64,000 nucleotides of DNA from a bacterium (GCA_963674595.2 CAXXFV010000003.1:128001-192000); one strand, 5' to 3'. Shown: positions 1-64,000, counted from the stretch's first letter. Made by a program: numbers and translations. Notes: generated from the sequence alone by a model not told the origin.

Positions 1-265
1 GGATTCGGATTTTATTGTCCTTTTGGATTTTATGGCCGGTCTCCTCGGAATACCATCGGGCAACCGTATCCTCCAGCATGCGCCCGGCTTTCATCGCGTC
101 ATTATCCTCAACTCTCTGGCCTTCGATCTTTTCACGATAAACATCAAGGGGAGTTTTCCAGGGATTTAATCCGAGAACAGCACCAACATCTGATCCGCCT
201 AAGCCTTTACGGTGCAGGTCCTGCCAATCTTCATAGCTCATTGCTCTTTTATCTATACTTTTCAT
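1..265 (-). CDS. YqaJ-like phage recombinase/exonuclease, N-terminal part (runs off the window edge)
   Basis: Manual translation from ATG 265: MKSIDKRAMSYEDWQDLHRKGLGGSDVGAVLGLNPWKTPLDVYREKIEG...AMKAGRMLEDTVARWY. The W..R..GIGGSD..A.LGLNPWKTP and G..LE motifs are typical of YqaJ. Not in the ORF track. Confidence 0.85.
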   Translation of the reverse strand, partial: MKSIDKRAMSYEDWQDLHRKGLGGSDVGAVLGLNPWKTPLDVYREKIEGQRVEDNDAMKAGRMLEDTVARWYSEETGHKIQKDNKIRI

Positions 266-298
266 CTTGTCACCTTTTCAGTTAAATTCTGTCGCATC

Positions 299-565
299 TT
301 AAAAATTTGTTTCAAAAAGACCGGTTTCCTGATCATACTCTACATCAAACCTTCTTTTGCAGCAGCCGACAGGACACTTTATGGATTTCGTTTTTCCGGA
401 TTTAACACGGTCCTCAATTCCTGAATCCAAAAAACCATCCACAACAGCGCCGCAATGCGGACAAATGATATTAAAAGCCTTTGTGTCGATTTCTTCTACT
501 TCAGGAACATCAAATGGCGCGACGAATAATGGATTTGTCCAACCGTCATCATTATTATTATACAT
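299..565 (-). CDS. Small phage protein with Zn-ribbon-like motifs
   Basis: CPHC...CPVGCC; GGAGG precedes ATG 565, which overlaps the upstream stop (ORF track starts at 625). Confidence 0.6.
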   Translation of the reverse strand: MYNNNDDGWTNPLFVAPFDVPEVEEIDTKAFNIICPHCGAVVDGFLDSGIEDRVKSGKTKSIKCPVGCCKRRFDVEYDQETGLFETNF

Positions 566-917
566 TTTCAGGTCCTCCATCCTGTCCGCGTTCACCGGTA
601 CGATCATACAGGTACAAATCTTCACAACCCATAATGTTTCTGGCCATGCGAAGCCACCTTAACCGATTAGCACGCCTGATCAAATTTGAAATAATCCGAA
701 AGTCACCGGCGTCTATCGGTGTCCGTCCGCCTTTACATAAATTGTTCAACCGCCCAATCGTCATCTTTGCCTCCTGAGCGAACCATTCCCTGGTCAATTG
801 TCTGTTCTGTGAGATGCAATCTTCAATAGCGTTATCAATTTCTGATGCAATAAATCGGAACAATTTCTCCTCCACGGTTGAGATTGTGTCTATATTTTCA
901 AATTGTTGTTCTTTCAT
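558..917 (-). CDS. Hypothetical phage protein
   Basis: 119-aa ORF, translationally coupled in the leftward early operon. Confidence 0.6.
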   Translation of the reverse strand: MKEQQFENIDTISTVEEKLFRFIASEIDNAIEDCISQNRQLTREWFAQEAKMTIGRLNNLCKGGRTPIDAGDFRIISNLIRRANRLRWLRMARNIMGCEDLYLYDRTGERGQDGGPENV

Positions 918-1059
918 TTCTCTACCCGCTCTTTTAATTGGTTTTTATACTTGACCGTTAATTTTTGCAAATTCTTGTAAAAATTAATTGTACTGCCCAT
1001 TGTAAAAACCATTCACCCGTTGTATATTTAATTGTTTATTTTAAAAATTGAGGTCAATT

Positions 1060-1332
1060 ATGAATGCAAATAAAAAAGAACCCGTTGAATACAATCAGAA
1101 CTTGTCCTGCGAAATCGAATTCGATTTATTGATGATTTTAGAGACGGCAAGTATTTTAGAGAAAGCTTATATTTCTTCATTGTTAAAAAATAAGAATTTC
1201 ACTACCTTAAAATACAAAGGCTGCTCTGGTGTTTATGTTGATGTTCAACAGGCTCTTTGCAGTTCTTTGCTTGATTCACCCTCTGGTTTGATTAGTGGCC
1301 AAACTTCGCAGACCAGGGGGTTTTTATTTTAA
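1060..1332 (+). CDS. Hypothetical protein, opposite to the phage early operon
   Basis: GAGGT before ATG 1060; ends across a + strand terminator-like hairpin; no recognisable domain. Confidence 0.35.
   Translation: MNANKKEPVEYNQNLSCEIEFDLLMILETASILEKAYISSLLKNKNFTTLKYKGCSGVYVDVQQALCSSLLDSPSGLISGQTSQTRGFLF
1278..1330 (+). terminator. Hairpin plus T-run
   Basis: accctctggtttg...cagaccagggggt then ttttatttt; the G-U pairs favour the + strand. Confidence 0.55.
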
Positions 1333-1452
1333 TTGACCTGAAAATTATAGTTTAACAGGGATCACGGATTTTCAGGCGTGAGCACCGTATATCTGTTAAT
1401 TGTTCTTTGGCATTATACACTTAAAGCCCTTTCAAATCTCAGGCAATTTAAA

Positions 1453-1668
1453 TTAAGGTTCCAGACTAGCGTATGTCATAATATCCGATCTGCTAATACG
1501 CATGGAACCGTCTTTCATGGTTGATATATTTAACAGCCCTTCGTCAACTTTACGCAAAAGGGTTGTCCTGCTCATTGACAATAATTTCATGGCATCGGGT
1601 AATGTGATGTAAAAACATCTGGCTCCGAACTCTTTTTTCCATTCATCAATAAACTGGTTTCGGCTCAT
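1453..1668 (-). CDS. Excisionase-like helix-turn-helix (HTH_17-type) protein
   Basis: YITLPDAMKLLSMSRTTLLRKVDEGLL...RISRSDI pattern. Confidence 0.7.
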   Translation of the reverse strand: MSRNQFIDEWKKEFGARCFYITLPDAMKLLSMSRTTLLRKVDEGLLNISTMKDGSMRISRSDIMTYASLEP

Positions 1669-1880
1669 TACATTGCACCCTCAATACACAGTGAGCAATA
1701 AGTTGTTTCGCCGTCCGGGCCTTCTTCGATGCTGATTAAACCCGCGTTTTTAAGTTCATTTAAATGACGATCGATATAAGACTCTGTCCGTCTGACAACA
1801 AGCGTAAAGTCGTAAATTTTAACCGATCCGTATTCGTTGATCAGTTTTAAAATTTTTTCATGGTCTTCATTAAGAAGCAT
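1668..1880 (-). CDS. Small winged-helix DNA-binding protein
   Basis: KILKLINEYG...IDRHLNELKNAGLI winged-HTH pattern. Confidence 0.6.
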   Translation of the reverse strand: MLLNEDHEKILKLINEYGSVKIYDFTLVVRRTESYIDRHLNELKNAGLISIEEGPDGETTYCSLCIEGAM

Positions 1881-2079
1881 TGCTTAACTCCTCAAGTTGT
1901 TCCAAATACTCAATAGCTTTAGGAATTACGTAACAATGGCCGTTCAACATTTGTCTAAATTGGGACCTGTTTATTTGAAGATGATCTGCCACATCTTTTG
2001 CAAAAAGATTATTTTCTAATATAATGCGTTTATATCGAATCCTTTCGCGGGGTTCCAATATTTTATGCTCATTATCCAT
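1870..2079 (-). CDS. Cro-like XRE HTH protein
   Basis: AKDVADHLQINRSQFRQMLNG; divergent from the repressor. Confidence 0.65.
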   Translation of the reverse strand: MDNEHKILEPRERIRYKRIILENNLFAKDVADHLQINRSQFRQMLNGHCYVIPKAIEYLEQLEELSNAS

Positions 2080-2270
2080 TTCTTACCTTTTGTTATTTTT
2101 CGTTGACTTTAAACTATTTTTTCTTTACAATAAAAAACGGGCATAGCCGTAAAAATGGCTTTGCGTTGTTTTTTCCCTCGGCCCTGAGGATCGCCAAATC
2201 AGAAGGGCCGAGAATTTAATGTAAATCGTTCTTTATTGTGGATTGTCCACTATTACCGATAACTATTGTT

Positions 2271-2298
2271 AATATATCATAATAAATGACAATGTCAA
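2271..2298 (-). promoter_or_regulatory. Leftward (lytic-type) sigma70 promoter overlapping the repressor start
   Basis: Minus strand TTGACA-16nt-TATATT with an extended TG. Confidence 0.6.
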
Positions 2299-2690
2299 GT
2301 AAAAAATACAATAATAATATTTTCTTTGAAAATATTACACAATTACGCAAAGAAAAAGGCTGGTCGCAAAATAGATTAGCGATTGAATGTGATGTATCAA
2401 CCTCATTTATGACCAACATCAAAAACGGTGCGCACCCTTCTGCAACCCTTTTGTATAACTTGTTTAATATTTTTTCAGACGAAACAAAAATATTAAATCC
2501 CATTTGGCTTTTTTACAATGAAGGCCCACAATACTTGTTTCTAAAAAAAGAAAATATTTTAAAATCAGATCCGCTTCAAAACGAACCTGACAAAATAGTG
2601 CAGGCTGTTAAAAATATTCGCGCCATGCCGGAAGAAAAACAAGACGCCGTGATACATATTTTAAACGGTATTTTCTTACTCAATAAATAA
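2286..2690 (+). CDS. CI-like XRE family repressor
   Basis: ITQLRKEKGWSQNRLAIECDVSTSFMTNIKNG HTH_3 motif; NPIWLFYNEG. Confidence 0.8.
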   Translation: MTMSSKKYNNNIFFENITQLRKEKGWSQNRLAIECDVSTSFMTNIKNGAHPSATLLYNLFNIFSDETKILNPIWLFYNEGPQYLFLKKENILKSDPLQNEPDKIVQAVKNIRAMPEEKQDAVIHILNGIFLLNK

Positions 2691-3048
2691 TAAAAAATTG
2701 AAATAATATTAGGTCGGATATAAAAAGAGAAAATAAAGGCAGCAAAACATTTGTCGGTTATTAATGGTCTGCTGCCACTTTTCGAAGCTAATAAATCTTT
2801 TTTAACATATTCCTGATTTTTGAACACTTGGCGCAAATACAATTTTTGTAATTAATACTTGAATAGTCTTTCAATTTTGTGCACAATCCGAAGCACATTA
2901 ATTCCAAATTTTCCAGCTCCATTATAATCGACTCGCATATCATAGCGCGCTCGGACTCACTCATACAAATATTCCCTTCCTTTTTTATTTGAATAATTTA
3001 AATAGACTTCAAAAAATACAAAAAATATGCCAAAACTACGGGGTGGAT

Positions 3049-3338
3049 ATGGATAAGTTATTTATCTATCTATTGTAGTTCACATCACTATTTGCAAAAA
3101 ATCTTAAAATCCATTTTATTGATTTATGCGGGGAGATGATATTTTAATTCAAAATGAAAATAATGCTTTTGCACATTGGTTTGGTACGAACATAGAAACA
3201 AACAGTTATGGTTACAAAGATGAAATTATCCCTGGTGAAATAGAATACAAAATTGTACAAATCGATCATGATTACGCTACAATCGGGTATGGCACAGTCG
3301 TTGTTGCAAACGAATTTAAATTTAAAAACATTAACTGA
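3049..3338 (+). pseudogene. Degenerate cargo gene remnant
   Basis: Broken frames give LKIHFID../GDDILIQ (ComEC/MBL-like first strands) then YGYKD...YKIVQIDHD. Confidence 0.35.
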
Positions 3339-3360
3339 AAAAAATAATATTGGTGAAATA

Positions 3361-4410
3361 ATGGCACATATACATCCGATAAAAGGTAAAAATGGAATTT
3401 CCTACAGAATAGATTATTATGTGGACGGAAAAAAAAGATACCACACTGTAAGCTATAAAGAGAAAAAAACTCTAAAAGAAATCAAACGAATTGCCGCGGA
3501 ATTAGAACTTAAAGCCGAACCGCTTGATCTCAGCGATCTAACGCTAAAACAATTCTATGATAAATGTCTCGAAAATCTGGAAGTTGATTTGTCCCCGGAA
3601 TCAATCAGATCAATAAAAAATAAATTCAAACCGTTTCTATTTTTTGCAGGTGAAAATATTAAAATAAACCTGATTACGCACCATTTTATTCATGAATATA
3701 AAAAGTGGTTATTCGAAAGAAACATGGAGAAATCAAATGATGAAGAAAAAACAAAAAGAGGGGTAAACGCCAATCTTAATATTCTTAGATGGGTTTTTAA
3801 TGAAGGGTATAGGCAGGATTTAATTAAAAATAAAATTTTCGACAAAGTTACTTTTTTAAAGGCTCAAGAGTATATAGCAGATTTTTTAACAAGGGATGAG
3901 GCGAGAACATTTTACAAACATTTGCCGGAGCGGAAAGAGGACAGGTTTTTTTATATTGTTTTGAAATATACTGGGATGAGAAGAAACGAAGTGTTGCTGT
4001 TAAAAGAAAAAGATATGGACGTTAAAAATGATCTTATTATTTTGCGTCATCGAAAAAATAAAAAGCCTATAACAAAACCTATGCACCTGATTGTTAAAAA
4101 AATATTAATGCAATGGGAAATTTTAACAGGTGATAAGGAAAGAAAACTTTTCTCTTTTCATCATGAATCGATAACGAAAATATTCAGGCGGGCTCTTAAT
4201 GAGGCAGGGCTTGAGGATAAAAAAGCGGCTGTTCATATACTCAGGCACACATACGGGACTCGGATAATGGAAACATACCAAAACGATCTTGATAGCGGGG
4301 AGAGATTAACTCAGGAATTGCTTGGTCATAAAAACATAAAATCAACTAGGCGTTATACTCACCTCGTCAGAAAAATATTAAAAGACAAGCATAGTAAAGT
4401 AAAATTTTAG
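3361..4410 (+). CDS. int: Tyrosine recombinase / phage integrase
   Basis: Arm-binding-like N-terminus (SYRIDYYVDGKKRY); catalytic motifs TGMRRNE, HILRHTYG, LLGH, TRRY; ATG 3361 preferred over 3253. Confidence 0.92.
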   Translation: MAHIHPIKGKNGISYRIDYYVDGKKRYHTVSYKEKKTLKEIKRIAAELELKAEPLDLSDLTLKQFYDKCLENLEVDLSPESIRSIKNKFKPFLFFAGENIKINLITHHFIHEYKKWLFERNMEKSNDEEKTKRGVNANLNILRWVFNEGYRQDLIKNKIFDKVTFLKAQEYIADFLTRDEARTFYKHLPERKEDRFFYIVLKYTGMRRNEVLLLKEKDMDVKNDLIILRHRKNKKPITKPMHLIVKKILMQWEILTGDKERKLFSFHHESITKIFRRALNEAGLEDKKAAVHILRHTYGTRIMETYQNDLDSGERLTQELLGHKNIKSTRRYTHLVRKILKDKHSKVKF

Positions 4411-4429
4411 TCTACAAAATATCTACAAA
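4411..4429 (+). repeat. Tandem TCTACAAA repeat, candidate integrase arm-type sites
   Basis: tctacaaaat-a-tctacaaa between the int stop and the tRNA junction. Confidence 0.5.
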
Positions 4430-4476
4430 TTAAAAAATTGATTAATAAAAATAATGTGTTATACCCCAGTGATTTT

Positions 4477-4509
4477 GAAGCTTGCATTCTACCGCTGAAT
4501 TACTCCCGC
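4477..4509 (-). tRNA. 5' half only of a tRNA (probably Gly-CCC), truncated in the anticodon loop; att junction
   Basis: Minus strand GCGGGAG-TA-ATTC-AGCGGTA-GAAT-G-CAAGC-TTC: acceptor 5' strand, D-arm and anticodon 5' stem. The following sequence has no matching 3' half. Confidence 0.8.
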
Positions 4510-4522
4510 TTTTTGACCACTT

Positions 4523-4550
4523 AATATAGATATTTTTTCAGAAAAATCAA
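4523..4550 (-). promoter_or_regulatory. Sigma70-like promoter of the tRNA
   Basis: Minus strand TTGATT-16nt-TATATT about 13 nt before G1. Confidence 0.55.
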
Positions 4551-5310
4551 GTATATTTCAGATAAGAGAAATTGCTTCTTATAAATATTTTTATCTTTAT
4601 CTCTGATTGAAGAGGATTAATCTTACAAAATTATTATCAGATAAAATAAAACAGAATTTCATAACTCTATTATCCTATTCTCCCGTACACACATAATAAA
4701 TTTGTCGGTTCCGAGTATTCCTGGAAAAATAAAAAAAATACATTTATAACGATCAGCTTTTAAAAAATTATAGTATTATTCATCGAAATTTTTTAATATA
4801 TACTGTTCAATATTGGATGGATTTTGCAGCATATTATTTATATTTGATGATGTTGTTTAATAGTTATGGCTTGGAAAATCAAAAATTTTGTGAAAAATTG
4901 GTAGGTGATTATTATTTTTGTTTTACAGTTCCAAGTTATGCCATATGGGACATATCTTTATCATGTCACACCGGGACAGGCTGATAAAAAACAATGGTGC
5001 AGCAAATATGAAACGGCCTATACCTTACGAGCCATGCAGCCGTTTGGCGAAGATGGTCTGGGACAACGAATTGGCGGCATATACGGTCTAAGTGACCGGT
5101 AGAATCTATCGGCAGGTGCGGCAACTATTACAGTACACTCGATTCGTTTTACAATTATTCAAGCCGGAAGCTAAACAGTTATTATAAATGAATTTTTTAT
5201 CTTTTAAAAATAACTGTTGCATAAATACCTAGAATTTTTTATCTATCAATATAGAATAATATTATTTTTAAGCAATACCATATATTGTATATTTTCCAGG
5301 AGGAGTATGA

Positions 5311-5985
5311 ATGAAAACGAAAATTTCTGCCATATTAATACTATTTTTACTTTCTATTTCTCTTGTTTCCTGTCAAAAAAAAGAAACTGAATCCAAAACA
5401 GCGGTCTATCAGAAAAAAGAAACCAGGAAAAACGATTCTGCAAAGGAATTAAAACAAAAACAGGAAGAACTGGATAATTTAAAAGTCGAAACTGAACTTT
5501 TACTAGAGTCTTTAAAAAAGAAAGAATTAGACCTGGTTATCAAAGAAGCAAAACTGGACTCTGTAAAAGAAGCCATTGCTGAAAAGGAAAAAGAACTTTT
5601 AGAACAAGAAATATTATTGCGCAAAATGCGCTCAACTTCGTTTATTGTTTTATTTACCGGACTCGTATTTCTGATTATCGGGGTTGCGGCCCTGCTAATT
5701 CGCAAAAAAAATGATACGGAAATAATAATTCCACCGGTTCCTGAAGAACAAATAATTGCAGAAAAACCTGTTAAAGAACCTAAAACAGAAACAGAAATCA
5801 AAACAGAACCTAAAACAGAAACAGAACCTAAAACAGAAACAAAAACAAAAACAGAGCCTAAAACAACGCCAAAACGAAAAACAACAACAGCTAAAAAACC
5901 GGAAACAGATACGGCAGAAAAAAAGCCGGTAAAACCGAGAGCGCCGCGTAAAACAAAAACACAAAACCAAAAAGATAAAGAGTAA
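5311..5985 (+). CDS. Lipoprotein-like coiled-coil membrane protein with a K/T/E/P low-complexity tail
   Basis: LVSC lipobox, coiled coil, TM helix, PKTETE repeats; AGGAGG RBS. Confidence 0.75.
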   Translation: MKTKISAILILFLLSISLVSCQKKETESKTAVYQKKETRKNDSAKELKQKQEELDNLKVETELLLESLKKKELDLVIKEAKLDSVKEAIAEKEKELLEQEILLRKMRSTSFIVLFTGLVFLIIGVAALLIRKKNDTEIIIPPVPEEQIIAEKPVKEPKTETEIKTEPKTETEPKTETKTKTEPKTTPKRKTTTAKKPETDTAEKKPVKPRAPRKTKTQNQKDKE

Positions 5986-6012
5986 AAAGCCCGTTATCGG
6001 GCTTTTTTTTTG
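5985..6012 (+). terminator. Rho-independent terminator
   Basis: aaaagcccg-ttat-cgggctttttttttt. Confidence 0.8.
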
Positions 6013-6088
6013 TTAAAAAATTGTTTGAAATAAACAATTATCTTAATAATTTTAACTTTATTTAAAATTAAAAGACAGGAAAAATACT

Positions 6089-7111
6089 ATTAATTCTATA
6101 CCGGAATTTTTAGAACAACTGGACCAACTGGTTGTCAAAAAAAATAAATTAGCAATATTGCTTCATGATCATCCTGATCCGGACGCTATTGCAAGTGCAT
6201 CGGGTTTATCTTTTTTATTTCAGAACAGATATAATATTTCAAGCGATATTTTTTACACAGGGCTTATAAGCCGGGCCGAAAACAGGGCCATGGTTAAGGA
6301 ACTCAACCTTTTAATCAAACACCGAACAGTTTTTCGACTGAGGAAACATGACATTATCGCATTGATTGACACGCAACCTGAAGCAGGTAACCACTCTTTA
6401 CCGGAACAGTACAAATGCGATTTTATCATTGACCATCATCCTCAATATGCTACCAGCAAAAACATTTTAAATCTGATCGATACAAAAATCGGTGCAACAG
6501 CTTCACTCATAGTCGAACTTTTGTCTCAGGCGGATTTACTTGATAAAATACATCCCTACCTGGCAACAGCACTTACTTATGCCATCCGTTCGGAAACGCA
6601 AGAGTTGGGAAGAGAAACAAGCGACCGGGACATAAACGCATATCTTACCATCTATCCAAAATCAAACATCCGCCAGTTGTCAAAAATATCATATCCGAGT
6701 TTGCCGAATATATATTATAAAATGCTTTATAAGGCACTTCAGCAGGCACAAATCCACAAAAACCTTATCTGTGTTCATTTAAACCAGGTCCCTTTTCCGG
6801 AAATAGTTGCCGAAATGGCCGATATGTTCCTAAGGCACCAACGCGTTACATGGACGTTATGCACCGGCAGATACAAAAACAGACTTGTTTTTTCGCTGCG
6901 CTCATCACAGCCCGACGCGAAAGCCGGTAAAATGGTAAAACGCCTGGTACCGGTAAAAAAATATGCCGGAGGACACGGAACATTTGCCGGAGGATTTATT
7001 AAAGTTACAGACGACCAATTTGAAAGTGTTGAACAATCGGTTCAAATTAAATTTTCCGAATTATTTGACTATAACAATATCAAATGGAAATTGTTATTAG
7101 AAAAGGAGTAG
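6089..7111 (+). CDS. DHH family phosphoesterase
   Basis: HDHPDPDAIAS, LIDT, IIDHH and AGGH motifs; open frame extends upstream of TTG 6158 to a probable ATT start at 6089. Confidence 0.85.
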   Translation: MNSIPEFLEQLDQLVVKKNKLAILLHDHPDPDAIASASGLSFLFQNRYNISSDIFYTGLISRAENRAMVKELNLLIKHRTVFRLRKHDIIALIDTQPEAGNHSLPEQYKCDFIIDHHPQYATSKNILNLIDTKIGATASLIVELLSQADLLDKIHPYLATALTYAIRSETQELGRETSDRDINAYLTIYPKSNIRQLSKISYPSLPNIYYKMLYKALQQAQIHKNLICVHLNQVPFPEIVAEMADMFLRHQRVTWTLCTGRYKNRLVFSLRSSQPDAKAGKMVKRLVPVKKYAGGHGTFAGGFIKVTDDQFESVEQSVQIKFSELFDYNNIKWKLLLEKE

Positions 7112-7115
7112 CACA

Positions 7116-8552
7116 TTGAAACCAAACTGGATGGCACAACTAGCCTCTCATTACCAGACAATTAGAAAAAAATACCCAAACGACAAACTTTTAATCCTAT
7201 TTGATATAGATGATACAATCATTGATATTAGTTACCTCATATTAGATGTTTTACAAGCCTATGACAAAGAAAACAAAACAAAATATTTTAGAAATTTCAG
7301 TGTAACAGATATTGATGTACATGAAAATCAGGTTAATATATTAATAGACCGCCTCGACATTCCTGAAAATGAAAAACAAAAAATAATCGATTATTACGAA
7401 AAAAACCGCTGGAAATGGTATTCCATTTTACAAAGCCACAAACCGTTTTCCGGTGTCCTGGAAGTCATCCGCTGGTTTCAGCTTCAGGAAAATACTTTTG
7501 TCGGGCTGAATACAGGACGCCCGGAAATTATACGTGACGATACATTAAAATTTTTAAACATTTTGGGACAAGAATTCAAGGTCCAATTTACGTCTGACCT
7601 ATTATACATGAACCCAAACGACTGGGAAACAGGAGTCGAAAACGCCAAAGTAGCCGGCATAAGGAAATTTCAAAACCAGGGGTACCGTGTTTTTGGATTC
7701 GTTGATAATGAACCCGTCAATATAAATGTGGTGTCAAAAATCGATCCGAATAAAGAGATCCTGCTACTACATGCCAATACCATTTTTGAATCAAAAATGA
7801 ACAATTTGCCAAAGCATACCGTTGATGGCGAAAAATACGAATTGACGGAATTTTTATCAAAACAATCCATCCCTCAGCACATTCAGTTTGTATGGCATGG
7901 AATAAATAGCGAAGTGAATCTAGAAAACTTTCTCTTTTCTGATATAACCTGGGGCGAGTGTGACGTTCGAATAAATCCGTTTGATGATGAAATCGTTCTA
8001 CGACATAGTTCTTTTGTTGATAAAAAACTGCAGCCTGACGAAGAATTATTAACGTTGGATATTTTACTTTCCACACTTACAGAAACCGACAAATCCCTCA
8101 AAGTAGATTTAAAAGCAGGTGTTGCACTTATCGAACGAATTATTAAACTTTTTGATAAATACAATATGTCGCAGGACAGATTGTGGTTTAACGGTATGAT
8201 TGAACGACTTCAAAAACAGGGCTTTCAGCTCATATCTCAAACCTTTCCCAATGCAATTATTCAATGTTCGATTGATTTTTTAGGACCTTTGGCTTTTAGT
8301 GCCCCGGAAAAAGCAATAGACATATTAAATATGTTTCAGGAATGGGGTATTAACCGTTTTTCAATCAACTGGAAAAATGAAGACAGACATGCTCTTTATG
8401 AATTACTGGAACGTCACGGACTGGATATTAATTTATACAACATCCCGGACCTTGAAGCATTTTTACAGGCAGCGCTGCTTGTTCCCCGGTCAATTACATC
8501 TGATTTTGATTTTCCCCAATGGCGATATTACGGAAGAGGTACAAAAGAATAA
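7116..8552 (+). CDS. HAD-like hydrolase fused to a FAM151/Menorin (DUF2181)-like PLC-type phosphodiesterase domain
   Basis: N-terminal LFDIDDT, NTGR, FVDN; C-terminal WHGINS...GECDVR...VLRH...LKVDLK. Confidence 0.65.
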   Translation: MKPNWMAQLASHYQTIRKKYPNDKLLILFDIDDTIIDISYLILDVLQAYDKENKTKYFRNFSVTDIDVHENQVNILIDRLDIPENEKQKIIDYYEKNRWKWYSILQSHKPFSGVLEVIRWFQLQENTFVGLNTGRPEIIRDDTLKFLNILGQEFKVQFTSDLLYMNPNDWETGVENAKVAGIRKFQNQGYRVFGFVDNEPVNINVVSKIDPNKEILLLHANTIFESKMNNLPKHTVDGEKYELTEFLSKQSIPQHIQFVWHGINSEVNLENFLFSDITWGECDVRINPFDDEIVLRHSSFVDKKLQPDEELLTLDILLSTLTETDKSLKVDLKAGVALIERIIKLFDKYNMSQDRLWFNGMIERLQKQGFQLISQTFPNAIIQCSIDFLGPLAFSAPEKAIDILNMFQEWGINRFSINWKNEDRHALYELLERHGLDINLYNIPDLEAFLQAALLVPRSITSDFDFPQWRYYGRGTKE

Positions 8553-8558
8553 AAACGA

Positions 8559-9506
8559 TCATGACGGCTTTTTAAAAATTTCCAAAACTGTTTCAACGAT
8601 CTGAGTTTCAGATAACCGGTCGATATCAAGCCACTCAATTCGCAGGTCTTTACGAAACCAGGTAAGTTGTCGTTTGGCATAACGCCGTGTATTCTTTTTT
8701 ATCGTATCCACCATTTCCGTAAAAACCAACTCGTTATTTAAATAAGCAAACACTTCTTTATAACCAACGGTTTTCAGTGCGTTAAGCGATCCGTCAAAGC
8801 CCTGCTTTTTTAAGGACTCTACTTCCTCCAGCAAACCGTCTTTAAACATTTCGTCAACACGATATTCAATTCGGGAATAAAGTTCACTACGTTCACGAGT
8901 TAACCCTACAAAAACAGGTTGGAAATCAGCGGCATCCTCCTGCCCCTTTTGATATATTGAAATAGGCTCTCCTGTCAAATCATATACTTCCAGGGCCCGA
9001 ACAACCCGCTGAATATCATTTGGATGTAACCGTTTGGCTGAAACCGGATCAACTTTTTCCAACGCAGCAAAAACAGACTCAACACCGTCGGTTTCAACTT
9101 TTTTATGCCATTTTTCTTTTACAGTCAAATCCGAAACGCCAGGGGCAAAAAGACCATCCACCAAAGCTTGTATATAAAATCCGGACCCGCCGACCACAAC
9201 AGGAACAATTCCGTTTCGCAACAGGCCGTAAACACAATTTCGTGCCTCTCTTCCATACTCTCCGGCGCTGTAAAATTGGTCCGGCTCCCTGACATTTATA
9301 AAATGATGTTGAACGCTGTCAAGTTGTTCATGTGTTGGTTTGGCTGTTCCGATATCCATGTATTTATAAACCTGACGGGAATCCGCTGAAACAATATCAC
9401 CACCTAGTTTTCGGGCAATGTGAATTGAAACATCGGTTTTACCGACTGCTGTCGGGCCAACCAATATTAAAACTTTATTTTCTTTCAAAACGTTTGTCAA
9501 GTTCAT
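8559..9506 (-). CDS. miaA: tRNA dimethylallyltransferase
   Basis: GPTAVGKT, SADSRQVY, DIGTAKP, TRRYAKRQLTWF. Confidence 0.97.
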   Translation of the reverse strand: MNLTNVLKENKVLILVGPTAVGKTDVSIHIARKLGGDIVSADSRQVYKYMDIGTAKPTHEQLDSVQHHFINVREPDQFYSAGEYGREARNCVYGLLRNGIVPVVVGGSGFYIQALVDGLFAPGVSDLTVKEKWHKKVETDGVESVFAALEKVDPVSAKRLHPNDIQRVVRALEVYDLTGEPISIYQKGQEDAADFQPVFVGLTRERSELYSRIEYRVDEMFKDGLLEEVESLKKQGFDGSLNALKTVGYKEVFAYLNNELVFTEMVDTIKKNTRRYAKRQLTWFRKDLRIEWLDIDRLSETQIVETVLEIFKKPS

Positions 9507-11280
9507 CCATAGATATAGTAATCATTGTCGGGCGCCCGTGCGGACAAAAATAGGGATTGTCGCAAGCAAATAGCTGGTCCACCAGGGTATTCATAGCCTC
9601 ATAGGAAAGCCGTTCGCCGGCCATAATCGAGGAACGGCAGGCAAAACTTTTTGCCACACGTTCCTGAATATCGACTTCTGTTCCCAGTTTAATTTTATAT
9701 TCATCAAGAATATCCAGCAATGCTTTTTCTTCATTACCAATGCGCATGCCGGACGGCACACCTTCAACGATAATTGTACGTCCGCCGAACCCTTTTACTA
9801 CAAATCCCAGTTTTTCTAAAAACGGTAATATGTCCATAAGATATTGAAAATCTTCTGGAGAAAGTTCAACTGTTTCAGGAAAAAGTAATTGTTGTGAAGA
9901 GGCATCGCGTGCTCTGAAACTTTCTATTGCTTTTTCATACAAAATTCTTTCATGCGCCGCATGCTGATCAATTAAAACAATACCGCTTTTAATCTGCGAT
10001 AAAATAAACTTGTTATGAAATTGAAACATGTTTACAGATTCTGAGGCAGGTGGCTGCTGACTGCGTGAACTTGTTGTTTCCAGAGAATAATGCGACATCG
10101 GTGGCGCCGCAGGCATTACCGGCCCGGCAGAATTGGGATGGGCATCAAAATCGATGCTGGTTTGCATGGATGAAAAATTACGCATATCATCGATTAATGC
10201 GCGTCTTTTAAAAGATTTAAAGTCATTCGCACCAACCGGACTTGTGTTACCAGTTTCATCAAAATCCATGCCGGTCACAATCTGATCGGAAGCCAGCGTC
10301 CTCTTGATAGCACCGCGTACGAGCGAATAAATCATCTGCTGATCGGCAAATTTTATTTCACTTTTTGTCGGGTGAACATTAACGTCAATCCGTTCGGGTT
10401 TTATGTCCATTAATAAAACATAAAGAGGATACGTCCCTTTGGGAATGGTGTCCCCATATCCGGCAACAACGGCAGCGCCTATCGTGCGGTCTGTAATATA
10501 GCGGTTATTCACAAACAGGAATTGATCATTCCGCGATTTTCGAATGATTTCATTATCACCGATAAAACCGGTAAAATTAAACAGAGCATTTTTTTCCTGA
10601 ACTTTAACAACATGGTCTTTAACACGCTCACCTAAAACCTGACCAAGTCGTTCTTCAAAAGATACCGGTTTATAGTTAAATACCTCTTTTTCCTCGTTAA
10701 CCAGACTAAATCCGATTTGAGGATAACATAATGTAAATCTGTTTATTACAGACAGAATATGCCGATATTCCGTAGAAGGCGTACGTAAAAATTTTCGTCG
10801 GCCTGGTGTGTTGAAAAACAGGTTTTTAACGGAAATCATAGTTCCATGATTTCCACCGGTATGATCAACCTTTTGAACAATGCCGCCATCAATTGTAATC
10901 AACGTTCCTTCGATGGCATCTTTGGGCACAGTCCGCATTTCTACCTGAGAAACAGATGCAATACTTGCCAGCGCCTCACCGCGAAACCCGAGTGTACCGA
11001 TTCGTTCCACATCAGCAAAAGTCTCAATTTTGGAAGTTGCATGCCGTTGAAAAGACATAATGGCATCCTGCTCTTCCATTCCTGATCCGTTATCTATAAT
11101 TTGAATAAGGCTTGTTCCGCCGCCCTTGATAATAACACTGATTCTATCGGCACCGGCATCAATAGAATTTTCTATCATCTCTTTTACAACAGAAGAAGGA
11201 CGGTCAATAACTTCACCGGCAGCAATTTTATTTATTAAATTTTCCGGTAATACTTTAATTTTATATTTATTATCGTTCAC
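9475..11280 (-). CDS. mutL: DNA mismatch repair protein MutL
   Basis: IAAGEVIDRP, GFRGEALASI, DQHAAHERILYE, CPHGRP. Confidence 0.98.
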   Translation of the reverse strand: MNDNKYKIKVLPENLINKIAAGEVIDRPSSVVKEMIENSIDAGADRISVIIKGGGTSLIQIIDNGSGMEEQDAIMSFQRHATSKIETFADVERIGTLGFRGEALASIASVSQVEMRTVPKDAIEGTLITIDGGIVQKVDHTGGNHGTMISVKNLFFNTPGRRKFLRTPSTEYRHILSVINRFTLCYPQIGFSLVNEEKEVFNYKPVSFEERLGQVLGERVKDHVVKVQEKNALFNFTGFIGDNEIIRKSRNDQFLFVNNRYITDRTIGAAVVAGYGDTIPKGTYPLYVLLMDIKPERIDVNVHPTKSEIKFADQQMIYSLVRGAIKRTLASDQIVTGMDFDETGNTSPVGANDFKSFKRRALIDDMRNFSSMQTSIDFDAHPNSAGPVMPAAPPMSHYSLETTSSRSQQPPASESVNMFQFHNKFILSQIKSGIVLIDQHAAHERILYEKAIESFRARDASSQQLLFPETVELSPEDFQYLMDILPFLEKLGFVVKGFGGRTIIVEGVPSGMRIGNEEKALLDILDEYKIKLGTEVDIQERVAKSFACRSSIMAGERLSYEAMNTLVDQLFACDNPYFCPHGRPTMITISMDELDKRFERK

Positions 11281-11382
11281 ATTATCCTGCTAAAATAATT
11301 CATACACAAGTATACAGTATACCAATTTCCGGTTAGATTTCAAAGAATTTTATCCGGGAGAAAAAGTTGGACTGGAATTTTA

Positions 11383-12132
11383 TTACTTTAGTAAAAGCAT
11401 TTTTCGGCAGGCAGAGTAGGAATTTACGGATATATGATAATAATAAACACCGGATGAAAGAGAATTCCCGTCAATAATGATTTGATAATGTCCCTGTTTC
11501 AAAAAACGGTCAACGCATTGTTTCACTTTTTGTCCGGATGTATTAAAAACTGAGATCAGGACGTGCCCGGACTGCTCAAGTTCAAATTCTATTGTTGTAG
11601 AAGGATTAAATGGATTTGGAAAATTTTGACTCAATGAATATTGTAGAGGCACATTTGTTTGGTCAGTTTGAACCAATGTGGATGTTTGAAATTCTAAAAA
11701 ACCATTTACAGTATGAATGCTCTCTACTAAATTACCCTCCGGATTTGCAATCAACAGTCCTTCAGCAAAACGCAGCGAGTCCTGTTCCGGCAAATCAGCA
11801 GACAAACAATTATATTGTAAGCTGAAAAGCTGATGATTTCCAGGAGTAATAACAGCCCCCGTTAGTGAAAAAAACAGAATTTTGTTTTCGCGTTTTAAAA
11901 AACTAAAATCATCAAACTCGTCATTTACAATTAGAGAGTCTAAAAGGAAAAGACCGCTGTCGTTTTGGATTTCCAATTGAACTCCACTGACAGGCACCTC
12001 GTTTTCCAAATAAACCGGAACCCAAAACTCTTGTTCGGCAGGCCCGCTAAATGATCCGATTTTCAGTGTGACGGCATGTGCACAGCCGGCAATAAAAGTG
12101 AAGCAAATTAATTGTAATATCCAATTTTTCAT
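11383..12132 (-). CDS. Secreted protein, cohesin-like domain plus C-terminal sorting (T9SS/FlgD-like) domain
   Basis: Signal peptide; VPVYLEN..VSGVQL; QNFPNPFNPSTTI...KMLLLK. Confidence 0.7.
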   Translation of the reverse strand: MKNWILQLICFTFIAGCAHAVTLKIGSFSGPAEQEFWVPVYLENEVPVSGVQLEIQNDSGLFLLDSLIVNDEFDDFSFLKRENKILFFSLTGAVITPGNHQLFSLQYNCLSADLPEQDSLRFAEGLLIANPEGNLVESIHTVNGFLEFQTSTLVQTDQTNVPLQYSLSQNFPNPFNPSTTIEFELEQSGHVLISVFNTSGQKVKQCVDRFLKQGHYQIIIDGNSLSSGVYYYHISVNSYSACRKMLLLK

Positions 12133-12165
12133 TTTATTCGATATAAAGAATGAAGAGCGGTAAAT

Positions 12166-12190
12166 AAAAAAGCCCTGTTTTAAACAGGGC
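12166..12190 (-). terminator. Terminator of the BMC operon
   Basis: gccctgttt-t-aaacagggc with a T-run on the minus strand. Confidence 0.75.
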
Positions 12191-12196
12191 CAAATT

Positions 12197-12979
12197 TTAC
12201 TTTAATTTTGCTATGACCTGCCGGGTAATATTTTCAATAAGTTCAGCGGAAACAGGCTCATTTGTCTGAGGGGCCGAACCGGAGGTGTTTGTGCTGCAAG
12301 CACCGGTAATTTCACAAGCAGGGATACTCGCAGTAAGTCCCAATCTCTGTCGCAAGGCCATTAATTCCTCAACGTCTTTACCGCCTAATCCCTGAATATT
12401 ACCCAATTGATGAGCAACAAACATAATTTTTGCAAAATGCTCCATGGTTTCCATTTTATAGTGAGCATTTATAACAGAATCACCAACAGTAATTGCACCG
12501 TGATTTTCCAGTAAAATAGCATCATAGGTTTGAAAATATTTAACAACCACATCAGCCAGTTCCTGGGTACCGGGTGTTGCATATTCTGCAATAGGAATAG
12601 AGCCAACCGTAACAACAACTTCCGGCAGCACACACTGGTTTAATGGGATACCGGCAACAGCATAACCGGTTGCTGTTGGCGGATGCGCATGAACAACGGA
12701 ATTAACATTATCACGGGATTTGTAAATCGACAGGTGCATTTTTGACTCTGAAGATGGTTTGGATGAGCCTGATACTTTATTGCCATCAATATCAACAACA
12801 ACAAGTTCATCTATCGTTAAAAATCCCTTACTCCGGCCTGTCGGAGTCATGACGATATGACCATTATCAACCCGGACGGAAACATTTCCGTCATTCGCAG
12901 CCACATAACCGCGATCATAAATTCTTTTACAAACATCAATAATTTGTTTTTTTGCAGTATATACAGAATTAGTAGCCAT
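12197..12979 (-). CDS. Class II aldolase (fuculose/rhamnulose-phosphate aldolase-like) with C-terminal encapsulation peptide
   Basis: DGNVS, SSESKMH, VHAHP, LENHG; linker plus AELIENITRQVIAKLK amphipathic tail. Confidence 0.88.
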   Translation of the reverse strand: MATNSVYTAKKQIIDVCKRIYDRGYVAANDGNVSVRVDNGHIVMTPTGRSKGFLTIDELVVVDIDGNKVSGSSKPSSESKMHLSIYKSRDNVNSVVHAHPPTATGYAVAGIPLNQCVLPEVVVTVGSIPIAEYATPGTQELADVVVKYFQTYDAILLENHGAITVGDSVINAHYKMETMEHFAKIMFVAHQLGNIQGLGGKDVEELMALRQRLGLTASIPACEITGACSTNTSGSAPQTNEPVSAELIENITRQVIAKLK

Positions 12980-13002
12980 AATACCTTCTCATGTTTTTTA
13001 GT

Positions 13003-13275
13003 TTATTTTTTTAAATCAATTCGGTCAATAAAACCGACGATAACACTTCGAACAGGCGCCTGCACCTGTCCTAAAATATCGGAAGCCGCTTTGCCTTCCC
13101 GGGACACGAGGACAACATCTCCAATACCGGCATCAACAGAATCAACAGCAACAGTAACAGCTCCGGTTGGATTGAGGTCCAAATCAAGAGATTCAACAAG
13201 CATCAGTTTTGTGTTTTTATAACACGAATGCTTGACGGTTGAGACAATATTTCCAATTACGACGTTAATTTCCAT
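13003..13275 (-). CDS. BMC pentamer (EutN/CcmL family)
   Basis: VIGNIVSTVKH...VAVDSVDAGIGDVVL...IVGFID. Confidence 0.9.
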   Translation of the reverse strand: MEINVVIGNIVSTVKHSCYKNTKLMLVESLDLDLNPTGAVTVAVDSVDAGIGDVVLVSREGKAASDILGQVQAPVRSVIVGFIDRIDLKK

Positions 13276-13279
13276 TTGC

Positions 13280-13597
13280 TTACATTTTCTTCTTTTGCCA
13301 TTGTTTTAACAAACTTTTTATCTTTTCGCGATCATCTACATAATGTGAGTCGATAATTCCAACGATTGAAGCATCAGACGGGATTTTCTTTCCGGGAATC
13401 GCAAATGTTCCTTCGCGTGACCCTACCCAAAAAACAAAATCACCTTCGCCGGAACCAATTGCATCTGCGGCAATAATAGGTGTACCAACCGGTTGCATAT
13501 CATCGTTTAACGGCTGTAATACATAAAGTTTAACTCCTGTTAATTGGGGATCTTTATGCGTTGCCCAAATTTTGCCTACAACTTTACCTAGTTTCAT
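13280..13597 (-). CDS. BMC pentamer (EutN/CcmL family)
   Basis: GKVVGKIWATHKD...AADAIGSGEGD...DASIVGIID. Confidence 0.9.
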   Translation of the reverse strand: MKLGKVVGKIWATHKDPQLTGVKLYVLQPLNDDMQPVGTPIIAADAIGSGEGDFVFWVGSREGTFAIPGKKIPSDASIVGIIDSHYVDDREKIKSLLKQWQKKKM

Positions 13598-13606
13598 AAC
13601 CGACTC

Positions 13607-15040
13607 TTAAACAACACGTAAATAATCAACCATTGAACAACGTCGCATACGGGTAAAAGTACGTGCAGACGTGATACCTTCACCGGTTGGACTTGCAATA
13701 CTGTGAGTTAAAAAACCTTCACCGCCAACACCAAGACCAGCAGTCGAGGGACCATTTTTAACAAAAAGGGTACAATTCATAATTTTACCCATTTTGGTCA
13801 GATTTTCTACATTCTTGGAATGCATAATAGCGGTGTGACGGAATCCGTGTTCTACTTTTCGAGCCAGTTGAATAGCAGCATCAACATTGGGTGAACGTAA
13901 AAACGGTAAACAATTCATCATCTGTTCGCCAACCACAAAGGGATGATCATCCGGGGTTTCGCCAAAAAGCATAACCGTATCTTTAGGAATGGTTATACCC
14001 AGTGCATTTGCCAGATAATGTGCATCTTTACCGACAAATTCTCTATTCAGAACCGGTTCATCTGTTCCTCGTCCGCCATTTTTAAAGACCTTTTCTGCCA
14101 GGGCGTTCATCTGGTCCAAAGACAATTCAAAAGAATTATGGGCAATCAGTTGTCGTTTCAGTTCGTCTGCAACACTGTTGACAACGATAATAATTTTTTC
14201 AGCAATACATAATAAATTATTATCAAAAGTCGCACCGGCTATAATGCTTTTAGCGGCATTTTCCAAATCTGCTGTTTCATCGACAACAACAGGCGGATTA
14301 CCAGGCCCGGCACAGATGGCACGTTTACCGGCTTTCATGGCAGCCCTTACAACGCCTGGGCCACCGGTGATACATAAAATAGCAATCTTGGGATGGGTAA
14401 AAAGTGCTGTTCCTGTGTCCATGGTCGGCGTTTTAACAGAAGTAAGCAGGTTTGCCGGCCCGCCAACATTTATAATCGCTTTGTTTATCTTTTCAACAGC
14501 ATAGTTTGATACGTTTTTGGCGCCGGGATGAGGATTCATTACAGCAGAATTACCAGCCGCAATCATACTGATGGCATTATTAATCAACGTAGGTACCGGA
14601 TGCGTAGAGGGTAATATCGCACCAATAACACCAAAAGGCGCCATTTCAACAACAGTCAGTCCATGATCGCCGGACCAGGCAACTGTTTCCAGGTCTTCTA
14701 CACCAGGGGTCATTTTAGAGGCGAGATCACATTTCATCACCTTGTGCTCTAAATTCCCCATTTTGGTTTCCTCAAAAATCCTTGTAGCAAAATCTCTGGC
14801 ATTTTCAATGCCGACATTTCGGATAGCCTGAATTATCTCTTTTCTTTTTTCCAAAGACATCTCAGCCAGTGCTGCCTGCGCATCATAAGCAGCATTTACC
14901 GCTTCGTCAATAGTATCAAATAAACCGTATCCGGTGCAGGTAGAGCAGGTTTCGCTCGTTGTAGCTTTACCATTGCGATCCAGTTCGTCTAAAACTTTCT
15001 GAACAATGGTATTAATTTGAGATTGGTCCATTTTTTTCAC
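13607..15040 (-). CDS. CoA-acylating aldehyde dehydrogenase (EutE/PduP-like) with N-terminal encapsulation peptide
   Basis: INTIVQKVLDEL leader; APFGVIGA, TGGPGVV, AGPGNPP, FDNNLLCIAEK, PTGEG. Confidence 0.92.
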   Translation of the reverse strand: MKKMDQSQINTIVQKVLDELDRNGKATTSETCSTCTGYGLFDTIDEAVNAAYDAQAALAEMSLEKRKEIIQAIRNVGIENARDFATRIFEETKMGNLEHKVMKCDLASKMTPGVEDLETVAWSGDHGLTVVEMAPFGVIGAILPSTHPVPTLINNAISMIAAGNSAVMNPHPGAKNVSNYAVEKINKAIINVGGPANLLTSVKTPTMDTGTALFTHPKIAILCITGGPGVVRAAMKAGKRAICAGPGNPPVVVDETADLENAAKSIIAGATFDNNLLCIAEKIIIVVNSVADELKRQLIAHNSFELSLDQMNALAEKVFKNGGRGTDEPVLNREFVGKDAHYLANALGITIPKDTVMLFGETPDDHPFVVGEQMMNCLPFLRSPNVDAAIQLARKVEHGFRHTAIMHSKNVENLTKMGKIMNCTLFVKNGPSTAGLGVGGEGFLTHSIASPTGEGITSARTFTRMRRCSMVDYLRVV

Positions 15041-15090
15041 CTTTTTTATTACAAATAAAAATCATTATCAAAATATAGAGTAAGACAAGA

Positions 15091-15378
15091 TTATTTTTGA
15101 TAAACAATCTTTCCGGAAAATTCCAGCGTATCAACAATTCCAATAATCGATGTATCTGTCGGAACAGTATCCATGTTCAAAGCCTGTCTTGCAGAACTTC
15201 CCCTGACGATGATAACAACTTCATCAGTTCCGGCGCCCACAGTATCAACAGCCACAACATGGTTTTTTGTTGCCGTTCCGTCACCGCTAAGAAGATTTAC
15301 AATCAACAGTTTACTGCCGGATAATTTTTTATCTTTTACGGTTGAAACAACCGTTCCTACAACTTTTCCAAGTTCCAC
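15091..15378 (-). CDS. BMC pentamer (EutN/CcmL family)
   Basis: GKVVGTVVSTVKD...VAVDTVGAG..E.V....GSSAR...IIGIVD. Confidence 0.92.
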   Translation of the reverse strand: MELGKVVGTVVSTVKDKKLSGSKLLIVNLLSGDGTATKNHVVAVDTVGAGTDEVVIIVRGSSARQALNMDTVPTDTSIIGIVDTLEFSGKIVYQK

Positions 15379-15404
15379 GATTTTTTCCTCGTGTTTTTAG
15401 TTAT

Positions 15405-16121
15405 TTATTCCAGTAATCCTTCATCGGCAAAACTGAAATAGGATTCTTTACCAATGATAATATGATCCAGCACAGCCAAATCAATATATTTACACGCTTG
15501 CACAATTTTTCTTGTCACATTCTTGTCCTCCTGAGAAGGACCCGGATCACCGCTGGGGTGATTATGCAAAAGGATAACAGACGCAGCAGATAGTTGAACA
15601 GCCGATAAAATAATTTCTCTCGGAGAAACGACACTTTCCGCCAGACTTCCTTCGAACAAGACTTTATCAGCGATGACGTCATTTTTTCGCGTCAAATATA
15701 AAACTCTAAACTCTTCCCGTCCAAGGTCTCGCATTCTCAAATAGACGAGTCTGTGAACGTCTTCAGCACATCGTACCTGGTTACAGACATCAGATTTTTG
15801 TTGTACCAACCGTTTTGCCAATTCAAAAGCAGCTTTAATTTGGGCTGCCTTGGCTTCACCGATTCCGTTTACCTGACAAAGAACCTGGGCCGGCTGCTGA
15901 TCAATTCCTCGAATTCCGTTGTATTCACCGAGTAAATACCGCGCCAAATCAACAGAGGTACCTTGACTGCTTCCGGTCCTTAAAAGAATAGCCAACAATT
16001 CCGCATCAGAAAGGTGTTCTGCGCCATACTGCAACAGTCTCTCTCTTGGTCTTTCATCTGCCGGCCATTCCGGTATTTTAATCGAATACTGCCCCATACC
16101 AAGATTCCAAATATAATGCAA
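15405..16121 (-). CDS. radC: RadC family JAB-domain protein
   Basis: ERPRERLL, LSDAELLAILL, HNHPSGDPGPS..D, LDHIII. Confidence 0.93.
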   Translation of the reverse strand: MHYIWNLGMGQYSIKIPEWPADERPRERLLQYGAEHLSDAELLAILLRTGSSQGTSVDLARYLLGEYNGIRGIDQQPAQVLCQVNGIGEAKAAQIKAAFELAKRLVQQKSDVCNQVRCAEDVHRLVYLRMRDLGREEFRVLYLTRKNDVIADKVLFEGSLAESVVSPREIILSAVQLSAASVILLHNHPSGDPGPSQEDKNVTRKIVQACKYIDLAVLDHIIIGKESYFSFADEGLLE

Positions 16122-16161
16122 TTCTTACATAAAATCAAGAATCAATTATCATCTAATAAAT

Positions 16162-16191
16162 AAAAAAAGCCGTATCAAAATTTGATACGGC
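16162..16191 (-). terminator. Rho-independent terminator
   Basis: gccgtatcaaa-a-tttgatacggc with a T-run on the minus strand. Confidence 0.75.
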
Positions 16192-16197
16192 AACATT

Positions 16198-18150
16198 TTA
16201 GAGTATTTTTACCATCTTTTTAGTAAAACGATGGTTATTATTAATCAAACTAAAGAGATACACCCCGGAACCAACCGGAAATCCCAAATCATCGTTTCCA
16301 TCCCATTCTATATGATAATATCCGCTTTTGGCAGGTTCATCAACCAAAGTGCGAATGTGTTTTCCTAAAAGATCATAAATTACCAGTTTTACATTTCCTT
16401 CCGCAAAAGATGGCAATTCAAAATCTATTTTTGTGGATGGATTAAAAGGATTGGGATAGTTTTGACAGAGAACAAATGTTTCCGGCGCCTCTAATGTAAT
16501 TTGTATAACGTTGGAATATTCAAATGTTCCGTCAAAATTAATTTGACGCAAACGATACTCATATTGACCGCTTGTTTGCGGATGATCAATTAAAGAGTAT
16601 AAATGTTCTTCATTTGTTGTTCCAAAACCGTTTTTAAAACCAATTTTTTGCCACGCCTCATTCTGAGCAGACCGTCGCTCAACATCAAAACCGAGATTAT
16701 TGGTTTCCGTTATGGTGGTCCAGGACAAATCAATATATCCGTCATAAGAACGGCCAATAAAACCGGCAAGTTCAACCGGAACATATATGGATTCACCGGA
16801 GATAAGGCTGGTTAACGGATTTTGAACACAATCCAAAATATTTGCAGCGCTATCCGGTGTTATGTTTGCGCCTAAAAAATACAGTTGAAAACCAAGAGGC
16901 AGTTCACCTTCAATCGTGCCTTCGTATTTTGCACCCGTATCACCCCAGGAACCTCCGGTACCGGTATCACCACCGGCATCATCCCAGGTGTTTGCATCAT
17001 CTGTTCCGGAAACTGCATCGTGATAATAGAGCGCTTCAGTAGATGAAGGGACATCCGGAATTAAAGAAAATGAAAGCAGTGTACCGGGAGCACCGGTTTG
17101 CATCCACCAGTTCCATTGGTTTAATTGCAATGTTCGGTCAAACGCGGCATCTGCGCTGCTGTTAATAAAAACACCATCAGGGTGAACCGCAGCCGACCCT
17201 GGTGTGTGCATACGCATACCGTAAGCATAAGGCAACAAATCAAAAGAGTAACGGGCGTATTTGACATCACCATATTGTTTTACTGCATCTAATGGAATTG
17301 TATTTTCTCCAAAGTCCACAAAATGCCGATAATATTTAAGATCAAACTTTGTTACGGAAACATCACCAACACCTTCAACAGAAATTTTTATAAACCACCG
17401 TCGAACAATACGTATCGGGGCCTGAGTTTTATTAACCTGTGTGGGTGCATTTTTCGTAATGCTGTCTTCAGTTATTACAATAGGAACGTCCTTAAAAATA
17501 AAAAAATCGATTAATGCACCAACTCTTATTTTCAAACGTTCTAAAAAATTTATACCCGAACCGCCGGCCGCTACAGGAATCGTCAGTCCACCGAGGTTAC
17601 CGCCCAGAGCATCAGGATGTTCCATGATATAATTTGTAGAAGTAATTTTATCGGTCGTTGCATCATATTGCAACCCTGTATTGTTTAAAACAGGCGGATT
17701 ATCCGTCCGATAAACATACACATACCCTGTGGTTCCGGCAACGTTATCAATAACGGTTATCTGATACCGTTTATAATTTGCAGAACTTGCATCATTAATC
17801 CAGGATTCCGGAGGGGCCAGGTCACCACAATCTTTGGCCATAAACAGGATTTCATCATTTGTGTCAAAAATTGTGTCCGTATCTTCAAAATAAGGAAAGT
17901 TATCTATTTGAAAGGGTATTAAACTCCATTGTCCTGTACCGGAATCGTATTTGTATAAAACAATAAGGCTGCTGTTAATATTATTAACATCAGCCATGAC
18001 CGGTGCGGTGCCATCCTGTTCATTGGTAACAACCACAGCATCAAATTCACGAGTTATCCTGCTCCAGGCAAACTGTGAACATAGTAAACTGTAAGCTACA
18101 ATACCCCATAAGACATTTCGAACTTTCATTTGAAACAGCCTCATCTTCAT
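16198..18150 (-). CDS. Secreted protein with C-terminal FlgD-Ig/T9SS-like sorting domain
   Basis: Signal peptide; PVEL..F, YRLRQINFDG, QNYPNPFNPST, WDGNDD. Confidence 0.75.
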   Translation of the reverse strand: MKMRLFQMKVRNVLWGIVAYSLLCSQFAWSRITREFDAVVVTNEQDGTAPVMADVNNINSSLIVLYKYDSGTGQWSLIPFQIDNFPYFEDTDTIFDTNDEILFMAKDCGDLAPPESWINDASSANYKRYQITVIDNVAGTTGYVYVYRTDNPPVLNNTGLQYDATTDKITSTNYIMEHPDALGGNLGGLTIPVAAGGSGINFLERLKIRVGALIDFFIFKDVPIVITEDSITKNAPTQVNKTQAPIRIVRRWFIKISVEGVGDVSVTKFDLKYYRHFVDFGENTIPLDAVKQYGDVKYARYSFDLLPYAYGMRMHTPGSAAVHPDGVFINSSADAAFDRTLQLNQWNWWMQTGAPGTLLSFSLIPDVPSSTEALYYHDAVSGTDDANTWDDAGGDTGTGGSWGDTGAKYEGTIEGELPLGFQLYFLGANITPDSAANILDCVQNPLTSLISGESIYVPVELAGFIGRSYDGYIDLSWTTITETNNLGFDVERRSAQNEAWQKIGFKNGFGTTNEEHLYSLIDHPQTSGQYEYRLRQINFDGTFEYSNVIQITLEAPETFVLCQNYPNPFNPSTKIDFELPSFAEGNVKLVIYDLLGKHIRTLVDEPAKSGYYHIEWDGNDDLGFPVGSGVYLFSLINNNHRFTKKMVKIL

Positions 18151-18180
18151 AGGTAATTTTCCCTAATGCATTAAATTATT

Positions 18181-18528
18181 CTAGAATGAATCAACAGCTT
18201 CTTCAACAGTTTCAAATGTATCAAAAATTGTGATTAATTTTGTGATCATGAACAAACTTTTAACTTTTTCTGTTACACGAGCCAATTTTAAATCACCATC
18301 GGCATTGCGTAAAGTTGTCATAGAACCCATCAAAGCGCCCAATCCGGTACTATTCATCCAACTTACTTTGCCTAAATCTATTACTACTTTTTTAATATCA
18401 TTAGCAACCAGTTCTTTACATTTATCATGAACAGCCATTGTTTCAGAACCACCCATAAGTTTACCTTTAAGCTCTAAAACTGCTACTTGACCATTCATTG
18501 TTTCTTTAATAGGCATTTTATCCTCCAC
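18181..18528 (-). CDS. STAS-domain anti-sigma factor antagonist
   Basis: VVIDLGKVSWMNSTGLGALM. Confidence 0.9.
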   Translation of the reverse strand: MEDKMPIKETMNGQVAVLELKGKLMGGSETMAVHDKCKELVANDIKKVVIDLGKVSWMNSTGLGALMGSMTTLRNADGDLKLARVTEKVKSLFMITKLITIFDTFETVEEAVDSF

Positions 18529-18612
18529 TGAGTTATTTTCATAATTCGTACAGTATCCGTAAAAGTAAAGCTTTTTTTAATTCAAATCAACTGTAATTTC
18601 TTCTTTTTCATT

Positions 18613-19344
18613 TTATGACGCTTGTTGGAACAAACGTTTTGCTTTTTTATTTTCCGGATTTATTCGTATTGCTTCGCTTAAAGCCCGGCGGGCACGCTCC
18701 TGCCAGCCGTTTTCCATACAAAATTTTCCGACGCGATAAAAAGCAGTATCAATTTTGTCATTCCCTTCAATCGTTTCCAATAAATCATAAACACTCTCCC
18801 CCAGTGTCTTTTTTACATATTGATCATTTTCAACAAGATAAGATATAACAATTATATTATCTTTACAATCTTTTAAAACCCGTTTTATAAGGTCAACTCC
18901 TTCTTCAAATAAATAATGAATTTTACTCCAATACAAGTCAAAGGAAAACTTGGATTGGGTGTAATCTTCACTGTCTGTAGCATAGTGTTCCATAACATAG
19001 ACCAATTCCCGCGTTACCATAATTTTATGGAATAACAATCCAATGTTATTGATTAATTCCGTTTCATCTTTATTTGGTTCATATTTATCAGATTTCTCAT
19101 ACATCGAGTTCTGCGGATCAATAACTCTTTTAAAAACAAGATGCAGATCTTCCTTGATCGTAAACAACAAATCGGATAATTTTTTAAGTTTCGCAAATGA
19201 AGCCGCCTGATCGCTGGATGTTTCCATATCCAGGTTGCCGAACATGTTTTTCGCCCGCAGATAATCAGCAATGGTTTTCCGAATTATCCAGGGTTTATGC
19301 GATTTTACAAATGGACTTATATTTTCGTTCATTTTGGTTATCAT
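18613..19344 (-). CDS. Hypothetical protein with a C-terminal TPR
   Basis: FYRVGKFC...ARRALSEAIRINPEN. Confidence 0.6.
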   Translation of the reverse strand: MITKMNENISPFVKSHKPWIIRKTIADYLRAKNMFGNLDMETSSDQAASFAKLKKLSDLLFTIKEDLHLVFKRVIDPQNSMYEKSDKYEPNKDETELINNIGLLFHKIMVTRELVYVMEHYATDSEDYTQSKFSFDLYWSKIHYLFEEGVDLIKRVLKDCKDNIIVISYLVENDQYVKKTLGESVYDLLETIEGNDKIDTAFYRVGKFCMENGWQERARRALSEAIRINPENKKAKRLFQQAS

Positions 19345-19353
19345 CCTTAAAAA

Positions 19354-21924
19354 TTATGGAATTGATGTTAGTAAAGCTGAACTTTTTAATATCGAATTAA
19401 AAAGCAGCTTGAAAGTAACAACGGTTTGGGCACGGAATTGAGGGCGGATGCCCATCAAAATTACCGAGCCTTGTCCGTAAGGTATTTCTCCGACAGCCGT
19501 TTTTAAGGCAATATGTTGTTCCCCTGTCAACCAACCGCTTAACAATAAATTACCACCCGGGTAGGACACCACAGAATTCCCCTCAACTAACTCGAATGCC
19601 GGACTGTTATAGTTAAATATAGGCGTTTCCCGCTGCATACCATATCCAATCGGATCATCCTGATCGACAATAGATTTCAGCATGGAACCAGGCACATAAT
19701 ACTCGCTTTTGTCAATATTGTTTACAACATTTTTAGCTTCAACCCAAAAATGTTGTAACGGTAAAAGAGATGCATTTCCCAAAGTTACCAAAACACCACC
19801 ATTTAATACAAAATCTTTCAATTGTTGAATACCAATATCGCCTATTCCGCCGGTATATTGTCCAGGGACAGCTGTGCTGTCTAAACCGGCAATAATTCTA
19901 TCAACACTCTGATCCGGTAATATTATAACGTCAAATTTTGCTGCGAGATTTCCGCTCTTTATATCTTCATTCTTGATCGTCAAATAAGGAATGTTAAATT
20001 CATCAAATATAAATCGTGTCCACCCTTCGTCAATTATGGCCTGATAACTTTGATAAAGCCCTACAGCCGGTTTTACAAGCTGATAAGCCTTTTTCTTTTT
20101 AAATGAGGGCGCGTTACTGATAACAACAGGAACTGTGTCGGCCAGGTCCTTGACGATTTCATTATAAACGCCTGGTATCCAAAGGGTTCCGGGGGGATAA
20201 ATATTCCCACCAGCCTTAATTGTTTCCGCAAGCCAATACACCTTGACGTTTTGATCAATAAGATTTTGAATAAACTTGACAGCATCCAAATGTCTGTAAT
20301 CAATAAAAAATCCATTATTTCCATTTCTTGCTGGAATGACTGATTTCCGTATTATCTGGTCTACTTTTTGAAAATTGCCATTTACTTGCCCTTTTATGGT
20401 AATCACCTTAACGCCCAGCATGTATTGCAGGTTGTTTGTGGTAACATCATAAGGATGTATGGGATAAACATGGCCGTTATTATTACGTGAAGGATATTGT
20501 TTGTCCTCTAATAAAGTCCGCGCATAAGATGCATAAGGCTGATCGCCCGGAATAATAAATGTACCGGCCGGGTATAAAGTCTCGTCTGCAACAAACTCAT
20601 CAACAGCTTTATAAACATTGACCATTCCGCTTTGCAGGATATTAAGCATTTTGTCCAGAGCATAAAAATCGAATTGATTAGGCGGTATTAAAAAAGACAC
20701 CTGATTGTCCTCATCGTTGATAGATTCATAGGCAACTTTATAAAAATAATACAACAACTCTTGCCTTTTATTTACAGCATAATCCAGCACAGAAAAACAC
20801 GCTGTTTTACCATAATCAACAATCTGTTCAAGGCTCCAGGACCCGCCCGGCCAGGGCAGCGGATAATTCCAGGCCCGTTCATTTGGATAAAAACTTTTTT
20901 TATCCAAAAGTTGTTCGGATTTGATTTCAATAGGTGATGCCAGCTTGGCCGATGCAATTTCAGCCAAAATACGCATTCCACCGTGATAATTCACATAAGC
21001 ACGAGTGGGAGAATAGGCGTCAAAGAAAATATTTGTGGCAACTCCAGAGTGTCCCGCAAGGGTCATATCAACCAAAATTTCACTGCCTATAGCATTTAAT
21101 AAAGAATGAACAATAGGATGCAGCATTTCATCATAGGGATCAATGTATGGAGGCACAAACATACGGGCGCTTAGATATCCCATTTGATGCAGATCCAGAA
21201 CGATTTGAGGACGCCAGACATTATATACTTTTTCAACAGTCAAACGGGATTCCGGCTGGGATAAATTGACCCAATCCCTGTTAATATCATGCCCGCTGTA
21301 TTTATGGTCTAAAAAGGGTAGCGGACCTCCCTCGTACTGTGTTCCCTGATATTTATAGTACCAATTGACTACCTTGTCCAATCCATCCGGATTATGAGCC
21401 GGTATCAGCAATATAATGGTGTCCTCCAGAATAGATTCAACAAGTTTTGAAGTCCCGCTGACAAGCTCATAGGCAAGCTGCATTGACATTTGTGAAGGCC
21501 CGACCTCCATCGGGTGTATGGAACAATTAATTGAAACTACAACTTTGGCTTTTCTTATTAAAAGCTTTGCCTGAGCATCGATCAAATCATGAGGATCGGA
21601 TAATTTACGCTGTGTTTCAATTATACCGGCGGCATTTTTAAAATTTTCCGGTGAGGAAATAATTGCTAAAATTAATGGTTTGCCCTCTGTTGTCTTGCCC
21701 AGTTCCTGGACACGCAATCGCGATGAAGCGTCATCCAATAAACGAAAATAAGTATCAATCTGTTTTGGCGATGCCAAATGTAAACTCTGTCCGGCTGAAA
21801 ATCCCAAAAAATCAGCAGGAGAAGGAATAACAGGTTTAACAGCCTGAGCAAAAAGGGTTGTATTAAAAGTCCAAAATACTATTAAAATTAAAACCAGGAA
21901 CTGTTTTTGTATTTTTACAATCAA
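19354..21924 (-). CDS. Secreted M14 zinc carboxypeptidase with C-terminal GAT-like domain
   Basis: SIHPME, NPDG, DINRDW, LDLHQMG. Confidence 0.85.
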   Translation of the reverse strand: MIVKIQKQFLVLILIVFWTFNTTLFAQAVKPVIPSPADFLGFSAGQSLHLASPKQIDTYFRLLDDASSRLRVQELGKTTEGKPLILAIISSPENFKNAAGIIETQRKLSDPHDLIDAQAKLLIRKAKVVVSINCSIHPMEVGPSQMSMQLAYELVSGTSKLVESILEDTIILLIPAHNPDGLDKVVNWYYKYQGTQYEGGPLPFLDHKYSGHDINRDWVNLSQPESRLTVEKVYNVWRPQIVLDLHQMGYLSARMFVPPYIDPYDEMLHPIVHSLLNAIGSEILVDMTLAGHSGVATNIFFDAYSPTRAYVNYHGGMRILAEIASAKLASPIEIKSEQLLDKKSFYPNERAWNYPLPWPGGSWSLEQIVDYGKTACFSVLDYAVNKRQELLYYFYKVAYESINDEDNQVSFLIPPNQFDFYALDKMLNILQSGMVNVYKAVDEFVADETLYPAGTFIIPGDQPYASYARTLLEDKQYPSRNNNGHVYPIHPYDVTTNNLQYMLGVKVITIKGQVNGNFQKVDQIIRKSVIPARNGNNGFFIDYRHLDAVKFIQNLIDQNVKVYWLAETIKAGGNIYPPGTLWIPGVYNEIVKDLADTVPVVISNAPSFKKKKAYQLVKPAVGLYQSYQAIIDEGWTRFIFDEFNIPYLTIKNEDIKSGNLAAKFDVIILPDQSVDRIIAGLDSTAVPGQYTGGIGDIGIQQLKDFVLNGGVLVTLGNASLLPLQHFWVEAKNVVNNIDKSEYYVPGSMLKSIVDQDDPIGYGMQRETPIFNYNSPAFELVEGNSVVSYPGGNLLLSGWLTGEQHIALKTAVGEIPYGQGSVILMGIRPQFRAQTVVTFKLLFNSILKSSALLTSIP

Positions 21925-21928
21925 AGAT

Positions 21929-23695
21929 CTAATGTCCTTTCAGCAATCCATCTATAATTCTTTTCTGGGCCGGTAATAAAACATCTTTAACGTTTAATTC
22001 ACATTTTACCTGATCTTGTCCTGCAACAACAACTTTAAAAATCAACTCGTATCCGTCTCGTTCAATTACGGTATGTAAAGTATCTCCAATTTCGGCATTT
22101 ATTACAATATCTTCAATATCATCCATATGCGTAATATTCTGGTAATTTAAAGTTTTAATGATATCATTTCTTTTAAGACCGGCTTTTGCAACCGGACTCA
22201 TGGGTTCAATCGAAAATATCCGGGTACGGTTCCCCAAAGTACGAAAGGGACCGATTGTCGGCACCCGCGTTTTGTTAATATCAGCCTGAATTTCGGCGTA
22301 CCCAAGCAAATCATCAAACGGAATTTCAACTGTTCCTGAAACGTATCTGTCAAAAAAGGCGCCAAAATCAAATCCGGTCATACGTTCCACGACTCGTTGA
22401 ATATCACTATCTTTAAATCCGTTACCCGGTGTAGAATAATCTTTATACATTTCCAGCAGTATATCATCCAGGGAAACCTGGTTATCCGTTACCTTTCTTA
22501 TCATAATATCCAAAACAAAACCAACCAAATGCCCTTTATTATAATATGAAATACCCGGCCCAAAATATCCATTTTCCCAAACATTCCAACTTGCATCAAC
22601 CAGACTGGTCTGAAACCGGTCCGGATTTGATAACAGGATTTCAATTTCTTTGGCGATACTTGCCAGAAAATCATCAACCGACCAAATGCCGGTACGCAGC
22701 AACGTTAAATCAGAATAGTAACTGGTAACTCCTTCCAGCCACCATAATGAACCCATTCGGGCATCACGGTCGTACCTTGGCGGTAAAAGCAACTTGTGGC
22801 TCAACCGCTTTACATTCCACAAATGGAAAAATTCATGGGCGATAATGTTGGCCGCATTATGAACATTTTCCATTAATTGCACGCCGGATAAACTAATGGT
22901 CGTTGAATTTGCATGCTCGAGTCCGCTTCCGCCACGGTACCCGGGATAGATTAAAAACTGAAACATGTACTGATCATAAGGCACATCTTGAAATAAAGCT
23001 GTCTCACTGGTTACAATATCTGAAATCATTTTAACAAACGATTTTTTATCAAAATCTGCCGTTCCCCTGAAACAAATATGATGCGGAACATTTTTAACAA
23101 AAATTGTCGTATCGCTTGTAACTCCGATTATTACCGGGCTGTCAGCCAGTTGATGGTAGCTGTTTGCAAAATACAAGTTATTTTTTCCAGGCAGCGCCAC
23201 CTCAACCTGTCGCTGCTGCGGATCTTTAAAACTCACCGAAACCGGAAATCCTTCCATGTCTTTAATATACATCCATGTCGATGCGCCTTGTACCAAAACT
23301 CCTGTGGAATCAATAATCTTTCCTAAAAAATCAAACTCGGGCACCTGTACATCATAGGACAATGTAAATGATTTAGCATTCTCCAGTCGAATTTCCCAGT
23401 CATTTGGAGAAAGTTTTTCAACATGTAATGTTTTGTTAAAGTCGTCAACGCCCCTGACGTTTAAAACGTTTTTACCAAAATCCGTACGATAGTATGAGCC
23501 CGGCATCCACACCGGCATTGAAAAAACATAACGTTTTTTTGCTGCATTTTCCACTTTGATCTTTACATGAAACAATGACGACAACTCTTCATCCAACTGT
23601 AACGAATAATTTAAAGTCGTGCCATATACTGCAAAGCTGATTCCTGATAAAAGCAGAATAATAATTACAACTGGAATTGTTTTAAACGATCTCAT
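21929..23695 (-). CDS. M61 glycyl aminopeptidase with PDZ domain
   Basis: PVWMPGSY, GLEH, AHEFFHLWNVKR, EGVTSYY, YYNKG. Confidence 0.9.
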   Translation of the reverse strand: MRSFKTIPVVIIILLLSGISFAVYGTTLNYSLQLDEELSSLFHVKIKVENAAKKRYVFSMPVWMPGSYYRTDFGKNVLNVRGVDDFNKTLHVEKLSPNDWEIRLENAKSFTLSYDVQVPEFDFLGKIIDSTGVLVQGASTWMYIKDMEGFPVSVSFKDPQQRQVEVALPGKNNLYFANSYHQLADSPVIIGVTSDTTIFVKNVPHHICFRGTADFDKKSFVKMISDIVTSETALFQDVPYDQYMFQFLIYPGYRGGSGLEHANSTTISLSGVQLMENVHNAANIIAHEFFHLWNVKRLSHKLLLPPRYDRDARMGSLWWLEGVTSYYSDLTLLRTGIWSVDDFLASIAKEIEILLSNPDRFQTSLVDASWNVWENGYFGPGISYYNKGHLVGFVLDIMIRKVTDNQVSLDDILLEMYKDYSTPGNGFKDSDIQRVVERMTGFDFGAFFDRYVSGTVEIPFDDLLGYAEIQADINKTRVPTIGPFRTLGNRTRIFSIEPMSPVAKAGLKRNDIIKTLNYQNITHMDDIEDIVINAEIGDTLHTVIERDGYELIFKVVVAGQDQVKCELNVKDVLLPAQKRIIDGLLKGH

Positions 23696-23696
23696 A

Positions 23697-25079
23697 TTAA
23701 TAATGAATTATATTTTCATTCACGGTTGAAAGACTATTCAAGTAATCACGAACCAGACGAACAGTCTCAGAAACTGTATTTACATGCCTCATATCGATTC
23801 CGGGAGTATCATTATTTATGGATAACCAACTGCAAGCTATTTCAAAGGATTCATTATATTCGGAATTTTGAGGGTCATTCGCAAAAAAGATATCATCTAT
23901 TACAGGTGCTATTTCATTTTCATCAAACTCATTACCCAACTCAATTTTTAAAAGCCTGCCCGGCGGATTTAGCAGGTAAATATTAAACCTTTCCGGCTGT
24001 GCGCTGGGAAGAAATATTATACGCGGATACCTGTTCTTTTGTAAATGCCGGCGTTCGTGTGTTTGTAATTGAGTATTTAATCCGGGATTTTCTTTTTTTA
24101 TCCACTCCTGTTCAAGCAGCAGCGCTTCCAGCTCAGATCCGGTTGGTATTATTTTTAACTCATGCAGCAAATTTTGAATTGTTTTGGCCTTATCCGAATC
24201 ATCAAATCCGGTAAAATAGGACGATATCCTGCTTTTTAATTTTTTTGCCTTGCCGACATAAAAAAGGTCCCCTTTACGGTTATACATCAAATACACACCC
24301 GGAACAGTCGGCAGTTCCTTGATGTCATTTTCATCAAAGTTACATTTACTAAAATCAAATTTATTAATCTGCAGAGTTTCATAATAATCCCACAGATTCG
24401 TATAGGCATGGCCCTGTTTGTTTTCCAAAACATGAGAAATTCCGGCAAGCTGTTCGGTAAATTCTTTAAATAGAATTTCCATCTCTTTAGGACTGATATC
24501 GTGAAGCTGTTCAAGCTCATGGGACAGGAAATCAATCGAAATTCCATCGTTTTTTTGTAAAAATCGCTGCAAATTTTTATAGGAATAAACAGACAGATCA
24601 GCTTGATTACCCGTTAAATAGCCGACAGCTTTGCGGAACATGGATATTTGATTTCCTTCACCATCGAAAAGGAAACGATTTTCTGAAAAATGGTCAAGTG
24701 CGTTAAAAATATCAGCAAGATCATCAAAATCATCGGTCTCCCTGTTCCAAACAACAATTTTTTGAATTTGAAAATCTTGACAGACAGCATAGGAAAAAAC
24801 GCCCCACTTTTTCCAGTGAACAGCCTGTTGCGGAAGAATTTTTACAAATATAATATTCTCTTTTTCTTCCGGTAAAGAAACGGCTTTTTTATCAATTATA
24901 GTAAAATAACATCCGTTATCGTCCCGGCAGATTGATAATTCGGAGGCAACAATACTGTCAACAATCGCTTTGGCGGCAGTGGAATTTTTTGTCTCCATTT
25001 TCAAAACGTCCCGCATTATCTGCACAGCAGAAACAGGTTCAGCGCGATCATTTAAATAATTAATAATTTTCTGTTTCAT
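23697..25079 (-). CDS. GIY-YIG (UvrC/Cho-like) nuclease with a divergent N-terminal region
   Basis: PTVPGVYLMY...YVGKAKKLKSRISSYF...SELEALLLE...P.LN. Confidence 0.75.
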   Translation of the reverse strand: MKQKIINYLNDRAEPVSAVQIMRDVLKMETKNSTAAKAIVDSIVASELSICRDDNGCYFTIIDKKAVSLPEEKENIIFVKILPQQAVHWKKWGVFSYAVCQDFQIQKIVVWNRETDDFDDLADIFNALDHFSENRFLFDGEGNQISMFRKAVGYLTGNQADLSVYSYKNLQRFLQKNDGISIDFLSHELEQLHDISPKEMEILFKEFTEQLAGISHVLENKQGHAYTNLWDYYETLQINKFDFSKCNFDENDIKELPTVPGVYLMYNRKGDLFYVGKAKKLKSRISSYFTGFDDSDKAKTIQNLLHELKIIPTGSELEALLLEQEWIKKENPGLNTQLQTHERRHLQKNRYPRIIFLPSAQPERFNIYLLNPPGRLLKIELGNEFDENEIAPVIDDIFFANDPQNSEYNESFEIACSWLSINNDTPGIDMRHVNTVSETVRLVRDYLNSLSTVNENIIHY

Positions 25080-25090
25080 TCAATATATTT

Positions 25091-25567
25091 TCAATTTGCA
25101 GGCACATTTTTCCGACTGCTCCAAATGGAAACGCCGATGATCCCACCGAGTAAACCAAAGATGGTATTAACAACAAGGTTTAGGGCAAAATCAAGCAGAA
25201 TAAAACTGTTCTCAAGAAGTCGCGGATTAAAATTGTCGATAAGGGCCTGAAGGTCCGGATCATTTATTGTTGCGGATATTTTATACAGGACATTAAAAGT
25301 GGCAGGTCCGAAAAAAGAATGCAGAATAATGCTTATAAATGTTCCAAATAGTCCTGATAAAAATCCAAGCAATGCTCCGTCTGATACAGAGATGACATAC
25401 TCGGGAGAGGAATCTTTGTAAAACAAATAGGCTGATAAAACGCCGCCGCCTATAACGCCCATACAGCACATACAATTTATAAAGTTCAAAAAGGGAATAC
25501 CACCGATGACGCCTATTAATATTCCCCCTAATAACGCTGGTCTTAATTTGTTTGCAGACTTTTCCAT
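25091..25567 (-). CDS. Membrane protein (about 4 TM)
   Basis: Hydrophobic Gly-rich helices; INCMCC motif. Confidence 0.7.
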   Translation of the reverse strand: MEKSANKLRPALLGGILIGVIGGIPFLNFINCMCCMGVIGGGVLSAYLFYKDSSPEYVISVSDGALLGFLSGLFGTFISIILHSFFGPATFNVLYKISATINDPDLQALIDNFNPRLLENSFILLDFALNLVVNTIFGLLGGIIGVSIWSSRKNVPAN

Positions 25568-25603
25568 GGTTAATACCTCAAAATAAAGCCCCCCGGTCTA
25601 AAT

Positions 25604-26719
25604 TTAGTCAAAAAAGACACCCAGGTCAGCTAACTCTTTCTCATCCATACTGGACAACGTAAATTGAGGAAGCGCATCGATCATGGGCACAGAATTAATT
25701 TCCAGTCCGTTGATGCTTATCATAAGACCTGATTTTGCTTCGTGTAAAAGTTCAATGGCCTTTCTGCCGAATCGTTGACCCAGGTTAATATCAAACGCAT
25801 TTGGGGCCAATCCTCTCAATGCAAATCCGATGTTTGAATGCCGGACACGGCTCAAACCAAGTCCGAGTCCCATAGCAAGCAGTCGCTGAATTATAATTCC
25901 GGCTCCGCCTAATTTAATATTACCATGAGGATCAAATTCCGGCTTTTCAGTCAGCATTGCTTTTAATATTCCGTCCGCTGCATCATCAGCTATGGCTTTT
26001 TTGTAAACCGGGTCATCCTGACTGAAATTAATGCCTTCAGAAACAACGATATTGGCATATTTTTTCGATTCATGTAACTCTTTTACCCGATCGATTAATT
26101 TTGACAATGAAAACCGTTTTTCAGGAACGAGAATAATATCAGCACCACTGGCAATTCCTGAAAAATAAGCCAGCCAGCCGGCCTTACGTCCCATAACTTC
26201 ATTCACAGAAATTCTGGTATGTGTTTCTGCTGAAACAGATGTGCTTCTGAAAGCCTTTGCAGCAAAATCTATGGCTGTATGCGCACCCAGCATCCAGTCG
26301 GTACCGCTAATATCATTATCTATACTTTTTGGAATTGCAATGATCGGAAAATCAATCTGGTGCACACCAAAAGCAGAATTGACTGTATCATTTCCACCTG
26401 TTGCAATAATAGCATCAACACCTAATTTTTTCAAATTACTTTTAATTTTTTCAGGCGCCCAGCTTTTATTTTTTTCAGTAAAAGGGGCAAAACGTGAAGA
26501 AGCCAATACAGTGCTGGGGGCGTCAAATATATTCAGTGCATCGTTATTTCCAAGTTCTACCATATAATTTTCAACATCATCGGCAGCCAAACCTTCAAAA
26601 GCATATCGAATTCCTATAAATGTATCATTATATTTATTTGCGCCATGAAGAATTGATCTGGCTATTGCAGAATTTATTCCTGCGCAATCGCCACCACCGG
26701 TTACAAATGCAATTTTCAA
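25604..26719 (-). CDS. pfk: 6-phosphofructokinase family, PPi-type signature
   Basis: TGGGDCAGIN, GGNDT, PKSIDND, EVMGR. Confidence 0.88.
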   Translation of the reverse strand: MKIAFVTGGGDCAGINSAIARSILHGANKYNDTFIGIRYAFEGLAADDVENYMVELGNNDALNIFDAPSTVLASSRFAPFTEKNKSWAPEKIKSNLKKLGVDAIIATGGNDTVNSAFGVHQIDFPIIAIPKSIDNDISGTDWMLGAHTAIDFAAKAFRSTSVSAETHTRISVNEVMGRKAGWLAYFSGIASGADIILVPEKRFSLSKLIDRVKELHESKKYANIVVSEGINFSQDDPVYKKAIADDAADGILKAMLTEKPEFDPHGNIKLGGAGIIIQRLLAMGLGLGLSRVRHSNIGFALRGLAPNAFDINLGQRFGRKAIELLHEAKSGLMISINGLEINSVPMIDALPQFTLSSMDEKELADLGVFFD

Positions 26720-26824
26720 AGAAACCCTCCTTTTTTAATAAAAAAAAAGTTGACGAACATAATTTAAAGGAATATAGAAAAAACATGTAAAATGAAAAAG
26801 GCTTTTTTTGTGTTTCCCCGTGAT

Positions 26825-26995
26825 AAAACAAAGGCGCCCCCCCTTCATGCGAGCGCCCATATGTCCTCCCGAAACTCCCCTAAAAAAGATGTTTTATTAC
26901 GTAAGGTACGCAATAAAACATCGAATTGAGGTAACCCACCAGTCCCTCGTACGCCTATAGACCCCCAAGAAGAAGGAAAGTATGTCAACCTTCTA
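26825..26995 (-). ncRNA. Putative G-tract-rich small RNA divergent from the ECF sigma gene
   Basis: GC-rich non-coding island in AT-rich DNA; about 7 GGG+ tracts; hairpin 26888-26922; terminal GC hairpin plus U-run; upstream promoter-like motif. Ends are approximate. Confidence 0.5.
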
Positions 26996-27002
26996 TAATA
27001 AA

Positions 27003-27031
27003 AGTGTGGGAATTAAACTAAATAGTCTCAA
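27003..27031 (-). promoter_or_regulatory. Candidate ECF promoter TTGAGA-N19-CACT (copy 1)
   Basis: Minus strand ttgaga-ctatttagtttaattccca-cact; same spacing as the copy at 27823. Confidence 0.5.
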
Positions 27032-27207
27032 AAAAAAATTAGTTTATCTTATAAAAAGTACTTTTTTTTATAACCACTAAAATTTTAACGTACCAAAAAA
27101 ATATTCAAAAAATCATTGATTTTTTTATATTTAATCACTAAAATAGGCCATTAGGTTATCTAAAATATCTGAGCAACAACAAATGTTAGAGGGCAAAAAT
27201 CAAAAAC

Positions 27208-27822
27208 TTGTCTTTACAACAACTATTGGTGTATTGTACAGATAACCATTCTCCATACTGGCAAAATGCGTGGAATGAGTTTATAAACAGGTATAAAAAT
27301 TACATCTACAAAATTGTTATCAGAGTTTGCAACGATTGGCATATCGAGCGGTTACAATGTCAAAAATCAGACTTTATTAACGATATTGTCTCTGAAATTT
27401 TTTTAGAATTGTTTAAAAATGATGCCAGGGTATTAAAAAGCTATAAAAATCTGGACCAGGAACATTTATTTTTAATTTGGTTATCAACACTTTCCACACG
27501 AATGGCCCGGCGGAATATTGAAAAACATTTTCGCAATGATACCATTTTGACCGATTGGGACGATTTTAAATCTTTTCGTGAATATTTACAGCCGGATTTG
27601 TGTTGGGAACTATATGATATGACTGTGAATATTTTGCGTGAAAAGCATAACAGCGAAAACAAAGAACGTGATATTCACATTTTTATGTTATATACCTGGA
27701 GTAATTTCTCTAACGATATTATTCACAAACTGCCGTTTTTTAAATTTTTGGGTAAAAGAGTGATCGATAATGTTGTAAATCGACTGCGAAATACGATACG
27801 TAAGGAAAGAAAGACATTTTAA
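27208..27822 (+). CDS. ECF-type RNA polymerase sigma factor (divergent)
   Basis: AWNEFINRYKNYIY, DIVSEIFLEL, FLIWL (region 2); DIHIFMLY...VVNRLR (region 4); TTG start after GAGGG. Confidence 0.75.
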   Translation: MSLQQLLVYCTDNHSPYWQNAWNEFINRYKNYIYKIVIRVCNDWHIERLQCQKSDFINDIVSEIFLELFKNDARVLKSYKNLDQEHLFLIWLSTLSTRMARRNIEKHFRNDTILTDWDDFKSFREYLQPDLCWELYDMTVNILREKHNSENKERDIHIFMLYTWSNFSNDIIHKLPFFKFLGKRVIDNVVNRLRNTIRKERKTF

Positions 27823-27851
27823 TTGAGAGAAAACAATTATTATATGTCACT
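27823..27851 (+). promoter_or_regulatory. Candidate ECF promoter TTGAGA-N19-CACT (copy 2)
   Basis: ttgaga-gaaaacaattattatatgt-cact, directly after the sigma stop and before the anti-sigma operon. Confidence 0.5.
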
Positions 27852-27898
27852 AACTTATGTAAGCACAATAATACTCTCATTTAAAAAAAGGATATAAA

Positions 27899-28336
27899 AT
27901 GTCAGAAACAGTTATTCAAGAAAAAAACCTAAGTTTAGGAATGGCTCTGGCATATATTGAGGCAGAAGAATTTCACGATCAGTTAATCGACAAAAGTAAC
28001 TTTACCCAAAATGACGCTGACTTTTACCGCGATATCAAATCTCAATTTGCCGCACTGAAAAAAGACACACCAAAAATACAATTATATAAAATGATTCCTC
28101 AACATCGGTGCAATTCACTAGAGCCCTTTGTAAAAAATAACAAGCAGTTTTTCCTCGCTTATATTATGACAAATAACATTTATTTTAACAATGAATTTGC
28201 AGACAAAACGATGGAACATTTAAATAATTGTTATTGGTGTTTTGAAACATTTTTTAGTACAATGCAGGAATATTATGTAACATCATCTAATCTTATTTCT
28301 GAACGTATAAAGGGGGAACCTGAAAATGGAAAGTGA
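27899..28336 (+). CDS. Soluble protein with a zinc-binding anti-sigma-like HxxxCxxC motif
   Basis: EHLNNCYWCF with an upstream Cys (HRC); no TM helix. Confidence 0.65.
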   Translation: MSETVIQEKNLSLGMALAYIEAEEFHDQLIDKSNFTQNDADFYRDIKSQFAALKKDTPKIQLYKMIPQHRCNSLEPFVKNNKQFFLAYIMTNNIYFNNEFADKTMEHLNNCYWCFETFFSTMQEYYVTSSNLISERIKGEPENGK

Positions 28337-29411
28337 ATTAAAAATATATCAAATCATTCAGCAGTATATTACAGATAAAACAAAAAAACCGGAGCCATCT
28401 TTACAAAATTCCGATGGCAGCACTCTGTTTTTTATTTTGGAAATGATAGATTCCTGTAAAACAAAGGGTGAACTCTATGTTACAAAAGATCAGCACGTCC
28501 CTTTATCTGTAACAGAATCTGAAAATTTGATTTTAAAAATTCTTTCTCAGGATTTTGACAAAGAAACCTGCCAAAAATTTTTAGCCCAGTTATATTATTC
28601 GTTTGAATTTTTTCAAAAATTGTGTTATGTACATAATGTAAAAATAAAAGCGGAAAATGCAACTCTAGTTGACCATGAAATTCAAACTCTATCCGATCAC
28701 GAACTCTATATAAAATTGTTTCAAAAAAACCAAAAACAAAATTCATTTTCACTGGCACTTGAAAAAACAAAAATTATTATTGCAAATCTTTTCCCAACAT
28801 TTAAACCGGCCTACGCTATTGGAGTTGTAGCTGCAGCGCTCTTTTTCATTTGGATTTTTCAGCCATCTTCCGGGACGAATAAAATATACGACACTTATTT
28901 TGGAAAAATGAATACGCCCTACGAATATCAAAATACAAATCTACGAGGTCACATTAATATTGCAGATCAGTCACCCGTGTTAGATAATTTGAAATATAAT
29001 TTTAAACAAGGGATGGCAGATTATGTAAACCAAAATTACAGTTCAGCCGTTGATCAATTTAATATTGTTTCACAACCGGCAGACTCTGTTTATGCAAACG
29101 ATAAAGATAGTAAAATAGATATACTTGGTGATTATTATTTCTATTACGGACTATGTTATTTAGCACAAGTTAGAACAAAAAATAAAACAGAGCAAAGAGA
29201 ATTGTTGAAAATGTCCTCCAGGCTTTTAGAAAAAGCTAAAAAATATGCAAAAAATAATGGGGACGCCAAAGAGCACTTTTTTCTAGGACTAAGTTATGCA
29301 ATGTTGGATGAAACGAAAAAAGCACGTACCGAGTTGGAAAAAATTTCAGGTTCATCCGTATTTTCACAACCAAGTTTAAACATGTTAAAAACACTTAAAC
29401 CGGGAGATTAA
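28326..29411 (+). CDS. Single-pass membrane anti-sigma-like protein with an extracytoplasmic TPR region
   Basis: TM AYAIGVVAAALFFIWIF, then NLRG, then TPR-like YFYYGLCYL and HFFLGLSYAML. Confidence 0.65.
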   Translation: MESELKIYQIIQQYITDKTKKPEPSLQNSDGSTLFFILEMIDSCKTKGELYVTKDQHVPLSVTESENLILKILSQDFDKETCQKFLAQLYYSFEFFQKLCYVHNVKIKAENATLVDHEIQTLSDHELYIKLFQKNQKQNSFSLALEKTKIIIANLFPTFKPAYAIGVVAAALFFIWIFQPSSGTNKIYDTYFGKMNTPYEYQNTNLRGHINIADQSPVLDNLKYNFKQGMADYVNQNYSSAVDQFNIVSQPADSVYANDKDSKIDILGDYYFYYGLCYLAQVRTKNKTEQRELLKMSSRLLEKAKKYAKNNGDAKEHFFLGLSYAMLDETKKARTELEKISGSSVFSQPSLNMLKTLKPGD

Positions 29412-29413
29412 AT

Positions 29414-29557
29414 ATGGAAGTAATCCATTTAATACTTGAAATCGTTATTCTCATTTTACTGATAGTCGTTTTATCAAAACTATCTAATTGCAAGAGTACT
29501 GGTGGTGCAGCAACAAGAGATGAAGTTCCACCGCCATCACAACCAACAGGTGGTTAA
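29414..29557 (+). CDS. 47-aa membrane peptide with a Pro-rich tail (not in the ORF track)
   Basis: MEVIHLILEIVILILLIVVLSKLSNCKSTGGAATRDEVPPPSQPTGG; GGGAG RBS 7 nt upstream; starts 2 nt after the previous stop. Confidence 0.7.
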   Translation: MEVIHLILEIVILILLIVVLSKLSNCKSTGGAATRDEVPPPSQPTGG

Positions 29558-29622
29558 TATTTTATTCAATAAGTAAATAAACAAAAATAACAACTTTTCT
29601 CCTGCTCTGTTTTCTATTCTTT

Positions 29623-32600
29623 TTGGTTATAACTTTCATGCTGCTGATTTTAAATACAACGGGTAATAATAATTTTAAAAAAAATCATTCACGAATTATT
29701 ATTATTTTATTTCTAATTTTTTACACCTCCCTGTCTTTTTCATTCGAAAATTTTAAAAATTATTATCAGGAACTTGACAAACAAAAAGCTCCCGGCGAAA
29801 GAATATCCACCCTGCTTGACATTATAAAAACATCACCTCAGCAGGAAAGGGCATATACTGATCTTTTACATTCCTGCCAAACAAACGCGGATAGGGATTC
29901 TGTTTTAATTTTTATTAAAAATTTATCCCCTTCACCATACAGCTCCTTTGTTCAGGCCCGAATATATGAAAAAATTAATGATAATGACACAGCATTGCGG
30001 TTTTATTTAAACAGTGTCAGGACCGAACAGGTAATACCATACATTGTTTACTATTTTATGCAATTCATTAACAAAACAGACACGGATGTTACCAATATCA
30101 TTGAGACGTTTTCACTTGAGAATAAAAATTTGGCAAGGGCATTTTTATATCTTTTCCAGCAAAACTATATTAAAGCAAGTGAATATTTTGCTAAAGCCAA
30201 CAACAACAATACGTTTGTTATGGAACAATATGCTTTCTCGGAATGGAAGTTGGGGCATTATAACAAAGCGGATTCACTCTTGCAGGCAGGACTTTTTGAC
30301 GCAATAAAAACAAAGGATACTGCGGCTCAAGTCCTTTTACAAACAAAACAAGGCTATTTTTTATCATTACGTGGAAACATGGATAAAGCACTTGTTTTAC
30401 ACCAGCAGGCCCTGAAAACGGCTCAAAGCATCAGTGCCCCACATCTTTTATCAAGAATTGATAATAATATTGGTGTGGTTTATTACATGCAAAGCCGTTA
30501 TTCACAAGCATTGCCGTATTTTCAACAGGCAATAAAAAACAGCGGTCTTTTTGATGATGATTGGAAATGCCGATATTATATCAATCTGGGTATGACCTGT
30601 AAAATGATGGCACAATATAGCCAGGCCCTGACGGCTTATAATATGGCTGAAGATTTGGCCCGCCAAAATAATGACAAACAGCAAATCGCATCTGCAAATA
30701 TGAACAAGGGTGATTTGTATCTTTTATTAAAATTGAACAATTTGGCCAAAACCAGTTATGAAACGGCTCAAAACAATTTTCAAGCAAATGATAAAAACTA
30801 TTACAAAATTCAGGCAAAACTTGTTGAATTTGCTATTCAACGGGGGCAATATGCAAAAGCTGAAAAAGAAATAAAAAACTATATTGCATCTCTGGGTCCG
30901 ACACAAAATGTGGAAAATGCCTACTGGAATTACCGCATTGCCGGGCTCTATGAAAAACAAAAAGAATATTCACTCGCTGAAAAACAATTAAACAAATCCA
31001 TAGAACTTGCACGAAAAGCAAACTCGTCCGATTATCAGAATATTTACTCCTTTCAACTTGTAAAACTCTTGCTCAAACAAAACAATGCAGAACAAGCTTT
31101 AACGTTACTAAATAACATCCCCCGGGAACATGATCTGAATGATCATAACAAACGCTGGTTTCATTATTATTATGGGCAAGCCCTTTCCCAAACCGGGCAA
31201 ACAGACAAGGCGATTTTTCATTACAAACAGGCGGCTGTTCTTGCAGAAAAAACTTTGGAACAACTAAGCCTGGAGGAACTGGAAATCGGCTTTTTAGCAC
31301 CCAACAGTCAAATTTATAAAAACCTGTCAGTCTGTTATTTTCAAAAATATCAGCAGCAACAAAAAGCGGTATTCATAGACAGTTTGTATTATTTTGAAGA
31401 AATGAGCCGGTTACGGGTTTTTAAAGATAACATTAATGATGTTTTAAAAAATCATCAGGTAAATAAAACGATATTAAAAGATTATGAAACAGCCAAAGAA
31501 AACCTTCAACATACTATTTTTAACCTCCGATCTAATTCCGGACAAGAGTTATCAGAAAAACAATGGGACCTGAAGATAGGTGAGTTTGAAACAGCTAAAC
31601 GTTCATTTTTAGCCCAAAAATTAAAATTGTACAATACCAAAAAGAAAAAAAATATTTCCAAACAAAAAACATACTCGGTTAAAGATTTACAACACTATGT
31701 AACCAAAAACAATTGCGGGGTGCTATTATACCATATCCACGATAACGCTTCTTTTGTATTATGTATCACACCGGATACAACAAAAATTGTGCAACTGGAT
31801 ATCAATATGGAATCTTTAAAAGCCAGGACAGATTCTCTTATATTGCCCTTTTTTAAAATTAAGGAAAATAATTTATCCGACATTCCCTATCGGGCATCAT
31901 TGGCCTATCAACTCTATTTACAGCTTTTTCAGCCACTCGAAAGAGCCGTTTCGTTACCAAACAAACTTTTTATCGTGCCGGACAATTTATTGTTAAACAT
32001 TCCCTTTGAAATACTGCTCACACAGGAACCGGCAAAAAAAGAATATACTGTTTTAGACACTCCAGACTATAAAACATTATTTCTCTTGAACAGTTATACC
32101 ACATCCTATCATTTTTCAACAACCAACATATTATCCGGTTCAAAACCGGGCAAAAAAGATAAAATAGTGGCTTTTGCCAATCCATTCGTAACCCAAAACG
32201 AAAGTATGGATAAACAATTACAATTCAGATGGCGTACCGGATTCCGGTTTGAACCTTTACCCTTTGCAGAGCTGGAAGCGCGACAAATAAAAAAAATAAA
32301 CAACAGTACCAACCTGTTTACACGTGAAGCAGCAAACGAACAGAATTTACAGCTCTATGCGCAAAAGTGCGATATATTACATTTTGCCACCCACGCATTT
32401 GCAGATACATTGTATGATATTTTTTCAGGCCTGGTCCTGGCAACACCAAAGGATTCTTTAAAAGACGGCCTTTTATTAGGATACGAAATCCCGGAACTGA
32501 ACCTTAACTGCCAACTTGTAACACTGAGCGCCTGTGAAACCGGTCGCGGGCAGGTTGTTTCAGGTGAAGGTGTTTTAGGTCTGCCGCGCCTCTTTATAAA

Positions 32601-32940
32601 AGCCGGTGCACGCACCGTTATGATGACATTGTGGAAAGTAGATGATTACCTGACATCCAAACTTGTTCCTAAATTCTACTCTTATTTTATTCAAAAAAAC
32701 GTATCCAAGGCTAAAGCATTAAGACTGGCAAAATTGGATATTCTATCTCTTCCCCCTTCACAGCAATCCTTTCATTACCAGCATCCGGTCTACTGGGCTT
32801 CTTTTATGCTTTATGGTGATCCGGGATTTGCAGCCGAACCTCCGGCATGCCGCTTAACTTTAATTCTTTTTGGTTTATCAGGATTGATATTTTTAGTTAT
32901 TGTTATTTGGGTAATAAAAATAAAAAACAGAAAATTCTGA
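29623..32940 (+). CDS. TPR-CHAT (caspase/separase-like) protease, exported and C-terminally anchored
   Basis: Hydrophobic N-terminus, many TPRs, IVPD..L..IPFE, LHFATHA, LVTLSACETG, LWKVDD, HPVYWASF, C-terminal TM plus basic tail. Confidence 0.92.
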   Translation: MVITFMLLILNTTGNNNFKKNHSRIIIILFLIFYTSLSFSFENFKNYYQELDKQKAPGERISTLLDIIKTSPQQERAYTDLLHSCQTNADRDSVLIFIKNLSPSPYSSFVQARIYEKINDNDTALRFYLNSVRTEQVIPYIVYYFMQFINKTDTDVTNIIETFSLENKNLARAFLYLFQQNYIKASEYFAKANNNNTFVMEQYAFSEWKLGHYNKADSLLQAGLFDAIKTKDTAAQVLLQTKQGYFLSLRGNMDKALVLHQQALKTAQSISAPHLLSRIDNNIGVVYYMQSRYSQALPYFQQAIKNSGLFDDDWKCRYYINLGMTCKMMAQYSQALTAYNMAEDLARQNNDKQQIASANMNKGDLYLLLKLNNLAKTSYETAQNNFQANDKNYYKIQAKLVEFAIQRGQYAKAEKEIKNYIASLGPTQNVENAYWNYRIAGLYEKQKEYSLAEKQLNKSIELARKANSSDYQNIYSFQLVKLLLKQNNAEQALTLLNNIPREHDLNDHNKRWFHYYYGQALSQTGQTDKAIFHYKQAAVLAEKTLEQLSLEELEIGFLAPNSQIYKNLSVCYFQKYQQQQKAVFIDSLYYFEEMSRLRVFKDNINDVLKNHQVNKTILKDYETAKENLQHTIFNLRSNSGQELSEKQWDLKIGEFETAKRSFLAQKLKLYNTKKKKNISKQKTYSVKDLQHYVTKNNCGVLLYHIHDNASFVLCITPDTTKIVQLDINMESLKARTDSLILPFFKIKENNLSDIPYRASLAYQLYLQLFQPLERAVSLPNKLFIVPDNLLLNIPFEILLTQEPAKKEYTVLDTPDYKTLFLLNSYTTSYHFSTTNILSGSKPGKKDKIVAFANPFVTQNESMDKQLQFRWRTGFRFEPLPFAELEARQIKKINNSTNLFTREAANEQNLQLYAQKCDILHFATHAFADTLYDIFSGLVLATPKDSLKDGLLLGYEIPELNLNCQLVTLSACETGRGQVVSGEGVLGLPRLFIKAGARTVMMTLWKVDDYLTSKLVPKFYSYFIQKNVSKAKALRLAKLDILSLPPSQQSFHYQHPVYWASFMLYGDPGFAAEPPACRLTLILFGLSGLIFLVIVIWVIKIKNRKF

Positions 32941-33178
32941 AACGAAATATTTCTCAACACAAAATTTCCGTTTTTTTTAATCTGCTACATTCATTGGAAT
33001 TTATAATGGGACTATATATGTTCTAATGTCAATACAAAAATCATCATAAACTTTATTAACATAACCTTTATTTTATTTGAAATTTACATAAAAAAAACTA
33101 CATTTACGGATAGCATATAAAATTAAGCATATTGTCTTTTAAAAGAATTTAAAGGATTTCAATTTGTGGAGGTTAAGA

Positions 33179-34054
33179 ATGAAACATAAAACTGTACATT
33201 ATATATTTTTACTTTTGTTACCCCTTTCAACGCTCTTTTCCCAGCAAAGTCCCAAAGAACCGACAGAAAAGCAGGAAAAACCAAAATTCGGCTGGAAAAA
33301 GGAACTGGTTGGAAGTTTAAACCTGGCGCAAACGAGTTTTAATAACTGGAGTAAGGGTGGTGAAAACTCTACTGCCTGGCAGGTTAATGTCAACTTTAAG
33401 TTTGAAAATGATCAGAAAAAAACCAACTGGAGTAATTCCGGAACGCTAAGTTATGGTAGAAATAAAACCGGCGACCAGGGTTCACGAAAATCAGTGGATG
33501 AAATAAAGCTGGAAAGTGTTTATTCATACAAAATAGGAATTTGTGTCAATCCATTTGTTGCCGTTTCCGGCGAATCACAGTTTGGGCCCGGCTATGACTA
33601 TAAGATTGAACCGGAAGTCAAGGTTTCAAAATTTATGGATCCGGGATATTTTAGAGAAAGTATCGGATTTGGCGTATCTCCGATAAAAGTAGTAAAAACA
33701 CGTTTAGGTGCCGCCATAAAACAAACCGTTACCAATCAATACCCGTCTCCCTATGCAGATGATCCGGATACGGACAAAATTGAAAAATTTAAAAACGAAA
33801 TAGGTATTGAATCTGTTACAGATATTAATATAAAATTATCTGCAACATCGGCACTGCAATCAAAAATTGAACTCTTTTCCAACACAAAAGCGTTTGACGA
33901 AATTGATGTTAACTGGGACAACCTGTTGACATCAAAGATATCAAAATATTTTAGTTTTAATTTTACGGTAAAATTGTTGTACGACAAGGATGTTTCAGTT
34001 AAAAGACAGTTAAAACAATCTATGGCCATTGGATTAAGCTATAACTTTTTATAA
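33179..34054 (+). CDS. Outer-membrane beta-barrel protein (DUF3078-like)
   Basis: Signal peptide; QTSFNNWSKGGENS; ends GLSYNFL. Confidence 0.75.
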   Translation: MKHKTVHYIFLLLLPLSTLFSQQSPKEPTEKQEKPKFGWKKELVGSLNLAQTSFNNWSKGGENSTAWQVNVNFKFENDQKKTNWSNSGTLSYGRNKTGDQGSRKSVDEIKLESVYSYKIGICVNPFVAVSGESQFGPGYDYKIEPEVKVSKFMDPGYFRESIGFGVSPIKVVKTRLGAAIKQTVTNQYPSPYADDPDTDKIEKFKNEIGIESVTDINIKLSATSALQSKIELFSNTKAFDEIDVNWDNLLTSKISKYFSFNFTVKLLYDKDVSVKRQLKQSMAIGLSYNFL

Positions 34055-34174
34055 AAAATAAAAATGAATCATTATTTATTCCTTGCGAAATTAAATGCAA
34101 TTGTTTACAATATTTGATAGTCCATAAAAAATAAAAGGAATAACCGACATTCTAATTAAGTGGAGGTCGTCCCC

Positions 34175-34966
34175 ATGGATTTTCGCCTTCTTGCTTTAAT
34201 GCTTTCTGCCCATTTGATTGCGGATTACATTTTTCAGACAGGCACGCTGATAAAAGCTAAAAAAGCCGGTGAACTGGATGCTTTGCTTTTTCACATCTTT
34301 AGCTTTGGTTTTTTTTCGCTTATATTAACATTACCATGGTGGTCCTGGCTTTGGATTTCTTTGGTTGCATTGATAACCTTTATGCATGGTTTTATTGACG
34401 TTATTAAAATAGAATTGACCAAAAAAAAACCTAAACATGCATTTCAATTAGAACTTATCGACCTATCCCTGCACTTGCTGATCATCATTGTTATAATCGG
34501 TGTTTTTTCCCCGAAAATGTTGGATATCCATTCAACCAGCTTTTTGTACAACAACACTTTATTTTATCAATTAATTTTACTCGCGGCAACTGTTTCGTTC
34601 ACATGTCGCGGAGGAACCGTAATTGTTAACAAACTGACAAATCAGGTTGTATTTCATTCAACCTCGGAAGAAGAAGAAAAAGACTCTGATGATATTGATA
34701 AGGAACTTGTTCATTCCAGTACAGTTGTTACCAAAATAGAACGGCTTATTACTTTTGTTTTTGTACTATACGGACAATATCTGCCTATTATTTTCCTCAT
34801 ACTGACCAAAACGGTTGCTGAGCACAAAAATCTGGATAATAAAAAATTTGTCGATTTTTTTGTCATCAGTACTTTTACCAGCATATTAATCGCCATACTC
34901 GCCGCTGAATTTTATAAATTTATGTTAACTCAGGTGGACTTTTTTCTGATAAACCTGAATCCCTGA
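34175..34966 (+). CDS. Membrane protein (DUF3307-like)
   Basis: AHLIADYIFQT, HGFIDVIK, IDLSLH, IERL. Confidence 0.75.
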   Translation: MDFRLLALMLSAHLIADYIFQTGTLIKAKKAGELDALLFHIFSFGFFSLILTLPWWSWLWISLVALITFMHGFIDVIKIELTKKKPKHAFQLELIDLSLHLLIIIVIIGVFSPKMLDIHSTSFLYNNTLFYQLILLAATVSFTCRGGTVIVNKLTNQVVFHSTSEEEEKDSDDIDKELVHSSTVVTKIERLITFVFVLYGQYLPIIFLILTKTVAEHKNLDNKKFVDFFVISTFTSILIAILAAEFYKFMLTQVDFFLINLNP

Positions 34967-35034
34967 AATAGAATTTTTACAAAATACCAGAAAAATTGAT
35001 AATTCGAAAAAGGGATGTCGGGTAATATATAAAA

Positions 35035-35859
35035 ATGGAACAAACACAAAAGCATAAAAAATCTATCTCTGAGATTTTTAACAGGGCTGCGGACCGATAC
35101 GGAAAAACAGGTCCGGACTTTTTCAACTATTTTGGCGAGAGAATTGTTAAACATGCAGAACTAAAACAAAACATGGTCGTTCTTGATGTTGCCTGCGGCA
35201 GGGGAGCAAGTATGTTTCCGGCAAGCAAAATTGTCGGCAAAGTATTTGGTATTGATATATCATCAGAAATGATCAGGCGCACAAAACTCGATATTTTAAA
35301 TCCCGGCATAGATAATATCGAATTGCATGAAATGGATATTGAAAACCTCAACTTTTCTGAAAACATGTTTGATGCGGTTATTTGTGGATTTAGCCTGTTT
35401 TTTCTACCAAATTTACCGCTTGCATTACAGGAAATTAACCGGGTTTTAAAACCGGAAAGTTTATTTACAACATCTACATTTGGGAAAAGAGATGAGCGCT
35501 GGACGCCAATTCTTGAAATGATGGGATTCTCTACTGAAAAACTAAAAGCGATGACCCAGTCAACAAATAAAATGCTGAATTCAGAAAAAGAAATACTGGC
35601 TAACTTTGAAAATAGCGGATTAAAGATAATTGAAATCTGTCAGGAACAAAAAGAATTTTACTATAAAACCAGAGAAGAATGGTGGAATTCAATATGGGCC
35701 AGTGGTTATCGTGGATTTTTAGAAAGGCTTGATGAACAGTCACTAAACAATTTCAGAGAAAAATCATTTGACTTTTTATCAAGCTTAGAGGACGAAAACG
35801 GGATTCCGGAAATTGTTACGGTATTAATTACGAAAGCAAAAAAGATAAGCAGTAATTAA
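35035..35859 (+). CDS. Class I SAM-dependent methyltransferase
   Basis: VLDVACGRG, GIDISSEM, FDAVIC, RVLKP. Confidence 0.88.
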   Translation: MEQTQKHKKSISEIFNRAADRYGKTGPDFFNYFGERIVKHAELKQNMVVLDVACGRGASMFPASKIVGKVFGIDISSEMIRRTKLDILNPGIDNIELHEMDIENLNFSENMFDAVICGFSLFFLPNLPLALQEINRVLKPESLFTTSTFGKRDERWTPILEMMGFSTEKLKAMTQSTNKMLNSEKEILANFENSGLKIIEICQEQKEFYYKTREEWWNSIWASGYRGFLERLDEQSLNNFREKSFDFLSSLEDENGIPEIVTVLITKAKKISSN

Positions 35860-35891
35860 CCGGGTTTTAGATATAATTTCTTTCTATTCTG

Positions 35892-36007
35892 ACAAGTGTC
35901 TGCCATATTGACAGACACTTGTAAATTAGTTACAAAATCATATTCTCCACAAACCACTGTTTTACAATATTTTAATTATCAAAAAAAACTTTAGCACAGT
36001 ATTTGCA
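35892..36007 (+). promoter_or_regulatory. htpG upstream region: 11-bp inverted repeat plus imperfect sigma54-like -24/-12 element
   Basis: acaagtgtctg-N9-cagacacttgt (35892-35922); TAGCAC-N5-TTGCA (35992-36007). Confidence 0.45.
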
Positions 36008-36064
36008 ATATCACACGGGAAAATTTTAAAAAATCATAAAACGACATAAAAGGAGATTTTTAAT

Positions 36065-37966
36065 ATGGCTAATGAGCAATCGGCTTCCGGCAGTTATCAA
36101 TTTCAAGCTGAAGTGCGCCAACTATTAGACATTTTGACACATTCACTGTATACACACCGGGATATTTTTATCCGTGAACTAATTTCAAATGCCGCAGATG
36201 CGCTGGATAAAGCGCGTTTTAAAAGTATTAAAGGCGAAGAACTTGTTGATGCCGAACTTGATTTGAATATTAAAATTGATCTGGATAAAGATAATAAGCT
36301 CTTTACGATTTCCGATACCGGCATCGGAATGACCAAACAGGAGCTGATTAATAATATCGGCACCATTGCACGTTCCGGAACGTCAGAGTTTGTCAAACAA
36401 CTGGCCAAAGAAAAAAATTCGGACCTGAATTTGATCGGACGATTCGGCATCGGTTTTTATTCCGTGTTTATGGCCGGGGAAAAAGTCGAAATTATTACCA
36501 AATCCGCCGATAAAAATGAACCTTCCTATATCTGGACAAGCGACGGTCAGGGAGAATTTGAAATAACAGACGGCCCTGCGGATGCAAAAAGAGGCACACA
36601 AATTAAAGTATATTTACGTGAAGACGCAGCAGACTTTGCTGAAAACTGGAACGTAAAAAGTATTATTGAAAAATATTCCAATTTTGTACCGTTCCCAATC
36701 AACCTGGACGGCGAACAAATCAACACGGTTTCAGCCATTTGGAGAGAACCAAAATCATCGGTAAAACAGGACCAGTATAACGAATTTTATAAATTTATTG
36801 CCAAACAGGGTGATGAACCATTAACTCACCTGCATTTTTCCGCTGATGTACCCATTCAGTTCAATTCTCTTCTTTTTATCCCCAAATCCAATATGGAACT
36901 GATGGGATTCGGACGTGATGATGACGGCTTACATCTGTTTGTTAAACGGGTTATGGTGGATTCACATGACAAGGAACTGCTGCCGAATTACCTCAGATTT
37001 GTACGAGGCGTTGTCGAAAGTGATGATTTGCCTTTAAACATCTCCCGCGAAACATTGCAGGAAAACCCGCATCATTTTAAAATCCGCAATACCATAACCA
37101 GCAAATTGCTTTCCCATCTTCAGGACCTGGCGAAAAAAGAAGCGGAACAATACAATGAATTCTGGAAACAGCATGGTCGTATTTTTAAAGAAGGTTATAA
37201 TGATTTTGGTAACAAGGAAAAAGTAGCAGACCTTTTCCGTTTTAACTCTTCAAAATGCGAAACAGCGGATGAATTGATATCATTGCAAACTTATATTGAC
37301 CGTATGCCGGAACATCAGGAAGAAATTTACTTTTTGTCCGGACCGGATAAAAAGACCGTGCAAAGCAATCCTGTTATGGAAATCTTTCGCGCCAAAGATG
37401 TTGAAGTTTTATTCTGTTATGACCCGTTGGACGAATTTGCCCTGCCGGGTTTAATGGAATTTAAAGGCAAGAAAATAATTTCCGCCGACCAGGCAGACCT
37501 GGACAATCTTAATAAACTTGCCTCTGTCGAACCGGAAAAACAGGATGAAGAAAAAGAAGAAAAAACAGATAAAAAAGAGATAGATAAACTTGCACGCCGA
37601 ATTAAAGACATTCTTGGTGATAAAGTCGAAGATGTTAAAATTTCCGAACGATTGGTGGACAGCCCTGCGATTCTTTTGGGCGCCAACAAAGGCATGTCTG
37701 CACAAATGGAAAAAATCATGCACATGTACAATCCGGATGCTGCCATGAGCAAAAAAGTTATGGAAATTAATCCAAAACACGGTATGATTAAAAAGCTGTT
37801 GGGCATTTATCAAAAAGATGTGCAGGACCCAATGTTGACAAAACTGGTTAACAATCTGTTCAACAGCGTTGCTCTATTAGACGGCAGTATCGAAAATCCC
37901 AATGAAATGGCTTTGGCCCTGCAGGAGCTCTTGTCTGAGGCAACGAATTTATATACAAAAGAATAA
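36065..37966 (+). CDS. htpG: Chaperone HtpG (Hsp90)
   Basis: FQAEV, IFIRELISNAADA, DTGIGM, IGRFGIGFYS, LPLNISRE. Confidence 0.98.
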   Translation: MANEQSASGSYQFQAEVRQLLDILTHSLYTHRDIFIRELISNAADALDKARFKSIKGEELVDAELDLNIKIDLDKDNKLFTISDTGIGMTKQELINNIGTIARSGTSEFVKQLAKEKNSDLNLIGRFGIGFYSVFMAGEKVEIITKSADKNEPSYIWTSDGQGEFEITDGPADAKRGTQIKVYLREDAADFAENWNVKSIIEKYSNFVPFPINLDGEQINTVSAIWREPKSSVKQDQYNEFYKFIAKQGDEPLTHLHFSADVPIQFNSLLFIPKSNMELMGFGRDDDGLHLFVKRVMVDSHDKELLPNYLRFVRGVVESDDLPLNISRETLQENPHHFKIRNTITSKLLSHLQDLAKKEAEQYNEFWKQHGRIFKEGYNDFGNKEKVADLFRFNSSKCETADELISLQTYIDRMPEHQEEIYFLSGPDKKTVQSNPVMEIFRAKDVEVLFCYDPLDEFALPGLMEFKGKKIISADQADLDNLNKLASVEPEKQDEEKEEKTDKKEIDKLARRIKDILGDKVEDVKISERLVDSPAILLGANKGMSAQMEKIMHMYNPDAAMSKKVMEINPKHGMIKKLLGIYQKDVQDPMLTKLVNNLFNSVALLDGSIENPNEMALALQELLSEATNLYTKE

Positions 37967-37982
37967 AAATATTTATACTCTT

Positions 37983-38012
37983 AAAAAAAGGGAACAGCTT
38001 GTTCCCTTTTTT
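37983..38012. terminator. Bidirectional terminator between htpG and rnhC
   Basis: aaaaaagggaaca-gct-tgttccctttttt. Confidence 0.8.
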
Positions 38013-38961
38013 ATTTTAATACGTCCCGGGTTGTTTTAAAATGCAATTTTGCAACCTCTTGCAGATGATCTTTACCATATTTTTTCACAAACCTCCTCGC
38101 AGCACCCAGCACCGTCGTCGCCCCTTTTGGCAATTCTATTTGAAAGGTTTCCGACAGTTTTTTCATCTCCACCAAATACCTGGCCCTGGCCAATATCGAG
38201 GCGGCCGCAACAGCAATATTTTGCTCTCCCTGAAACTGCTGGATCACATGAAACTGTTTATCATGACCTGACAATACATCACTTATAACATGCTCCCCGG
38301 CAAAACGGTCCAGGAAAATATTTCGGCAGCCAGTGCGTTTACTTACCTGGGAAAACGTCTGTACATGAAGCCAGGCCAAAAGTCCGTTAAGATTTTTTCT
38401 ATTATCACTAAATTCTTTATATTTGGTATTGTATTCCGGCGGCGTAAGAACCGTAACTTTATAATTGTTTTTAACGATTTTTAAAATAGCCGACGCCGTT
38501 TCCACAATCCTGTTGTCGGTCAACGCTTTACTGTCCCGAACACCTGCTGCCTGCAAAGCATGGCTGGTCTGTTCATCCACAAAAACAGCCGCACACACCA
38601 ACGGACCAAAATAGTCACCCTTACCGGACTCGTCGCAGCCGATTACCGGAAAATCCACATCATAAACTGTTTTTTCCTTTTCTCCGACTATTATCTGCTC
38701 GATTTTTTGGGCCTGTACATTGCTCTTTAATTGCGAATAATCATATTTGATTACGCCTTTTTTATTTTGATATATCCGCAAAACACCACTCCACCCTGCC
38801 TGCGAAACCAGAAATTGTATTCCAAAATTTATCGTTTTTAATTCACCAACGTTATATTCCGACTGTTGTAACTTTTCTCTAATTGTTTGGTAAAGCTGTT
38901 GTAACGGCAAAATGTCTCCTGTTTGTTTAAACTGAGAGGTACGATTTAAAACCTGCCTCAT
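38011..38961 (-). CDS. rnhC: Ribonuclease HIII
   Basis: IGCDESGKGDYFGPL, VRDSK, VAAASILAR, AKLHFKT; start codon uncertain. Confidence 0.9.
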   Translation of the reverse strand: MRQVLNRTSQFKQTGDILPLQQLYQTIREKLQQSEYNVGELKTINFGIQFLVSQAGWSGVLRIYQNKKGVIKYDYSQLKSNVQAQKIEQIIVGEKEKTVYDVDFPVIGCDESGKGDYFGPLVCAAVFVDEQTSHALQAAGVRDSKALTDNRIVETASAILKIVKNNYKVTVLTPPEYNTKYKEFSDNRKNLNGLLAWLHVQTFSQVSKRTGCRNIFLDRFAGEHVISDVLSGHDKQFHVIQQFQGEQNIAVAAASILARARYLVEMKKLSETFQIELPKGATTVLGAARRFVKKYGKDHLQEVAKLHFKTTRDVLK

Positions 38962-39089
38962 TTTTATTGAAACCATACATTGTATGGAATTTTTAACAAA
39001 CACACAATATGAAAATTGTTGATTAATTAAATTGAAAACAGAACATATAAAAACTATTATGAATAAATTTTCACTTTTTTCAAAAAAGG

Positions 39090-39107
39090 CTTGCACAGGT
39101 TTTATAT
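39090..39107 (+). repeat. 18-bp dispersed direct repeat, copy 1 (inside TTGCAC-17-TACAAT promoter)
   Basis: CTTGCACAGGTTTTATAT. Confidence 0.75.
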
Positions 39108-39489
39108 ATTTCGTACAATTGTCTATCGGTTAAAAGATAAATGGTTGGGATAATCGGAAGTTTGCGGGTATTCCTGTAACACATCTTTAATTGATTTTCC
39201 ACAAAACAAAAAATTGGGATTAAAATTTTTCAGGTAAAATTTACTTTGGCCATACCTATATTCTGTTAGTGTTTTATATAAACAACCTAGTGAGGTAAAT
39301 TATATCCGATGGTATAATATTAACAACCATCAATATTTATATACCATGATGATTATTGCTCAAAATACAATTTTAATTAGAGTCTGGAATTACACCGTTT
39401 GAAAAATTGAAAATATTAATTAATACTTGAGAAAAGTTAATATTTAATCATTGCCACTACAAACAACTCTAACATTGGGAGGAAATTCT

Positions 39490-41859
39490 ATGAAAAAACT
39501 GCTGGCAATCTTTATTTTACTTTGCACGATTAGTTCATTTGCCCAAAGTAAAAAAGAAATCGAACAGGCAGCTCGAAAGCAAAAACAGGAACACTTGATT
39601 GAACGTTTGGGGAACCCTGCATTTTCTGATTTTCAATTCTCACAAATACAAAACAAAACGTTAAAACCAGTCGCTTCATCCAGTTTATACAAAAGCAACA
39701 CAACAAATGATGCCGGGCTCGTTTTTGTCACTTCAACGGGAGCTGTTATTTGGGAAAATAATACTTATGTATTCAGACTCCCACCGGAAGGTGATCCGGA
39801 AGTTGATGCCGGCCCACTCGTATTCACTGGTTACTTTTCAGATATGACTGAACACAAAAAAGCATTATATGCTACAAGAAGCAGTGGTATTTATAAAAGT
39901 ACTAACGATGGACTTTCCTGGGAACAGGTATTTGATGAATGGGTCACCAGCATTTGTTCAGATTCCACGGGTATAATCGCCGGTGGATGGGATGGCCAGC
40001 TATGGCACTCTATTGATGAAGGTAATTCATGGAACATAATGAACCAAAGTATAATTAATTTAGGCTATGATGGTGCAGTGTTTGATGTCGCCATTCGAAA
40101 CAATATCTTTCTCTATGAACCATTACTTGATTATGTTATGGTTACTACTGATAGTGGAGCAACATGGGATTCGTTAAACACAAGTAGCGGTTTTTTATGG
40201 AACGCAGATAACTCAGTGTATGGAAATGAAACTCATATATATACGGATTTATCTTTAGACGATTTACCAACTGTACGTACACTCAACGGTACCAATTTTA
40301 CAACTTTTGGAATACCCGATCTAGGTTCAATCATGTTTGATTTTTTTCGTGACAACCAAATAACCGCCATAAGTAGGGGAATGTTTGGTGGATTTTACTT
40401 TGAAGCTGCGAGTGACCCGGGTTGGAAACATCTAACAAATGCCGATGATCTTGATCTTCAAAGTTTCGCAGTTCGTCAAGATGGAACGATATTCTTTGCA
40501 GCAGGGGAAAATGGTGTACTGTTTATAAAGGAGTTGTTTGAACCCCTTAGTAAATTAACAACAATAACCGTTGAACCGCAAAATCCATCACTCGTTATAA
40601 ATCAACCCCAACAGTTCACAGCCAAAGCTTATGATCAACTGGGCGATGAGATGCCGGATGTTACATTCACTTGGGCCGTAACAGAAGGCGTTGGTGCAAT
40701 TAACGCCACCGGTGGATTTGTTTCCAACCAGGCAGGCAGCTTTACGGTGTCTGCTTCTGCCGAAGGAATTTCCGGTACGGCAACTGGAAACGTTTTCGCA
40801 CAAGATCAACTGAGCAACATAATTGTTGAGCCGCAAAATCCTGAGCTGGTTGTAGGTCAGACCCAACAGTTCACGGCAACAGGCTATAATGCTGTAGGCA
40901 ACCAGATACCGGATATCACTTTTACCTGGTCTGTAACAAATGGAGTGGGTGCGGTCAGTTCAACAGGTGAATATATCTCAAACCAGACAGGAAGTTTTAC
41001 AGTGTCCGCTTCTGCTCAGGGAATAACCGGCACATCGATCGGCAATGTCGCTGCTTATGGACAATTAAACAGCATTACCGTTGAACCGCAAAATTCGGAA
41101 CTGGTTGTGGGCAAGACACAACAATTTTCAGCAACAGGTTATGATATTCAGGGTAATCAAATACCGGGACTAACATTTACATGGGCTGTAACGAACGGTG
41201 TGGGTGCCATTAGTTCCACAGGTGAATATTTTTCAAACCAGACGGGAAGTTTTACAGTGTCTGCTTCTGCTCAAGGAATTAACGGCACAGCGACCGGCAA
41301 TGTCGCTGCTTATGGACAATTAAACAGCATTACTGTTGAACCACAGAATATTGATTTAACTGTCGGTCAGAATCAACAATTCACAGCCACAGGTTATGAT
41401 GAGCAGAATAATACTGTTCCCATAGCGGTCACATGGTCAGCCACGGGTGGAACTATTACACAAAGCGGTGTATATACGGCAGGAACAGAAGTAGGTGATA
41501 ATTTTTCAGTCACCGCTACTTTGAACGAAATCTCCGGGACCGCCACTGTTAACATTTCCAATAGCTCTAATGTCATGGTTACGGGTAATGTCCCGGAAGA
41601 ATTTAAATTATTCCAAAACTATCCGAATCCTTTTAATCCGGTTACAGCTATAAACTTTAATGTTAAAGAAACATGTAATGTAACGCTCAAAGTTGTAGAC
41701 CTTCTTGGACAAGAAGTTGCTGTTCTCACCAACAGGCAGTATACACAAGGCATGTACAAAATTCTGTTTGATGCCCATGAATTACCTTCCGGACAATATT
41801 TTTATGTCATAAACATGGGTGAGTATTTTCAGGCAAAAGTAATGACACTCTTGAAATAA
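39490..41859 (+). CDS. Secreted protein: BNR/Asp-box propeller-like region, four Ig-like repeats and C-terminal sorting domain
   Basis: STNDGLSW, SIDEGNSW, TTDSGATW; four ITVEPQN...QQFTA.GYD repeats; QNYPNPFNP; GGGAGG before ATG 39490. Confidence 0.8.
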   Translation: MKKLLAIFILLCTISSFAQSKKEIEQAARKQKQEHLIERLGNPAFSDFQFSQIQNKTLKPVASSSLYKSNTTNDAGLVFVTSTGAVIWENNTYVFRLPPEGDPEVDAGPLVFTGYFSDMTEHKKALYATRSSGIYKSTNDGLSWEQVFDEWVTSICSDSTGIIAGGWDGQLWHSIDEGNSWNIMNQSIINLGYDGAVFDVAIRNNIFLYEPLLDYVMVTTDSGATWDSLNTSSGFLWNADNSVYGNETHIYTDLSLDDLPTVRTLNGTNFTTFGIPDLGSIMFDFFRDNQITAISRGMFGGFYFEAASDPGWKHLTNADDLDLQSFAVRQDGTIFFAAGENGVLFIKELFEPLSKLTTITVEPQNPSLVINQPQQFTAKAYDQLGDEMPDVTFTWAVTEGVGAINATGGFVSNQAGSFTVSASAEGISGTATGNVFAQDQLSNIIVEPQNPELVVGQTQQFTATGYNAVGNQIPDITFTWSVTNGVGAVSSTGEYISNQTGSFTVSASAQGITGTSIGNVAAYGQLNSITVEPQNSELVVGKTQQFSATGYDIQGNQIPGLTFTWAVTNGVGAISSTGEYFSNQTGSFTVSASAQGINGTATGNVAAYGQLNSITVEPQNIDLTVGQNQQFTATGYDEQNNTVPIAVTWSATGGTITQSGVYTAGTEVGDNFSVTATLNEISGTATVNISNSSNVMVTGNVPEEFKLFQNYPNPFNPVTAINFNVKETCNVTLKVVDLLGQEVAVLTNRQYTQGMYKILFDAHELPSGQYFYVINMGEYFQAKVMTLLK
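40555..41557 (+). repeat. Four tandem intragenic Ig-like repeats (about 258 bp each)
   Basis: Repeated gttgaaccgcaaaat starts; repeats 2 and 3 are close in DNA sequence. Confidence 0.8.
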
Positions 41860-41880
41860 AATTATAATCTATTTGCCGGT

Positions 41881-41914
41881 AATAAAGGGCACTGTTATAT
41901 CAGTGCCCTTTATT
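41881..41914 (+). terminator. Terminator hairpin
   Basis: aataaagggcactg-ttatat-cagtgccctttatt. Confidence 0.75.
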
Positions 41915-41946
41915 TAACTCTGCACTCCCCAAATAAGATAATAATT

Positions 41947-42537
41947 ATGAAAAAAAATAAAGTCTCCTGTTTAATCATACTTTTACTGGTCCTGATAAAA
42001 CCTCCTTTTGTTCTTTCTGACGAAAACCAAACCGCACCCATCAAAGAATGTTTTCGGATTACTATGAGCGGTGGGCGTTGTTCTCGTTATACTGCTGCTT
42101 TGCCGGTCTTCCATTTAGCCTATCAGGAAAATAATGATCTTTACTCTTTTAGAGTATTATTAGCCAATGTGTTTGCTTTTGTAGGACCTTCGGTACAAGA
42201 TCATGTTTATGAAATGAGCATATTATACGGTAAAGTTTTAACAGAAGGGAAAATAATAAAAAACAAAGACGGGGCCTATATTTCAGGATTTGTTTCCGCT
42301 TCTACCGGGATCAGTGCGATTAAGGGTATTAATAAAGGAAAATTACTGGATGTGCACGATTCTGAATACTCTGTATATGAAGAACTGAAATTCAAGGGTA
42401 TCGGAATACCGCTCGATATGCAGTTCTTTTTAGCAACTCCCTATTTTGGTTATGGAGTTATACTGTTTGCAAATATTAATACCAACCATTCCTTTTATGG
42501 ATTTTTAATCGGCATACAAATCGGCAAATTGCGCTGA
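41947..42537 (+). CDS. Hypothetical exported beta-strand-rich protein
   Basis: Signal peptide; alternating beta pattern ending GIQIGKLR. Confidence 0.6.
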   Translation: MKKNKVSCLIILLLVLIKPPFVLSDENQTAPIKECFRITMSGGRCSRYTAALPVFHLAYQENNDLYSFRVLLANVFAFVGPSVQDHVYEMSILYGKVLTEGKIIKNKDGAYISGFVSASTGISAIKGINKGKLLDVHDSEYSVYEELKFKGIGIPLDMQFFLATPYFGYGVILFANINTNHSFYGFLIGIQIGKLR

Positions 42538-42627
42538 TTGGAATATATCCCCCATTAAAGGATTATTACTCACCTTAACATTCTGCAAGCTAACACAAAC
42601 AAAACATTATTACTTTACTAAAAACAT

Positions 42628-42645
42628 CTTGCACAGGTTTTATAT
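42628..42645 (+). repeat. 18-bp dispersed direct repeat, copy 2 (lacks the downstream -10)
   Basis: CTTGCACAGGTTTTATAT, identical to copy 1. Confidence 0.75.
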
Positions 42646-42783
42646 GTAAACATGTTCATTCCAAATAGTACTTGCATTGCAAAGATGGATCACTTAATTT
42701 ATAGCCTGCCTGATTGCCTGGTACACCAGATGAAACGATATTATAATTGTCAAACATATTTAAATTAATTAAAATAATCATCC

Positions 42784-43914
42784 ATGCAGACGATCTTTAC
42801 AATTGGTATTTTTCTTTCATTTTTTCTTGCCCTCTTGCTTGCAACAAAAAAACAAAAAACTTTGCCGGATAAAATTCTTGTTGCCTGGTTGTGCATTATT
42901 GGCATCCATTTAACAAGTTATTACCTCTATTCGCTTGGATATTGGACTAAATACCCGCACCTTGTCGGCATTACGTTGCCGGTTCCCTTGCTTCACGGCC
43001 CAATGCTGTTTTTATATACCCTTTATTCCCTGAGAAATGATAAAAATTTAAGAGAAATCGATTACCTCCATTTTGCACCGGCCCTTTTATCCTGGCTCTA
43101 TATGTGCCGATTTTACTTTTTTTATTCAGCGGAACAAAAAAGAATGGTAGATGAAGGCCTGATCGACGATTTTGCCGTTTTTTCCACAATTGCTTTGATA
43201 ACTTTTATTGTGTCAGGATTGGTTTATCCGCTTTTAGCCTACAGACATGTCGGCAAATACAAGCGGCTGATTGATGATAATTTCTCCTATGACAACCGAA
43301 TCAGCCTCAACTGGTTAAAATATTGTATCTGGGGAATAGGTATTATTTATTTAACAGCAGCTGTTATTTCAATTTTAAAAGATGGATTTGGTCTAAATTT
43401 TCCTTTTAATGCTGATTTCATTTTTTATATCATTATCGTAATTTTTGTTTTCTGTATCGGCTTTTTTGGAATACGTCACCAGGGTGTTTTTAATGATAAT
43501 ACGATTGATCCTTCCATGGAAATGGTACAGGAAAAGCCGTCCGGAGAATATAAAAAATCAGGGCTCAAACAGGATGTAGCAGAAAAGGTCCACCAAAAGC
43601 TGCAAAACATAATGGAAACTGAAAAACCCTATATCAATCCCAGGTTGACATTAAACGATCTTGCAAGCAGCGTGGATGTCTCACCCAATCATCTTTCCCA
43701 GATAATAAATCAGTATGAAAAAGTAAATTTTCATGATTTTGTCAACACGTATAGAATAGAAGAATTTATTAGAAACGCCTCTGCCAACAAAAATTTCAGC
43801 ATCCTCGCCCTTGCTCTTGATGCCGGTTTTAACTCAAAATCTTCATTTAATAATGTATTTAAAAAACACAAAGGCATCGCCCCTTCGAAATATATGGCAC
43901 AATTACCCAATTAA
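42784..43914 (+). CDS. Membrane-anchored AraC family regulator
   Basis: About 7 TM N-terminus; YKKSGL, HLSQIIN, NFHDFVNTYR, GFNSKSSFN. Confidence 0.9.
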   Translation: MQTIFTIGIFLSFFLALLLATKKQKTLPDKILVAWLCIIGIHLTSYYLYSLGYWTKYPHLVGITLPVPLLHGPMLFLYTLYSLRNDKNLREIDYLHFAPALLSWLYMCRFYFFYSAEQKRMVDEGLIDDFAVFSTIALITFIVSGLVYPLLAYRHVGKYKRLIDDNFSYDNRISLNWLKYCIWGIGIIYLTAAVISILKDGFGLNFPFNADFIFYIIIVIFVFCIGFFGIRHQGVFNDNTIDPSMEMVQEKPSGEYKKSGLKQDVAEKVHQKLQNIMETEKPYINPRLTLNDLASSVDVSPNHLSQIINQYEKVNFHDFVNTYRIEEFIRNASANKNFSILALALDAGFNSKSSFNNVFKKHKGIAPSKYMAQLPN

Positions 43915-44088
43915 GCCAAATAACCGCATTTTACTCAACATTCCAGCTATTTCTTTCAAAAAATTTCAATAAAAAGTACATTCCTACAGGCCTGCACCTC
44001 TAAATTGTCCAATCCCTCACGATTGGGCGATGGACTCCTTTTTTTTATCTATATTTGCTCAACAATTTTATGAACAAAAGGAGTCATT

Positions 44089-44904
44089 ATGATTATTAAA
44101 AAATATCAACACACATTTATCTTTTATGCTTTATCCACTATCCTGCCCTGGGCGTTTTGGTTTACAGCCGGATATACAAGCCAGATCACCCCAAGTAATC
44201 ATTCACTGGTTTTGGGTACAAGCATATTATCATTTTTGGGCTTAATATCGCCCAATATCGTGGCGTTCTTTTTAATCTTTTCAAATAAAGAACTATGCCT
44301 TGATGTGTTCGCCCGTTTTTTCAATTTTAAAGGGACAAAAATCAAATACTGGTTTACAGCGTGCTTTTTAATGTTGGTCAGTATTCTGCTGGCACAGGCC
44401 GTTTCATTAATATTTGGATACAGCGCGGACCAGTTTAAACCGGCCGGATCATTTTCATTTACGTCCGGTATTTTTCCTGTTTGGTTTTTATTACTCGCAG
44501 CACCATTTTTCGAAGAGCTGGCCTGGCACTCTTATGGAACAGATTGCCTGCGTTCAAAATTCAGTCTGTTTACATCCTCCATGCTGTTTGCATTTTATTG
44601 GGGTATGTGGCACATGCCGCTTTCTTTTATCCAAGATTATTACCACAGCAATGTGCTTGAATCAGGAATTATTTACTCGTTAAATTTTATACTTAGCCTG
44701 TTTCCCTTTGTTCTCATTATGAACTGGCTGTACTATAAAACTAACAGAAATATTTTGATAGCAATAATATTTCATATCACAGCCGGGTATTTTAATGAAA
44801 TTTTCTGTACACATCCCATGAGTAAAGTGATTCAAACCGTATTACTCTGCTTTTTCACTATCTATATAGTTTTGAATGAAAAAGATTTTTTCTTTCAAAA
44901 ATAA
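44089..44904 (+). CDS. CPBP (CAAX/Abi) intramembrane metalloprotease
   Basis: EELAWHSY, WGMWH, AIIFH...N. Confidence 0.85.
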   Translation: MIIKKYQHTFIFYALSTILPWAFWFTAGYTSQITPSNHSLVLGTSILSFLGLISPNIVAFFLIFSNKELCLDVFARFFNFKGTKIKYWFTACFLMLVSILLAQAVSLIFGYSADQFKPAGSFSFTSGIFPVWFLLLAAPFFEELAWHSYGTDCLRSKFSLFTSSMLFAFYWGMWHMPLSFIQDYYHSNVLESGIIYSLNFILSLFPFVLIMNWLYYKTNRNILIAIIFHITAGYFNEIFCTHPMSKVIQTVLLCFFTIYIVLNEKDFFFQK

Positions 44905-44933
44905 CATACAATATAATAAAGGAACATAACATC

Positions 44934-47267
44934 ATGAAAACACTTAAAATCACATTGATTATACTTATTTCATATTCTATATCTTTTTCACAATCAATAA
45001 CTCAATCTATAACGGGAAAAATATTTGATAATTTAACCAGGGAACCTCTGCCGTTTGCAAATATTGTAGTTTTGGATACGGATCCTCTTATTGGAACGAC
45101 TTCTGATTTGGAAGGTAATTTTATTATAAAAAAAATCCCGGTAGGACGGCATAACATCAAAGTTACCATGATGGGTTATGAAAGCCGTCTGTTAAACGAA
45201 CTTTTAATAAGCACAGGACAGCAACCGGTATTAAACATCGGCCTGCAGCAAACAGTTCTCAATATGGATCAAGTTGTTGTTCGAGTCAACAAGGATGTGC
45301 CCGTAAATACAATGACAACCGTGAGTGGTCGGCAATTTACAGTCGAAGAAACCCAGCGCTATGCCGGAGGTCTGGATGATCCGGCGCGTTTGGCGTCATC
45401 GTTTGCCGGAGTTGCAACGCCGTCGGTTAGCAGCAATGGAATTTCTGTTCGCGGTAATAACCCGGAAGGATTACTTTGGCGAATTGAAGGTGTTGAGGCA
45501 CCCAACCCAAACCATTTTGCCGATTTAACAGTTGTCGGTGGTGGTTTGTTAACTGCTATAAGCAATCAAATAATGGGCAATAGTGATTTCTTTACCGGTG
45601 CTTTTCCTGCAGAATTTGGAAACGCAACATCAGGTGTTTTTGACATTAACCTGAAAACAGGAAATTCTAATAAACGTGAATACACCTTGCAGGCCGGTGT
45701 CATCGGTGTTGATTTTTCAACACAGGGTCCGTTTGTCCAGGGGAAAGAAGCCTCATACCTGATGAATTACCGATATTCAACAATGGCGCTTGTTTCACCT
45801 CTTTTACCAAACGATACCGGTATTTTAAAATATCAGGACCTGGCATTTAAAACAAATTTTCCGACAGAAAATTCAGGTACATTTTCTTTTTGGGGAGTCG
45901 GTGCCCTGGACGGCCAGGAAATGGACGCTGCCGATAGTCTCGACTGGAAAGCCAATTTTGACAGGGATAACTCTAAAACATCGTTGTACATGTTTGCTAC
46001 GGGCTTGACGCATAAAATGGCTCTAAACTCGAGTACTTTTCTTAATACAACATTGTCCGCCACAGGCAATGGATTAAACCACGAGGAACAGCGATTGAAT
46101 TATCAGTTACAGCCACGGCCACAATCTTTTGTAGATAATGATACATGGCGCATGTCTATCCAGTCAAGTCTTGGAAGACGTTTTAACAAAAAACACAACA
46201 ACCAAACCGGATTTTGTTTTAGTCACCTGGGATACAATGTAGAGATAGAACAATCTCAAACCGAAGGCGCTGCTCCAATTTCAACTGCAAAACAAAAAGG
46301 CAAATCCGGTTTATGGCAGTTTTACACACAATCAAAAATATCTCTCACGTCCCATTTATCTTTAAACCTGGGCCTGCACTCACAGTATTTCCTTTTGAAC
46401 AAAAAACATTCGATAGAACCACGTATCGGCGTTAAATATCATCTTAACGACAAGCACAGTCTGGCTTTTGCTTATGGTTTGCACAGCCGCATTGAACGTC
46501 TGCCTGTATATTTTGTAGATATGGACGGTATGAATCCAAACAAAAACCTGGACCTGCTAAAGTCTGCCCACTATGTTTTTGCCTATGATGTAAAACTTGG
46601 TGAACATTTGAGATGGCGGGTAGAACCTTATTACCAGCACCTCTACAATATTCCGGTTTCACCTGACAGCTATATCTCAACAATCAACATTGAAAATGAT
46701 GTCTTTTTTGACCACGAACTTGTCAGCAAGGGCAAAGGCCGAAATATAGGACTTGATATGACGTTTGAACAATTCCTATACAAGGGCTTTTATTATCTGG
46801 TAACGGCATCGGTTTTTGATTCAAAATATACGGATGCTAAAGGGATAACACGAAACACCCGTTTTAATAAAAACTATGTTCTGAATGTGCTTGCCGGCAA
46901 AGAGTGGACTGTCGGAAAAAACAAAAACAATATTCTGGGCGCCAATATTCGCATCAATTACATGGGTGGAAACCGTAAAGAGGCTATTGACACGGATGCT
47001 TCTTTAAACGATAAGGACATTGTATATGGAGAATCCGATGGCAACAAAGCCTTTAGCGACTGCCACTCTGCAACACCGATAATTTCTTTTTCTATCTCAT
47101 ACAGGAAAAATAAACCAAACTATTCATCGGTATGGGCATTGCAAATTCTAAATATGACAGGCGCCAAAGAATTCTCGAATGATTATTACAACATTAAAAC
47201 AGGTAAAATTGAAACAAAATACGAAGGTATTATGGTGCCGAACCTGAGTTATAAGGTTGAGTTTTAA
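44934..47267 (+). CDS. TonB-dependent receptor with N-terminal carboxypeptidase-regulatory-like domain
   Basis: EPLPFANI, DPARLASSFAGV, VRGN, PNPNHF, GAFPAEFGNA; terminal F. Confidence 0.88.
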   Translation: MKTLKITLIILISYSISFSQSITQSITGKIFDNLTREPLPFANIVVLDTDPLIGTTSDLEGNFIIKKIPVGRHNIKVTMMGYESRLLNELLISTGQQPVLNIGLQQTVLNMDQVVVRVNKDVPVNTMTTVSGRQFTVEETQRYAGGLDDPARLASSFAGVATPSVSSNGISVRGNNPEGLLWRIEGVEAPNPNHFADLTVVGGGLLTAISNQIMGNSDFFTGAFPAEFGNATSGVFDINLKTGNSNKREYTLQAGVIGVDFSTQGPFVQGKEASYLMNYRYSTMALVSPLLPNDTGILKYQDLAFKTNFPTENSGTFSFWGVGALDGQEMDAADSLDWKANFDRDNSKTSLYMFATGLTHKMALNSSTFLNTTLSATGNGLNHEEQRLNYQLQPRPQSFVDNDTWRMSIQSSLGRRFNKKHNNQTGFCFSHLGYNVEIEQSQTEGAAPISTAKQKGKSGLWQFYTQSKISLTSHLSLNLGLHSQYFLLNKKHSIEPRIGVKYHLNDKHSLAFAYGLHSRIERLPVYFVDMDGMNPNKNLDLLKSAHYVFAYDVKLGEHLRWRVEPYYQHLYNIPVSPDSYISTINIENDVFFDHELVSKGKGRNIGLDMTFEQFLYKGFYYLVTASVFDSKYTDAKGITRNTRFNKNYVLNVLAGKEWTVGKNKNNILGANIRINYMGGNRKEAIDTDASLNDKDIVYGESDGNKAFSDCHSATPIISFSISYRKNKPNYSSVWALQILNMTGAKEFSNDYYNIKTGKIETKYEGIMVPNLSYKVEF

Positions 47268-47286
47268 AAATTGAAATAAAATAAAA

Positions 47287-47359
47287 GGACCATAGGGGCA
47301 GACCTGTGATTGCGCCCGAAAGCAGATCAAGCCACAGGATTAATTGCCCCTATGGGTCC
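47287..47359. repeat. REP-like inverted repeat
   Basis: ccataggggca...tgcccctatgg, resembling GTAGGGGC-type REPs. Confidence 0.5.
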
Positions 47360-47432
47360 GCCATTAACCGGATTGATAACCGGCTACATCTTTTTTTTGT
47401 TAAAATCCTTACCCAATTAATGGTAAAAACAC

Positions 47433-47450
47433 CTTGCACTGGTTTTATAT
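47433..47450 (+). repeat. 18-bp dispersed direct repeat, copy 3 (inside TTGCAC-17-TATTAT promoter)
   Basis: CTTGCACTGGTTTTATAT, one mismatch to copies 1 and 2. Confidence 0.75.
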
Positions 47451-47518
47451 AATTTGTATTATTTGTCTGGCACTCCTAAAAGATTGTTTCTCTTGTTATT
47501 TTAAATTTAAGGCAATTT

Positions 47519-50500
47519 ATGAATATACGTTTTTATAAATTGATATGGGTCCTCCTGGTAACTATTGCCGGTTTATCATCATGTTCAACACCCGTACCCA
47601 AACGGCCGGTGGATTATGTTCGCCCCGAAATTGATACGGTGAAGCCCAGATGGATCTATTTTTCGTCGGCCTGCCTGCCCTTTGGCATGGTCAACCTGAG
47701 CCCGGATACCTGGACAAAAGGCACCTGGAATGCCGGGTATGTTTATGACAGCTTGTATGTGCGCTGTTTTAGTCATGTTCACGCCTGGCAGATGTCGGGA
47801 ATTGCGGTTATGCCGACAACAGGAGAATTTAAAGGCCACCTTGGTATGGAGACCTATAAATCTGCCTTTTCTCATGACGATGAAATCATCAAAGCAGGAT
47901 ACCATAAAATCGTTTTAAAGGATTACAACATTACAGCCGAACTAACGGCTACTACCCGTGTCGGGCTTCACCGATACACCTTCCCAAACCAGGAAGGATA
48001 TATTCTGTTTGATACGGGCGCCTATCTTGGACCCGGCGAAACGGTGATGTCCTCTGTAACTCAAGTAAGCGATACCGAAATTGAAGGCTATGCTCTGGTT
48101 GCTAAAACCCGCCGCCGCTCCAAAGATACATTTGTTTATTTTGTAGCCCGTGTTAACCAACCCTTTGAAAATTTTGGTGCCTGGGAAAACGGCGAATTAC
48201 TGCCGAATGACACAAAAAAAGTTCAGGGCAAAGATGCCGGTGCTTTTATGAAATTCACCACAATTGATACCCAGACAATTTTACTCAAAGTCGCTATATC
48301 TTATACATCCATAGAAGGTGCACGGCGCAATATGGATACCGAATTACCACACTGGAACTTTGAACAGGTAAAAGAAAATGCTCTTAATGAATGGAACAAC
48401 TGGCTGGGCCGTGTCAGAGTTCAAGGCGGTACAGAAGCACAAAAAATTAAATTATATACCGATCTATGGCATTTATTATTAGGGCGACGAATTGTCAGTG
48501 ATGTTGACGGAAAATATTGCGACATGACCGGTGACACACCGGTTATCCGGCAAATTCCATTGGATGCGGATAACAAGCCTTTATACAATCATCACTGTTT
48601 TGATGCTTTATGGGGCACTCACTGGACGGCTAATATCATCTGGACGATGTTGTATCCGGAAGTGGTGGATGCGCTCTGTAATACCATGGTTGATATATAT
48701 AAAAACGGAGGCCTCATTCCCCGTGGACCTACTGTCGGCAACTATAGCTATGTCATGATCGGCGACCCGGCCGTCTCTTTGTTTGCCGCAGCTTATAATA
48801 AGGGAATACGTAACTGGGACATTGAAACTGCCTATGAAGGACTGAGGAAAAACGCATTTCCGGGTGGTATTCGAGATCGTGCCGGTTATGAATTTGAAAA
48901 ACATGCTACCGGTGGCGGCATGAAACAATATGCGGAAAGAGGATATGTACCGGAAGACTTGCCGGGACATGGTTTTCATAAAGACGGTGCAGCCATGACG
49001 CTTGAATATGCCTATCAGGACTGGTGCCTGGCACAATTAGCAAAACCATTGGGTAAAAAAGATGATTATGAATTTTTCATAAAACGTTCAGAAAATTATA
49101 AAAATATATGGGACCCGTCCATTAAATACATGCGCCCCCGAAATCAGGATGGTTCCTGGTTAAAAGATTTTGAACCTGTTGGCGAAGGATATAACACAAA
49201 AGGCTTTTGTGAATGTAATTCGGCCATTTATACCAATTATGTTCCTCATGATATGAAAGGGCTTATCACCCTTTTTGGTGGACAGGAATCTTATAATAAT
49301 TTCCTGAACAGCAGTTTTGAAAAGGCAGAATCGCATAACTTTGTTGCCGAAAACTATAGACGCAGCCTCAGTTGGGTAAATTATGAAAACCAGCCCGGCA
49401 CAGAGATGGCGCATTTGTTTAACTATAGCCGCGCTCCCTGGCTGACTCAAAAATGGGTGCGTTTGGTTAAAGAAAAAGCATTCGGTGATATAACTCCCTA
49501 CGGCGGTTATAACGGCGATGAAGACCAGGGACAAATGGGTGCACTTGGCGCGCTTATGGCAATCGGTCTGTTTGAAGTACGGGGCGGCTGTGCTGTTGAT
49601 CCCATATATGAAATAACCAGTCCCATATTTGATAAAATAGAACTGGACCTGAACCCTAATTATTATCCCGGTAAAAAATTTACCATTATTACCAAAAATA
49701 ACTGCGCTGAAAATATGTATATACAATCTGCCTATCTTAACGGTCAACCCCTGAACAAATGCTGGTTTGAGCATTCTGTTTATGCAAATGGCGGCACCCT
49801 GGAATTGCACCTGGGACCAGAGCCAAATAAAAACTGGGGCAGTGATCCAAACGAAATGCCGCCATCTATGTCAGACAATGGTTATCGAGACGGGCGTCCG
49901 GAAGCAGCGTCAAGAATGGAAGCCCGGGACCAGGGTATTGTTTTGTTGCACGGCGATGGCCCTGATAGCTGTGATATTTATGGCGCCCGTGATATATGGG
50001 TATTTGAGGATAATGGAACATATTATATGCATTACGATGCAGCCGGGCCCAGGGGCTGGCTATGCGCTTTAGCCACAAGTAAAGATTTACTCCATTGGGA
50101 TAAAAAAGGTCCGGTTCTGGAGCTGGGTAATTCCAAGGCGGAAGACTCTAAAAGCGCCAGTTATGGTACAACTTTTTTTGATGGTAAAGACTGGCACATG
50201 TTTTATCTTGGAACCCCAAACACGACCAAACCACCAGCCCGAATTCCTGCTTTTCCCTATTTAACAATGAAGGCAAAGAGTTCGTCACCCGGCGGTCCCT
50301 GGATAAAGCAATACGATGTTATTCCGTTCCGACCTCAGCCCAATACATATTATTCAGTAACGGCCAGTCCGGGCCAGATTATAAAAAATAATGGTGAATA
50401 TCTGCAATTTTTCAGTGCGTCAATCAACAACAATAAAATAAAACGTACTTTGGGAATAGCGCGTACAAAGGATTTGGATGGTCAATGGCAGATCGATCCT

Positions 50501-50845
50501 GAACCTATTGTCCCTCTGGAAGAGCAGATCGAAAATTCATCTCTTTATTACGAAGAATCGACCAAAACCTGGTTTTTATTTACCAATCATATTGGTATTG
50601 AGGAGCATGAATATACAGATGCGATTTGGGTATATTGGAGCAAAGATTTAAACAAATGGGATACAAAAAACAAGGCCGTCGTGTTGGATAATAAAAATTG
50701 CACCTGGTCGAAACGCGTTATTGGTTTGCCGTCCGTAATACGGGTTGGTAACAAATTGGCAATATTTTATGATGGATTGCAGGAAAAAGGCACCGGGCAT
50801 ATGCACAGGGATGTTGGACTTGCCTGGCTGGATTTACCCCTGTAA
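47519..50845 (+). CDS. GH92 alpha-mannosidase lipoprotein fused to a C-terminal five-bladed propeller glycosidase-like domain
   Basis: PFGMVNLSPDT, TLEYAYQDW, ECNS, GDEDQGQM; after about aa 790 YYMHYD, LATSKDLLHW, MFYLG, IENSS. Confidence 0.85.
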   Translation: MNIRFYKLIWVLLVTIAGLSSCSTPVPKRPVDYVRPEIDTVKPRWIYFSSACLPFGMVNLSPDTWTKGTWNAGYVYDSLYVRCFSHVHAWQMSGIAVMPTTGEFKGHLGMETYKSAFSHDDEIIKAGYHKIVLKDYNITAELTATTRVGLHRYTFPNQEGYILFDTGAYLGPGETVMSSVTQVSDTEIEGYALVAKTRRRSKDTFVYFVARVNQPFENFGAWENGELLPNDTKKVQGKDAGAFMKFTTIDTQTILLKVAISYTSIEGARRNMDTELPHWNFEQVKENALNEWNNWLGRVRVQGGTEAQKIKLYTDLWHLLLGRRIVSDVDGKYCDMTGDTPVIRQIPLDADNKPLYNHHCFDALWGTHWTANIIWTMLYPEVVDALCNTMVDIYKNGGLIPRGPTVGNYSYVMIGDPAVSLFAAAYNKGIRNWDIETAYEGLRKNAFPGGIRDRAGYEFEKHATGGGMKQYAERGYVPEDLPGHGFHKDGAAMTLEYAYQDWCLAQLAKPLGKKDDYEFFIKRSENYKNIWDPSIKYMRPRNQDGSWLKDFEPVGEGYNTKGFCECNSAIYTNYVPHDMKGLITLFGGQESYNNFLNSSFEKAESHNFVAENYRRSLSWVNYENQPGTEMAHLFNYSRAPWLTQKWVRLVKEKAFGDITPYGGYNGDEDQGQMGALGALMAIGLFEVRGGCAVDPIYEITSPIFDKIELDLNPNYYPGKKFTIITKNNCAENMYIQSAYLNGQPLNKCWFEHSVYANGGTLELHLGPEPNKNWGSDPNEMPPSMSDNGYRDGRPEAASRMEARDQGIVLLHGDGPDSCDIYGARDIWVFEDNGTYYMHYDAAGPRGWLCALATSKDLLHWDKKGPVLELGNSKAEDSKSASYGTTFFDGKDWHMFYLGTPNTTKPPARIPAFPYLTMKAKSSSPGGPWIKQYDVIPFRPQPNTYYSVTASPGQIIKNNGEYLQFFSASINNNKIKRTLGIARTKDLDGQWQIDPEPIVPLEEQIENSSLYYEESTKTWFLFTNHIGIEEHEYTDAIWVYWSKDLNKWDTKNKAVVLDNKNCTWSKRVIGLPSVIRVGNKLAIFYDGLQEKGTGHMHRDVGLAWLDLPL

Positions 50846-51002
50846 GAGCCGGTGTTATTGGTCATGTAAAAATTGAATATGCAAATGGCCGCACTTGAGC
50901 GTTACACAAGAGGCCTGAACCGGAAAAAAACCGGGACAGTGCCCAGAAATAAAAAACAGCAGATTTAATGAAAACAAGATACTGAAAGAAGGAAAAATAT
51001 AA

Positions 51003-51926
51003 ATGCCAAGTTTAAAAAGTAAATTTTTTAATTTTATGATGCGAAACAGACACCTGTTCAAAGGAAAATTTAAAAAACCAGTCTTTACTTTAAACACATC
51101 CATTGAGGACTTTAGAGACCTGTGCGAAAAAAGTGCCGGCAAATATGCTAAAATTCCGGAGGGTGTTGAGATAAAAGAAGAAAATATTAAGGGTATCCAT
51201 TCGGAATGGATAATTCCTGAAAATGCAAATCGTGAAAAGATGATCCTTTATGTTCATGGCGGCGGCTATATATCCGGTTCCTGTAACGACCACAGAGGAT
51301 TTGTTTCCAAATTTGCAAAAAAATGCGGTCTTTTAACATTGCAGTTTGAATACAGATTGGCGCCGGAACATCCATATCCGGACGGCCTGAATGATTCTAT
51401 GGCCGTCTATAAATGGCTTTTGGAAAACGATTTCAAACCAAAAAATATCATTATTGCCGGCGAATCTGCCGGAGGCGGTTTGACACTGGCATTGCTTTTA
51501 GCCCTTAAAAAATATAATATTCCAATGCCGGCGGCTGCTGTTGCCATTTCACCATGGACGGATTTGACCTGCTCAAGTGATTCATATAAAACAAAAAATA
51601 AAGTATCTGTAGCACCAATTGATTCCTGGCAAGTATTTAGCAAACATTATGTCGGAAATAATCCTGCCGATTTACCCCTGATCTCTCCCCTGTTTGGTGA
51701 CCTGCAAGGCCTGCCTCCTGTTTTTATTAATTCAGGAGAAGACGATGAGTTATTTGAAGACGGAGAAAAATTCTATCAAAAGGCCCGAAAAGCGGGTGTT
51801 GATATAACATTCAGGGCCGGAAAAGGCATGGTCCATTGTTATCCGTTGCTGGACCCTTTCTTTAAAGAAGCAACAGAAGCAATGCAGGAAATTTGCGACT
51901 TTATCAAAGAGCGTATTGAAAATTAA
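51003..51926 (+). CDS. Alpha/beta hydrolase, HSL family esterase
   Basis: HGGG, YRLAPEH, GESAGG, SPWTD. Confidence 0.92.
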   Translation: MPSLKSKFFNFMMRNRHLFKGKFKKPVFTLNTSIEDFRDLCEKSAGKYAKIPEGVEIKEENIKGIHSEWIIPENANREKMILYVHGGGYISGSCNDHRGFVSKFAKKCGLLTLQFEYRLAPEHPYPDGLNDSMAVYKWLLENDFKPKNIIIAGESAGGGLTLALLLALKKYNIPMPAAAVAISPWTDLTCSSDSYKTKNKVSVAPIDSWQVFSKHYVGNNPADLPLISPLFGDLQGLPPVFINSGEDDELFEDGEKFYQKARKAGVDITFRAGKGMVHCYPLLDPFFKEATEAMQEICDFIKERIEN

Positions 51927-52017
51927 GTTTGTAATTTCCAACGATTGACCGTCCCTGAAATTCATTGAATTTAAATGATATATTAAAAATAGATAATAAA
52001 TATTTCAATGAAAGGTC

Positions 52018-53498
52018 ATGGTTAATATGCAAAACTATACACGAAGGTCATTTCTCAAATCTGTTGGTGCAGGATTGGCCGCAACGACTATAGGATTGTC
52101 ATCCTGTGCAAAAAGTAAAGAGCGGCCAAACGTCATTCTCATTATTGGTGACGACATAAGCTGGAACGATTTAGGGTGTTATGGTCACCCCAGTATCCGC
52201 ACACCCAATATCGACAAATTGGCGGCAAATGGTATTCGCTTTACAAATACGTTTTTAACCGCCAGTTCCTGCAGTCCCAGCCGCTGCAGTATCATAACCG
52301 GACGTTATCCGCACAATACCGGCGCGGCCGAACTTCATACACCTTTACCGGCAGACCAACTGCCGTTTCCCTTGTTGTTAAAAGAGAACGGATACTATTG
52401 TGCCCAGGGCGGCAAATGGCACATGGGAGAAGAAACAAAACGCGCTTTTGATATTGTTCGTGATACCAAACCGGAAAATGACCCCGGACGCGAAAGCGAG
52501 TGGCTGCCCTTATTACAAGGCCGCCCCAAGGACAAACCATTTTTTATGTGGTTTGCCAGTTTTGATGCCCATAGAACATGGGACGACCAGATTTTCCTGG
52601 AACGCCATAATCCGGCAGACGTGCCGGTACCAAAATATCTGGCAGATGCGCCCGATACCCGTCAGGACCTTTCCCATTATTATGATGAAATTGCGAGACT
52701 TGATTTTTACGTCGGTAAAGTTGAGGAAGAACTGGAAAAACAGGGTGTTGCAGATAATACCATTATTATTTTTATGGCAGACAACGGACGGCCCTTTCCC
52801 CGGTGTAAAACACGCGTATATGACAGCGGCATGAAAACACCGTTTATTATTAAATGGCCAAAAGGTATAAAAAACAAGGTGCTGCATGCCAAAGCATGAT
52901 CAGTTCCATTGATATTGCCCCAACCGTTCTTGAATTATGCGGCTGTCCTGTTGAGGATTCCTTCCAGGGTGGTAATTTTTCATCATTGTTTAAAAATCCT
53001 GAAAAACCATTTCGTCATTATGTATTTTCAGAACATAACTGGCACAATCATGAGGCCCTGGAACGAATGGTCAGGTCAAAAGATTATCTTTACGTTCTTA
53101 ATGAGCGCCCCCAGTTTCCCAACTGTGGTCCCACAGACTCTAATCGCAGTGATTCACAAAAGGACTTGAACGCACTTTTGGCTGCGGGTAATCTGACACC
53201 GGAACAAAACGATGTATTTTTAGCACCGCGCCCGGCTGAAGAATTGTTTGATTTAAATAAAGATCCCGAGCAATTTCAAAATATTGCTGATGATCCGAAT
53301 TATGCAGACGCCCTGAAGGAAATGCGTCAAATTATGGAACGCTGGCGCGATGAAACAGCCGACACAACACCCGAAAATCTGACATACGACTGGAATGCCC
53401 GTTTTACGGCGGAAAAACTGGATATTGAGCGAAAACGTGGTGAAATGCCGGGTGCGGCAAAATCAGCGGATAAAGTTAATGCCAAAGGTCCGTTTTAA
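52018..53498 (+). pseudogene. Tat-exported sulfatase split by a 1-nt deletion near 52870 (pseudogene or sequencing error)
   Basis: TRRSFLK, IGDD, CSPSR, GKWH, DNG in frame 1; SIDIAPT...ELFDL..DP in frame 2; junction lies in an A run. Confidence 0.8.
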
Positions 53499-53533
53499 AA
53501 GCACTAAATATTTAAATAATTTTTGATACTATC

Positions 53534-53562
53534 GGTAGGGCCATGTTTTTAACGGCCCTACC
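53534..53562. repeat. REP-like hairpin
   Basis: ggtagggcc-N11-ggccctacc. Confidence 0.5.
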
Positions 53563-53715
53563 CATACCAGCCTCCCTTATCTTACTCTTATTCTCCATTA
53601 ATAAAGACACACGCTTCAATTAATCCTCATACAAGTTCAAACGACTATTGAATAAAACCGTCTTTTTAACCATTCAAAAAAAAAGCTTTGATTGCTTTAT
53701 TAAAAAAAATCACTT

Positions 53716-53769
53716 GCAAAATTCAAACAAAATTTTAAATTTTGTTTGAAACATTGTTTGAATTTTTGC
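53716..53769. promoter_or_regulatory. Palindromic TetR operator region
   Basis: Perfect 14-bp IR ttcaaacaaaattt-t-aaattttgtttgaa plus overlapping GAAAC-att-GTTTG. Confidence 0.65.
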
Positions 53770-53810
53770 GTACAAGTAATGTAAACACCATTATGATGGA
53801 GAAAAATACA

Positions 53811-54434
53811 ATGGATAATACAAAAACAAAAATACTGGAAGCAACGGAACGATTAATCGAAGAACATGGCTGGGACAAAGTCACCTTTCGAATGATCACA
53901 GCCGAAGCGGGCGTCAATCTCGCCGCCATCAACTATCATTTCGGATCTCGGGATGCACTCGAAGATGCATTGTTACCTCGCATTATCGGTCCATTGGATG
54001 AAAAAAGACTGGCACGCTTAAATGATGCTCAGGAAAAAGCAGCCCCCAATATTTTAGAACTTGCAGATATTATTCGTTGTTTTCTGGAACCTTTATTGGA
54101 ATATAGTTTAGAGTATCCCAATCATCACCGGATGGTGCTGGGTTTCTTTAACGGAATTAAAAATAAGAGCAAAATTAAAGAACATTTTAAAGGCAGTATT
54201 GATCAGGTTAATAAAAAATATATTGATGCACTCACAAAGACATTGCCGGGGATTTCGAAAGAAAAAATTTCCATCCAATATGTTTTATTGTTCGAATCAT
54301 CCCATATCATGTTGAACAGTGAAGCCTTTATCGGAATCACAGAATCGCTTGGGCTTTACATAACAAAAGAAAAATTCATGGAAGAAATGATCCGATTTTT
54401 TGTCACCGGATTTGGCATACTGACAAAAGAGTGA
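53811..54434 (+). CDS. TetR family regulator (PsrA-like)
   Basis: TKTKILEATERL...ITAEAGVNLAAINYHFGS; GGAG before ATG 53811. Confidence 0.9.
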   Translation: MDNTKTKILEATERLIEEHGWDKVTFRMITAEAGVNLAAINYHFGSRDALEDALLPRIIGPLDEKRLARLNDAQEKAAPNILELADIIRCFLEPLLEYSLEYPNHHRMVLGFFNGIKNKSKIKEHFKGSIDQVNKKYIDALTKTLPGISKEKISIQYVLLFESSHIMLNSEAFIGITESLGLYITKEKFMEEMIRFFVTGFGILTKE

Positions 54435-54488
54435 CAATATCGGTTTTAATGCTCATTTTATATATAGATAGTACAAAGGAGTTATCAG

Positions 54489-55832
54489 ATGATAAAAAGA
54501 TTAACACCATTCCGGTTAATATTAATAATAATCATATCATTATCTCAAACAACAGTCGCACAAAATCGTGTGATAAAACTTGGTTGGGAAGACATTGTTC
54601 AAAAAAGTTTGAATGACAACCTTGGATTAAAAACAACAGCGCTGGATTACAAATCACAAAAACTGACCAAATGGCAGGCAGTCAGCGACTTTTTACCGAC
54701 TGTAAGTTATAACGGTACCGGGACACAAAATCTGGAACTGGCTACAATGGCAATTATGGGACAAAAGATTCAAATAGGTACAGAGTACAATTTCCAGCAC
54801 TCTCTGCAATTAACATATCCTGTTTTTACCGGATTTTCCCGTATTGCCAACTTGAAAATGCAAAATAGTCTGGAAAAATCACTAAAAGCCGAGTTGGAAG
54901 GTAAAGAAGATGAAACCATATTGACCGCACTACAGGCTTATTTCCAAATCATGTTATCCAGTAAACTGATAGACGTGAATGAAGAAGCAGTCAAAGCAGC
55001 GCAGGCAAACCTGAAACAGGTACAGAATTTTTATCAGGTTGGGGCGGCATCGGAGCTCGATTTAAAACGGGCAGAGGCACAATATTCCTCCACCCTGCCA
55101 TCATTGGAATCAGCAAAAAATCAATTGATCTCATCGAAAAATCAGATGAAATATATTTTAAATCTATCATTAAATGATTCGCTGGTTGTATTGGATTCAC
55201 TGGAATCAAAACAGTTTATAGGAAGTTATGCAAATGCACCTCTGGTTCAGCTTAAAGCATTGGCTGTTGCAAATCGACCGGAGTTAAAACAGGTAAACTA
55301 TCAGGTCGATGCGATTAAAAACCAAAAAACAATGGCGTTGTCAAGCTCGCTCCCGACAATTTCCTTTACAGCCGATATATCACATAATGCAATGACAGAA
55401 ACGTCCAAAGTATTAAGAGATGATTACAACCGTTCAAAATCCATTAATCTAAATGTTCAATGGCCTTTGTTTCAGGGAGGTAAAACAGCGCTGGAATATC
55501 AAAAAGCAAAAGTCCAGGTTAAACAAATGGAATACGTAAAACAACAAACAAACGACCAGATTTTAATACAAGTAGAACAATATTACTATTCATTAAAGGA
55601 ATCAATTAAAAATCTAAGCAGCTTAAAAGCCTCACTGGATCAGGCTAAAGAAGCGTTGCGTCTTTCTAGCCTGATGTATAAAGAAGGTATGAGCACTCAG
55701 GTGGATATACTGGATACACAATTACAATACACACAAAGCAATATTAATTTTCAACAAGGCATATATGACTATAATACAAGTCAACTCAATTTATTAAAAT
55801 CGATCGGAAAAATTAACACCATAATAAATTAG
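54489..55832 (+). CDS. TolC family outer-membrane efflux protein
   Basis: Signal peptide; two OEP repeats (YPVFTG, WPLFQGG, YKEGMSTQVDIL). Confidence 0.9.
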   Translation: MIKRLTPFRLILIIIISLSQTTVAQNRVIKLGWEDIVQKSLNDNLGLKTTALDYKSQKLTKWQAVSDFLPTVSYNGTGTQNLELATMAIMGQKIQIGTEYNFQHSLQLTYPVFTGFSRIANLKMQNSLEKSLKAELEGKEDETILTALQAYFQIMLSSKLIDVNEEAVKAAQANLKQVQNFYQVGAASELDLKRAEAQYSSTLPSLESAKNQLISSKNQMKYILNLSLNDSLVVLDSLESKQFIGSYANAPLVQLKALAVANRPELKQVNYQVDAIKNQKTMALSSSLPTISFTADISHNAMTETSKVLRDDYNRSKSINLNVQWPLFQGGKTALEYQKAKVQVKQMEYVKQQTNDQILIQVEQYYYSLKESIKNLSSLKASLDQAKEALRLSSLMYKEGMSTQVDILDTQLQYTQSNINFQQGIYDYNTSQLNLLKSIGKINTIIN

Positions 55833-55848
55833 GAAACAGGAGTCTCTA

Positions 55849-56950
55849 ATGAAAAAATTAGTTCTGATTATGATGTCACTTTCGTTACTTGCCGGATGCA
55901 AACCACCGCAAAAAGGATCAACAGACACATCTGTGCCGGTAACTGTCTTATAATATTAAACCTGAAAATATTTCAACCTATATTAAATTAACCGGCGGTA
56001 TAGAGGCGGAAGAAGACGCCATCGTATACAGTAAAGTAAGCGAAAAACTGGATAATATTATGGTCAAGCTGGGTGAGACGGTACAAACGGATCAAATTCT
56101 GGCTTTACAATATAATAAAAGTTTAAAAGAAAGTGTTAACCAGGCAACAGCATCACTTTCGAACGCTCAGTCACAATATGATATGACAAAAACAGATTTT
56201 GAAAGAATGGAACGTTTGAATAAAAACAAAGCGATCAGCCAGCAGCAATTTGATCAATCAAAAGCACAATTTAAAGCGGCAAAGTCCACCCTGGACCAGG
56301 CCAAAGCGACTTTAAAATTAATGCAGGAACAATATGAAAACAGTTTAATCAAAGCGCCCTTTAGCGGCAAAGTAGCGATTATTTATTATGATAAAGATCA
56401 AATGGTTCAGTCAGGACAGCCAGTTTTTAAAATTGTAAACGCCAAAAATATTAAAGCCAAACTCGCTCTCCCTGAAGTAGATATTTCTCGCGTTGCTGTT
56501 GGACAACGTGTTTTTGTGACATTCCCTGCCCTGGCAGACACCCAATTTACAGGAGTTGTTTATCGTGTCGATGAAGCGATTGACCCTGATACACGCACCC
56601 TGGAAATTAAAGTGCGAATGGACAATCCAAACGGTATGCTGAAATCCGGTCAATTCGGACAATTTATGATCGAAATCCAGCGTCACGAACAGACTCTGGT
56701 TATAACGGACAATGCCGTGATGACCCAAACAGAAGTTGAAGTAACAGATGAAGGTGAACAAAAAGAAATAAAACGGTATTATATCTATCTCGTAAAAAAC
56801 GGCAAAGCTGAAAAACAATTTGTAAAGCCGGGACTGTATTCCAAGGGAAGAATGGAATTGATTGAAGGAACAAGTGCCGGGGACAGCCTGATCGTCATGG
56901 GACAGAACATTGTCAAGGATGGAAATCCTGTTCGCGTTGTCAACAAGTAG
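55849..56950 (+). pseudogene. RND periplasmic adaptor (MFP) with a +1 frameshift near 55948
   Basis: ATG 55849 gives MKKLVLIMMSLSLLAGC...VPVTV then TAA. Removing one T joins it to the 56060 ORF (IKAPFSG, IDPDTRT, LKSGQF). Confidence 0.8.
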
Positions 56951-56961
56951 GAGTAAATAAT

Positions 56962-59900
56962 ATGAAATTGACCAAATTTTCAATAAAAAGAAACGTAACA
57001 TTAATGATGGTTTACTTGATCGTCATTGGTTTCGGCATTTTTTCTCTAACCCAGCTCAAGGTTGAATTTACACCCGACCTCGAATTCCCGATGATTATGG
57101 TATACACCAGTTACAGTGGTGTCAGCCCAGAAGATATGGAAAATTTAGTAACCCGCCCTATTGAAGAGGGTATATCCTCTACTGAAAATGCGGAAGATAT
57201 TACATCCCAGTCTTCGGAAGGGACATCTCTCGTAACTTTGGAATTTTCCTGGGGTACGGACATGGATCAGGCAGAAATTGACGTACGAAACAACCTGGAC
57301 CTGATTCGTGATAATTTGCCGGATGATGCCAGTGAACCTATGGTTATAGCATTAAATCCGTCAATGATGCCGGTTATGTATTTAACACTAAACTCCCCAA
57401 ATCTTGGGCCGGCAGAGTTACGCCGCCTGGCCGAAGACGATGTAGAGCCGTTACTGGAACGTGTTGAAGGCGTGGCATCCGTCAGTACATCCGGCGGATT
57501 AACCCGGCAAATTAATGTAAAGCTGGATCCTGTGCTATTAGCATCTTATAATTTATCACCTGAAGATGTTGCGACGGCCATCCAGACAAGTGCGGGATTA
57601 AGCCCGGCCGGAAATATAAAAACAAAGACGAAACAATACAATTTACGAGTCTACAGCGAATATCGATCCATAGATCAAATAGAAAATGTGGTTATAAAAC
57701 GCGTGGAAACCGGCCCGGTCCTCGTTAAAAACGTGGCACAGGTGGAAGACGGGTTTGAAGAATTAACAGCAGACGTGCGTATTAACAGCGGCCAGGGAGT
57801 AGCGATATTAGCAACTAAACAGTCTGATGCCAATACAGTGCAAACAGTAAAAAACATTTACAATATGTTGCCTAAAATTGAAAAATCGCTCCCGGCAGGC
57901 ACAGAATTTAACGTCATTTTTGATACCGCTGAATTCACACAACGATCGATCAATAATTTAAGCAACACAGCTCTTTTTTCATTACTTTTGGCAATTGCAG
58001 TCATCTATTTTTTCTTAAGAAACTGGCGCGGCAGCCTGATAATGGCCGTATCAATGCCGATTTCGATTATCTTTACATTTGGCGTACTAATGGTAGCGGA
58101 TTTGACATTGAACATTATCTCTATGGCGGGACTCGCACTGGCAATTGGTATGCTCGTTGATAATTCGATCGTTGTTTTGGAAAACATTTTTCGATATCGT
58201 GATGAGGGGACGGATGCCATCACATCGGCTGATAAAGGCGCATCAGAAGTCGGCATGGCGATTACAGCTTCAACGCTGACAACCATCGCCGTATTTTTGC
58301 CGGTGTTATTCGTTCCCGGCATCACAGGACAGCTTTTTAAAGATATGGTGCTTACGATAACGTTCAGTCTGGCCGTATCATTGCTAGTAGCACTCACCCT
58401 GGTCCCGATGATGTCATCGAAACTGCTTAAAATGAGAAAGCAAAAAGAAAGTCCCCAAAAAATGGACAAAATTTTTGACCAATTTTTTGATAAATTAACA
58501 AGTGGTTATCAAAAAGTACTTCATTGGTCACTTTATCACAAAAAAATAATTCTGGTAAGCGTGGTGGTTCTTTTTATACTCTCACTCTTTTTAATGCCGT
58601 TTATCGGCGGCGAATTTATGCCCAGTTCTGATGAATCATCCATCCAGTTAACAATTGAGGCAGCAGCAGGTATTCCCTTGACAACACTTCGTCAGACAAC
58701 AATTACTTGTGAAAATATCATAAATAATGAAATCCCGGAAATGCAAAGTGCACTCTTTCAATTCGGAAGTCAGGATTCCTGGAGTCCCGATGGTACGTCC
58801 GGCAGTACGATCAGTGCAACGATTAAACTTGTTCCAGTAGAAGAGCGTAAACGCTCACAATTCGAAATACAAAATGCACTTCGTATACGTCTGGATGATA
58901 TTCCGGGCATCACCTATAGCATGCAAAGTTCAGGCGGCGGCCCCATGGCTAGCGGTGAAAATGATATCGAAATAAAAATTATAGGACACGATCTGGATGT
59001 AGCACAATCCATTGCTGAAAAAATCAAAGCGAAAATGCAGACAATTCAGGGAATGGTTGACGTTCAAATTAATATGAAAGAAAAAACACCGCAACTTGCT
59101 GTCCATCTAAAACAAAACGTAATGAATGATTATGGTCTGAGCAGTATACAATTAGCAAGCATCGTCTCTACAGCTATGCAAGGTCGTACAGCCGCTCAAT
59201 ATCGTGAAGAAGGAGATGAATACGATATTTACGTACAACTGGACAAAAAATTCCGAAACGATCGCGAAGCCCTGGGTGACTTGATCATTCCGGTTAATAA
59301 CACCAGTTCTGTCCCGTTAAAACAATTAGGGACTATAGAAGAAACGCTGTCTCCGCAAACTATTTACCGTGAAAACCAGGAACGGTATGTCACAGTAGGT
59401 TGTAATTTATTCGGCAAGGACCTTACAAGTGCCACAGCCGAAGTTGAAAATATATTATCAGAAATCGCCATTCCTTCTGAATTTACTGTACTGTTAGGCG
59501 GCAATGCCGAAGACCAGCAGGAATCCTTCTTTTACCTGATGCTTGCCTTTATTATCGCCGTTCTGCTGGTTTATATGGTCATGGCTTCGCAGTTTGAGTC
59601 ACTCGTCGATCCTTTTATTATTATGTTTACCGTGCCATTATCAATTATCGGTGTATTGGGTTTTCTGTTTATAACCAACACCTCATTAAGCGTGATGGCG
59701 CTTGTAGGTGTCGTCATGCTGGTTGGAATTGCGGTAAACAACGGTATTGTACTAGTGGACTATATTAACCAGTTGCGGGAACGCGGGAAATCCCTGTATG
59801 AAGCGGCTGAAAGTGGTGGCGTCACCCGAATGCGTCCGGTATTAATGACAGCGCTTACAACAATTTTTGGTATGCTGCCATTGGCACTACAATTTGGTTC

Positions 59901-60054
59901 CGGTTCGGAGACATGGATGCCGTTGGCCCGGACTGTAATCGGCGGTCTGACAATGGCGACACTTTTAACACTGATTGTCATTCCGGTTCTCTACATAATT
60001 TTCGAAGAAATGAGTGGAAAAATTAAACGGAAATTTAAAAACCACAACAATTAA
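56962..60054 (+). CDS. AcrB/AcrD/AcrF family RND permease
   Basis: 1030 aa; IGMLVDNSIVVLENI, GIAVNNGIVLVD, RMRPVLMTALTT. Confidence 0.96.
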   Translation: MKLTKFSIKRNVTLMMVYLIVIGFGIFSLTQLKVEFTPDLEFPMIMVYTSYSGVSPEDMENLVTRPIEEGISSTENAEDITSQSSEGTSLVTLEFSWGTDMDQAEIDVRNNLDLIRDNLPDDASEPMVIALNPSMMPVMYLTLNSPNLGPAELRRLAEDDVEPLLERVEGVASVSTSGGLTRQINVKLDPVLLASYNLSPEDVATAIQTSAGLSPAGNIKTKTKQYNLRVYSEYRSIDQIENVVIKRVETGPVLVKNVAQVEDGFEELTADVRINSGQGVAILATKQSDANTVQTVKNIYNMLPKIEKSLPAGTEFNVIFDTAEFTQRSINNLSNTALFSLLLAIAVIYFFLRNWRGSLIMAVSMPISIIFTFGVLMVADLTLNIISMAGLALAIGMLVDNSIVVLENIFRYRDEGTDAITSADKGASEVGMAITASTLTTIAVFLPVLFVPGITGQLFKDMVLTITFSLAVSLLVALTLVPMMSSKLLKMRKQKESPQKMDKIFDQFFDKLTSGYQKVLHWSLYHKKIILVSVVVLFILSLFLMPFIGGEFMPSSDESSIQLTIEAAAGIPLTTLRQTTITCENIINNEIPEMQSALFQFGSQDSWSPDGTSGSTISATIKLVPVEERKRSQFEIQNALRIRLDDIPGITYSMQSSGGGPMASGENDIEIKIIGHDLDVAQSIAEKIKAKMQTIQGMVDVQINMKEKTPQLAVHLKQNVMNDYGLSSIQLASIVSTAMQGRTAAQYREEGDEYDIYVQLDKKFRNDREALGDLIIPVNNTSSVPLKQLGTIEETLSPQTIYRENQERYVTVGCNLFGKDLTSATAEVENILSEIAIPSEFTVLLGGNAEDQQESFFYLMLAFIIAVLLVYMVMASQFESLVDPFIIMFTVPLSIIGVLGFLFITNTSLSVMALVGVVMLVGIAVNNGIVLVDYINQLRERGKSLYEAAESGGVTRMRPVLMTALTTIFGMLPLALQFGSGSETWMPLARTVIGGLTMATLLTLIVIPVLYIIFEEMSGKIKRKFKNHNN

Positions 60055-60089
60055 ACACTTATTAAAAACAAGGAGTTGTTATTCTGTTG

Positions 60090-60129
60090 CAGGTTTTAAG
60101 GTTTGCGCTACCGTAAACCTTAGAACCTG
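60090..60129. repeat. Intergenic inverted repeat (REP-like or attenuator)
   Basis: caggttttaaggtttgcg-ctac-cgtaaaccttagaacctg. Confidence 0.5.
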
Positions 60130-60158
60130 TTCATGATTAATTGATAACGATTGATTTT

Positions 60159-61566
60159 ATGGATATAAAAAAAATTCATCTTTTAGAAAACGTACCGGTG
60201 CACAAAGCATTGATGACGCTGGCGACGCCGACAATTATCGGTATGATCGTCCAAATATTTTACAATCTTACTGATATATTTTTTGTAGGAAAACTCAATG
60301 ATCCCTACCAGGTAGCGGCTGTAGCCATTGCCAATCCTTTTTTTATGATGCTGCTGGCCACCAGTGGTATTTCTTGGGCATGGTGGTGCATCGTTTCTTT
60401 CACGACTGTTGGGACAAAAAGACTATAATCTTGCCAAACGAACAAATGCTACAGCATTCTATTCCTGCATTATTGTCAGCATAGCGGTAACAGGGGCCAG
60501 TCTTGCTTTCCTGCCGCAAATCATACAAATTTCCGGAGGCACAGAACAAACACATGGTTTTGCCGCATCTTATCTTCGTATAATTATTCTCGGCAGCAGT
60601 CTCATTATGCTCAACTTCACGGCCAGCCAACTCATTCGATCCGAGGGCGCAGCCAAAGAATCGATGATGGGCATGGTGATTGGAACCGGGCTAAACATTA
60701 TACTGGACCCCATTTTTATATTATGGCTCGATCAGGGCGTAGCCGGGGCAGCCATAGCTACTGTTATCGGCAACTGTGCCGGACTTGCATATTATATTTC
60801 CTATTATATAAGAGGCAAAAGCCTGGCATCCATTCACATCCGCTATTTTTCACTACAGCGGCGGATTTATAAAGAAATTATCTCGGTCGGAATGCCGGGT
60901 TCAATCAGTCAAATTATGATGAGCCTGTCACAGGCTTTGGCGCTCAAGATTGCCGGAACTTATGGAGATATTGCAGTAGCAGCCATCGGTATTGTAATGC
61001 GTGTTATCACAGTACCGTTTATGCTAAACATTGCAATTGCTATCGGCGCCCAGCCATTAATCGGCTACAATCATGGTGCAAATAATTATGAACGTTTAAA
61101 ATCTTCTGTTAAAATTTCAGGAACAGTTGCCACCAGTATTTCCATTTTATTTACAATATTGTTTTTTATGTTCCCGCGCATTTTTATAAGTATTTTTATT
61201 AATGATACGCGTGTAATCGACATGGGAATAACTGTTTTATATGCATTTGCTCTTTGTATTCCCACAGTCGGCATTCAAATGGTCTTTATGAGCGCCATGC
61301 AGGCCATGGGCAAAGGCTTACCAGCGCTAATTATTGCATTCTGCCGTCAGGGATTTATTTATCTACCGGCCATTTTCATTCTAAATGCTATATTCGGATT
61401 TTCCGGGTTTATTTTCGCACAGGCTGTGGCAGACGCGGTTTCTTTACTTTTATCGATTGCGTTCTTTACAAATGTGATTTCAAATTTTAAAAAACAGGCT
61501 GAATTAAGCGATGAAATAGATCAAATACAATTGAATCCTTCCCCGGTAGCAATTGAAATATTTTAA
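60159..61566 (+). pseudogene. MATE family efflux transporter (MepA-like) with a +1 frameshift near 60373
   Basis: LATPTIIGM..QIFYNLTD.FFVG in frame 1; GGASFLSRLLG, RSEG, LNIILDPIFI, QPLIGYNHGA in frame 2. Confidence 0.8.
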
Positions 61567-61639
61567 TTAAATCTTATTCTCAAATAAAAGTGGTTTGAAA
61601 AATTTAAAAAAATCAAAACCCGACTGGAAACAAGAGAAA

Positions 61640-61676
61640 AACACGCCGGCAGCATTTATAATGCCCGGCGTGTTTC
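61640..61676 (+). terminator. Hairpin after the MATE gene
   Basis: aaacacgccgg...ccggcgtgttt followed by T-rich sequence. Confidence 0.55.
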
Positions 61677-61930
61677 TGTTTTTAAAAAGTCAGTAAGAGT
61701 AAAAACTTTACCCTTATGAATCCGAGTATATAATTTCATTTTTAAGAACGTTAAAATTTTTATTGCTGAATTTTAATTTTATTTTATATTATATAGATTT
61801 TTCAAAATCCATGAATATAGCTTTCAATTGATAATTTTTAAAGTAACAAAAAACATATCAAACCCAGACGTGCTCTGTTTATGACATTAAAAAGCCGCAT
61901 GTAAAAGAACCTTCCTTTAAAAGAAAAAGT

Positions 61931-62737
61931 ATGATCAATGTTGAATACTATAAACCGAGTGATTCGGTCAAATGGCTCATAAAGCAATTTGAAATTATTA
62001 AAATCAGCAAAAATACCGTTTATACCGATAATTTTATCCCCCGCCCCGATGTAGCCCTGGTATTTCATTTTCAAAATATTCCTCAAATTATTAATTCTGA
62101 AAATATCTCTCTGCCGCCAATTTTTTTGGCCCCTGTCGTTTCAAAAACAAACCATTTATACATCAATGGTGAATTGGACAGTTTTATTGTTGTTTGTAAA
62201 GCTTCTGTTTTTTCAAGACTTTTCAAACTGGACTTGACGCCCGGCGCCAAAATGTTTTTTGATTTGACCTGTACAGATTTTTATAAAGTATGGGAAAATC
62301 TGCAAGATTGTCATTCAGACGCTGAAAAAACAGAGTATTTCAGTCGTTTTGTTCAGGAATGTGCTCCTGACGGATATTCTCCGGATAATATCGATATTCT
62401 TTATGATATTATTATTGCCGACCATTTTAACACATCAACAGCAAATTTCACCCAAAATTCAATTCGATCAGTGAGCAGTTTACAGCGTAATTTCAAAAAA
62501 CGAGTCGGCGTAAATATGAAAACATTAATGCGTGTTTCCAGGACCAGTTTTATTTTTGACAAAATGATCGAACAGAACACGTTCAACTATCAGGATTTAT
62601 TGTTTGAAGGTAACTATTACGATCAGGCCCATTTTATTAAAGACTTTAAAGAATTTACCGGTAAAACACCAAAACAATTTTTCCATAACAATTCTGATAT
62701 ATGCAAAATAATCTCAGGTAAACAGAAAATAAATTAA
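61931..62737 (+). CDS. AraC family regulator
   Basis: LQRNFKKRVG, YYDQAHFIKDFKEFTGKTP. Confidence 0.88.
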   Translation: MINVEYYKPSDSVKWLIKQFEIIKISKNTVYTDNFIPRPDVALVFHFQNIPQIINSENISLPPIFLAPVVSKTNHLYINGELDSFIVVCKASVFSRLFKLDLTPGAKMFFDLTCTDFYKVWENLQDCHSDAEKTEYFSRFVQECAPDGYSPDNIDILYDIIIADHFNTSTANFTQNSIRSVSSLQRNFKKRVGVNMKTLMRVSRTSFIFDKMIEQNTFNYQDLLFEGNYYDQAHFIKDFKEFTGKTPKQFFHNNSDICKIISGKQKIN

Positions 62738-62918
62738 ATATCACCATTTGTTGATAATTAAACCATTTTTAAAATCCCTCCTTTTCTACACTTTTAAAAA
62801 TCGAATAAATTTATCCCAAAATCTGAAAAATGCTTTTTTTTTACAATTATTCCAGAATTTAAATACGTAATTTTACCTCAAATATAAAATTATCAAGGAC
62901 CTTAACTTGGGTAAAAAT

Positions 62919-63566
62919 ATGAAAAAGATATTTTTAATCGGCCTGGCTTTAACAATAAGCCTTTCAGCATGTAACAAACCAAAACAAGCAGACAATCAAA
63001 AAGAAATACAAGCACTTACAAAAGAGATAAAAAAACTTTCGGAGCCAAAACCAACAGACAAAAAATATTTCGCAATCGAATCGGCCTATGTCAAATATAA
63101 AAATCTTGCTGCCGGACAGGAACTGACCAGAGAATGGTGGTTTGACCAATATGGTAAAAGACAGTACGAAGAAAACTATATGATTTTCATGGACCAAAAA
63201 ACAGGCGGCAAAACAATCATTCTCGAAGGCTATCAATATCAATGGGATTATGATTCAAAAGAAGGCACCAAAAGAAAATTTTATCAATCCGTAACCGATT
63301 ATGATAAAGTGTCCGAAAATGACATTAAACGCTATGGTATAACAAAACAGGGATATGAAAATATTTTGGGAAAATCCTGCCTCAAAGTTTCTATTGAAAA
63401 ACCGGCCAAATCAACAGTCTGGACATGGAACAACATTCCCATGAAAACCGAAGCAGTTTTTGCCGGCAACAAGGTCGTTATGGAAGCTGTTGAAATTAAG
63501 ACAGAAAACATTGATAAAACTCTTTTTAATTTACCTTCAGATGTGACTTTTTTGGAGGCCAATTAA
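62919..63566 (+). CDS. Hypothetical lipoprotein
   Basis: LSAC lipobox; GYENILGKSC, LFNLP (DUF4412-like pattern). Confidence 0.7.
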   Translation: MKKIFLIGLALTISLSACNKPKQADNQKEIQALTKEIKKLSEPKPTDKKYFAIESAYVKYKNLAAGQELTREWWFDQYGKRQYEENYMIFMDQKTGGKTIILEGYQYQWDYDSKEGTKRKFYQSVTDYDKVSENDIKRYGITKQGYENILGKSCLKVSIEKPAKSTVWTWNNIPMKTEAVFAGNKVVMEAVEIKTENIDKTLFNLPSDVTFLEAN

Positions 63567-64000
63567 ATGAGAAATCTTGTTTTTACGATATTTCTCATTC
63601 TCTACTATACAGGTTTAAATGGGCAGGTCATTCCGCATTCTATGGAGGAAATTCCGGTCCCGCCCTCATTCTCTCTGTCAGACCAGCCCTATCATGGCCG
63701 GACCATGTACCGGGAATATCTTGCTGATACGTTTACCAATAAAAACAAAACCGGAAAAGCATTTGCAAATTTTGTATTGATTTCCTGTAAAATCAATCAA
63801 TATCAGTCAACACAGGAAATTGAAACGCAATTTCAAGAATTTAAAAGATTTTATACAAAACTGCTAAATCCAAAAATCATTTCAAACTGGAGTCCGACAA
63901 GCATCGACGAGACCTGTGATCAGGACATCAGCATGTTAAAACCGGGAAATAGTTCAGAGGTTGTCGTATACAATGCTGACAGTAATATTCAGTGGTTTTA
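63567..64000 (+). CDS. Hypothetical exported protein (truncated by the window end)
   Basis: GGAGG then ATG 63567, MRNLVFTIFLILYYTGLNGQ...; open to the end of the window. Confidence 0.6.
   Translation, partial: MRNLVFTIFLILYYTGLNGQVIPHSMEEIPVPPSFSLSDQPYHGRTMYREYLADTFTNKNKTGKAFANFVLISCKINQYQSTQEIETQFQEFKRFYTKLLNPKIISNWSPTSIDETCDQDISMLKPGNSSEVVVYNADSNIQWF

What the first reader, a model, noticed from the sequence alone, without database searches (positions are those of the whole stretch)
26825..32940. Candidate trans-envelope caspase-like signalling system: ECF sigma, two anti-sigma-like proteins, a micropeptide, an exported TPR-CHAT protease and a putative small RNA
Seen: five co-oriented genes. 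They encode a divergent ECF sigma, a soluble HxxxCxxC protein, a single-pass protein with outside TPRs, a 47-aa membrane peptide and a 1105-aa TPR-CHAT with intact His (HFATH) and Cys (SACETG). The CHAT has a hydrophobic N-terminus and a C-terminal TM anchor. A divergent structured non-coding element shares a promoter-like motif with the operon. Known: CHAT proteases are clan CD caspase/separase relatives, and in type III-E CRISPR the TPR-CHAT Csx29 cleaves Csx30 to release a sigma factor. Inference: this is a CRISPR-independent, extracytoplasmic version. An outside cue or peptide would activate the protease, the membrane anti-sigma would be clipped, and the sigma would switch on a small regulon including the RNA. 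No cas genes or arrays are in the window. CHAT/ECF/anti-sigma adjacency is seen in other genomes; the peptide and RNA components are what I cannot match to a described system.
Basis: partly seen in the sequence, partly recalled or inferred. Interest (0 to 1): 0.88.

Follow-up and report, generated by a model that had tools for sequence, protein, structure and literature searches.

The report
Split sigma switch with periplasmic caspase-like protease
Five neighbouring genes of an uncultured KSB1/Calditrichota-type bacterium encode a very divergent alternative sigma factor, a small zinc-finger protein predicted to hold it, a membrane adaptor, a tiny membrane peptide and an exported caspase-like protease, which together look like a multi-part version of the one studied system (Myxococcus DdvA/DdvS) in which such a protease may switch a sigma factor on.

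Summary
The five co-oriented genes are real and kept together. Of 20 related loci with the sigma-like gene, 20 have the 145-aa gene next, 17 a 361-aa-type membrane gene and 14 the TPR-CHAT gene. The 204-aa protein misses family thresholds but folds as an ECF sigma. The 145-aa protein has invariant Cys/His/Cys/Cys residues and is predicted to bind the sigma-4 region (score 0.74, best control 0.01). The protease has a Sec-type signal, a C-terminal anchor and an invariant His/Cys pair. A small membrane peptide with a proline-rich tail recurs in 13 of 18 loci.

The closest known system is DdvA/DdvS of Myxococcus (PMC11506125), where zinc anti-sigma domain, membrane helix and periplasmic TPR-CHAT are one protein; here they are three.

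The RNA claim fails. The element is structured, but similar elements lie upstream of pfk where the sigma gene is elsewhere, and no shared divergent promoter motif exists.

This scan has noted split sigma/anti-sigma/CHAT modules on other DNA, none matching this one by sequence.

Verdict: new variant of a known kind; the mechanism is inferred.

The parts
27062..27144 (+). Operon upstream region. It holds two direct copies of a 22-nt A/T-rich motif ending in CACTAAAAT (27062-27083 and 27123-27144). The second copy overlaps a sigma-70-like site, TTGATT-17-TAAAAT, at 27116-27144.
   Evidence: the repeat finder family D1; consensus scan, 9 of 12 matches. Consensus matches only; function not shown.
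27208..27822 (+). Divergent ECF-type sigma factor, 204 aa.
   Evidence: AF2 model with pLDDT 91.9. The ten best Foldseek rows are all ECF sigma chains; best E 1.4e-3 (1or7_A); sigma-2-only entry 4lup_A has TMt 0.80 and rmsd 2.6 over 110 columns. Five of 37 scanned distant family members reach the Sigma70_r2 cut-off. No Pfam hit for the window copy itself.
27899..28336 (+). Soluble 145-aa protein with an invariant Cys-His-Cys-Cys set (C71, H107, C111, C114). Candidate zinc anti-sigma factor.
   Evidence: Alignment A2 of 18 sequences. Predicted complex with the sigma: ipSAE 0.74 against 0.01 for the best control, interface sigma residues 129-180 with residues 73 and 88-129. No Pfam family in 0 of 18 members. 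No membrane span.
28326..29411 (+). Single-pass membrane protein, 361 aa: cytoplasmic helical N-domain of about 160 aa, membrane span near 164-179, periplasmic linker with a conserved L-R-(G/S) at R207, then a periplasmic TPR-like domain. Its start overlaps the stop of the 145-aa gene by 11 nt.
   Evidence: Arg in 14 of 16, Lys in 1 of 16.
29414..29557 (+). 47-aa micropeptide: N-terminal membrane helix, basic flank, proline-rich tail. It starts 2 nt after the 361-aa gene's stop, behind a GGGAGA ribosome-binding site.
   Evidence: A like gene sits at the same place in 13 of 18 loci.
29623..32940 (+). Exported TPR-CHAT protease of 1105 aa as listed (the ATG at 29638 is the more likely start): signal-like N-terminus, TPR array, CHAT domain at residues 761-1066 with His920/His924 and Cys971, C-terminal membrane span and a short basic tail.
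26800..26990 (-). Structured G-run-rich non-coding element between the sigma gene and pfk, on the pfk strand. Listed because the finding included it. I read it as separate from the module.
   Evidence: Folding z -4.48; no Rfam family; comparable elements upstream of pfk in relatives.

Best explanation
This is a conserved operon of KSB1/Calditrichota-type bacteria. It encodes a multi-chain ('split') counterpart of the DdvA/DdvS type of sigma control.

Shown by computation:
- Gene 1 is a highly divergent ECF-type sigma factor.
- Gene 2 is a soluble protein with four invariant zinc-ligand-type residues. It is predicted to clamp the sigma-4 region.
- Gene 3 is an N-in single-pass membrane protein with a periplasmic TPR domain.
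- Gene 4 is a small membrane peptide whose proline-rich tail most likely faces the cytoplasm.
- Gene 5 is a Sec-exported TPR-CHAT protease, tethered by a C-terminal membrane helix, with an intact His/Cys pair.

Inferred mechanism:
- At rest the sigma factor is held by the zinc protein. The cytoplasmic domain of the membrane protein probably helps and keeps the complex at the membrane.
- A periplasmic or envelope cue, read by the TPR arrays, activates the CHAT protease.
- The protease clips the membrane protein in its variable juxtamembrane linker, where one L-R-(G/S) site is conserved.
- A site-2 protease and cytoplasmic proteases then remove the remainder, and the sigma factor is freed.
- The micropeptide would act as a small membrane-embedded modulator of the membrane protein or the protease, not as an external signal.
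For: Synteny (20 related loci chosen by the sigma homologue):
- The 145-aa gene follows in 20 of 20.
- A 361-aa-type gene follows in 17 of 20: 14 by tblastn, 3 more by ORF and alignment.
- TPR-CHAT follows in 14 of 20.
- Of the three loci with a 361-aa-type gene but no CHAT hit, L044 shows the protease's N-terminus running off the contig end. L031 and L035 reach their contig ends about 1.3-1.4 kb past the peptide gene with no long ORF there.

Wider set: a separate motif scan of 185,579 species genomes gave 25 loci, and every one whose record names a taxon is labelled KSB1, Calditrichia-type or (4 loci) 'uncultured Cytophagia'. The sigma gene lies directly upstream in 23 of 25. CHAT lies downstream in 15 of 25.

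Sigma identity.

Zinc-ligand set.

Binding prediction:
- Score 0.74, best of 3 controls 0.01.
- That mark was reached by 116 of 157 solved complexes and 2 of 215 mismatched pairs.
- The runs agree in at least 88% of contacts; partner pLDDT is at least 79.
- My own alignments were used, so these counts hold only roughly. Sigma/anti-sigma complexes are solved, so the pass may partly reflect likeness to them.

Topology:
- Signal-peptide-like N-termini and C-terminal span plus basic tail in 13 of 13 protease orthologues.
- One membrane span in the membrane protein across the orthologues.

Conserved Arg207 in an otherwise gap-rich periplasmic linker: Arg in 14 of 16, Lys in 1.

Tight gene junctions: the 145-aa stop and the 361-aa start overlap or lie within about 20 nt, and the peptide starts 2-25 nt after the 361-aa stop.

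Independent architecture: in L050 the same sigma/145-aa pair is followed by a TPR protein, four proteins with no Pfam hit, an Ig-domain protein, an 837-aa TPR-CHAT and a Ser/Thr kinase.

Precedent: in DdvA, CHAT-mediated clipping of the linker followed by RseP cleavage is the model proposed by its authors (PMC11506125, abstract and passages).

The genome has M50 site-2 protease genes.
Against: - No experiment and no RNA data exist for this organism.
- Contact between the membrane protein's cytoplasmic domain and the sigma or the 145-aa protein was not tested. It is therefore unexplained how clipping a separate membrane protein would free a sigma held by a soluble partner.
- The 145-aa protein matches no anti-sigma family: 0 of 18 members hit zf-HC2 at E up to 1.
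- The sigma/145-aa pair also occurs without the membrane TPR protein and the protease: 3 of 20 loci, two of them with a membrane Rieske protein instead. So the protease is not obligatory for this sigma family.
- No ECF-type two-part promoter motif is conserved upstream of the sigma gene in 19 loci. The window's upstream region looks sigma-70-like. Autoregulation is therefore not indicated.
- The substrate specificity of this CHAT protease is unknown; the conserved Arg is only suggestive.
- In DdvA itself, CHAT-dependent cleavage is proposed, not demonstrated (PMC11506125 passages).
Confidence: 0.55

Rival explanations
1. Output, not sensor. The sigma and the 145-aa anti-sigma form the complete switch, perhaps a redox or zinc switch as in other zinc anti-sigmas. 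The membrane TPR protein, peptide and protease are simply co-expressed envelope proteins, for example for envelope protein processing or quality control.
For: The sigma/145-aa pair stands without the protease in 3 of 20 loci. It is followed by a different membrane protein (Rieske) in two of them. The predicted complex needs only these two proteins. All five genes appear to share one upstream region, with short gene junctions.
Against: The 361-aa protein has the topology of a membrane anti-sigma, and its start is coupled to the 145-aa gene's stop in most loci. The association of this sigma pair with a TPR protein and a TPR-CHAT recurs in a differently built operon (L050). DdvA fuses the corresponding parts in one chain (PMC11506125).
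Confidence: 0.2
2. Conflict or defence module. The caspase-like protease is a death or immunity effector triggered by phage or competitor attack on the envelope, and the sigma factor turns on a defence regulon, as DdvS does.
For: DdvA/DdvS control a CBASS-CRISPR island and phage defence (PMC11506125 abstract). Craspase links a TPR-CHAT to a sigma factor (PMC10028731 passages).
Against: No defence family among the five proteins apart from a weak generic TPR match on the protease (PDLC01169, E 8.7e-05) (PADLOC). No cas genes or CRISPR-like repeats in the window. The flanks are housekeeping genes: pfk here, and a quinolinate-synthase-like gene, named from its sequence by eye, downstream in relatives. 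Synteny is stable within a bacterial family, unlike a mobile island.
Confidence: 0.12
3. An exported peptide or outside cue activates the protease, the membrane anti-sigma is clipped, and the freed sigma drives a small regulon that includes the divergent RNA.
For: The core (sigma, anti-sigma-like proteins, extracytoplasmic protease) is supported as above. The peptide is a conserved component.
Against: The peptide has no signal-peptide cleavage site, leader or exporter next to it. Its basic flank after the helix puts the tail inside the cell in 10 of 13 copies. RNA-like elements go with pfk, not with the sigma gene. No inverted copy of an operon motif lies upstream of the RNA. The RNA sequence has no BLAST match in 30 relatives.
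Confidence: 0.05

Closest known systems
DdvA/DdvS of Myxococcus xanthus (PMC11506125; I read the abstract and passages)
   Same: An ECF sigma next to an anti-sigma function built on a Cys-His-Cys-Cys zinc site. A periplasmic TPR-CHAT of the separase/craspase type. Membrane-spanning signal transfer. The authors propose protease clipping of a juxtamembrane linker followed by site-2 proteolysis.
   Different: DdvA is one chain: zinc domain, membrane helix, periplasmic TPR-CHAT. Here these are three proteins plus a micropeptide. The protease is tethered by a C-terminal rather than an N-terminal helix. The His/Cys pair is intact and invariant here, whereas DdvA's active site is described as incomplete. 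No sequence-level match to solved DdvA chains. No CBASS or CRISPR genes nearby. Different lineage: the authors found DdvA-like proteins in Myxococcota and one Comamonas.
Craspase, type III-E: Csx29 TPR-CHAT, Csx30, CASP-sigma (PMC10028731; passages read)
   Same: A TPR-CHAT protease genetically linked to an ECF-type sigma factor and a sigma-binding inhibitor, with proteolysis proposed to relieve inhibition.
   Different: Craspase is cytoplasmic, RNA-guided and bound to Cas7-11. Here the protease is exported, and no cas genes or arrays are in the window. No detectable sequence relation of the 145-aa or 361-aa proteins to any solved chain.
Classical regulated proteolysis of membrane anti-sigma factors (RseA/DegS/RseP; RsiW), as summarised in PMC10028731 and PMC11506125
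   Same: A cytoplasmic sigma-binding part, one membrane span, a periplasmic domain, and site-1 then site-2 cleavage.
   Different: The proposed site-1 protease is a clan CD caspase-like enzyme encoded in the operon. The sigma-binding zinc module is a separate soluble protein.
ECF54 group of Actinobacteria (supplement of PMC7826278, file 1, which was cut when stored)
   Same: A published case of ECF sigma genes that keep CHAT/TPR proteins in their neighbourhood without an obvious anti-sigma.
   Different: Different phylum and partners (subtilase, carboxypeptidase-regulatory-like domain). I could not test whether the window's sigma belongs to any numbered ECF group, and later groups in that file were not visible.

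Membership tests
ECF (group 4) sigma-70 factors | Sigma-2 domain fold | tested here: met
   AF2 model pLDDT 91.9. Sigma-E region 2 entries superpose at TMt 0.70-0.80, rmsd 2.4-2.8, over about 110 columns. The ten best Foldseek rows are all ECF sigma chains, although no row reaches E 0.001.
ECF (group 4) sigma-70 factors | Sigma-4 domain (helix-turn-helix for the -35 element) | tested here: inconclusive
   Full-length alignments to sigma-E, AlgU and SigW chains cover about 200 columns with probability 1.00, but TM is only 0.33-0.38 because the domain orientations differ. Sigma70_r4_2 is hit only weakly in 3 of 37 scanned family members.
ECF (group 4) sigma-70 factors | Score above curated family thresholds | tested here: not met
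   Window copy: no Pfam family; TIGR02937 scores 19.4 bits against a cut-off of 42.9. Among 37 scanned family members, five reach the Sigma70_r2 cut-off of 24 bits (P0125, P0129, P0135, P0141, P0144).
Zinc-binding anti-sigma factors (ZAS; Pfam zf-HC2) | H-x3-C-x2-C motif plus a fourth upstream ligand | tested here: met
   C71, H107, C111 and C114 are invariant in 18 of 18. Zinc binding itself was not tested.
Zinc-binding anti-sigma factors (ZAS; Pfam zf-HC2) | Profile match to the family | tested here: not met
   0 of 18 members hit PF13490 at E up to 1. No solved chain was hit by the profile: the best E was 8.3, to an unrelated protein.
Zinc-binding anti-sigma factors (ZAS; Pfam zf-HC2) | Anti-sigma domain fold | tested here: inconclusive
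   Foldseek: best E 1.7. VIA-align wide: nothing at Z 5 or above. The PupR cytoplasmic anti-sigma domain (5cam_A) scores Z 3.7, rmsd 2.4, 55 aligned residues, at rank 19, tied with many unrelated helical proteins.
Zinc-binding anti-sigma factors (ZAS; Pfam zf-HC2) | Binds the cognate sigma factor | tested here: met
   Prediction only: ipSAE 0.74 against a best control of 0.01. The mark was reached by 116 of 157 solved complexes and 2 of 215 mismatched pairs. Runs agree in at least 88% of contacts; partner pLDDT at least 79. This supports binding but does not show it.
DdvA-type TPR-CHAT anti-sigma factors | One polypeptide with N-terminal zinc anti-sigma domain, membrane helix and periplasmic TPR-CHAT | tested here: not met
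   The three parts are separate genes in every locus examined. No longer fused relative of the 145-aa protein was found (which is weak evidence).
DdvA-type TPR-CHAT anti-sigma factors | TPR-CHAT located outside the cytoplasmic membrane, next to an ECF sigma gene | tested here: met
   Signal-like N-termini and a C-terminal span with a basic tail in 13 of 13 orthologues. CHAT E 3.3e-60. The sigma gene is 1.8 kb upstream. Location is inferred from sequence only.
Type III-E Craspase | Association with Cas7-11 and a CRISPR array | tested here: not met
   No CRISPR-like repeats in the window. No cas family among the 43 ORFs of 120 aa or more. CRISPR-like repeats exist elsewhere in the genome, the nearest on the same contig about 19-84 kb before the window's start.
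CHAT (clan CD) proteases | CHAT domain with catalytic His and Cys | tested here: met
   PF12770, 204 bits against a cut-off of 24. His920/His924 and Cys971 are invariant in 13 of 13. Activity not tested.

The most novel reading that the evidence does not exclude
A three-chain trans-envelope proteolytic switch. A separately exported, membrane-tethered and catalytically intact caspase-like protease clips a dedicated membrane adaptor at a conserved Arg. This undoes a two-part anti-sigma hold on an unusually divergent sigma factor: a soluble zinc module on sigma-4 plus the adaptor's cytoplasmic domain on sigma-2. A membrane micropeptide with a cytoplasmic polyproline tail sets the threshold, either as a securin-like or MgrB-like modulator or through EF-P-dependent translation.
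Probability: 0.25. Interest if true: 0.75.

Novelty: new variant of a known kind. Interest (0 to 1): 0.55.

Why it matters
Whether CHAT (caspase/separase-like) proteases really act as the site-1 protease that releases an ECF sigma factor is still only a proposal, even for DdvA (PMC11506125).

In this variant the sensor-protease, its presumed substrate and the sigma-binding module are separate proteins, and the catalytic pair is intact. Each step could therefore be tested on its own in a heterologous host: binding, cleavage at the conserved Arg, and release.

The locus also adds:
- a sigma family so divergent that standard family models miss it (1418 representative clusters at E up to 0.001);
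- an orphan zinc-finger partner family (35 clusters, all unnamed);
- a recurrent membrane micropeptide.

These are the kinds of components that annotation pipelines skip.

Tried and rejected
- **Rfam.** No family at gathering score in the whole window. At E up to 10 only chance miRNA/snoRNA rows around the RNA element and its counterpart in L026.
- **BLAST of the RNA element.** Run against 30 relatives: only the element itself.
- **Sequencing runs.** No RNA holder is listed for this stretch.
- **Peptide gene as a translational leader controlling the protease gene.** The 141-nt stretch spanning the peptide gene's end, the 65-nt spacer and the protease gene's start has no stable structure (z +1.08). 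Rejected as unsupported.
- **ECF-type two-part promoter upstream of the sigma gene.** A dyad count over 19 loci gave only A/T-rich pairs, barely above shuffles.
- **Homology between the 145-aa and 361-aa proteins.** Profile-profile probability 0.7%.
- **Fused long relatives of the 145-aa protein.** None found (weak evidence, as the tool states).
- **Language-model look-alikes.**
  - Nothing usable for the 145-aa protein.
  - For residues 1-185 of the 361-aa protein, the best named cluster scores 0.89 with zf-HC2 on 39% of members. This is a lead only.
- **Sequence searches of solved structures.**
  - The protease's CHAT part alone matched nothing at E up to 10.
  - The whole protease and its profile returned TPR proteins in every row shown: all 52, the best 60 of 292.
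- **The search for related loci with the sigma alignment.** It failed for lack of a conserved stretch. The 145-aa alignment was used instead.
- **Genes downstream of the protease.** DUF3078 and DUF3307 in the window are not kept in relatives. The apparent conserved + strand ORFs there are shadows of a convergent quinolinate-synthase-like gene, named by eye.

Full report
**What is there.** Between 27208 and 32940 the + strand carries five ORFs with short junctions:
- a 204-aa protein;
- a 145-aa protein;
- a 361-aa protein whose start overlaps the previous stop by 11 nt;
- a 47-aa ORF that starts 2 nt after the previous stop, behind a GGGAGA ribosome-binding site;
- after a 65-nt spacer, a 1105-aa protein.

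Only the last has a clear family: CHAT (PF12770, E 3.3e-60) preceded by TPR repeats. The window is otherwise ordinary chromosome, with genes such as miaA, mutL, htpG, an RND efflux system and T9SS-sorted proteins. There is no cas family among its 43 ORFs of 120 aa or more and there are no CRISPR-like repeats.

**Conservation.** The 204-aa protein has relatives in 23 of 61 genomes searched, G000 included: 14 of 18 in its own family, none in 14 and 8 genomes of two sister families, and some in other families of the class.

I fetched about 10 kb around 20 of these matches.
- The 145-aa gene follows the sigma-like gene in 20 of 20.
- A 361-aa-type gene follows in 17 of 20: 14 by tblastn and 3 more by ORF and alignment.
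- The TPR-CHAT gene follows in 14 of 20, in four pieces in L037.
- Three loci have a 361-aa-type gene but no CHAT hit. L044 shows the protease's N-terminus running off the contig end. L031 and L035 reach their contig ends about 1.3-1.4 kb past the peptide gene with no long ORF there.
- Three loci lack both. In two of those a membrane Rieske protein follows the pair instead.

A motif scan of one genome from each of 185,579 species found 25 loci. Every one whose record names a taxon is labelled candidate division KSB1, Calditrichia/Calditrichaceae/Calditrichaeota or 'uncultured Cytophagia'; the rest are labelled only 'bacterium'.
- The sigma gene lies directly upstream in 23 of 25. One of the other two is cut by a contig end; one has no hit.
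- CHAT lies downstream in 15 of 25.
- One of them, L050, has a differently built operon with the same logic: sigma, 145-aa protein, a TPR protein, four proteins with no Pfam hit, an Ig-domain protein, an 837-aa TPR-CHAT and a Ser/Thr kinase.

Relatives are not independent samples, so these counts show conservation, not statistics.

**The sigma factor.** Family scans fail on the window copy: no Pfam hit, and TIGR02937 scores 19.4 bits against a cut-off of 42.9.
- A profile of 19 orthologues finds 1418 representative clusters at E up to 0.001, and 104 at 1e-30.
- Of 37 members scanned, mostly from the distant end of the 150 listed, five reach the Sigma70_r2 cut-off and three touch Sigma70_r4_2.
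- The AF2 model is confident (pLDDT 91.9).
- The ten best Foldseek rows are all ECF sigma chains: sigma-E, AlgU, SigW, SigK. The best E is 1.4e-3. Region-2-only entries superpose at TMt 0.70-0.80 and rmsd 2.4-2.8.

I accept it as a very divergent ECF-type sigma factor. The sigma-4 half is less firmly shown.

**The 145-aa protein.**
- It has no membrane span and no family: 0 of 18 orthologues hit any relevant Pfam model.
- Its family is small: 35 clusters, all unnamed or 'hypothetical'.
- Six columns are invariant in 18 sequences: C71, H107, N109, C111, C114 and F115. That is a Cys-His-Cys-Cys set of the kind that binds zinc in ZAS anti-sigma domains. DdvA's domain is described as 'CHCC-type' (PMC11506125 abstract).
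- The complex prediction with the sigma factor scored 0.74, and the best of three controls scored 0.01. That mark was reached by 116 of 157 solved complexes and 2 of 215 mismatched pairs. The runs agree in at least 88% of contacts, and the partner's pLDDT is at least 79.
- The interface joins sigma residues 129-180 (the start of sigma-4) to residues 73 and 88-129 of the partner, the part that carries the Cys/His set.
- This supports binding but does not show it. Because sigma/anti-sigma complexes are solved, part of the score may be likeness to them.
- Its fold (pLDDT 88.2) has no clear solved match. The PupR anti-sigma domain appears only at Z 3.7, rank 19.

**The 361-aa protein.**
- It has one hydrophobic span near residues 164-179 in every orthologue.
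- TPR families hit the C-terminal half in 9 of 16.
- The N-terminal 160 residues are helical and carry an L-S-G...A..F-L pattern. From memory this resembles the helix that bears the zinc motif in classical anti-sigma domains, but without the ligands. A language-model look-alike search gave only a sub-threshold lead to zf-HC2.
- Between the membrane span and the TPR part lies a gap-rich, variable linker with one conserved island, L-R-(G/S). Arg207 of the window copy is Arg in 14 of 16 and Lys in 1.

**The micropeptide.** A small ORF with an N-terminal hydrophobic helix and a proline-rich, often acidic tail sits between the 361-aa gene and the protease gene in 13 of 18 loci that hold this interval.
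- The window is counted among these. One copy, L036, is doubtful. L026 and L027 are near-identical.
- Four loci have a 188-237-aa ORF there instead, and one has nothing.
- Seven of the ten peptide-type ORFs printed are preceded by a GGAG/GAGG-type site.
- In 10 of 13 the helix is followed at once by Lys/Arg. By the positive-inside rule this places the tail in the cytoplasm.
- I therefore read it as a small membrane modulator, not an exported cue.

**The protease.**
- Orthologues begin with Sec-type signal peptides.
- All 13 aligned copies end in a hydrophobic span and a basic tail.
- All 13 keep His920, His924 and Cys971.
- The body should therefore lie in the periplasm, tethered to the inner membrane.

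**Closest known.** The literature search led to DdvA/DdvS of Myxococcus xanthus (PMC11506125, abstract and passages). DdvA is a single protein with a cytoplasmic CHCC zinc domain that binds sigma-2 and sigma-4, a membrane helix and a periplasmic TPR-CHAT with an incomplete active site. Its authors propose CHAT clipping of the linker and then RseP cleavage. [quoted passage not shown]

The window's module has the same parts on three chains, with an intact catalytic pair. Other comparisons:
- Craspase (PMC10028731, passages) is a looser parallel: cytoplasmic and RNA-guided.
- The ECF classification notes CHAT/TPR neighbours for group ECF54 of Actinobacteria (supplement of PMC7826278). That file was cut when stored, so later groups may mention more.
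- With those three searches I found no paper that describes a split sigma / anti-sigma / periplasmic CHAT module.
- Earlier notes of this scan describe the same general kind on other DNA, in Bacteroidales, Xanthomonas relatives and soil bacteria. None shares sequence with this locus. I treat them as leads only.

**Mechanism.** Steps that are shown and steps that are inferred are separated in the best explanation. The weakest link is how cleavage of a separate membrane protein would free a sigma factor held by a soluble partner. This needs a contact between the membrane protein's N-domain and the pair, which I could not test. The occurrence of the sigma/145-aa pair with other membrane partners suggests a modular design in which the third gene supplies the input.

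**The RNA.**
- The minus strand of 26790-27000 folds well (z -4.48). The plus strand folds less well (z -2.12).
- It matches no Rfam family and has no BLAST match in 30 relatives.
- It lies upstream of pfk on pfk's strand.
- The two relatives with the same pfk-sigma arrangement have a different-looking but also G-run-rich element ending in a strong terminator.
- By eye, similar elements precede pfk in G004 and G009, where the sigma gene is on another contig. They are missing upstream of pfk in four other relatives.
- Homology among these elements is not established.
- The only repeated motif in the intergenic region is a direct repeat on the operon's strand.
- I conclude that the RNA is a separate feature, probably tied to pfk.

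**Verdict.** The system is a new, multi-chain variant of a known but barely studied kind.

Noticed in passing
window 26800-26990 (-); L026 1925-2175 (-); L076 and L077 (pfk upstream regions of G004 and G009): G-run-rich structured elements with many A-GGG(G) motifs and terminal hairpin plus U-run precede the pfk gene in 5 of 9 related genomes inspected by eye. They match no Rfam family. Possibly a small RNA or a pfk leader. A protein-sponge role like CsrB is only a guess from the repeated GG(G)A motifs.
   Followed up: partly
L033 and L038 (relatives): The same sigma/145-aa pair is followed by a membrane protein with a Rieske [2Fe-2S] domain instead of the TPR membrane protein and protease. 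The third gene of this sigma family therefore seems exchangeable.
   Followed up: partly
L050 8122-17608: A Calditrichia-labelled relative has a longer operon: sigma, 145-aa protein, TPR protein, four proteins with no Pfam hit, an Ig-domain protein, an 837-aa TPR-CHAT and a Ser/Thr kinase.
   Followed up: partly
L047 11038-17818 (same contig as L030): Two TPR-CHAT genes lie in tandem after the cassette in one relative.
   Followed up: no
L034, oriented coordinates 4359-5211; L035: In one clade about 0.8 kb without a long ORF separates the micropeptide gene from the protease gene, against 65-300 nt elsewhere.
   Followed up: no
window 23697-25079 (-) and 25091-25567 (-): A 460-aa protein with a GIY-YIG domain and a small multi-span membrane protein (weak DUF5518 match) lie divergently next to the sigma gene in many genomes of the same family. 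This is probably inherited synteny rather than function.
   Followed up: partly
window 52018-52899 and 52854-53498 (+): A sulfatase appears split into two overlapping ORFs (Sulfatase and SGSH_C domains). This could be a frameshift or an assembly error.
   Followed up: no
window 2001-6000; 3253-4410 (+): A low-GC stretch (0.31-0.32) holds a phage-type integrase gene. Possibly an integrated element.
   Followed up: no
G000 contig C3, about 44-109 kb (outside the window): Repeats spaced 74 nt apart look like CRISPR arrays on the same contig. The nearest lies about 19 kb and the farthest about 84 kb before the window's start.
   Followed up: no
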